64,000 bases of DNA from the human T2T-CHM13v2.0 reference genome, Homo sapiens: assembly GCF_009914755.1 (NCBI RefSeq), contig NC_060947.1; one strand, 5' to 3'. The position numbers were made by a program, and so were the translations under genes. The notes beneath the pieces were generated by a model. It saw nothing but the letters and a program-made list of their open reading frames with translations. It made no database searches and was not told the DNA's origin. This document shows positions 1-64,000 of this stretch, one piece after another. Numbering within the stretch: the stretch's first letter is position 1; the number at the start of each line of letters is the position of its first letter.

Positions 1-457
1 ATTTGAGGACAGGTCTCAGTTAATTTAGAAAGTTAATTTTTCCAAGGTTGAAGATGCACACCTGTGATCCAGCCTCAGGAGGTCCTGATGGCATGTGCCC
101 GAGGTGATCAGAGCGCAGTTTGGTTTTATATATTTTAGGGAGTAATGAGACAGCGATAAAAATATGTAAAATGAACGTTGGTTTGGTCTGGTCCAAAAAG
201 GTGGGAAAACTCGAAGTAAAAGTGGGACAACTCAAAGTAGGGAGGAGGCTTCCAGGTCACAAGTAGGTGAGAGACAAACGGTTGCATTCTTCTGACTTAC
301 TAACCTTTCCAAAGGAGGTACTCAGATACACATTTATCTCAGTGAGCAGAGGGGTGACTATGAGTAAAATGGGAAGCAGGTTTGTCCTAAGCCGTTCCCA
401 GCTTGAATTTTCCCTTTAACATAGTGATTTTGGGGCCCGAGATATTTCTGTTTCACA
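1..457 (-). mobile_element. ERV1 LTR, MER4A-like
   Basis: Reverse complement starts tgtgaaacagaaatatctcgggccccaaaatcactatgttaaagggaaaattcaagctgggaac, matching the MER4A 5' end; subfamily called from memory. Confidence 0.7.
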
Positions 458-789
458 TCCATATCGTCATCTTCATCATTTTCTGGGTTTTTAGTTTGTT
501 CGTGTAGATTAGATTCATGTTTCTGCCCGGTATTTCTTTCTGCCTGAGGAAATGTGTTAACATGTCATGTAATGCATTTCTACTGGGGTGAATAATCTAA
601 ATTTTCTTTGTCTGAAAAAAATTGTCATTTGTGTTTATTATAGAGATAATGTGAGTCCATCAAAATCAGTATTTATCTCTCAAAATTGTTTGCTTTTTTC
701 TAACTGTAAATTTCTAAGAAATTTACACTTCCTATCTCTGTGCTAAAATTCCTCATTTGCTCATCCATGATGTCTACTTTTTCCAATAG

Positions 790-2790
790 TGATGTGGTTT
801 GGATCTGTGCTCCTGCCTAAACCTCATGTTGAATTATAATCCCTAATGTTGGAGGTGGGGCCTGGTGGGAGTTGTTTGGATCATGGGGGTGAAATTCTCA
901 TGAATGGTCTAGCACCATCCCTTTGGTGCTGTTCTCATGATCGTGAGTTCTCATGAGGTCTGGTTGTTAAAACGTGTGTAGCACCTCCCCAGCCTCTCTC
1001 TTCCTCCTGTTCTAGCCATGTGAGGTGCTAGCTCCTCCTTTGAATCTGCCATGGTTGAAAGTTTCCTGAGGCCTCCCAGCCATGCTTCCTGTACAGCCTA
1101 AAGAAGCATGAGCCAAATAAAGATACCTAAAAATGTGGAAACAGCTTTTGCATTGGGTAACAGGCAGAAGTTGAAACAGTTTGGAGGGCTCAGAGGAAGA
1201 CAGGAAGATGAAGGAAAAGTTGAAATTTCCTAAATACTTGTTAAATGGTTGTCATTAAATTGCTGATAGTGATATGGACACTGAGGGCCAGGCTGAGGAG
1301 GTCTCAGATGGAAATGAGGAACTTATGGGGAAGTGGAGTAAAGGTCACCTTTGTTATGGATTAGCAAAGAAACTAGTGGAATTGTGCCCCTGCCCTAGGG
1401 ATCTGTGGAACTTTGAGAGTCATGATTTAGGGTTTCTGGTAGAAGAAATTTCTAAGCAGTATGGCATTCAAGATGGGGCCTGGTTCCTTCTAATAACCTA
1501 TGCTCATGTGTGTCAACAAAAAAAGATAGAAAACTGGCACTTACTTACTTATATTTAAAAGGAAAGCAGAGTGTAAAGCTTTTGAAAATTTGCAGCCTGG
1601 CCAAATGGTAGAAAATAAAAACCCATTTTCTGGGGAGGAATTCAAGCCAGCTGCAGAAATCTCCTGAAGTTACAAGGAGCTGAATGTTAATAGCCAAGAC
1701 AATGGGGAGGCCTGAAAGGCATTTCAGACACCTCTGCAGTAACCCCTCCTCCCATCACGGTCTGAGAGGTTTGGAGGGGAGAATGCTTTCGTGGGCCACA
1801 CCCAGGGTCCCACTGCCCTGTGCAATGTCTGGACACTGCTTCCGATAGCCTGGGTGCTCCAGTGTCAGCCTCTGCCCAAAGGGCGCCCAATACAGCTCGA
1901 GCCACTGGTTCAGAGTGTGCAAACCATGAGCCTTGGTGGTTTCCACTTGGTGTTAAGCCTGTGGGTGCCCAGAGCAAGAGTTGAGTCTTGGGAGCCTTGG
2001 CCTAGATTTCAAAGGATGTATAAAAAAGCATGGATGTCCAGGCAGAAGCCTGCTGCAGGGGTGGAGTCCTCATGGAGAACCTTTACTAGGGCAGTTCAGA
2101 GGGGAAATGTGGGGTTGGAGCCCCCATGCAGAGTCCACAATGAAGTACTGCCTAGTGGAGCTGTGAGAAGAGGGCCACCATCCTCCAGACCCCAGAATGG
2201 TAGATCCACTGACAGCTTGTAATAGGGCCTGGAAAAAGCGTAGGTACTCAATGCCAGCCCATTGGGGGTTGAACCCTTCAAAGTCACAGGGTTTGAGCTA
2301 CCCAAGGCTTTGGGAGCACTCCCCTTCTGCCAGTGTGCCCTGGATGTGGGACATGAATTGAAGGAGATTATTTTGGAGCTTTAAGATTTAATGACTTCCT
2401 TGCTGGGTTTCAGATTTGCGCAGGACCTGTAGCCCCTTTCTTTTGGCTGTTTTCTCCCAAGTATTTACCCAATGCTTATACCTCCATTGTATCTTAGAAG
2501 AAGTTAACTTGTTTTTTATTTTACAGGCCCATAGGCGGAAGGAATTAGCCTTGTCTCAGATGAGACTTTGTACTGTGGACTTTTGAGTTAATGCTTCAGT
2601 GAGTTAAGACTTTGGGGGAATGCTGGGATTGTAGTTTGCAAAGTGAGAAGGACATAAGATTTTGGAGAGGGAAGGGCAGTATTATAAGGTTTGGATCTGT
2701 GTCCCCACCACAATCTCAGGTTGAACTCTAATCTCCAGTGTTGGAGGTGGGGCCTGGTGGGAGGTGATTGGATCATGGAGGTGGAATTCT
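790..2790 (+). mobile_element. MaLR MST element: LTR (790-~1120), internal region (~1120-2680), partial second LTR (~2683-2790)
   Basis: LTR start tgatgtggtttggatctgtg...gttggaggtggggcctggtggg; ORFs 1274-1558 and 1791-2222 are typical THE1/MST-internal remnants. Confidence 0.85.
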
Positions 2791-4524
2791 GGTGGAAATA
2801 AATAGCAAAAAAGCCCACTATTTAAAATGGAATATTGTAGTAAATCTGAGAGAAACTAGACAAGACTTAGAAAACATTTAAAATATTTAAAATGCTATAA
2901 AAGCAATTCAGAAATCAATCAGAAAAAAAATTGTATGATAGAATGAAACATGGCATCTAAAATGATTTTTCAAAATTATTTACCTGGTAACTCAATGTTT
3001 TTATAAAATATTCATGATGCATTACAAAATTGTGGACCCCAACCTGAAACCTAAGTAAGTGTAAATATAGACAGATGTGTGGAAAGATCTACATCTAAAT
3101 TTTATCAACAACTGTATCCATATTATATGATGTTACTGGTATTATGGTATTATTTCATTACTGCTATTCAAGTTTTTCATACCTTTTATGTGTTTTCCAA
3201 GTTGTTCTGCAATAAACAGGAATTGTGCTCGTGGTCCAAAAAGGAAAGATATCAATAAAAATGTAGTTTTCTTTGACAGAATTCGGATATAAGAATAACT
3301 TGGAAAAATGTAGAATTTGTTTTTGGCAGTTACTTTCCCTCTTTCGAGCTCCCTAAATCTATATATACTCAGCCTATTCAGTTAGAGTTCTTGCCTTTCC
3401 ATGTTCCTGACTCCTAACTCTAATAAATGTTGTTAACGCATTATAAATTATGAGGATAAACTAATATATTCACATTAATGATGTGACAAAATTATAGTAT
3501 AGCAAGGAAGGTCCAGAATGAATACGTAGCCATTAAACCAGGTTTTTTTCATGTGCTAGGACTACAACACAGATCAAAACAGCCTCATAGAACTGACATT
3601 TTATTGAAAAACACAGATACTTTTTAAAAAGTAACTAGTAAAATTCTTGGTATACACAGGAGTGTTAAATTATATGTAGTTATTTATGCTGGATATATGT
3701 TATTTATCACATTATTAAATTACATATATTTTTAGTATTCTGTAGATTGCCTTTTTATTATCTCAGTGGTCTGATTTGAAGACAAATTTTAATTTTTTCA
3801 AAGTCTATTTTATCAACTTATTTTTAATTTTACTTTTATATTTTGATATCATATATAATAATTGATAGGATGCCTATGGTATATTATCGGGGGAAAAAAG
3901 TTACTGAAAGGTAAAGAAGATTAAAAATAAATATCTATATAAATAAAAAAATATATATATATTCTGCCTTTTATTCATAAAATTTTATACTTGGACATTT
4001 TGGCCTAAAATTGTGTTATTTTCCGTATATGGTTTGAAATATGGATCGAGGTTCATATTTTTCATATATATATATATATATCACATTTTCCAGTATCTTG
4101 TTTAAATACTATCATTTCTTCATTAGACTGACTTTACAGCTTAGTCTAAATGAATTGGTGACATATATGTATATTTCTGGTCCTTCTATTTGTCCATCCT
4201 TTCTTCAGTACCACACTATATTGGCTAATCTAGTTAGACAGTAAATCTGGAAATTACAAGTGTAAATTCTCCAACTTTGTGATTCTCTTTCAGACTCTTT
4301 TGGATATTCTAGTTTATTTGCCTTTTATATCAGTTTTAGAATCATCATGGTAATGTCTACAAATATTTTTCTGCGACATTGGTTGGAATTGCATTACCTC
4401 TAGAGATCAATAGAACTCTATAAGTCTATAGATTTGAATCCTTCGATCCATAAATATGATACTCCTCTCCACTTAATTAGGAATTATTTGATTTCCTAGT
4501 GTATTTACACTTTTAGCATACAGA

Positions 4525-5006
4525 TGTGTTTGGTTTTCTATTGATACTGAATCAAATTGCCACAAATTTAGTTGTTTCCAACAACACAAATTTATTATAT
4601 TAGGGTCTAAAGGTCAGAAATCTAAATTAGGTTTCTCTTGGCTAAAATGAAGGCATTGGCAGGGCTTTGTTCCTTCTGTTGGCTCTAGAGGAGAATCTAC
4701 TTGATTGTCTTTAGAAGAAGATGCTACTTGCTTTCTCCGTTCTTTGGCTCATGGACTTTACCTCCACCTCTAGTCAATACTATAGCCTTTTCCAATGTTT
4801 CTCTTATTCTAACCGCCTTTCTCCTACTTATAAGGACCCTTGTGATAATGTTGGGCTCACCTAGATAATCTAGGATAATCCCAATCTCAAAATATTTAAT
4901 TTAATCACATGCACAAATTTTCTTCTGCAATAAAATGTGTTGTTTACAAGTTCAGGGGTTACTCTGTAAACATTGTTTTGAGGGGGCTGTTATTCTGCCT
5001 ACCACA
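4525..5006 (-). mobile_element. MaLR MLT1 LTR (MLT1D-like)
   Basis: Ends ttattctgcctaccaca (reverse complement tgtggtaggcagaataa); internal tataaggacccttgtgat...ggataatcccaatctcaa. Confidence 0.7.
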
Positions 5007-6587
5007 GAGATCTTGTAATTTTTTTCTTAGAATTTCACCTAAATATTTTATGTTCATATTATTTTATTTTTCAATTAGCTTGATTTAATCATTTCCTAAT
5101 GTACACATATATCAAAACATCATGGTGTATACCTTAAATATATACAACTTTTATGTCAGTTAAACCTTAATAAATTGGTAGAAACATGGATGAATAATAC
5201 AAAACAGAATTTCTCTGAAAGAAAACATAAATACCAGTGAATATACTATTCTTTTTGAGTAAATCATAAAAGAGATACGATAACAACTAAATTTTCTTAC
5301 TTTCATTTTAGGATATCACTTAAAGTTATATAAGTAACATGCTTTCACTATAATACAGTTTTAGAAACTATATACTAAGAGGAGTTATCACTTTGGAAAA
5401 TTCTACGTACATACAGTATTTCAAACTGACAGAATTTTTTTACTGTTCAGAATGTTCCCCCCGACCCACACACACATACAAAGATTCTTTGTATTCTATT
5501 AGTGCAATTGTTTCATTATGGAAAAGATACATCAACAGATTTTTTTTTTTACTTTCAGTTACTAATGGTCTTACACATATTCATCCATTCTGAATCTAAA
5601 AAAAAAAACATAAACTAAAATCCTCCCTGTAACCATATAGTAATTTTTTAACAGTTTTTCCCTTTCAGTGTATATGCTGTAGCCTCTATTTCAGTTGGAA
5701 TCAAAATTGTATTAATCACTTACTATTTCTAAAACATTTTTTACACATTTCCACAATATAAGTAGCTTATTTATAACCTACTTCCCAAACATGCATACTG
5801 GTTTCATGCTGCAGAAGGCATCACACAGTCTGGCGCTTGTCTCTCTCTCTCCCTCTCCCTCCTTTTCTCTCTCTCTGTGTGTGTGTGTGTGTGTGTGTGT
5901 GTATTTATTTCCCTCTCTCTCTCTCTCTCCATTGGGTTAAAAGTTAAGAAGTGTCACCAGAAGAAAATGGAGAGAGAAGCCTGGGAGACATCTCCTGAGT
6001 ATCAGTTCTGTCACACCCTTTCATTCTTCAAGTGTATTCTTAAAAAATGGGGAAAAAGATAATGAAAAAGAATGAAATATTCTTGGATGGACTATGCTTA
6101 ACCCATTGTAAACTGGTGACATATAGCTTTGAAAGGTAATTTAAAAGTCAATGAAAAACATTTTAGTCTTTGAGAGACAAATGGACACTGTGGATCAACA
6201 ATGAAGGGACCTGAGAGGCAGGAGAGTCTTTTGGGAGCTCTAAAGGAGAAGCCTTGCAAATGATGACTAGTTGACAAGAGAGAAAAGTTTAGAGAATTTA
6301 GGAATCTGGAGTACAACCTTCCAGCTGACGAAGAATGGCTGTGGCCTCTATACAATGTATTTCTTATTTGAGCCAAGCCTCATTTGGCAAAAATAGTTAA
6401 ATTCTTAAAGAACTTGAGTGCATGCGTTTTCTCAGGAGTCCACAGTTCCTATGTCTAGTCGTCTAGAAGGCACAAAAAGTTCCTTGAAGTAGCCCAGCAC
6501 TGAGGAGTGGGTGCACAGGATCCAAAACAGGCATCACCATGCTCGCAGCTACAGCCCCATCCCTAGGGACACCACATATGCAGTGCA

Positions 6588-6671
6588 TGCTGTACATTAC
6601 TCCTCTCAAAAAGGTGACATTTATATTTTAGTTCACATAAATGACACCTCCTTGTGAAAGGCACTGTACAC
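6588..6671 (-). ncRNA. MIR513B: pre-miR-513b hairpin (5p 6637-6658 UUCACAAGGAGGUGUCAUUUAU; 3p 6601-6622 AAAUGUCACCUUUUUGAGAGGA)
   Basis: Both arms match recalled hsa-miR-513b; arms pair with each other; extended stem spans 6566-6694. Confidence 0.95.
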
Positions 6672-6867
6672 TGAATGGCTGAATGTGGCATCCCAGACCA
6701 AATGCTCCCTATTCATGCCATTTTTATTCAAGTCCCTATATAGGTGTATACATTAGCATGGCCACCAAGATTTATGCCAAGGAATTATGCAAATCCTAGC
6801 CCCCAGTGCTCCCCTTTCATCCTGCCCTGAGTGAGATTTTAACATGCAGATTTTTGTTTTATTTTGT

Positions 6868-7032
6868 TATAATCCCAGCCACCCAGGAGCTGAGGCAGGA
6901 GTACACCTTGACCCTGGGAGTCAGGTTTCAGTGAGAGGAGATCAGGCCACTATACTCAAGCCTGGGTTACAGAGTGAGACCCTGTCTCAAAACAAAAACA
7001 AAATGTAATAGAAAAAAAAAAAAAAAAAAAAA
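6868..7032 (+). mobile_element. Alu right-arm fragment with A tail
   Basis: taatcccagccacccaggagctgaggcagga...cagagtgagaccctgtctcaaaa. Confidence 0.85.
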
Positions 7033-7366
7033 CGTAAAATTACTGGTTAAGTAGAAAGGACCAACCACTCACCAAAGCTTTCTGTTGTCCTAAACTCCAG
7101 CTGTGCTGCACACACCTAAAGTCCATCAGAAAAACCACAGAATACAACAACCTGGATGCAAAGAAGTGGAGAAGAGTCAGAGGGTAACAGGTTGGAGAGA
7201 GTAGAAATTTCATTTCTTCTTCAGGCTATGGAGCAGGAAGAACCCATAGAAATTAATACAAGATACACACAAGACAGATAATGGGCTGGAAGACAGGAAA
7301 TGCTATTTTATTTCTCTTAGCTCCATGGTTCTTTATAGTTCATTTATTTGAGTGCCTGCTCACTCG

Positions 7367-7406
<40 letters not shown>

Positions 7407-8881
7407 AAATAGTAATAGCTGTAAGATTTTTAGTTCTAAGATTCTTTGCATTAATATATTTTCCATCCTTTTACTTTTACCCAACTTTCACGTAGGTCTT
7501 CATATTTAAAATGGCTTTGTTTTAGAAAGTATATAGTTGTTTCTTATTTTTATATAAATTGACAATCTCTGTCTTAATAGAAGCATTTATATCATTTATA
7601 TTAATACAATTATTTACATACATGCATTTAAATCTACTGGCTTTCTGATTGTTTTCTATGTTTCATCCTTTTCTTATTCCAAATTTTCCTCTTTCCTGCC
7701 TGATGGTGGATTTAGTATTTTTAGCATTCAGTTATATTTTCTCTACTCTTGGCGTATTAGTTAGGTCACTTTAAAAAATATAGTGGTTGCTCTAGGGTTT
7801 ACAAAGTTCATATTTAATTCATCACAGTCTATCTTCAAAGAATATTATACTACTTTTTGGCTGAATAGGAACAGCTCCAGTCTGCAGCTCCCAGTGTGAT
7901 CAATGCAGAAGACGGGTGATTTCTGCATTTCCAACTGAGGTACCTGGTTCATCTCATTGGGACTGGTTGGACAGTGGCTGCAGCCAATGGAGGGTGAGCT
8001 GAAGCAGGGTGGGGTGTCGCCTTACCCGGGAAACACAAGGGTTTGGGGGATTTCCCTTTACTAGCGAAGGGAAGCCGTGACAGACTACCTGGAAAAAAGG
8101 ACACTTCCGCCTAAATACTATGATTTTCCCAAGGTCTTAGCAACCGGCAGACAAGGTGATTCTCTCCTGTGTCTGGCTCAGCGGGTCCCATGCCCACGGA
8201 GCCTTGCTCACTGCTAGCACAGCAATCTGAGATCGATCTGTGAGGCAGGCGGCAGCCTGGCTTGGGGAGGCGCATCCGCCATTGCTGAGGCTTGAGTAGG
8301 TAAACAAAGCAGCCAGGAAGCTCAAACTGGGTGGAGCCCACAGCAGATCAACAAGGCCTACTGCCTCTAAACTCCACCTCTGTGGACTGGGCATAGCTGA
8401 ACGAAAGGCAGCAGACAACTTCTGCAGACTTAAACATCCCTGTCTGACAGCTCTGAAGAGAGCAGTGGTTCTCCCAGCATGGCGTTTGAGCTCTGAGAAA
8501 GGACAGATTGCCTCCTCAAGTGGGTCCCTGACCCCCCATGTAGCCTAACTGGGAGACACCTCCCAGTAGGGGCCAACAGACACCTCATACAGGTGGCTGC
8601 CTCTCTGGGACGAAGCTTCCAGAGGAAGGATCAGGCAGCAATATTTGCTGTTCTGCAATATTTGCTATTCTGCAGCCTCCACTGGTGATACCCAGGCAAA
8701 CATGGTCTGTAGTGGAACTCCAGCAAACTCCAGCAGATCTGCAGCTGAGGGACCTGACTGTTATAAGGAAAACTAACAAACAGAAAGAAATAGCATCAAC
8801 ATCAACAAAAAGGTCATCTGCACCAAAACCCCATCTGTAGATCACCAACATCAAAGACCAAAGGTAGATAAAACCACAAAG

Positions 8882-9870
8882 ATGGGGAGAAACCAGAGCA
8901 CCTCTTCTGCTCCAAAGGATCGCAGCTCCTCGCCAGCAACAGAACAAAGCTGGATGGAGAATGACTTTGACGAGTTGACAGAAGTAGGCTTCAGAAGGTC
9001 GGTAATAACAAACTTCTCCGAGCTAAAGGATGATGTTTGAACCCATCGCAAGGAAGCTAAAAACCTTGAAAAAATATTAGACGAATGGCTAACTAGAATA
9101 AACAGTGTAGAGAAGACTTCAATGACCTGATGGAGCTGAAAACCATGGCACGAGAACTACATGATGCATGCACAAGCTTCAGTAGCCAATGCGATCAAGT
9201 GGAAGAAAGGGTATCAGTGATTGAAGATCAAATTAATGAAATAAAGCAAGAAGACAAAGTTAGAGAAAGAAGAGTAAAAAGAAACAAACAAAGCATCCAA
9301 GAAATATGGGACTATGTGAATAGACCAAATCTACGTTTGATCGGTGTACCTGAAAGTGATGGGGAGAATGGAACCAAGTTGGAAAACACTCTTCAGGATA
9401 TTAGCCAGGAGAACTTCCCCAACGTAGCAAGGCAGGCCAACATTCAAATTCAGGAAATACAGAGAAGGCCACAAAGGTACGCCTTGAAAAGAGCAACCAC
9501 AAGACACATAATTGTCAGATTCACCAAGGTTGAAATGAAGGAAAAAGTGTTAAGGGCAGCCAGAGAGAAAGGTCGAGTTACCCACAAAGGGAAGCCCATG
9601 AGACTAACAGCGGATCTCTCAGCAGAAACCCTACTAGCCAGAAGGGAGTGGGGGTCAATATTCAGTATTCTTAAAGAAAAGAATTTTCAACCCAGAATTT
9701 CATATCCAGCCAAACTAAGCTTCATAAGTGAAGGAGAAATAAAATCCTTTACAGACCAGCAAATGCTGAGAGATTTTGTCACTACCAGGCCTGCCTTACA
9801 AGAGCTCCTGAAGGAAGCACTAAACATGGAAAGATACAACTGGTACCAGCCACAGCAAAAGCATGCCTAA
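8882..9870 (+). pseudogene. L1 ORF1p remnant (N-terminus disrupted; 246-aa C-terminal ORF)
   Basis: ATG ggg aga aac at 8882; motifs RPNLRLIGVPE, LARREW and YPAKLSF in ORF 9130-9870. Confidence 0.9.
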
Positions 9871-9938
9871 TTGTAAAGACCATCGATGCTATGAAGAAGC
9901 TGCATCTATTAACGGGCAAAATAACCAGCTAACATCAT

Positions 9939-13770
<3,832 letters not shown>

Positions 13771-14253
13771 AAACCAAGCACCGCATGTTCTCACTCATAG
13801 GTGGGAATTGAACAATGAGATCACTTGGACACATGGCAGGGAACATCACACACCAGGGCCTGTCAGGGGTTGGGGGGCTGGGGGAAGGATAGCATTAGGA
13901 GAAATACCTCATGTAAATGATGAGTTGATGTGTGCAGCAAACCAACATGGCACATGTATACCTGTGTATCAAACCTGCACGTTGTGCACATGTACCCTAG
14001 AACTTAAAGTATAATAAAAAAATGCAATGAAAAAAGCAAAAAAAACTCATTGATTGTAGTGTCTTGTGTGTGCGTTACCAAAAAAAAGAGTATTATACTA
14101 GTTTATGTACAGTTTAAAAATCTTATAATATGCATACAATTCACCCCATCCTTTGTCATATTTTTAATTACATTTATTAATGTTCTAATCCCCACACACA
14201 TATTTGTTTACACTGTTATTATTGACTGATGAATAAAATAATAAAATGCCCTC

Positions 14254-14728
14254 TGTGTGAAGCCCCAAAATTTGAGACAGGTCTCAGGTAATTTAAAAAG
14301 TTAATTTTGCTAAGGTTGAGGATGCGCATCCATGACACAGACTCAGGAGGTCCTGGTGACATTATGTCCAAGGTGGTGAGAGCACAGGATGGTTTTATAC
14401 ATTTGGGGAGACATGATACATCGGTCAACATATGTAAGATAAACATTTGTTCAGTCTGCTCCAGAAAGGAGGAACAACTCAAAGCAAAAGTGGGACAACT
14501 CAAAGTGGGGAGGAGGCTTCCAGGCCACAGGTAGGTGAGAGACAAACGATTGCATTCTTTTGAGTTACTGATTCACCTTTCCAAAGGAGGCAGTCAGACA
14601 CGCATTTATCTCTGAGCAGAGGGATGACTATGAATAGAATGGGAGGCAGGTTTGCCCTAAGCAGTGCCCAGCTTGAATATTTCCTTTAGCTTAGTGTTTT
14701 TCGGGCCCTGAGATATTTCCTTGTCACA
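14254..14728 (-). mobile_element. MER4A-like LTR (unit 2 copy)
   Basis: Paralog of 1-457. Confidence 0.7.
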
Positions 14729-15046
14729 TCCTTATCTTCATCTTTACCATTTTCTGGATTTTTGTTTGTGCAGATTCATGTTTCTGCTTGGTATTTTCTC
14801 TGCCTGAGGAAATGTGTTATGATGTCTTGTAATGCATTTTTACTGGGATGAATAATCTAAATGTTCTTTGTCTGAAAAAATTATGTCATTTTTGTGTTTA
14901 TTATAGAGATAATTGTGAGCCCATTAAAAGAAAAATTCATCTCTCAAAATAGTTTGCTGTTTTCTAACACAACCATTTCTTACAGTTCCTATCTCTGTGC
15001 TAAAATTCCTCATTTGATCATCCGTAATGTCTCCTTTTTCCAATAG

Positions 15047-17043
15047 TGATATTGTTTGGATCTGTGTTCCCACCTAAATCTCAAGTTGAATTGTAATCCT
15101 CAGTGTTGGAGGTGGGCCCCAGTGGGAAGTGATTGGATCATGGGGGTGGAACATTCATGAATGGTCTAGCACCATCCCTTTGGTGCTGTTCTCATGATAG
15201 TGAGTTCTCAGGAGATGTGGTTGTTAAAAAGAATGTAGCACCTCCCCCATCTCTCTTCCTCTTGTATTGGCCATGTGAGGAGCTAGATTCTCCCTTGCCT
15301 ATTCGATGATTGAAAGTTTCCTAAGGCCACCTAGCTATGCTTCCTGTACAGCCTACAGAACCATGAGCCATTTAAAGTTACCTAAAAATGTGCAACCAGC
15401 TTTTGCATTGGGTAACAGGCAGAGGTTGAAACAGCTTGGAAGGCTCAAAGGAAGACAGGAAGATGAAGGAAGAGTTAAAATTTCCTAAATAAGTGTTTAA
15501 TGGGTTGTCACTAGATTGCTAATAGTGATATGGACACTGAAGAACAGGTTGAGGAGGTCTCAGATGGAAATGAGGAACTTATGGGGAAGTGGAGTAAAGG
15601 TCACCTTTGTTATGGATTAGCAAAAAACTGGTGGCATTTTGCCCCTGCTCTAGGGATCTGTGGAACTTTTGAAATTGAGAGCGATGGTTTCGGATTTTTA
15701 GTAGAAGAAATTTCTAAGCATCATAACATTCAAGATGGGGCTTGGTGGCTTCTAATAGCCTATGCTCATGTGTGTCAACAACAAAAAATTATGTAAAACT
15801 GGCCCTTATATTTAAAAGAAAAGCAGGGTATGAAAGTTTTGATAATTTGTAGCCTGGCCACATGGTAGAAAATAAAAACTCATTTTGTGGTGAGGAATTC
15901 AAGCCAGCTGTGCAAATCTGCTTAAGCAACAAGGAGCTGAATGTTAATATCCAAGAGAATGGGGAGGCCTCAAAGTCATCTCAGAGACCTCTGCAGTAAT
16001 CCCTCCTCCCATCACAGGCCGAGAAGACTAGGAGGGGAGAATGCTTTCATGGACCACACCCAGGGCCCCACTGCCCTGTGCAGTGTCTGGACACTGCTCC
16101 CGGTAGCCTGGGTGCCCCAGTGCCAGCCTTGGCCCAAAGGACCCCAATATAGCTTGAGCCACTGGTTCAGAGGGTGCAAACCATGAGCTTTGGTAGCTTC
16201 CACTTGGTGTTAAGCCTGTGGGTGCACAGAGAAAGTGTTGAGGCCTCGGAGCCTCGGCCTAGATTTCAGAGGATGTATAAAAAAGCATGGATGTCCAGGC
16301 AGAAGCCTGCTGCAGGGGTGGAGTCTTCATGGAGAACCTTTACTAGGGCAGTGCAGAGGGGAAATGTGTGATTGGCACCCCCACACAGAGTCCACCCTGA
16401 GCACTGCCTAGTGGAGCTCTGAGAAGAGTGCCACCATCCTCCAGACCCCAGAATCATAGATCCACTGACCGCTTGTAGTTAGGCCTGGAAAACGCGTAAG
16501 CACTCAGTGGCAGCCCACTGGGGGCTAAACCATGTAAAGTCACAGGGTTGGAGCTGCCCAAGGCTTTGGGAGCCCAACCCTTGCAGCAGTGTGCCCTGGA
16601 TGTGGGACATGAAATCGAAGGAAATCATTTTGGAGCTTTAAGATTTAATGACTTCCCTGCTGAGTTTCAGACTTGCACAGGACCTGTAGCCCCTTTCTAT
16701 TGCTGATTTCTCCCAAGTATTTACCCAAAACTTATGCCTCCATTGTATTTTAGAAGTAATTAACTTTTTTTTTTATTTTACATGCTGATGGGCAGAAGGG
16801 ATTAGCCTTGTCTCAGATGAGACTTTGGATTGTGGACTTTTAGGTTAATGCTTCAATTAGGTTAATGCTTGGGGGACTGTTGGGATTGTATTTTGCAACG
16901 TAAGAAGGACATGAGATTTGGGAGGGGCCAGAGCAGAATTATAAGGTTTGGATCTGTGTCCCCACCCCAATGTCAGGTTGGATTGTTCCCCAATGTTGGA
17001 GGTAAGGCCTGGTGGGAGGTGATTGGATCATGGGGGTGGAATT
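15047..17043 (+). mobile_element. MST MaLR element (unit 2 copy)
   Basis: Paralog of 790-2790. Confidence 0.85.
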
Positions 17044-18719
17044 AAATAGTGGAAAACAATGACTATTTAAAGTGGAATATGTTAGTAAATCTGAGAGAAA
17101 GTAGAAAACACTTAGAAAACATTTCAAATATTTAAAATGCTATAAAAGCAAGTCAAAAATCAGAAAAAAAATTGTATGCTAGAATGAAACATGGCATGTA
17201 AAATTATGTTTCAAAATTATTTACTAGGCTACTGCATGTTTTTACAAAATATTCATGATGCATTATTTGAAATCATTTATAAGAGAATGGCACAAAATTG
17301 TTGACCTCAACCTAAAACCTAAGTATAAATACAGATAAATATGTGGAAAGATCCACCTATAAATTTTATCAAGTATTATATCCACATTATGATGTTACTG
17401 GTATTATGGTATTATTTCATTACTGCTATTCAAGTTTTTCATACCTTTTATGTGTTTTCCAAGTTATTCTGCAATAAATAGGAATTATGCTCATGGTCAG
17501 AAAAAAAAAGATATCAACAAAAATGTATTTTTCTTTGGCAGAATTCTGATAAGAATAACTTGGAAAAGTGTAAAATTTGTTTTTGGCAGTTATTTTTCCT
17601 CTTTTGACTCCCTAAATCTATATATACTCAGCCTGTTCAGTTACACTTCTTGCCTTTCCATGTTCCTGACTACTAACCATAATAAATGTTAACTTATTAT
17701 AAATTATGAGGATAAACAGATATATTCACATTAACGATGTGACAGATTACAGTATAGCAAGGAAGGTCCAGAATGAATGCATTAAATGCGATTTTTTTCA
17801 TGTGCAGGGACTACAATACAGATCAAAACATCCTCAACACATGCTAACAGAACTGACATTTTATTGAAAAACACAGATAATTTTTTAAAACTAGTAAAAT
17901 TCTTAGTATACACAGGAGTGCTAAATTATATGTATTTATGCTGATATATGTTATTACATTATATATTAAATGTTATTTACCATATTATTAAATAACATAT
18001 ATTTTTAGTCTTCTATAGATTGACTTTTATTATCTCAATGGTCTTCTTTGAAGACCAATTTTAATTTTTTCAAAGTCTATTTTATCAACTTATTTTTAAT
18101 CAATTTTATGTTTATATTTTGATATCATATATAATTTAATGGTCAAAAATATTTTCTGTCATTTTTTTTTCATAGAATTTTATAGCTTGACATTTTGGCC
18201 TAAGAGTGTGTTAATTTCTGTATATGGTTTGAAATATGGATCAAAGTTCATGTTTTTCATATGTGTATCACATTTTCCCAGCATCATATTGTTTAAATAC
18301 TATCATTTCTTCATTAGATTGACTTTACAATTTAGTCAAAATGAATTGGTGACATGTATGGGTAATTCTGGTCCTTCTATTTCTATTCATCCATCCTTTC
18401 TTGAGGCTCACACTACATTGGCTAAACTAGTTACAGAGTAAATCTGGAAATTACCAGTGTAGATTCTCCAAGTTTGAGATTCTCTTTCAGATTGTTTTGC
18501 ATATTCTAGTTTATTCACCTTTTATATTAGCTTTGGAATCATCATGCTAATGTCTACAAATATTTTTCTGGGACATTGGCTGGAATTGCATTAACTCTAT
18601 AGATCAATAAGACTCTATAAATCTATAGATTTGAATCCTTCAATCCGTAAATATGATACTCCTCTCCACTTAATAATTATTTACTTTTTAAGTGTGTTTA
18701 CTTGCACTCTTAGCATACA

Positions 18720-19176
18720 GATATTTTTGGTTTTTAATTGATAACTGTAACAAACTGCCACAAATTTAGTTGTTTACACAACACAAATATATTAGAGTCT
18801 AAAGGTCAGAAATCTAAATTAGGTTTATCTCAGCTAAAATGAAGGCATTGGCAGGGCTTTGTTCCTTCTGTTGGCTCCAGAGGAGAATCTACTTGATTGT
18901 CTTTAGAAGATCATTCTTTGGCTCATGGACTTTACCTCCACCTCTATTGAATACTGTAGCATTTTCCAATGTTTCTCTTATTCTAACCACCTTCCTTCTA
19001 CTTATAAGAACCCTTGTGATTATGTTGGACTCACCTAGATAATCTAGGATAATCCCAATCTCAAAATATTTAGTCATATCTGCAAATTTCCTTCTACCAT
19101 AAAATGTGATGTTTTTGAGTTCAGGGGTTGCTCTGTAAACATCTTTTGGAGGGGGACTGTTATTCTGCATACCACA
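18720..19176 (-). mobile_element. MLT1 LTR (unit 2 copy)
   Basis: Paralog of 4525-5006. Confidence 0.7.
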
Positions 19177-20106
19177 GAGATCCTATAATTTGTATTTAGA
19201 GTTTCACCTAAATATGTTATGTTTATATTATTTTATGTTTTAATTAGGTGGATTTAATCATTGTATAATATATACATATATCCAAACATCATGTTGTACA
19301 CCTTAAATATATACAAAAGTTATGTCAGTTAAACCTTAATAAATTGGTAGAAACACGGATGAATGATACAAAAAAGTATTTCACTGAAAGAAAAACCACA
19401 AATAACAGTGAATAGAGTACTCTTTTGAGAAATCATAAAAGAGATATGATACTAACTAAATTCTCTTCTTTCGTTTTAGGATATGACTTAAAATTATATA
19501 AGTACACATGCATTCACTATAATACAGTTTTAGAAATTATATACTAAAAAGTGTTATCACTTTGGAAATTTCTATGTACATACAGCATTTCCAACTGACA
19601 GAATTTTTTTACTGTTCAGAATGTTCCCCCGCCCCCAATGAAAAAGATGCTATGTAATCTATTAGAGCAATTGTTTTAATATTGAAAAAGATACTTCAAC
19701 TGATTGTTTTTTTACTTCCAGACATTAATGGTCTTATACATATTCATCCATTCTGAACGTAACAAAACAAACTAAAATCCTGCCTGTAACCATATAGTAA
19801 TTGTTTTTTATACTTTCTCCCTTTTGATGTATATGCTATAACCTCTATTTCCATTGGAATCAAATTTGTATTAATAACTTACTATTTATAACATTTTTAA
19901 CACATTTCTGCAATATAAGTAGCTTATTTATAACCTACTTCTCAAAAATGCATACTAGTTTCATGCTGCAGATGGCCTCACACCATCCGGCACTTGTCTT
20001 ACTCTTTTGCCCTCTCTCTCTTTTTTTGTGTGTTTGTGTGTGTGTGTATTTCCCTCTATCTCTCTCCATTAGGTTAAGAGTTAAGAAGTGTCAACACAAG
20101 AAAATG

Positions 20107-20404
20107 GGACCAGGCGTGGTGGCTCACGCCTGTGATCTCAGCCATTTGGGAGGCTTAGGTGGGTGGATCAGGAGGTCAGCAGTTCGAGACCAGCCTCATC
20201 AACATGGTGAAACCCCATCTCTACTAAAAATACAAAAAGTAGCCAGGTGTGTTGGGGCACACCTGTAATCCCAACTACTCGGGAGGCTGAGGAAGGAGAA
20301 TCCCTTGAACCTGGGAGATAGATAGAGGTTGCAGTGAGCCCAGATCACACCGCTGCACTCCAGCCTGGGCGAAAGAGCAAGACTCTGTCACACACACACA
20401 CACA
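20107..20404 (+). mobile_element. AluS element with tail converted to (CA)n
   Basis: Two-arm Alu; TSD aagaaaatggg on both sides; absent from unit 1 at ~5960. Confidence 0.9.
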
Positions 20405-21008
20405 AAGAAAATGGGGAGAGAAGACTAGGAGATATCTCTTGAGTATCAATTCCATCATACCCTTCCATTGTTCATACATATTCTTAAAAAACGGGGAAAA
20501 AAGATAATGAAAAAGAGTGAAATATTCTTGGGTGGACTATGCTTAATCCTTCATAAATTGGTGACTTAAGGCTTTGAAAGGTATTTTAAAAGTCAATGAG
20601 AAAATGTTTTAGTCTTTGACAGAAAATGGACGCTGTGGATCAGCAATGAAGGGACCTGAGAGGCAGGAGAGTCTTTTGGGAGCGCTAAAGGAGAATCCTT
20701 GCAAATGATGACTAGTTGATAAGTGAAAAAAGTTTAGAGAATTTAGGAATCTGGAGTAAAGCATTCCAGCTGACGAAGAATGGCTGTGGCCTCTATCCAA
20801 TGTATTTCCTATTTGAGCCAAGCCTCATTTGGCAAAAATAAATTCTTAAGGAACCTAAGTGCATGCGTTTTCTCAGGAGTCCACAATTCCTATGTACAGT
20901 CGTCTAGAAGGCACAAAAAGTTCCTTGAAGTGTAGCCCAGCACTGAGGAGTGGGTGCACAGGATGCAAAACAGGCATCACCATGCTCGCAGCTACACCCC
21001 CATCCTCA

Positions 21009-21137
21009 GGGACACCACATATGCAGTGCATGCTGTACATTACCCTTCTCAGAAAGGTGAAATTTATATTTTAGTTCACATAAATGACACCTCCCTGTGA
21101 AAGGCACTGTACGCTGAATGGCTGAATGTGGCATCCC
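21009..21137 (-). ncRNA. MIR513A1: pre-miR-513a-1 hairpin (5p 21084-21101 UUCACAGGGAGGUGUCAU; 3p UAAAUUUCACCUUUCUGAGAAGG)
   Basis: Minus strand reads GGGAUGCCACAUUCAGCCAUUCAGCGUACAGUGCCUUUCACAGGGAGG..., matching recalled hsa-mir-513a-1. Confidence 0.95.
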
Positions 21138-21292
21138 AGACCAAATGCTCCCTTTTCATGCTGTTTTTATTCAAGTCCCTATAGGTGTATGCCTTCGCAT
21201 GGCCACCAAGATTTATGCCAAGGGACAATGCAACTTGTAACCCCCAGCACTCCCCTTTTCATCCTGCCCCGAGTGAGATTTTGACATGCAGA

Positions 21293-21465
21293 TTTTTGTT
21301 TTGTTTTTGTTTTCAGATGAAGTCTGGCTCTGTCACCCAGTCTGGCATGCATTGGCGTGATCTCAGCTCACTGCAACCTCCGCTTCCTGGGTTCAAGCAC
21401 TTCTCCTGCCTCAGCCTCCCGAGTAGCTTAGGTTAAAGGCACACACCACCTCGAATGGCTAATTA
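21293..21465 (-). mobile_element. Alu right-arm fragment, antisense
   Basis: T-rich tail followed by tctggctctgtcacccag...cctcagcctcccgagtagct; flanked by the duplicated motif aca(t/c)gcagattttt. Confidence 0.85.
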
Positions 21466-21584
21466 ACACGCAGATTTTTAGACTGATCAAGAATAGAGCT
21501 TTTCACTTCATCTCTTCCCCAAAGGCGAGTAATCCTTGTCTGAATTATCCCATTAGTTTTCACGTTAATTTGCTTGTCTCATTA

Positions 21585-22210
<626 letters not shown>

Positions 22211-23016
22211 CCCAAAAACTTTTAAAATTACAGTTAAGTAGGCAGGGCCAACCACTCACCAAAGCTCTCTATGGTCCTAAAACTCCAGCTGTGCTGCACA
22301 GACCCTAATTCCAATGGAAAAACCACAGAATACAACCACCTGGATCCAAACTACTAGAGAAGAGTCAGACAGTACCAGGTTGGAGAGAGCAGAAATTTAA
22401 TTTCTTCTTCAGGCTATGCAGTGGGAAGAACCCATAGAAATTAATACGAGAGACAGACAAGACAGATAATGGGCTGGAAGACAAGAAATGCTATTTAATT
22501 TTTCTTAGTTCCATGGTTCTTTATAGTACATTTATTTGGGCTCAGTCTCTCTCTCTCGCTGTGTGATTAACAATTAATAGTGCTAGGATTTTTTAGCTTT
22601 AATATTTACTGTTTGCATTAATATATTTTCCATCCTTTTACCCAACTTTCACGTAGGTCTTCATATTTAAAATGGTTTCGTTTTAGAAAGTGTACAGCTG
22701 TTTCTTATTTTTACATAATTTGACAGTGTCTCTCTTAATTGAAGCATTTATATCATTTATTATAATTATTTATGTACATGCGTTTAAATCTACTGGCTTT
22801 CTAGTTGTTTTCTGTACTTCATCCTTTTGTAATTCCTAATTTTCCTGTTTTTCTGCCTGATGGTAGATTTAGTATTTTTATCATTCAGTTATATTTTCTG
22901 CACTCTTGGCTTATTAGTTGGTCACTTTAAAAGAATAGCGGTTGCTCTGGAGTTTTCAGTGTTCATATTTAATTCATCACAGTCTATCTATCTTCAAAGA
23001 ATATTTTACTAGTTTA

Positions 23017-23445
23017 TGAACCCTGAACATTTGAGGCAGGTCTCAGTTAATTTCAGAAGTTAATTTTTCCAAGGTTGAGGATGCACACCCATTACCCAGC
23101 CTCAGGAGGTCCTGAGGGCGTGTGCCCAAGGTGGTCAGAGCACAGTTTGGTTTTAAATATTTTAGGGAGACATGAGACATCAGTCAAAATATGTAAAATG
23201 AATGTTGGTTAGGTCCGGTCCAAAAAGGTGGGACAATTCAAAGTAGGGAGGAGGCTTCCAGGTCACAGGTAGATGAGAGAGAAATGGTTGCATTCTTTTG
23301 AGTTTACTGATGAAGGTTTCCAAAGAAGGCAATCAGATAAACATTTATCTCTGTGAGCAGAGGGATGACTCTGAATAAAATGGGAGGCAGCTTGAATTTT
23401 CCCTTTAACTTAGCGATTTTGGGACTGAGATATTTCCCTTTCACA
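23017..23445 (-). mobile_element. MER4A-like LTR (unit 3 copy)
   Basis: Paralog of 1-457. Confidence 0.7.
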
Positions 23446-23749
23446 TCCATATCTTCATCTTTACCATTTTCTGGGTTTCGAATTTTTATGTGGTGATTCA
23501 TGTTTCTGCCTGGTATTTTATCTGCCTGAGGAAATGTGTTAACATTGTTATATTTATAATGGGGTGAAGAATCTAAATGTCCTTTGTCCAAAAAAATTAT
23601 CTTGTCATTTTTGTGTTTATTATAGAGATAATTGTGAGCCCATCAAATGAAATATTTATCTCTCAAAATAGTTTGTTTTGCTTTTTTCTAATTGTAAATT
23701 TCTAAGAAATTTACAGTTCCTATCTCTGTGGTAAATTTCCTCATTTGCT

Positions 23750-26045
<2,296 letters not shown>

Positions 26046-27659
26046 TTAAATACTGGAAAAAAAAAAACACTAAAATGGAATTGTTTAGTGAATCTGAGAA
26101 AAAGTAGAAAAGACTTAGAAAACATTTAAAATATTTAAAATGCTATAAAAGTCAGAAATCAATCAGAAAAAAATGTATGATATAATGAAACGTGGTACAT
26201 AAAATCATTTTTCATAAAATATTCATGATGCATTATTTGAAATCATTTATAGGAAAATAGCACAAAATTGTTGACCACACCTAAAACATAAGTATAAATA
26301 CAGATAAATATGTGGAAAGATCCACATCTTAATTTTATCAAACACTGTATCCACATTATGATGTTAATGGTATTATGCTATTATTTCATTACTGCTTTTC
26401 ATGCTTTTCATACCTTGTATGTGTTTTCCAAGTTGTTCTTCAATAAATAGGAATTACCCTCATGGTCAGAAAGATATCAATAAAAATATAATTTGCTCTG
26501 ACAGAATTCTGATATAAGAATAACTTGGAAAGATGTAAAATTTGTTTTTGGCAGTCATTTTGCCTCTTTTGAGTTCCCTAAATCTATATACTCAGCCTGT
26601 TCAGTTAGAGTTCTTGCCTTTCCATGTTCCTACTAACCAAAATAAATGTTAATTTATTATAAATTATGAGGATAAACTAATATATTCACATTAACGATGT
26701 GACACAATTATAGTATAGCAAGGAAGGTCCAGAATGAATATGTAACCATTAAACCAGATTTGTTCATGTGTTGGGACAACACAGATCAAAACCATCTCAA
26801 CCCATGCTAACAGAACTGACATTTTATTGAAAAACAGATAATTTTTAAAAAGTAAGTAGAAAAATTCTTGGTATACACAAGAGTGTTAAATTATATGTTC
26901 TTATTTATGCTGATATATGTTATTTATTATATTATTAAATTACATGCATTTTTAGTATTCTGTAGTTTGCATTTTTGTTATCTCAGTGGTCTTATTTGAA
27001 GACAAAGTTTGACTTTTTAAAAAAGTCTATTTTTAATCAATTTTATTTTTATATTTTGATATCATAGATAATAATTTAATGGCCAAAAATATTTTCTCTC
27101 ATTTATTTTAATGAAATATGATAGTTTGACCTTTTGGCCTAAGATTGTGTTAATTTAATTTCTGTATATGGTTTGAAATATGGATCAAGATTCATATTCT
27201 TCATATATATATCACATTTCCCAGCATCTCGTTGTGTAAATATTAATATTATTATTTCATTTCTTCATTAGATTGACTTTACAGCTTAGTCAAAATGAAT
27301 TGGTGACATACATAGATATTTCTGGTCTTTCCATTCAATTTGTCCATCCTTCAGTACCACACTATATTGGCTAATCTAGTTAGACAGTAAAGCTGAAAAT
27401 TACAAGTGTAAATTCTCCAGCTTTGTGATTCTCTTTCAGATTGTTTGTTTTGGATATTCTAGTTTATTCGCTTTTATATCAGTTTTAGAATCATCATGCT
27501 AATGTCTACAAATGTCCTTCTAGGACATTGGCTGGAATTTCATTAACTCTATAGAGCAATAGAACTCTGTAAATTTATAGATTTGAATCCTTCAATCGAT
27601 AAATATGATACTCCTCTCCACTTACTTAGTAATTATTTGATTCTCTTAGTATATTTACA

Positions 27660-28124
27660 GATGTTTTTGGTTTTCTACTGATACTGTAAGAAATTGCCAC
27701 AAATTTAGTTGTTTACAACAACACAAATTTATTATGTTAGAGTCTAAAGGTCAGAAATAATATAAATTAGCTTTACCTCGGCTAAAATGAAGGCATTGGC
27801 AGGGCTTTGTTCCTTCTGTTGGCTCTAGAGGAGAATCTACTTGATTGTCTTTAGAAGATTCTACTTGCTTCCTCCATTCTTTGGCTCATGGCCTTTATAC
27901 CTTTTCCAATGTTTCTCTTATTCTAACCACCTTCCTTCTACTTATAAGGAACCCTGTGATTATGTTGGGCTCACCTAGATAATCTAGGATAATCCCAATC
28001 TCAAAATATTTAATCATATCTACAAATTTCTTTCTACCACAAAATGTGATGTTTTTGAGTTCAGGGGTTACTCTGTAAACATCTTTTGGAGGGGGACTGT
28101 TTGTTTGTTATTCTGCATACCACA
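27660..28124 (-). mobile_element. MLT1 LTR (unit 3 copy)
   Basis: Paralog of 4525-5006. Confidence 0.7.
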
Positions 28125-28294
28125 GAGATCTTGTAATTTGTATTTAGACTTTCACCTAAATATTTTATGTTGTGTTTTAATTAGCTTGATTTAATCATTG
28201 TATAATATATACATATATCCAAACATCATGTTGTACACCTTAAATATATACAAAGTTGGTAGAAACACGGATGAATGATACAAAAAAGTATTTC

Positions 28295-31728
<3,434 letters not shown>

Positions 31729-32465
31729 TGAAAGAAAAACCATAAATACCAGTGAATATAGTACTCTTTTTGAGAAATCCTAAAAGAGATAGTACTCTTT
31801 TTGAGAAATCCTAAAAGAGATATAACTAAATTCTCTGTCTTTGTTTCATTTTACGATATCACTTATTTAAGTACACATGAATTCTCTCTAACACAGTTTT
31901 AGAAATTATATGCTAAAAAGAGTTAGTTATCACTTTGGAAATTTCTACACACATACAGTATTTCCAACGGACAGAATTTTTTTTTATTATTCAGAATGTC
32001 CCCCTGCCTCCAATGAAAAAAGTTCTATATATTCTATTAGTACAATTGTTTTAATATTGAAAAAGATACTTCAACTGATTTTTTTTACTTCCAGACATTA
32101 ATGGTCTTATACATATTCATCCATTCTGAACCTAAAAAAACAAACATAAACTAAAATCCTGCCTGTAACCATATAGTAATTGTTTTTTTATAGTTTCTCT
32201 CTTTCGGTGTATATGCTGTAACCTCTATTTCCGTTGGAATCAAAATTGTATTAATCAATCACTTACTATTTATAACATTTTTAAACACATTTCCCCAATA
32301 TAAGTAGCTTATTTATATATAACCTACTTCTAAAAAATGCATACTAGTTTCATGCTGCAGATGGCCTCACACCATCTGGCACTTGTCTTACTCTTGTGCA
32401 CGTGCGTATTTGCCTCTTTCTCTCTCCATTAGGTTGAGTTAAGAAGTGTCAACACAAGAAAATGG

Positions 32466-32889
<424 letters not shown>

Positions 32890-33354
32890 CTACGCTTAAC
32901 CCTCCATAAATTGGTGACTGAAGGCTTTGAAAGGTATTTTAAAAGTCTATGAGAAAATGTTTTAGTCTTTGACAGAAAATGGACACTGTGGATCAGCAAT
33001 GAAGGGACCTGAGAGGCAGGAGAGTCTTTTGGGAGCGCTAAAGGAGAATCCTTGCAAATGATGACTTCTTGATAAGTGAGAAAAGTTTAGGAATCTGGAA
33101 TATAGCCTTCCAGCTGACGAAGAATGGCTGTGGCCTCTATCCAATGTATTTCTTATTTGAGCCAAGCCTCATCTGGCAAAAATAGATAAATTCTTAAGGA
33201 ACCGAAGTGCATGCGTTTTCTCAGGAGTCCACAGTTCCTATGTATAGTCATTTAGAAGGCACAAAAAGTTCCCTGAAGTAGCCCAGCACTGAAGAGTGGG
33301 TGCACAGGATGCAAAACAGGCATCACCATGCTCGCAGCTACACCCCCATCCTCA

Positions 33355-33482
33355 GGGACACCACATATGCAGTGCATGCTGTACATTACCCTTCTCAGAA
33401 AGGTGAAATTTATATTTTAGTTCACATAAATGACACCTCCCTGTGAAAGGCACTGCACACTGAATGGCTGAATGTGGCATCC
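33355..33482 (-). ncRNA. MIR513A2: pre-miR-513a-2 hairpin
   Basis: Same mature arms as 513a-1; flank reads CAGUGUGCAGUGCC as in recalled hsa-mir-513a-2. Confidence 0.95.
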
Positions 33483-33530
33483 AAGAACAAATGCTCCCTA
33501 TTCATGCCGTTTTTTTTCAAGTCCCTATAG

Positions 33531-33817
<287 letters not shown>

Positions 33818-33951
33818 ACACACAAATTTTAGGCTTAGCCAGAATATAACATTTCACTTCATCTCTTCCCCAGAGATGTGTAATCCTTGTCTGGATTATC
33901 CCATTAGTTTTCGCGTTAATTTGCTTGTCTCATTAAAAATCCTCAATATCA

Positions 33952-34419
<468 letters not shown>

Positions 34420-36069
34420 TGTACACAAATAATCATGAGCTGAGGCAAATTAAAAGACCTGGATTCTTCTAGCTCTGGCCCTTGATAGCATGTAGAAGTC
34501 AGACCACATGATCGTCAAGACCGAGTGTTTCTATGTACCATTCTCATTCATCTACTAAACATAACCCCTGAAAGACAGACAGAGAAGCACATAGCTCAGT
34601 GTTAGTGCTGAGTCACGGTCAAGGAGCCATAGTTCACTGAACAGAATGATTCTAAATATCTCAAGCATTTTACTGCATTTTTTGAATTCCATGAAAAGCA
34701 ACCAAAGTTAGATTCTACAGAAATATTTATATATATCAATCAATCAATCAATCAATTTAGCTTTTCTCTTAAGTATTTGGGCCCTTGAGCTATCTCCCCA
34801 AAAAGTTCTCAAGGGGAAAAAAATACACAGACACAATACTCCCTCCTTCAAACACCAGTACAGGTACTACTTCTCTTCCTCTGCATCACCCACCCCTCAG
34901 TAGCTTCAAAGGAGTCTTTCCAGCAACCTGGCACATCATAGCAGGAGATTCTAAGACCCACTGCTCCATGAAACCACATACACAGACACATATACGCCCA
35001 AGTAAACAATATTAAAAAGAATGAGAATACAACAAAATATGAATACAAAAAAACTAACCATAAACAGAATTGATAAGCCATCGAAAGAACCCTAGCAATA
35101 CACAATGCAAAGTTCCAACAACATATGTGCAAATTAATATGCAAATTAAAATATAACCGAAATCACACAGTGAAATCCAAATAACAACAAAAAGAAAATA
35201 CAAAATTGCAAGCAATGTACGTAAAGAAATACCAATCAAAACACCAATGACCAAGAGCATGGCAAATCTGAAAACAAATTCAAACAAACACATATAATCC
35301 CAAAGGAGCCAAAGTCAAACAAACAAAGCAAAACCATACACATGAAATAAACTGATAAGAATAGCAAAAGCAAAACAAAAACAAAACAGAGATCCAACCT
35401 CAAACAAAAACAACATAACAAAATCCTCATGCTACATGCCCCGTGCACACACAAATGTATGGGCACATACACCAAAGTGCACACAGATACATGTATTACT
35501 CCCCCCATCACCATATAAACACAAACAAATGTGCTAGAACACATGTTAAAAACTCACAATCACCAACAAATATATCAGGGTATCTGAGCCTCAAAGCCCA
35601 AGGAAATCCTATGAGTGCAAGAAGGATGGAAATAGATACGATGAAGGGTAGCCACATGTAGTTGAATGGTAATACTATTAGGAAAGAAAGTAGAGTAGTT
35701 TTCTTCTATTTCATTGTAACCTACATTTCCCATCAAGTTCTTGAGTTGGGGAGGGGCATGTGGTTGTTTGGAGATGGGAAACAAACTCAAATTACACAAT
35801 CCATATTTGCCAGCACTTGACTATAATTTGATAGGGTTTACCTGAAAGGAGGCATCAAGCTCTCTCACATTTTTCAGCACAGAAGTGTAAAAGACTCACT
35901 GCTCCAGTCGTGTCTGTCTGTCTCTTTCAGTCTGGCTCTGCTTGATTGTCTTTCTCTTTCTCTTTCTCTTTCTCTCGTAACAGCCATAGTTTAAGAAGAG
36001 ATATCTTGAAAACACGGAAAGAGAAAAGTCAATACAATATTTCCTAATTTTTTAAGAGGTCAGAGAAGG

Positions 36070-37290
36070 GAGTTACTGTGTGGCCTGGAGCAGGTGATTC
36101 TGACTACCAAGGGAAAATTGGAGTACTACTCCACAATGGAGGTAAGGAAGAATATTTCTGAAATACATAAGATGTCTCTTAGTATTACTATGCCTTGTGA
36201 TTAAGGTCAGTAGAAAACTACAACAACCCAATCCTGGCAGGACTACTAATGGCCCAGACCCTTCAGAAATGAAAGTTTGGGTCACTCTACCAGGTAAAAT
36301 ATAATGGCTGAGGTGCTTGCTGAAGGCAAAGGGAATACAAAATGGGTAGTGAAGAAAAGTAGTTGTAAATACCAGCTACCACCAGATGACAGTTACAGAA
36401 ATGAGAATTGTAGTTCCCATGAGTATTTTCTACTTATATTTTTATTAATATACTTCTGTGTTTTCTTGTCTCTCTTATCCCCTTATCATGTAACGTAAGG
36501 TGTACTGATATTATATCATAGTTATTAACCGTTGTTAACTTTAAATAATCATAGTATTGATGTTATGGAACACCAAGGAGAAGAGTAAACAAACAACACT
36601 CCAGGACTTTATCTCCTCTTCTGGTGAAGTGGTTCATGAATTCTGGGTTGTATAAATGGTAGTTGTATCTTATTAAATGAAATTATGACCTTGGTATTTT
36701 TCTCATTTGATGATTAAATATAATTTAAGGAGATGCGTATAAGTGACAACATGACAAGGAGTGAACTTGTGATGATTAATTCTATATTTCAACCTGACTG
36801 GGTCATGGAGTGCCCAGACATTTGGTCAGTCATTATTCTGGGTGTTTCTGTGAAGGTCTTTTTGGATGACATTAGCATTTAAATCAGTAGAATGAGTAAA
36901 GCAGACCACCCTCCCTAATGTGGATGGATGGGCCTGCACCAATCAGATGAAGGTTTAAATGGAACAAAAAGGCTGACTCTCCCCTGAGTTAGAGAGAATT
37001 CCTCCTGCCTGACTGCCTCCAAACTGGGGCATCTCATTTTTTTTCTGGCATTGTACACAAATTAAAACATTAGCTCTTCCTGGGTCTCAAACCTGCTGGC
37101 CTTTGGACTGGAACTACAAAATGGTTTGTTCTACTGCTTCTTTGGCCTCTGGACTTGGACTGCAACTATACCATCAGTTCTCCTGGGTCCCCAGCTTGCT
37201 GACCCATCCCCCTGCAGATCTAGGAACTCACCAGCCTCCATAGTTGCCTGAGGTTATTCCTTGCAGTATCCTTATAATAAATATCTTAAG
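36070..37290 (+). mobile_element. ERVL internal 3' fragment (36070-36767) plus MLT2 LTR (36768-~37290)
   Basis: PPT-like tgacaaggagtgaact followed by tgtgatgattaattctatatttcaacctgactggg...gacatttggtca (MLT2 start). Confidence 0.75.
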
Positions 37291-37388
37291 GGATTTATTT
37301 TAAAAATAGACTTCTATAATAATTATATACATATATATTTGCTCAATCATTGTCCTGGGTGTTTCTTTGAAGGTCTTATAAGACCTGA

Positions 37389-37560
37389 TCCAGAATCTGA
37401 GGGTGCCTGGGGTACCTGTGAAAAGTATGTCCTGTAGGTTTTTTAAGCATTTATTCCTTTTTCTCCACAAAAGGACTACAAAACACTGGGAACAAGATTT
37501 GAGGTAGGAACATGATCCTTTTTCTGCATCCTTTTCCTTTTTCTGTGAATGTCATATGTA

Positions 37561-37619
<59 letters not shown>

Positions 37620-38177
37620 GGATATATAAACCCCTTTGTATATGTAAAGTTTCCAGAAGTATATGTACACACATGTTCATACATATATGTTCTCATCACT
37701 TCATCCGTTCCCATAATAGTTAAGACCAGCTAAAAACATATAAATAGTTCAAATGAAAGCAAATTTGGGGTATCATATCAAACTCCACTGATATGAGATT
37801 ATCATCACGGATACACAGGAATATTAAAGGGAATTTGAGTGTATCTAAGCCTTGAGGAGATCACTTCGTAAGAAAGATGGTTCATGGAGTTTGGAGTTCA
37901 GCAGGGAAGGGCAGGAGGATATTTGTGCTCCCTGAAAAGAAGGCTTAAATATTGTGAGGAAAGAAGATCAGTGTAAACTTCTCAGGGGTTTATAAGGCAA
38001 GAAGTGTATTTGGGTTGTTATAGAGAGAAAAGACTAAGAGGTACAAGAGAAAAAGAAGTATCATGTTCCTACCTCAAATCTTGTTTCCAGTGTAGTCAGT
38101 CATTTTGTGGAGAAAAAGCAATAAATAATTGAAAAACCTACATGAGAGACTTTTCCCAGGCACCCTCAGATTCTGGA
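37389..38177. repeat. Inverted repeat, arms ~37389-37516 and 38060-38177, spacer ~540 bp containing (TG)n(TA)n
   Basis: Exact reverse-complement blocks: 37389-37411/38155-38177 (23 nt), 37491-37516/38060-38085 (26 nt), 37458-37472/38103-38117 (15 nt). Confidence 0.9.
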
Positions 38178-38295
38178 GCAGATCTCTCAAGAGGTACTTC
38201 AGAGAGTACCTGGAAATGGCTCATCACTAAAGGTTGGGTACCAAGGCTCAAGGGAGGGCAGTATTGTCACTGAAATTCCACTCGTCATTACCAAT

Positions 38296-38419
38296 GCCAC
38301 CACAAATGTTGTCCATGTTGCACATTACTCTACTCAGAAGGGTGCCTTACAAATATTAATCTATTAAGTAACACCTTCCTGAATAAGGCACTACACATAG
38401 TATGGCTGATGGTGGTGGC
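38296..38419 (-). ncRNA. MIR506: pre-miR-506 (3p 38329-38349 UAAGGCACCCUUCUGAGUAGA)
   Basis: Matches recalled hsa-mir-506; terminal gccaccac/gtggtggc stem. Confidence 0.97.
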
Positions 38420-38559
38420 GCTGACCATCTTAATAGTAACACGGGGAAACTACAGATGAGGCTATTCCCAGAGAACCTCATCCTCTAGGTTTTACCCCAC
38501 AGAATTCTCTTTAAAGGGTTGTATGAGTTGACCCATCACTGAGTGGGTAGTTCTGACTT

Positions 38560-38653
38560 GTATCTGTTGTGCATTATTTCACTCCAAAAGGTGCAAAACA
38601 TATTTCTAGACACATGCATGGCACTTCTTGAAGTGAAGCACTACACACAGCAC
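38560..38653 (-). ncRNA. MIR507: pre-miR-507 (mature 38578-38598 UUUUGCACCUUUUGGAGUGAA)
   Basis: Matches recalled hsa-mir-507. Confidence 0.96.
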
Positions 38654-39306
38654 AGCGGAAAATATGTCCCTCACTCCGCCATTTCAGTCAGAATCCCAAC
38701 ACTCTCAGTCCACTAGGAATAAGCAGAATATACTCAATAGATTAAAAAAAAACAAACCCTTTTTCCTCTCCCTTTTGTCTCCTATGTCTTTCACTGAATG
38801 CTTATTAATTACTTCACCTGCTGCACATTTAATGAGACAGATTTTAGGAGAGAGAAAATTTTCCGTCTTCCTCCCAGACTTAGCATACTTCACTAAATTG
38901 TTCTGCTAATTTTCAATTTAATATAGTTGGCACACGAACAACTACTTCATATGCCTCAAAAGCCAGTCATTACATAGAAAGGACCACTCAAGTGACTCAT
39001 CATATCTAGCGATTGCAGGCCAGATAGAGCTCAGTTGAAGCAGTGCTGGAGAGTTCTCTTCTTTCCAATTTGAATCTTCTTTATATCATTGGGGCCTTGG
39101 TTTGGCATCCTCTGTTCAGAGATGAAGGCCTACAGCAGCAGAAGCAGTAGTCACCACAGTCATGCACTTGCAAACCAGTGTTTAGACCAAGAAATATCTG
39201 CAACACATGTGAACACATGCATGCCACACATGCAAATAAACATGTGAACAATGAAACAAACAACCCCAAAACGAATGCTCACAAAATAGGGCAATGCAAA
39301 CACAAA

Positions 39307-39820
39307 GACAAACACTGCATGATCTGACTCATACGCAGAGTCTAAGAAAGTTGATCTCATAGGAGTAGAGAGTAGAATGATGGTTACCAGAGTCTGGGGA
39401 AGGGAAGGGAAAGGACAAACACTGCATGATCTGACTCATACGCAGAGTCTAAGAAAGTTGATCTCATAGGAGTAGAGAGTAGAATGATGGTTACCAGAGT
39501 CTGGGGAAGGGAAGGGAAAGGGGGGTTGGGGAAAAATTGGTTTATGGGTACAGAGTCACAGTTAGGAGGGCTAAAAGTTCTGATGTGTTATTGTGCAGAA
39601 GAGTGATTGATTATAGTTAGTTAACAATATTTTATGGTATATTCCAAAATCACTAGAAGAGAGGGTTTTGAATGTTCTTCCCACAAAGAAGTGATGGACG
39701 TTTGAGGTAATGAAAATACTAAATCCCTGATTTGATTATTACACAATGCATGTATGTATCAAAACATCTCACTATATCTCATCAATATTTACAAATTATT
39801 ATGTGTCAACTAAAAAAACA
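39307..39820 (+). mobile_element. Old L1M 3' end, with a perfect 107-bp tandem duplication at its start
   Basis: tgcatgatctgactcata...gagtagaatgatggttaccagag L1M 3'UTR motif; 39307-39413 is identical to 39414-39520. Confidence 0.75.
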
Positions 39821-39824
39821 ATAA

Positions 39825-40130
<306 letters not shown>

Positions 40131-40811
40131 GAGTAACAATTTTTAAGAATGTAAAAATACTACTGAAAATTCTAATTAACACACATTTAAAAACACCATT
40201 CAAAATCGGAATAAAAAAAACCACACAAAATATACAAAACACATCCAAATATACAAAATTCTACAGGAAACAAAAACCCTAAAAAAGCAAACAAGCAATA
40301 CAATAACAAAAATCAAAAAGAACATACACAATACAAAAACCCCCAAAACATAAAAACAAATACACTAAAATGTAACTTTACTTTCCAATAATCCCAAACA
40401 AAACAGAGAACGAAGTTCAAAGGAAATCTAGCACGTATCAGGGATAGACGACACTGCACTGAGAAATGCTGCGAGTGTAGGAAGGAGAGCAGTGGACACT
40501 GAGAAGTAAACAGATGAGGTATCATAATAAACAATGATAGAAAACAAAGTAGAACAGTTTCCCACCTCTTCACTACAGCCTGTATTTCCTCATGACTTTG
40601 GGTGAAGTGAGGTATTTGGCCACTGCAAAAACAAAATCCACACACATCATCAGTTGCCAACTAGACACCAAGAAAGACATGATTTGAAAGAGCTTTCCTG
40701 GGAGATAATGTAGCAGCAGACTATCAAATTCTATCCCATCCTCTGATATGGACATGTAACATTTACACCTTGCTTCCCAGGTCGTGCTTCCTGTGGGCTC
40801 CAGGAATTGGT

Positions 40812-40941
40812 TCTCCCTCCCCCTCTACTTTCTCCTCCCCCTCCCTCCCCTTCTCCTTCTCTCTCCCTCTTCCACCCTCTCCCTTCTCCCCTTTCTCCTC
40901 TTCCCCTCCCCTCTCTTTCTCCTTCTCTCCTTCTGCCTCTC
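40812..40941. repeat. Polypyrimidine (CT-rich) low-complexity tract
   Basis: Read directly from the sequence. Confidence 0.9.
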
Positions 40942-41148
40942 CATACAGATATTTTTATATCAAGGTTCATAGCTACGTCTTTTCTAGTAGTCAAAGCCAA
41001 AATAGCTATAAACTGGAGACAAATGGCCATTAACAGGTGAATGCATTTAAAAAAAACTGGAATATCCATACAGTGGAATACTACTCATCCATAAAAACAA
41101 ATAAATTATTGATGCAAATAACAATGTGGACGAATTTCAAAATAATTA

Positions 41149-41559
<411 letters not shown>

Positions 41560-41759
41560 TTAGTGGCTGCATGGCTCTGTGGTTATGTGCAGAAGACCGA
41601 AAATGAGGATCACAAAGAGGCAGGAGGAATCTTTCAGGGAGGATGTATAATATTCCCTATTTATTTTGATTTAGGGGATGATTTCATGGGTGTATAAACA
41701 GAATATGTCAAAGCGCAAACTTTATGTCAGTCATGTATCAACGACGCTTTTTAAGAACT

Positions 41760-43290
41760 AAAGCTATCACAATACAAAAATCTCAAAATAACAAACACAT
41801 GCTCATACACACAATTCAAAAAAACCATATAAGCTAAAAAAAAAAAATCAATCAACAAATAATGCAAATTATCCCTAACAAAAGAAAGAAATTTTAGCCT
41901 TATGTACCAAAACTTCTATAAATGATTTTTTAAAAAGTAATGAATCAGAAAAACAGGGCACAAATAAATAAAAACTAAAAAGTAAACCAATAATATATTT
42001 TTAAACCCCTATCAACAATCATCCCAAATTAGAAAAGCTCAACAAACAGGATTAAAATAAATAAATAAATCAACTACAACAAATTCCAAACAGAATCAAT
42101 ACATGAACTTATCAATTAGAAAGCATGTTGCAAATACCAAACCATGTAAGCATACACACAGATACTGAGGCAAAACATTTAAAATCCAAGCAAACTCCCA
42201 CAACTTAAAAAAAAAAAACACATCCCCAATAAAGCGCACATATATATGAAAGACAAAACTTTCTGAGCCCCACACAATTAAAGGGGAAAAAATAACTACA
42301 GCAACAAAACAAAATTCATACAAATTTAAATATCCCAAAACACAAGGAAAATGAAGAACCCCCCCCCCAACACACACACACACACAAAATAAAACAATAA
42401 ACACAAACTGAAACTAAAAATACATGGAAAATAACAAAATACTTTAAAGAAGTCAACATCATTCAAAAATAATCACAGAAATGCACGCATACACACCCAC
42501 ATCCATCCACCCACCCACCCACTCACATATACACACAAAAAGTCAGCTGAAAAGCAAATAGAAATACACTAGAGAATAAAACAAAGAAAGATATAGCAAA
42601 ACAGCAGGAAAGAAACAAACATGTCTAAATACACAAAGGAAACTACAACTCAAACAACTCCCAAGCACCTCTCAGTACAAATCAAACCAAACGCATAAAT
42701 TAAAACCAAATCAAAACCAAAGAAGAAAACTCAGATTGGAACCAGCAACTAATAATTAAATCATGACAGCCCCCTCCCCCCGAAACAGGAATAAAACATT
42801 TGCTGAAACACAAACCACAATTCTAACTTAAAAAAAAAAATAAACTTCAAGTATGCAACGAAACAACAAGCAGAGGTGCCATGAACACTGAATTGCAAAC
42901 AATAAAAAATCACACTGTACCCCCAAAATATGTACAATGATTATGTGTCAGTTAAAAATAATAATACAAGCAAACAAAATAAACAAATAAACCTAAAAAG
43001 GAAGAACCAACTTTGAAAAATAAATGCACAGAGACTGGAAATGAAAGGACAATTATAAACAAAATAATATCACAAAAAACAAAAACAAAACCAAAATCAG
43101 ACAGTTACCAATGTCTGGATAAACAATATTACTAAGCAAAAACAATTTGAAAAGTCCCCCCAAACCCAACCACAATATGCACATGAACGAATCAACTAAC
43201 TAAATTAACTCATTTGTAAAAACCAACACACACATACTCACACACAAACTCACACCTTCTCAAAAATAAGCACAAATTTGAGAACAATTT
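41760..43290. repeat. Long A/C-rich low-complexity tract
   Basis: Degenerate aaac/caaa/acac repeats with strong G depletion on the plus strand. Confidence 0.8.
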
Positions 43291-44602
43291 GCAGTGGTGC
43301 CACTGTCACTGCCCCAGACACACATCTAGGGTGGTGAGACTTTCTGCCCAGGAAAACTCTTAGAGCTCATGAAATAGGGAAGAAGATACCATGAGCAGTA
43401 GACACTGGTAGTACACAGGCGATAATGTAGTAGTATTAGTGATATAAGAGAAGAATACCCTTCCTCTTGATTACAATCTAAATTTTTGCCAAGATTTGGA
43501 ACGGAGTGAGACATGTCACTGACTCGAGATGACAACAAAATTCCATAAACTTCAACTTGCCCACTTAAGGTGCTTTATGAGAATTAATCCGGAAGGGGTC
43601 ACCAGGATGATTACCCTCCAACCCCACTCCACCTCCATTTTTCCAGCACCGTAGTGTGTACAACCTGCTTCCTAGTCACTGCTCCAGTCTGAAGATGTTC
43701 TCCAGGGATCCGGCGCTGGCCATCTTTTGTCTGTGATTCTCAAGTTTTCTTTCTGAAGACCTTAGGTTAAGAAGGAGCAACTGAAGGGAAGTGGAAGGGA
43801 AAAGACAAATATATATGTTATCATTCTCAATAATCTGAGATGAATACCTTCACTTCTTTTTATTCCTTCATATAATTTTAAAAATAAAATGTTAAATATA
43901 ATTCAAAGAAAACTAACAAAACAAATATTCTAGGCAACTTCTTAACCTTTTATAGATATGTTGAATTTAGAAAGGACTGATATACACATATTTTCAATAA
44001 ATATTTTTTAAAATATACATATAAATATTTTTTAAAAATATATACATAAATATTTTATATATATATATATATATATTTTTTTAACCAACAGATAGATAAT
44101 TTTGGAAATAATGTATTTTTCCAAGTAAGGAAGAACACACAAACTCTTAAGGAAAGGCTTGTCTTCAATCCTGAAAGAGCAAGAGCTTTTTGGTGCAGAG
44201 GGATGCTTCTGAGGCAGGAGGGAATTTGAAGAGCCCACTGGGAAATGAAAAGGCTTGGAAGCTAAAAGAAATGTTGTGAGGAAAAATACGTTGGAGGTTT
44301 TTCAAGGCAAAATGAATAGTTGGGCTCTGTAGCAGTAGAAGCTCTGAATATAAAAAGAGGAAAAGCCACATCCTCACTACAAATTTTCTTACCTGTGTGG
44401 GCATGCCTCCTTTGGACAAGGGTATATAAATCCCCGGAAAGCCTACATGGGTGATTTTTCCTGGGAGCCCTCAGTCCCTAGGATTTGCCTTTCAAGACCT
44501 GCCTATGGGAGTCCATTGAGTTAGCCCAGCAAGGGGAGGGTGGTGCTTGGACACAAGGGAGGGCAGCTCTGTGCATGCGGCTGTATACACTCACACCCAT
44601 GG

Positions 44603-44717
44603 CCACCAAATATGCGTTACGTGATGTGTATTACTCTACTCCAAAAGGCTACAATCATGTTTTAGTTTACATGAGTGACGCCCTCTGGAGTAGGGCACTA
44701 CACTCAGCTGAAGGTGG
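44603..44717 (-). ncRNA. MIR508: pre-miR-508 (5p 44670-44692 UACUCCAGAGGGCGUCACUCAUG; 3p 44635-44657 UGAUUGUAGCCUUUUGGAGUAGA)
   Basis: Matches recalled hsa-mir-508. Confidence 0.97.
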
Positions 44718-45679
44718 TGGCTCTACCCAAATATATACGTGAAGTTTAGATACGATGAAGAATTTCTAGTATGTTTGCCACTCCATTCCCATTCTCTAAC
44801 CATCCTTTAGTGAGGATACTCTTACTTGCTGCATATTTCATGTGCTGATTTTGAGGACTTCTTCTCTTCAGTCGGCAACAAATAATCTCACCAACATTTT
44901 CCTATGTATTTTCAAGTCATTAGGAATGGCATATTAAAAATGATTTGTGTTCCACCAGTGTTAAAGGTCTCCCCACCCTCTGTGCCCCCAAATTCCTAGT
45001 CCCTTGGTTCAGAGTTATTTAACTTTTAACACCAAAACAACAGAGAGAACAAGGTAAACATGCAGAGAATTCAAGCAAAAGAGATAGATCATTTAGGCAG
45101 TGCCAGGATTCATAGGACAAAAATCTCATTTTCTCCACCATTCCTGGGGATTATACAGATCATTTACCTTGCCTGGAATCATTTCCAAGAGAGCAATTGG
45201 CTTAGAACCTAGTTATATCTTATTCTTCCTTCTCAGCCCTGGACTTTCTCAACATTTCCTAGAGTTCTTGTCAAGAGGGTCTCTTTCAAAATTTTCATTT
45301 GGAGACACAGGCCTCCCAGGAATCTATTTTTTCCTTTCAATACTGAGGCTGAAGAAAGGGGGAAGCAAGTAGGAGTAAGAGATCCACAGACCCCAAACTA
45401 GTTATATTTTAAGAGCTAGGGAGCCAAGTTAAACAAAAGACTGTAAAGAGAGAGGGAGGTGCACCGAATAAATTAAAGGATTAGCTAAATTACTTGCCAT
45501 GGAGCAAGAGAAAGGGAGATTATGGTGTGGGACATTTAATCTGGACATGTCCAGGTCTCCCAGCATTCAGGAAGCTCCACCAGTGTCAGTAGTCCAAAAT
45601 GACCCAAGTCTACAGCTACACACCAATAAATCAAAACTCAAACAAAAATATTTCTAAAATCAATTCTACCTCATAAATA

Positions 45680-46600
45680 AGTGAAACAATGCTCAATATC
45701 ACTAATTAGGGAAATGCAACCAAAACCACAATGTGATACGACTTCACACCCATTAGAATCAATATTATCAACAAGCAAACAAACAGAAAATAACAAGTGT
45801 TGACAAGTGAAGAAATTATAACCCCGTGCATTGCTGGTAGGAAAGTAAAATGGCACAGTCACCACAGAAAACACTATGGTGGTTCTTCAAAAAATTAAAG
45901 ATATAATTACCATATTTCAGCAATTGCAGTATTGGGTATATACCCAAAAGAACTGAAATCAGTATTTCAAAGGGACATAGTGCCCCCATGTTCAAAGCAG
46001 CATTATTTATAATAGACAAAAGGTAGAAGCAATACAAGTGTTCATCAACAGATAAAGTGATATGCAAACTGTGGTATATGCATACAAGGAAATGTTATTT
46101 GCCCTACAAAAGGAAATAATTTTCTTTTTAAACTGGGTTTCCTTATGTTGTTCAGGCTAGAATCTAACTCTTGGACTCAAGCGATCTTCCTGCCTCAGCC
46201 TCTTGAGTAGCTGGGACTACAGTCATGTGCATCCATGTCCAGCTTAGAAATAAAATTCTGACACATGCTATAACATGGATTAACCTTGAAGACAATATGC
46301 TGGGTAAAATAAAGCAGTCACAAAGGAATACTACTGTATGATTTTATTCTATTCAGTCCCTGGAATAGGCAAACTAGGAGAGACAGAAAGTAGAATAGCG
46401 GTTACCAAGAGCTGGGAATGGGGAGTCAGTGTTTAATGGTTACAGAGGTTTAGTTTGGGATAATGAATCATTTCTGGAGATGGATTGTGGTGATCATTGC
46501 ACACCACTGTGGATTTACTTAATTCCACTGAATTTTACACTTAAAATGATTAAAATGGTAAATTTTATGTTTATATACATTTTACAATTAAAAAAAAATT
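45680..46600 (+). mobile_element. L1M 3' fragment with a nested antisense Alu monomer (~46120-46245)
   Basis: gaaatgcaaccaaaaccacaatgtgatac...gggtatatacccaaaagaactgaaa L1 motifs. Confidence 0.75.
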
Positions 46601-47394
46601 AACCTCCAAATAATTCCAAATACCTCTGAAAATATAAGAACCCACCCCCAAAACAGATACCAAAACTAAAACAATCAGTAATAAAGCAAAAAAATACGGC
46701 CACGAAGCAAAATAAAACCACTCTAAGTAGATACATGTTGTACAGTGTTAGCAACACTAGTAGATAAAATAGAAGATACTTCCTCTTCTTGATATTAACC
46801 TAAATTCCCATTTAAGGTGGGCAACAAATTTCCTTTAAAAGAAGTTATCAAGTAAACCGCCTGGTGTGGATTAAAAGAAGAGATGCATCAGAAAGCCCCA
46901 TTTCCTAACACAGGAAGGTAAAATATATAACCCGATTCCCAGACAAGGTTCCTATCTTGCTTATGGTCACCAGGCCTCTGAGACTTAAAGCTTACAGCTC
47001 TCTTTTGTGCTCTTTGTACTCTCTCACTCTCTCTCTCTCTCTCACTCTCTCTCTCTCTCTCTCTCTCTCCCTCCCTCTCTCTCTCTTCTCCTTTCTGTCC
47101 CATCCACGAGGTTAAGTGGAGACATCAAACAGAAAATGTGATACAAAAACTCACTTAGCACTTCATCATTATAAGACTCTCTAAGGACTGATCCCACCTT
47201 GACATTATTCTTTTCACATATAAACCTGAGGGAAAAAGTAACAAAAGTACAAGTGTCAGAAAAGAATAACCGTTTTGGGAAAATTGAATTATTTGGTAAT
47301 ATCATATAAGATCCAAAGTATATCCAAAGGAACTGAACACTCGTAGGTCTATGAAGAAAGAAGTGGCTTCAACCCAGAGATTCAATAGAATTTT

Positions 47395-48810
47395 TAAAAC
47401 AACAACTTTATTGCAGTATCACTGATAGATTGAAAACTGTATATATTTAATATATACAGTTGATAAGTTTGGACACACCAATGAAACCATCACTACAATC
47501 AAGGTAATAGATAGATACATTCATCATCTCCAAAAGTTTCCTTCTGACCCTTTGATTTTGATTTTGTTTTTCTGTGGTAAGAATGTAACATGAGATCTAC
47601 ACCTTAACATAATTTTAAGAACACAATACAATATAATTAATTATAGGTCCTGTGTTATACAGCAGATTTCTATAACTTTTTTTATCTTGCATAAGCAAAA
47701 CTCTATATCCACTGAAAAACAATTACTCATTTCCCTCTTCTCCCAGTGTCTGGCAACCACCATTCTATTCTCTATTTCTATGTGCTTGACTGTTTCAGAT
47801 GCCTCATATAAGTGGAATCATACAGTACTTGTCCATCTGTGACTGGCTTAATAAGTTGATTCAAAAATGGACAAGGTACGTGAATAGAAATTTCTCCAAA
47901 AAAGACACACAAATGTCCAACAGGTATATGAAAACAAACATACTCAGTATTAGGAATCATTAGGGAATGCAAATCAAAACCATAATGACGAATCATACTG
48001 CACCTGTTAAAATGGCTGTAATTCAAAAAAGATAAATGTTGGTGGGTGTGGAGAAAAAGTAATCCTTGTTGTGTTAGTCCATTTTCATACTGCTATAAAG
48101 AACTGCCCGAACTAGGTAATGTATAAAAGAAAGAGGTTTAATTGACTAACAGGTCCGCATGGCTGGGGAGGCTGTTTCCACTTTGCCTTCCACAATTATG
48201 GTGGAAGGGGAAGGGGAAGCAAGGCACGTTCTTCACAAGACGGCAAGAAGGAGAATGAATGCACGAGGAACTACCAAACACTTATAACACCAGCAGATCT
48301 CGTGAGAACTATCATGAGAACAGCATGGGGGAAACCACCCCCATGATTAAATTACCCCTTCCTGGTCTCTCCCTTGACTGACATAGTGGGATTATGGGGA
48401 TTATAATTCAAGATGATATTTGGGTGGGGACACAAAGCCTAACCATATCCCTTGTACACTGTTGGTGGTAATGTAAATTAGTATAGTCATTTTTAAAAAC
48501 ACTATGGAAGTTCTTCAAAAAATTAAAAACAGCACAACTATACCAACCAACCAACAATCCGGCTCCTAGGTATATATCCAAAATAATTAAAATCAGAATC
48601 TTGAAGAGATGTTTGCATTCTTATATTTATTACAGCATCATTAACAATAGGCAAAATATAAAAGCAACCCAAATTTCCATCAACAACAGATGAGCAGATA
48701 AAGAAAATGTGGTACATACATACAAATTAAATATTATTCAGCCTTAGTAAACAAGTCAGTTCTACCATTTGCAACTACATGAATGAATCCGGAGGATATT
48801 AGGCTACATG
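47395..48810. mobile_element. L1M fragments (minus 47395-47850; plus 47855-48810) interrupted by a THE1/MST LTR
   Basis: L1 3'-end motifs in both orientations. Confidence 0.65.
48071..48449 (-). mobile_element. MaLR THE1-type solo LTR
   Basis: tgttagtccattttcatactgctataaagaac...tgggtggggacacaaagcctaaccatatc. Confidence 0.85.
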
Positions 48811-49012
48811 AAATAATTCAGAGTTTTGGTGTACATATGGAGGAAGCTGAGCAGCTGGAGAAAATTTAGAAAGAAAGGAAAGTTTTGAAAAGAGTGAAAG
48901 GAACTGTCAGGTGACCAATGGTTAAGAGTTTGGGGGGAAAGAGAAAATTGGGTTCTACAGAGAAGACAAACAGTGATAAAACAAACAGGGGAGCTATGTT
49001 CTCCTAGCAAGT

Positions 49013-49647
<635 letters not shown>

Positions 49648-50499
49648 TAACAAGTCTTATTTCTATTTGGTCAGGCCATTTTTGAAGAAAGAAATGTAAA
49701 TCACCAAATCACCTACTTTGGAGGCTTCAACTATGGGATCTTAGTCTTGATGTTTTGCATCTTAGAAGGCACTTAAGAAAGTTTTTTGAGATAGACCGAC
49801 CAGTATTGAAGTGGAGGAAGGGTGCCTAGGCTCCAAAGAAAGCAGCTCTCCGCATGCTAATAAACACCACCCAGTCTCAGTGCTACCATCCATGTGTATT
49901 TGTTGTGCATTTACAGCCAAAATGGGGTTATAGGAAACTAATTATCCTCAGACCTGAACCAATTAAAAAACTGACAAAATATAGGGAACAACAGTTTATA
50001 AGACTTTACCAGAAATCAGGCAGTGAAGGACAGTAATTCCTGAGAGATGGAAAATAAACTGTAAATATTATTTGTACATATTAGCAATGAACAATTGTAA
50101 TAATTTTTAAATAATACCATTTAATCTAGAACAAAAATTACATAGTTAGCTGTAAATAAGTGGAGAAATATACTGTGCTTATGGATTGGAAGAAACAGTG
50201 TTGTAATATATCAAATCTTCCCATGGGGATCCAGAGATTCAGCACAATGTTAATCAAATTCTAACTAGAAATGTTTGTAAATATCAACAACTTTATTCGA
50301 AAATTTATATTTTTATTATGTAAGTTTAAGGTATAATTAAAATGTTTTGGTATAGATATATATAAAGTAAAATGATTACCACATGCAAACAATTTATAAT
50401 ATCTCACACAGTTGGCTTTTTGTGGCAAGAACACCCTAAAATGTTTATGGAAAGACAAAAAAATAAGAATAGCCTAATCAATTTAAGAAATAGGTACAA

Positions 50500-50834
<335 letters not shown>

Positions 50835-51907
50835 TTAGCTATAGTAATCAAGACAATGTGGTATTGGCAAAAGGAGAGAGAGAAAGAGATTAATGGAACA
50901 GAATAAGGAGTCCAGATATAGACCCACAAAAATACAGTGAAAATGTTGGTTGTGGATTAGCTAGAGATATCACATATTTCCAGAGTGTGAAATAGTACAG
51001 CCACTTTGAATGTCTGACAGCTTCTAATAAAATTCAACATACATCTATGTAAGGCACAGCAATCCCACTCCCAGGTATTTATTTACCATAGAGAAATAAA
51101 AATGTGTGTTCACACACAAAAAAAACTCAATGTACTCAAATGTTAATAACAGTTAAATTTTTGATTGCTACACATTGGAAGCAATGCAAGTATCCTTCAC
51201 CTGGTGAATAGATAAACAACACTTGTGATACATCCATATAATGGAATACTATATAGTAATAACAAGAAGCCCACAGAACTTCATGAATATCAAGTACATT
51301 ATGCTATGTGAAAGCCAAATATAAAAAGACTACATTCTATATGATTTCACTTGTCTGAAGTTATTGGAAAGAAAACTATATGGGTAGAATGCAGATCAGT
51401 GGTTTCTAAGGTCTAAAGGTGAGGGAAGGCAATTGAATGCAAATGGACGTAAAGGAATTTGGGGGGGTGGCAGAAATATTGAAGTGTCAGCTACATTATT
51501 AAATATGTTTGTAAAAGCTCATTAAATCGTACAAATAATTATGATGAACTTTGCCGTATGTAAGTTGTACTTCCAAAAGCTGATTTTAAAAAATCTCTTC
51601 ACAGGAAAATAATGGCAAAAACATGCAAAAATATTACTCTGCTTCAACCATCCCAAGCCCAAATGTCCTTCCTTCTTCTTTTTCTCCATCCTCTCTTTTA
51701 GTAACCTCAAAGTACTCATTTTAACAGTTTTATAGATTTCCAGAATATCTGAGACTCACTGCTGAGCAAAACCCTAAAGAAAATACTCACAAACAAGCAA
51801 ACAACAAGTAAAATCAACAATAAAAAGAATAAAAGCAAACTCAAGCAAAAGAATCCCCAAAACATATAAAGAAAATTTAAAAAATACGAAAACAAATGAC
51901 TCAGAGA

Positions 51908-51970
<63 letters not shown>

Positions 51971-52464
51971 AACCCAAACAATTATAACTACAACAAGAAA
52001 AAAAATACTGAAAATTCTAAACAATATAAAACCCTACATCAGTGAAAACAAAATAGCAAACCAACAAAAGCTGAACACACAAAATAAAGTGAGACAAGTG
52101 GCTGGGAATAAACAGGAAAAGTGACAAACATCAGTTGCCAACTCAATGCTCTTTTGTGATTTAAAGGCTGGGTACGTCTGGATATACCTAATTTCCCAGT
52201 ATGAGAACACACAATACACAAAGTACTTCCCACTAACTTCTTCAATCCTGCAATGGTGTCCAGGACAGCGAAATGTTTGCTGTCTGTTATCTGTGTTTTT
52301 CTCTCTTTGCTAGTCTCTTAGGGGAAGCTGAATTAAGATAGGATTCCTTAAGAAGAGAAATAAAAGTCTATGAAATATTTATTCAGTTCCAAAAGTCTGA
52401 GAAGTAAAACCTCTCATCACTTCAACAAATTATGTTTGACACAAAATGTACTCAAAAAAAGTTA

Positions 52465-53582
52465 ACACAATAGAGAACTCAGAAATAACTCAGCACACCT
52501 ACAACTATCTGATCTTCGACAAACCTGACAAAAACAGCAATGGGGAAAGGATTCCCTATTTAGTAAATGGTGCTGGGAGAACTGGCTAGCCATATGCAGA
52601 AAACTAAAACTGGACCCCTACCTTACACCATATACAGAAATTAACTCAAGATAGTTTAAAGACTTAAATGTAAAACCCAAAACTATAAAAACCTTAGAAG
52701 AAATTCTAGGCAATACCATTTGGGACATAGGTACAGGCAAAGATTTCATGATGAAGATGCCAGAAGCAATTGCAACAAAAGCAAAAATTAACAAATGGGA
52801 TCTAATTAAACTAAAGAGCTTTGGCAAAGCAAAAGGAACTATCACCAGGTGAACAGACAGCCTACAGAATGGAAGAAACTTTCTGCAATCTATACATCTG
52901 ACAAAGATCTAATATCCAGAGTCTACAAGGAACTTAAACAAATTCACAAGAAAAAACCAAACAGCCCCATTAAGAAGTGACCAAAGGACATGAACAGACA
53001 CTTCTCAAAAGAGGACATACATGTGGCCAACAGACATACGAAAAAAAAGCTCAACATCACCCATCATTCAAAAAATGCGTATCAAAACCACAATGAGATA
53101 CCATTTCACACCAGTCAGAATGGCTATTACTAAAAAGTCCAAAAATAACAGATGCTGGCAAGGTTGCAGAGAAAAAGGAATGCTTCTACACTGTTGGTGG
53201 GAGTGTAAATTAGTTCAACCATCGTGGAAGACAGTGTGGTGATTCCTCAAAGATCCAGAGGCAGAAATACCATTTGACCCAGCAATCCCAATACTGGGTA
53301 TATACCCAGAGGAATATATTCATATAAATCATTCTGTTATAAAGACACATGCACTCGTATGTTCACTGCAGCACTATTCACAATAGCAAAGACATAGAAT
53401 CAACCTAAATGCCTATCAATGATAGACTGAATAAAGAAAATATGGTACATATACACCATGGAATACTATGCAGTCATAAAAAGGAATGAGATCATGTCCT
53501 TTTCAGGGACATGGATGGAGCTGGAAGCCGTTATCCTCAGCAAACTAACACAGTGAAAGAAAACCAAACAAAAAAAAAAAAT
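52465..53582 (+). mobile_element. L1P ORF2 C-terminal fragment
   Basis: gatcttcgacaaacctgacaaaaac...; ORF 53021-53242 encodes the Cys-rich domain (HCWWECKL). Confidence 0.9.
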
Positions 53583-53730
53583 GAATCCTGAAACACCTAG
53601 AGGGATTAGAGGGGCCCTCAAATCCTAGGTCTGGACTCTCCAGAGGCACTTAAGAGTCTTCTGCAAGGATAGCAATTTGGCCAAAATGAGTACATCTATG
53701 TGTAGACGACAGCCACACCACCTCCCCACA

Positions 53731-53848
53731 GGGCCACCACATGTAGTTGTACATGTTGCGAATTAAAGTGACTATCATATTTTAGTACACCTGATAGCAC
53801 CTTTTGGAGTGCAGTACTGCACAAAGCAGGATTAAATGTAGCAGCCCT
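53731..53848 (-). pseudogene. Degenerate miR-506-family hairpin paralog (5' arm intact, 3' arm deleted)
   Basis: Family-type flanks (gggccaccacat...; ...cccaaatgctccc) and loop (atattttagtacac); 5' arm CACUCCAAAAGGUGCUAUCAGG at 53790-53811. Confidence 0.75.
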
Positions 53849-54218
53849 GCCCAAATGCTCCCCAATCATATTACTTTCATACAGTTGCTTTATGCTTCCA
53901 GCACATATGTAGCCCTTCAGATTATATAAAAGACCTATGAAACATACACCCCTGTTACCCTCACTCTGTCATCCCTCCCTGCATTAGTATCTCCTCACCT
54001 GCTGCATGCATGATTTGCAGATTTTCCGGTTGAGAGAGAATAATTATTTTTTCTTCTCTCACTCAGGTTAGGTATATTCTCATCTGTGTTAATCTGTTGA
54101 ATTTCATTAGAAGTGATATTTATGTATTATTTACTTTCCTCCAAAGTTGAAAGGATTCATCAACATACCTACATCATCCTTCTCTATTCCAAACTTCCAC
54201 CTGAAATTTCCACAACCT

Positions 54219-54822
54219 TTTGTGAAAGGCAGAGTTCTAAGATAGTCCTGAAGATGAGCCCCATGCACATGCCCTGTATAATCTCCCCTTTAGGGAGAGC
54301 AGGAGCTTTGACTTTCACAGAATTTCACTCCCATGATTATGTTATGCTGTACAGCCAATGGAAAGTTACAGATGTAATTAAGGTCACTGGTCTTCTGAAT
54401 TAGATTTAATCAAAGACAGAGTAGAGTATCTTGAGTGGCCCTGACCTAATCACATAAGCTGTTTAAAAGAGGATACAGAGACCAGCAATAAGAAAAAGCA
54501 GCCTTGAAGAATCAAATTGCCATATTGTGGATAGAGTGACATGATAAGCAATGGCAAGTGGCATTCTTGGAGCTGAGAGCCTCAGTCTTAGAGCTGCAAA
54601 GAAATACCTTTTTGCCAATTTTGAAGAAGTCCTTGAGCCCCAGATGAGATCACAAGCCTAGTTGAAATCTTGATTTCAGTCTTTCAAGACCTTAAGCCAA
54701 GGACCCTGCTAAACTAGGTACAGACCCCTGACTCATGGCAACTGTGGGATGATAAATGTGTACTGTTTTAAGCTGCTTAAATTTGGAGTAATTTGTTATG
54801 CATATATTGAAAATTAATACAC
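54219..54822 (+). mobile_element. MLT1-type LTR
   Basis: tgtgaaaggcagagttctaagat...gtaatttgttatgcatatattgaaaattaataca. Confidence 0.7.
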
Positions 54823-56454
54823 CCTTGGAGTTTCATACCTTAATGAAAGAACAAACTGCTAAGAAGCATAGAAAACGTGCAGGAATCTCACGCGAGAGAA
54901 GTAGTAGTCAGGAGTTGCCAACAGATAAAGGGCAGAGACCCCTGTACCTCTTCCTTCTCTAGAAAGGAAACAAAATATAAAGCTTACTTGGATTGCTCTT
55001 CAAAAGAGAAAATGGGCTGACAGCCTAGAGATGTCCTGTTTCTCCTCTCACCCTGGATTTTTAAGCCTTTTTTCAGAGGTCTGGTTATAGAGAGAATCTA
55101 TCCAACTATTCATACTGAGTCACAGGCCTTCATGTGTTTTCATTTTCATTTTTCTGGCCTTGACAGATGCCCCCAGATAACATGGAAGGAAGAAGGTAAA
55201 CTGATTCCAAGACCAAAAAACATTCTTGGTTTAAGAACACAAAAACCAGATTATGGAAAATTTTGTGGTTTGTGAAGTTGGGAAATTTGGAAAAATATGT
55301 ACCTCTCCAAGTTACGCTCGGTGAAGAATGTTTAAGAGGTCAGTGGCACTTCAACTGGACTTCCCTAAGTTCTCCAGAATTTAGGGTCCCATCTTGCCTC
55401 TAGTAACCTAAAATATGAGTCAAGTCTGCATCTCACAGAACTATAAGAAGTCTCACATCATCCACAAATACAGGACTCTAAATATTTACATTCACCAAAT
55501 CATCTTTGGTCCTCAAATTGACTCCCCTTTGTGGTCATTGTCCATCATTCTTTATTTCCAGTAGGAATATTAACAGGAAAAACAGAGTAGACAAGAAATT
55601 TCTCCAGTATCTATAGACATTTCAGATCTGAAAGAGCTGGTAGGTAGAGAATTTGACATCGGCCCTTCCCACCCATCCCCACTCAACCCTTCTTTACATT
55701 CTACATATAAGCATAGCTTATTCATCTAATTTGTTAGGAACAGGGATGGATATTTTCATTAAGAAAGATAAAACACGGCAAAAACTGGATTTATCTTTAT
55801 CCATCATCAAATACATAAGTAATGGCATGATGATGGTGGTTTCAATAACTAATACCTAGGTATAGCTTTCATCACTGACTGTAAAAGGAAAGAAGGCAGG
55901 GTTGAAGGCAGGCCTCCCTCTCTAGCAACGCAGAGAAAGGTGGGGTTTTCCTATTTTTTGAGATGAGGACTGCTACTTAATGTCAACCAACAACTAGAAC
56001 GTATTGCTGGTTTTAACCCTCATAATAATGTAACCATGTAAAAATGGGGATATACTTTAGCCTCAAACCTGGATGTGGTCCAGTAAATGAAAATAATTTA
56101 AGTATCTATATGTACGTACAAAAATTTAAACCTGCTATCTAATTTTATACCCAGTGGCTCAACCTCAAGGAGACATTAGTAGACAAACATAACCAGACAT
56201 CGTGATGTCCTCTGATGAGGGCTGAAGATCCTGGATGCAAGTGCACTGGATTCCAATCCAGATCCTTTTCACCCTTCCGACGTGAATACTTGTGTGTTTT
56301 GTCAGAGCCTCTTTGTTTTGTGAGCAGGGCCATTATCAAAGCTCTACATAAGGAACTGTGAGCTGTGAGCTGAATCAAATGTTTAATACATTCTAGTGCT
56401 GGATTTAGAAGAAAAGAAACTAAGGGAGGGCAGTGAGTTGATGTAAAAAAGGGG

Positions 56455-56640
56455 ACACTGTAGAGTGGCTGCCTGGGCTCAAATACAAGCTCTGCTTCTT
56501 GATAGCTGTGTGATCATAAGGCATTTATTAAAATTATTTTTCTTGTCTTATTAGTAAAATGAGAGTGGATATAACAGCTCCTACTTCATAAGGTTCTTGT
56601 AAAGATTCACTGAATTCCTGTGCATTAAGAGCTTAGAATT
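56455..56640 (+). mobile_element. MIR SINE
   Basis: cctgggctcaaatacaagctctgcttcttgatagctgtgtgat...cctacttcataaggttcttgtaaagatt. Confidence 0.7.
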
Positions 56641-56676
56641 CATCACATAAACAGAATAAAAACAAAAACTACATGA

Positions 56677-57330
56677 ACGCTTCTACACTGCTGGTGGGAG
56701 TGTAAATTAGTTCAACCATTGTGGAAGACAGTGTGGCAATTCCTCAAAGACCTAGAACCAGAAATAGCATTTGACCCAGCAATCCCATTACTGGGTATAT
56801 ACCCAAAGGATTATCAACTGTTCTATTATAAAGATACATGCACGAGTATGTTCACTGCAGCACTAGTCACAATGGCAAAGACATGGAATTCACCTAAATG
56901 CCCATAAATGGTAGACTGGATAAAGAAAATGTGGTACATATGCACCATGAAATACTATGCAGCCATAAAAAAAGAATGAGATCATGTCCTTTACAGGGAA
57001 ATAGATGGAACTGGAGACCATTACCTTCAGTAAACTAGCACAGGACCAGAAAACCAAATATGGCATGTTCTCATGCATAAGTAAGTGGGAGCTAAATGAT
57101 GAGAACACATGGACACATAGAGGGGAACAACACACACTGGGACCTATCAAAGGGTGGAAGGTGGGAGGAAGGGTAGGATCGGGAAAAATAACTAATGGAT
57201 ACTAGGCTTAATACCTGGGTGATAAAATAATCTGTACAACAAACCTGCATGACACATGTTTACCTATATAACAAACCTGCACATCCTGCATATGTACAAC
57301 TGAATTTAAAATAAAAGTTAAAAAAAAGAC
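56677..57330 (+). mobile_element. 5'-truncated older L1PA 3' end
   Basis: ORF2 end (WKTVWQFLKDLE) and 3'UTR ggatactaggcttaatacctgggtgat, then an A tail. Confidence 0.88.
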
Positions 57331-57843
57331 CAGAAAAGACCAGAAATAATTACCAAAAAAAAAAAAAAAAGGAGCTTTAATACCTGGGAGAAAAAAAATA
57401 CTTTGGTCTTTAGTAGGGTAAGGATCTGAGAAGGGAGGGAACTGATGGATGCCTAAGGGGAAAATCTTAAAAATGAAGAGGAATGTCGATAGGTGGTAAG
57501 TTAAGAGATTTGCAGGCTACGGTTGGGAATAGGTTCTTACAAAAGAAAAAACACTTTATAGGTGACAGGAACACCATGAAGACAGTGAAAGGCTTGTTAC
57601 CATTTTGGTCAAGCAACTTTGGCAAAAGGGATCTGAATCTCAGAAGAAACTCAATGGGAAGTTTTTCCTCAGACTTTCAGTTTCTAGGTCTTACGTCTGA
57701 TAATTAATTTAGAGAATTAACTGAGCTAGTCCAGAACAGGGAGGGTGTCAGTAGAAATGTCTGCATTCTAGGGAAAGTATTATACTGCTTGCAACTTAAC
57801 ACGCCCCGTGTATCCACCATGCCATGTCATATGATGTATATAT

Positions 57844-57923
57844 CATGTGTTACTCCACTCACAGAGGTGTCAATCATATCTAATTACACATGATTGCCTC
57901 CCTCTTGAGAAGAGTACCACATG
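57844..57923 (-). ncRNA. MIR514B: pre-miR-514b (5p 57890-57911 UUCUCAAGAGGGAGGCAAUCAU; 3p 57854-57874 AUUGACACCUCUGUGAGUGGA)
   Basis: Matches recalled hsa-mir-514b. Confidence 0.96.
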
Positions 57924-57979
57924 AAGAATAGAACACTTAAGGATGGCAGCCCAGCCTAATGACTGACTCATGCACCTTT

Positions 57980-58282
57980 CTTTTTATATTTTAAAAATAT
58001 GTAATTGACAAACAAAATTTGTATATATTCAAGGTGTGCAATGTGATTTGATATGTATATACATCGCGTACTGATTACCATAGTAAAATTAACTAACACA
58101 TCATTCACCGCTCTTAGTTACCATTTGTGTGTGTGTTGTGGGGGTGTGGTGAGGACACTTAAAATCTGCTCTCTTATCAAATTTCCAGTAAACAATTACA
58201 GCATTATTATCACTATGCTATACATTAGATAGCCAGAGCTTATCTATTACGTAACTCAAAGTTTGTACTCTTTGACCAACAT
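57980..58282 (-). mobile_element. L1MA 3' end fragment
   Basis: taattgacaaacaaaatttgtatatattcaaggtgtgcaatgtgat...gtactctttgaccaaca. Confidence 0.75.
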
Positions 58283-59945
58283 GCATCTTTCAAAAACACA
58301 TCATTGTTTTCAATCTGATTGGTGACTGGTGTTCATACAAAGGGCCTCTGTAGCATGCACTACACTGTCTTTCTTCATCCATCCTTTCCTGTGTTGTCCA
58401 ATCATGGTTTGGAGTTATGACATGGCAATTTTCAGAACTATGAACCATTAAGCTTTTCTGCTAGACTCTCTTGTGCACGGAAGAAAAATCCTTGCATGTC
58501 TTATCCTGTTTATTTTTTCCATTATTATAAAGTGTTAGAAAGCAGTTTACATTCCTCAGGTCTAATAGTTAACAGGAAAATATACTCTATGTCATCTATG
58601 CTCGTCACCTGAAGATGAGTCCCTCTACCTGAGTTACATCCCTCAACTCCTGAACCACAGAATAAGCAGGGAAAACACACAAGATTCTAGGATAGGATGG
58701 TAATCACTGATGTGATGGAGAGTAGAAATGTCTGTTTCTCCTTAAATCCTAGAGCAAAAATAAAAATATTTTACTTACCAGGAATGAACTGCAAAACAGA
58801 AAATGTTCTTGGCATCTATGGATGCCATTAAACTTCTTCCAGTTTGTGAGATTTCTGAGTCTTTCCCTCGAGCGTGGTCTTTTCAAGCATTTTTGTTTGC
58901 ATTTTTCTCCATTTGGAAACATGCAACTATGTGTCTTCATTTTCCTGGATGAACTAAATCTGGGACACCAAAATATAGTAACACAAATATGGTAAATGGA
59001 TGTCAGAGAACTGGGATGGAAGAAAGAGGTGATTGTAAGTAGCCTAAAATGTGAAGTTGCTACCAGTCAAAAATTATGGTATCTTAATGGAAGAAACAAG
59101 TTCCCAGCCTTTCTCATGCACCCTACCCTTAATTTTGTGTTGCTGTGGCTAAGCAACAGGTACAGATGTTAGGGGCACTGTTCGTACACTCAGCTCACTT
59201 TCGTAGGGTGTAGGCTTTAGTGTGGTTTTGGCAGGTTGAGAATATGGGGTCTCTGATCATCATCACCCCAGAATAATCATAAAACAGAGTTTCAACCCTG
59301 GAATGAGCAGGCTGAGAAGACCAAAATCTACGACTACCAATCTTCACTCTGTACATAAAGCAGGAGTGTTGTGAAAGAAGCAGGTCGCTGCACCTTCCCA
59401 AAGCTTGAGAGCAGTGAGTCAGAGATTCTTTTTCCCAGTGTGAGAAGTGAGTTTGAATAAAAGATGGTATTATAGCTCTCCTAAAAAAAAAAATAGGACT
59501 TTATTTATAGCAGAGTCAGGGAAAGCTCAGGCTTAACGATGCTCCAGGTAACAACACAGATTTTGGAGGTAAGTAAGTAAGATGGATTTGGTAGCTGTAT
59601 GAGAGCAACAAGCTAAACCACAGGCCAGCTTATTTACCAGAGTATCCGATAAACTGACAGCTAATAAGAGCCTTCCTGTATCAGAACAAACCTGAAAGAC
59701 TTGCCTTTAAAACAACGTGTTCCAAGTGGCTTAAATTATTTTGATCAAACTCTGATACGTTTTTCCCTTAAAATTCAAAAAAAACGATAGAGAAAGTCAG
59801 CATTCAGTGAGAAAACCTAACATCTCTGTGTGATACACAGAGACCACTAGCTGGACAGAGAGATCAGGAAAAGAAACAAAAAGAATGCTACTAAAATCAC
59901 TGTCATCTTAGAGTTACTATGTGCATACAAAGGCTGTGCTCTCTA

Positions 59946-60356
<411 letters not shown>

Positions 60357-60560
60357 TCAGAGGAAGTGGTTATTATCCAGAATACAATATTTGATCTTAA
60401 CTATCCTGTTTTACAGAAAATCATAATATGTACAAAAAAAAGATAGTGTAGTCTTTACAGATAACAAAAATATATGACAGAAAATGCCCATGAGAGGGCA
60501 CAGAAATCATGCTAACAGTTAAAGACTTTATCGCAACAATTAAAGATTTCAAAGAAATAA

Positions 60561-60901
<341 letters not shown>

Positions 60902-60929
60902 GAAAACACTTATTAAAAAAGGAAAATAT

Positions 60930-62160
60930 GGATTTTAAAAGTACAATAACTTAAATATAAAAGTTCAATAGAGAATCTCAACAGTATATTTCAACTATCA
61001 GAATAAATAATACATCGCACATTAATAGTACTAATGCCTTATGAAGAACGCAGAGTAAAATGAATGAGGAAAAATGAACAGAGCATCAAGGAAGTAAAAC
61101 ACCAGAAAGGGCAAAAGATTTGCATTATGGAATTACCAGAATAAGAAGAGAGAGAAAAGGAAAAAAGAAACCTGCTCAAATATTCTTCGGAAGGAACACT
61201 TCCTAAATTTGATGAAAAATGTTACACATCCAAGAGGTAAAACAAATTTCAAGTAGAACAAATACAAAGAAACTCAGATTAACAGACATTACATGCAATC
61301 TGTTGATACCTATGGAAAATAGTTAATATTGACTGCTGCAGGAGAAAAGCGACTCATTGCATACGGGGATTTTTGTAAGATTAATAGCTGACTTTTCATA
61401 AGAAAGTATACAGACCAGAAAGCAGTGGGAGGTGACATTCAACATGCTAAAAGAAAAACATAGTCAAACAAGAATAATATAAGGCTAACAGCTGTTCACT
61501 ATAGCACTAAAAGCACAACTCATAACATAAATATATCAATAAATTGCACTTTATTAAAATTGTAAACACTTGCTTTGTATGAAACAGTTAAGAGAATGAA
61601 AAGACAGATTGTGGACTGAGATACGCATGCAAATCACATTTTTCAAGGAGTTGTATTCAGAACATATAAGAACTCTTAAATATCATTAATAATAACTCAG
61701 CGCAATAAAATTTGTAAAAATTCCTCAATGGATACTTCATTAAGAAGATGTATGAATAGCAAATAAATATATTAAGAGACACTCAATACTTGTAGTCAAT
61801 ATGAATGTCCGAATTAAAACTACAATGACAAAAATCTATACAAATATTACAGTGGCTAATAAAAACACAAAACAACACAAAAATTGCCAATAAAATACAC
61901 TGATAAGAATATGAGTAACTGGAGATGTTAGACATTTTTCATGGCAGCAAAAAAGTTTAAAGCAGTTCTGGAATAAGTTATTTTTCTATTGCTTTTAAAT
62001 TTAAAATTACATTTACCATAAGACCTACAAGTTTACACAAGTAAAATAAAACTTGTGTTTACACACATATCTGTATGCAACTGTGTACGGTACAATTATT
62101 GAAAAAAAAAAAAACCAACTTGAAAAAAAAAAACAAGATTGTCCATCACCTGACTTGTAC
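60930..62160 (+). mobile_element. Old L1M fragments (ORF1-like ~60930-61470; ORF2 3'-like ~61540-62160)
   Basis: Diverged L1 motifs such as atagctgacttttcataagaaagtatacagaccagaaagcagtggga. Confidence 0.55.
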
Positions 62161-62993
62161 CCAACTCAGTAATAAAAACAACACTGAAGCAATTGAGTCT
62201 TGTCTGCTTTTCTTGCATTCTCTCTCCCTGTCTCTGTTTCTCTCTCTGTGTGTGTCTTTTTTTCACACTCACTCTCTCACTCATCACAGTGTTAGGAAGT
62301 GACACCACATGAAAAATAAAAGGAAAACGAAAGACATGTAAGTTAAAATAAATAGTAATAGCAAAACAAAATGAAATAAATCAAAGAGTACAAGTTTCTG
62401 TGTGCTCTGCACAACCTCTTATAAATTGGTGGCTTATAAAGGATTCAAATGCTTTTCAAAGAATGAGTACCTCTTCAGCCAATGAAGAAAAAAATGAGCT
62501 TTCATATTTGAGACAGAAAATATGTTGTCAGCAGGTTGGGATCTGAGTAGTAGGAGGGGATTTGGAAAGGCCTAAAAAGAAGGCTTGAAAACGAGGAGGA
62601 GGGAATAATAAATAATAACTTGTAAACTGATATAAGCATCAAGAAAGAAAAAGGTTCTGTAAAAACTTAATACTCTGCAGCAGAGAATAAAAACATAGCC
62701 ACACTGAAAACCTGGTTTTCATTTTTGTCAGGCAACTTTGTAAAAATAGGTATCAATCCCAGGAAAAGATATCCCAGGAAAAAATAAAAACAAGAAAAGG
62801 CGTTTTTCCAGGACCTTTAGTTCCTAGGACTTACCTCTGCAAATTTACATAAGATGATTCCATGAGATAGTCCAGCAGGGTGGCGGAGGTGTGTGAACAG
62901 CATAGATGTACTCTATGGAAAACAGCTCTCTGCATGCAACTAATCTTCCCTCAAGTGCACCCATAGTTATATTACATATGCTGCATATGTCAC

Positions 62994-63070
62994 GTGTTAC
63001 ACCACTCGTAGAGGTTTCAATCATATGTCATTACCATATGTGATTGCTACTCTCTCGAGTAAGGCCCCGC
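62994..63070 (-). ncRNA. miR-510-like hairpin paralog (candidate miRNA or pseudogene)
   Basis: 5' arm UACUCGAGAGAGUAGCAAUCAC (63040-63061) and 3' arm AUUGAAACCUCUACGAGUGGU (63001-63021); 3 and 2 mismatches to recalled miR-510-5p and -3p. Confidence 0.75.
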
Positions 63071-63294
63071 AGACAGCATGTCTAAGGATGGAAGCCCTGC
63101 TTAAACACCCATTCATGTACCTTTTAAAAAGCTACTCAATGTTTTCAGGCTGTGAGTGGCTACCAGTATTTGTTCAAAGTACCTCTACAGTGAACACTCC
63201 ACTGTTTTTTTTCCTCATCCATTCTTCCCTGAAGTGCTGTCCACTTGTGTGTTGAAGTTTTCACATGGTAGTTTTCAGAACTGAGGAGCAATAA

Positions 63295-63568
<274 letters not shown>

Positions 63569-63820
63569 CATTAAGCCTTTCTCTTATGTTCTCTTGCATA
63601 TATAAGACGTACCCCTGTGTGTCTTGTCCTGGTTTTTTTTATCCATTATTATATATAAAGCATTAACAAATCATTTGTCTTCTTTAGACCCAATAATTAA
63701 GCAGTAAATACACTCCATCTCACCACTCTTGCCTTGTCACCCAAAGATCTGAGTCCTTTTATCTGAGTTATGTTCCTCAATTTCTGAATCACAGAATGAG
63801 CAGATAAAAAAGACCAGATT

Positions 63821-64000
63821 GGCCAGGCGAAGTGGCTCATGCCTGTAATCCCAGCACTTTGGGAGGCCGAGGTGGGCGGATCACGTGGTCAGGAGATCGA
63901 GACCATCCTGGCTAACACGGTGAGACCCAGTCTCTACTAAAAATACAAAAAAATGAGCCGGGCGTGGTGGGGGGCACCTGTAGTCCCAGCTACTCAGGAA
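63821..64000 (+). mobile_element. AluY-like element, cut by the window end
   Basis: gagatcgagaccatcctggctaacacggtga. Confidence 0.88.

What the first reader, a model, noticed from the sequence alone, without database searches (positions are those of the whole stretch)
62994..63070. Extra miR-510-like hairpin with a new 5p seed and a compensatory change in the 3' arm
Seen: the minus strand gives 5p UACUCGAGAGAGUAGCAAUCAC, loop region AUAUGGUAAUGACAUAUG and 3p AUUGAAACCUCUACGAGUGGU. Recalled miR-510 is UACUCAGGAGAGUGGCAAUCAC / AUUGAAACCUCUAAGAGUGGA. The 5p seed therefore changes from ACUCAGG to ACUCGAG, and the new G6 pairs with a matching A>C change in the 3' arm (UACUCG:CGAGUG). The 3p seed is unchanged. 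A CNNC motif (CAGC) starts 18 nt after the 3p end, the same position as in miR-513b (CUGC), miR-506 (CAAC) and miR-514b (CAUC) here. From memory, annotated human MIR510 lies beyond the miR-509 copies and not 5 kb from miR-514b, so this looks like an additional member. Against function: the lower stem (GCGGGGCCU vs GUGUAACAC) has more mismatches than miR-510. Whether it is processed is inference.
Basis: partly seen in the sequence, partly recalled or inferred. Interest (0 to 1): 0.8.

Follow-up and report, generated by a model that had tools for sequence, protein, structure and literature searches.

The report
Known testis microRNA missing from RefSeq
The hairpin is a real member of the X-linked miR-506 microRNA family, but it is already catalogued in MirGeneDB as Hsa-Mir-506-P29, so it is a gap in gene annotation and not a discovery.

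Summary
It matches Rfam's mir-509 model at 60.3 bits, E 4.4e-11 over the whole window, just under the gathering score of 64.5. It folds as a hairpin (z -3.27).

It is not new. Zhang et al. 2019 (PMC6445303, supplement) list the identical 70-nt precursor as "hsa-mir-510-9", with 205 3p reads in testis and 0-1 in four other tissues. The MirGeneDB table in eLife 2024 (PMC11031087, supplementary file 14) lists Hsa-Mir-506-P29, with no miRBase ID and seed GAUUGAA. Its coordinates map exactly to window 63001-63061.

The 5p arm with the "new seed" is the passenger: macaque testis gives 5 5p reads against 31,762 3p reads.

The locus is old. The supplement lists copies in the same slot in chimp, gorilla, gibbon, macaque and squirrel monkey. 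The G:C pair is A:U in squirrel monkey and G:U in chimp.

The human hairpin has the weakest fold z-score of the nine family hairpins tested. Its 3p reads are about 11-fold lower, relative to neighbouring miRNAs, than in macaque.

Verdict: already known, low interest.

The parts
62988..63075 (-). Pri-miRNA hairpin including the basal stem.
   Evidence: In the fold of 62984-63078(-), the paired region runs from 63075 to 62988: -31.3 kcal/mol, z -3.27. The Rfam mir-509 match covers 62990-63074(-) at 60.3 bits.
63001..63061 (-). Pre-miRNA, 61 nt, equal to MirGeneDB Hsa-Mir-506-P29 (hg38 chrX:147255308-147255368, minus strand).
   Evidence: MirGeneDB table in PMC11031087 supplementary file 14. The offset was taken from Hsa-Mir-506-P8/MIR514B (hg38 147250161-147250218 = window 57854-57911). 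Length and both ends fit exactly. The hg19 spacing to mir-514b in Zhang 2019 (5150 nt) equals the window spacing.
63001..63023 (-). 3p arm, the mature strand: 23 nt starting TGATTGAAACC, seed GAUUGAA.
   Evidence: The 3p sequence is given for hsa-mir-510-9 in Zhang 2019 Data S4. The MirGeneDB seed is GAUUGAA. Reads: 205 in testis, 0-1 in brain, cerebellum, heart and kidney. Its 20-nt core occurs once in the 3.1-Gb assembly.
63039..63061 (-). 5p arm, the passenger strand. It starts TACTCGAG and is 22-23 nt long.
   Evidence: Sequence. Zhang 2019 lists no human 5p mature sequence or read row. The macaque ortholog's 5p is a 23-mer with 5 testis reads. With a 23-nt 5p, both ends of the duplex have 2-nt 3' overhangs in the fold.
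63074..63075 (-). Basal UG motif at -14/-13 from the 5p Drosha cut.
   Evidence: Read directly. MirGeneDB flags UG=1 for this locus.
62980..62983 (-). CNNC motif (CAGC) at +18 to +21 after the 3p end.
   Evidence: Read directly. MirGeneDB flags CNNC=1. The motif is at the same aligned position in MIR510 and MIR514B.
63066..63066 (-). Basal-stem base that differs in human. The human precursor starts GGGGCC, where chimp, gorilla and gibbon have GGTGCC and macaque GGTACC.
   Evidence: By-eye comparison of the Data S4 rows. The base lies in an internal loop of the human fold. Any effect on processing is inference.

Best explanation
[quoted passage not shown] It is the one catalogued as Hsa-Mir-506-P29 in MirGeneDB and as hsa-mir-510-9 in Zhang et al. 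2019.

It lies on the minus strand like the rest of the cluster and is presumably transcribed with it in testis. Drosha/DGCR8 would cut at 63061/63001, helped by the basal UG and the downstream CNNC. Dicer would release a duplex with 2-nt overhangs, and the 3p strand (seed GAUUGAA) is the one retained.

It is an old paralog of MIR510. The same slot is occupied from squirrel monkey to human. It is neither a recent copy nor a new discovery. In human it is weakly expressed compared with macaque.

Shown: the sequence, the fold, the family match, identity with the catalogued entries, and the published read counts. Inferred: co-transcription with the cluster, the cut sites, AGO loading and any target repression.
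For: - Sequence and arms.
- Rfam mir-509 model: 60.3 bits, E 3.4e-13 for the 501 bases searched and E 4.4e-11 for the whole window.
- Hairpin fold: -31.3 kcal/mol, z -3.27, 1 of 200 shuffles as good.
- Zhang 2019 Data S4 gives an identical 70-nt precursor at hg19 chrX:146336823-146336893(-), marked as not in miRBase 18, with the 3p mature listed.
- Read table of that paper: 3p reads are 205 in testis, 1 in kidney, 0 in brain, cerebellum and heart. Its methods state Bowtie -v 0.
- The 20-nt core of the 3p arm occurs once in the assembly, so exact reads are locus-specific.
- MirGeneDB table: Hsa-Mir-506-P29, miRBase ID None, seed GAUUGAA, UG=1, CNNC=1, locus origin Catarrhini, with ortholog Mml-Mir-506-P29. 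Its coordinates map to window 63001-63061.
- Macaque copy in the same slot: 31,762 3p and 5 5p testis reads.
- Copies in the same slot (between mir-514b and the first mir-509) in gorilla, gibbon, macaque and squirrel monkey. In chimp the copy lies between mir-508 and the first mir-509, because no mir-514b row is listed there.
- The pair at 5p position 6 is A:U in squirrel monkey, G:C in macaque, gibbon, gorilla and human, and G:U in chimp.
Against: - The Rfam score is below the family's gathering cut-off (60.3 against 64.5), so default Rfam annotation misses it.
- It has the weakest fold z-score of the nine family hairpins tested (apart from the dead copy), with a mismatch-rich basal stem.
- No human 5p reads are listed.
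- Human 3p reads are only 0.22 of miR-510-3p and 0.15 of miR-514b-3p, against 2.5 and 1.8 in macaque.
- The read tables come from a supplement. I could not check their units or number of libraries, or whether -v 0 was also used for the re-analysed public data.
- I saw no AGO-binding or target data for this miRNA.
- The orangutan list lacks both this locus and mir-514b. That is either a loss or an assembly gap.
Confidence: 0.9

Rival explanations
1. In the human lineage the gene is decaying. The hairpin is still cut occasionally but gives too little mature RNA to matter, because the basal stem has weakened. One candidate cause is the T>G change seen only in human at window 63066.
For: - Weakest fold z-score among the intact family hairpins tested: -3.27, against -4.00 to -8.14 in the window and -5.03 for MIR510.
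- Rfam score below gathering.
- Relative 3p abundance is about 11-fold lower in human than in macaque testis against two neighbouring miRNAs (205/947 and 205/1332 against 31762/12831 and 31762/17668).
- The human precursor starts GGGGCC where four other primates have GGTGCC or GGTACC.
Against: - The 205 exact reads are confined almost entirely to testis.
- MirGeneDB keeps the human locus as a gene.
- Both arms, the UG and the CNNC are intact.
- Other human family members also have far fewer reads than their macaque orthologs in the same tables (miR-508-3p: 93 against 239,038). The ratio may therefore reflect samples, not the locus.
Confidence: 0.2
2. One reading: a previously undescribed miRNA whose 5p arm, with the new seed ACUCGAG, is the functional innovation, stabilised by a compensatory change in the 3' arm.
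For: The seed and the pairing C are real. The A:U, G:C and G:U states across primates show that the pair is maintained. The locus is in neither RefSeq nor miRBase (hub table).
Against: - The locus is already published and curated.
- The 5p arm has no human read row, and 5 reads against 31,762 for 3p in macaque.
- The MirGeneDB seed is that of the 3p arm.
- The 5p sequence is shared across catarrhines, so it is not a recent change.
Confidence: 0.03
3. A dead relic of the family's founding repeat or of an old duplication, which folds by descent but is never processed.
For: Such relics exist nearby. The unannotated mir-509-like hairpin between MIR510 and MIR514A1 scores 74.2 bits in Rfam but folds with z -0.39. 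I saw no row for it in the part of the human read table shown, and no human MirGeneDB entry lies at that place.
Against: This hairpin keeps its stem (z -3.27), has testis-specific exact reads from a unique sequence, and has an abundant macaque ortholog.
Confidence: 0.03
4. The plus-strand hairpin, inside an intron of the plus-strand lncRNA LOC105373347, is the processed one.
For: The plus strand also folds well (-28.6 kcal/mol, z -3.99), and the lncRNA model spans the locus (hub table).
Against: - Rfam gives 21.2 bits on the plus strand against 60.3 on the minus strand.
- The reported mature sequence is the minus-strand 3p.
- All seven annotated neighbours are on the minus strand.
- UG and CNNC sit at the correct distances on the minus strand.
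Confidence: 0.01

Closest known systems
MirGeneDB Hsa-Mir-506-P29 (no miRBase ID), the same locus as 'hsa-mir-510-9' of Zhang et al. 2019 MBE
   Same: The same locus. The hg38 coordinates map to window 63001-63061 with the same 61-nt length. The seed GAUUGAA is read at 63022-63016, and the UG and CNNC flags agree. The 70-nt hg19 precursor is identical by eye.
   Different: Nothing in the sequence.
MIR510 (Hsa-Mir-506-P5), 17 kb further along the cluster
   Same: The closest paralog in the whole assembly: 79% over 85 nt. The arms are nearly identical, the CNNC position is the same, and so are the strand and the cluster. The 3p arms are identical from the TGATTGAAACC start up to the A>C change.
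   Different: - The 5p arm differs at positions 6, 7 and 14. The 3p arm differs by A>C and at its last base. The loop has 3 extra nt.
- The MirGeneDB seed of MIR510 is the 5p ACUCAGG, whereas P29 is 3p-dominant.
- MIR510 folds better (z -5.03 against -3.27).
- The two were already separate in squirrel monkey.
Mml-Mir-506-P29 (mml-mir-510-10 of Zhang 2019), the macaque ortholog
   Same: The same slot between mir-514b and mir-509. The 5p arm is the same, and so is the 3p start and seed.
   Different: The macaque basal stem starts GGTACC and the 3' end reads GAGTAGT. The macaque copy is abundant: 31,762 3p testis reads, more than mml-miR-510-3p at 12,831.
MIR514B (Hsa-Mir-506-P8), 5.1 kb away in the window
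   Same: The closest paralog inside the window: 73.2% over 82 aligned columns. The upstream flanks are still about 70% alike over 183 and 253 nt, a trace of an old tandem duplication.
   Different: Different seeds on both arms, and a much stronger hairpin (z -7.15). It is annotated in RefSeq and miRBase.

Membership tests
Rfam mir-509 precursor family RF04216 (clan CL00136) | Covariance-model score at or above the curated gathering score (64.5 bits). | tested here: not met
   60.3 bits, E 3.4e-13 for the 501 bases searched and 4.4e-11 for the whole window, with the full-length model 1-82 matched. It is not listed at gathering threshold. Homology is clear, but the formal cut-off is missed by 4.2 bits.
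MIR-506 family (X-linked SLITRK2-FMR1 cluster) | Located in the cluster, on the same strand as the other members, with precursor homology to them. | tested here: met
   It lies between MIR514B and MIR509-2 on the minus strand (hub table). It is 79% identical to MIR510 and 73% to MIR514B. The flanks are homologous to the MIR514B flank.
Canonical Drosha/Dicer miRNA | An imperfect hairpin with a stem of about three helical turns plus a basal stem, and 2-nt 3' overhangs at both ends of the reported duplex. | tested here: met
   In the fold, 5p U(63061) pairs with G(63003), leaving GU as overhang. 3p U(63023) pairs with A(63041), leaving CA as overhang if the 5p arm is the 23-mer reported for macaque. 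The basal stem is interrupted (10 pairs with loops).
Canonical Drosha/Dicer miRNA | Processing motifs: basal UG at -14, CNNC 16-18 nt downstream, apical UGU/GUG. The expected positions are recalled from the literature on pri-miRNA motifs, not taken from a call. | tested here: met
   UG at 63075-63074 and CAGC at 62983-62980. No apical UGU. This agrees with the MirGeneDB flags UG=1, UGUG blank, CNNC=1.
Canonical Drosha/Dicer miRNA | Small-RNA reads from both arms with homogeneous 5' ends. | not testable with these tools
   No read data are on hand. Published tables give 205 testis reads for the human 3p arm and no 5p row. For macaque they give 31,762 3p and 5 5p reads. I could not inspect 5' homogeneity.
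MirGeneDB entry Hsa-Mir-506-P29 | Same coordinates, length, strand and seed. | tested here: met
   hg38 147255308-147255368(-) minus the offset 147192307 (derived from MIR514B) gives window 63001-63061, 61 nt. The seed GAUUGAA is read at 63022-63016. The entry's own sequence was not seen; only the table row was.

The most novel reading that the evidence does not exclude
The human copy may be losing function. A basal-stem change seen only in human among the six species listed (GGTGCC to GGGGCC, window 63066), together with the AGTAGT to AGTGGT change shared with chimp, may have cut Microprocessor efficiency about tenfold. That would turn one of the most abundant macaque testis miRNAs of this cluster into a marginal one in man. 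It would be a datable, single-nucleotide case of miRNA decay in a family thought to act in sperm competition.
Probability: 0.25. Interest if true: 0.35.

Novelty: already known. Interest (0 to 1): 0.12.

Why it matters
There is little new biology here. The locus is a curated MirGeneDB gene and has been in print since 2019.

The practical point is an annotation gap. RefSeq and miRBase lack it, and Rfam's default threshold misses it. Pipelines built on those resources will therefore discard or misassign its testis reads. Reads allowed one mismatch could be counted as miR-510-3p.

The human-to-macaque difference in abundance, together with the basal-stem change seen only in human, offers a small, testable case of lineage-specific change in miRNA processing.

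Tried and rejected
- Rfam at gathering threshold did not report the hairpin. It needed the E-value mode.
- A full-text search for the 20-nt core of the 3p arm found 0 papers. A search for 'Mir-506-P29' also found 0 papers. The locus appears only in supplementary tables, which the full-text search does not cover.
- The same string was absent from the 12 of 20 eLife supplementary files that were searched. Eight files were not searched.
- The main texts of the eLife 2024 and EMBO Rep 2018 papers (term look-ups only) do not discuss an extra miR-510-like gene.
Who first reported the locus is therefore open.
- Earlier findings of this scan were not open.
- The primate orthologs were compared by eye from the supplement rows, not with an aligner, because sequence from a paper may not be typed into the tools. 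No covariation statistic was computed.
- I considered and rejected a recent duplication of MIR510. The copies are only 79% identical, and both exist in squirrel monkey.
- I did not try to explain the 3p arm preference by end stability. Both arms start with U, and their 5' terminal pairs look similar in the fold.

Full report
**1. Observation**

On the minus strand the window reads, 5' to 3', as follows:
- a basal segment ending GCGGGGCCT;
- the 5p arm, starting TACTCGAG (63061->63040);
- an 18-nt loop region;
- GTAACACG and further flank, with CAGC at 62983-62980, that is +18 to +21 from the 3p end.

A search of the window's own assembly with the 85-nt hairpin returned two places: the hairpin itself, and a 79%-identical match at window-equivalent 80017-80098(-), which is MIR510. 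The alignment shows these differences:
- 5p positions 6, 7 and 14;
- the A>C change in the 3' arm;
- the last base of the 3p arm;
- three extra loop bases.

CNNC sits at the same aligned position in MIR510 (CTAC) and MIR514B (CATC).

In the fold, 5p G6 pairs with the new C. In MIR510, A6 is unpaired opposite two unpaired A. Relative to MIR510 the change therefore adds a pair. It does not compensate for a lost one.

**2. More than chance**

- Rfam's mir-509 model (RF04216) matches 62990-63074(-) over its full length at 60.3 bits. The E-value is 3.4e-13 for the 501 bases searched and 4.4e-11 for the whole window.
- This is 4.2 bits under the curated gathering score, so the default scan lists only the seven annotated genes.
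- At E<=0.01 over the whole window, every other match to a miR-506-related family overlaps one of those seven genes.
- The 95-nt pri-miRNA segment folds at -31.3 kcal/mol, z -3.27, with 1 of 200 shuffles as good.
- This is the weakest z-score of the family hairpins tested. The seven annotated ones give z -4.00 to -8.14, and MIR510 gives -5.03.

**3. What it is: the literature settles it**

*Zhang et al. 2019* (Mol Biol Evol, PMC6445303). I saw term passages of the main text, and of supplementary file 1 parts 26 and 27 in full plus passages from parts 4, 7, 24, 25 and 29.

- The authors searched the SLITRK2-FMR1 interval by homology and numbered the hairpins in genomic order.
- Data S4 lists 'hsa-mir-510-9' at hg19 chrX:146336823-146336893(-). 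Its 70-nt precursor is identical by eye to window 62999-63068(-).
- The row is marked as not annotated in miRBase 18, has no 5p mature sequence, and has a 23-nt 3p mature sequence that starts TGATTGAAACC.
- The start of this row lies 5150 nt from the start of the mir-514b row, exactly as in the window.
- Their read table for human tissues gives hsa-mir-510-9-3p as brain 0, cerebellum 0, heart 0, kidney 1, testis 205. For comparison, miR-510-3p has 947 and miR-514b-3p has 1332 in testis.
- Their methods state Bowtie with no mismatch. I assume, but could not verify, that this also applies to the re-analysed public libraries.
- The 20-nt core of the 3p arm occurs exactly once in the 3.1-Gb assembly, so exact reads belong to this locus.

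*The MirGeneDB table* in Wang et al. 2024 (eLife, PMC11031087, supplementary file 14, both parts read).

- It lists Hsa-Mir-506-P29: miRBase ID None, seed GAUUGAA, hg38 chrX:147255308-147255368(-), locus origin Catarrhini, UG=1, UGUG blank, CNNC=1.
- The macaque ortholog Mml-Mir-506-P29 is listed too, also without a miRBase ID.
- To map the coordinates I used the same table's MIR514B entry (147250161-147250218 = window 57854-57911, from the RefSeq mature-arm exons). P29 then maps to window 63001-63061.
- That interval is 61 nt, running exactly from the first base of the 5p arm to the last base of the 3p arm.
- The seed GAUUGAA is read at 63022-63016.
- The locus is therefore a curated miRNA gene.

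**4. Which arm matters**

- Both sources make the 3p arm the mature strand, with its 5' end at 63023.
- This start fits the geometry of the fold. With the 23-nt 5p arm reported for macaque, both the Drosha end and the Dicer end of the duplex have 2-nt 3' overhangs.
- The 5p arm that carries the 'new seed' has no read row in human. In macaque testis it has 5 reads against 31,762 for 3p.
- The 3p arm is identical to the MIR510 3' arm from the TGATTGAAACC start up to the A>C change. Any targeting would thus largely overlap that of the corresponding miR-510-3p isoform. That is inference.

**5. Age and the 'compensatory' change**

Data S4 lists a copy in the same slot in five other primates:

| Species | Name in Data S4 | Pair at 5p position 6 / notes |
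|---|---|---|
| Chimp | pan-mir-510-8 | 3' arm has T at the pairing base, giving G:U |
| Gorilla | ggo-mir-510-9 | G:C |
| Gibbon | nom-mir-510-9 | G:C |
| Macaque | mml-mir-510-10 | G:C |
| Squirrel monkey | sbo-mir-510-5 | 5p arm TACTCAAG, 3' arm CTCTGTGAGTAG, giving A:U |

- The pair goes A:U, then G:C, then G:U in chimp. This is genuine maintenance of pairing along the orthologous line, and it dates to the catarrhine stem, not to a recent event.
- Squirrel monkey also has a separate miR-510 copy (sbo-mir-510-3). The P29/MIR510 split is therefore older than the split between New World monkeys and catarrhines.
- MirGeneDB scores the locus origin as Catarrhini. No squirrel-monkey rows appear in the table I read, which may explain this.
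- The orangutan list lacks both this locus and mir-514b. That is either a loss or an assembly gap.
- Within the window, the upstream flank still aligns to the MIR514B flank at about 70% identity (183 and 253 nt), interrupted by an Alu-like (SRP-related) insert at about 63300-63570. This is a trace of an old tandem duplication.

These comparisons were made by eye from the supplement rows. No covariation statistic was computed.

**6. How it most likely works**

It is most likely a canonical miRNA. It would be transcribed on the minus strand with the cluster in testis and cut by Drosha/DGCR8 about one helical turn above a loose basal stem. The basal UG at -14 (63075-63074) and the CNNC at +18 would assist the cut. 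Dicer would follow, and the 3p strand would be loaded.

- Shown here: the sequence, the structure, the motifs, the family homology and the uniqueness of the 3p core.
- Shown in print: testis-restricted exact reads and database curation.
- Inferred: co-transcription, the exact cut sites, AGO loading and target repression.

**7. What remains open**

Relative to two neighbouring miRNAs, the human 3p arm is about 11-fold less abundant than the macaque one:

| Ratio | Human | Macaque |
|---|---|---|
| P29-3p / miR-510-3p | 205/947 = 0.22 | 31,762/12,831 = 2.5 |
| P29-3p / miR-514b-3p | 205/1332 = 0.15 | 31,762/17,668 = 1.8 |

- The human precursor starts GGGGCC, where chimp, gorilla and gibbon have GGTGCC and macaque has GGTACC. 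The differing base is window 63066.
- A weakening of Microprocessor recognition in the human lineage is therefore plausible but untested.
- Other family members also differ greatly between the two tables (miR-508-3p: 93 against 239,038), so sample effects are a live alternative.

**8. Verdict**

The novelty claim fails, and the emphasis on the 5p seed is misplaced.

The finding is already known, and its value is as an annotation gap in RefSeq, miRBase and Rfam's default threshold.

Limits of this check: paper reading closed, so Meunier et al. 2013 and the MirGeneDB papers could not be consulted. Eight of the 20 eLife supplementary files were not searched.

Noticed in passing
Outside the window: L003:4424-4505(-), equal to window-equivalent 84523-84604, between MIR510 and MIR514A1: Another unannotated mir-509-family hairpin. 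It scores above Rfam's gathering cut-off (74.2 against 64.5 bits) but folds no better than shuffles (-19.4 kcal/mol, z -0.39). By position it matches the 'mir-509-14' rows of chimp, gorilla and macaque in Zhang 2019. I saw no row for it in the part of the human read table shown, and no human MirGeneDB entry lies there. It is probably a dead copy, and it shows that the Rfam score alone ranks these two loci the wrong way round.
   Followed up: partly
window 63300-63570, and 63114-63296 / 63569-63820 against 58280-58686: An Alu-like element (SRP-related Rfam hits, about 80% identity to many other copies in the window) sits about 230 nt upstream of the hairpin. It splits a stretch that is about 70% identical to the upstream flank of MIR514B. 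This is a remnant of the tandem duplication that made the two loci.
   Followed up: partly
window 57843-57924, 44624-44705, 38567-38648, 21033-21114, 33379-33460, 6590-6671 (plus strand): The antisense strands of six annotated family hairpins also match their Rfam models at 43-56 bits, as expected for near-palindromic precursors. A plus-strand lncRNA model (LOC105373347) spans them all. Whether antisense hairpins are ever processed was not examined.
   Followed up: no
Zhang 2019 Data S4, orangutan sheet: The orangutan list goes from mir-508 straight to six mir-509 copies, with neither mir-514b nor the P29 ortholog. This is either a lineage-specific deletion of about 10 kb or an assembly gap in the genome version used.
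   Followed up: no
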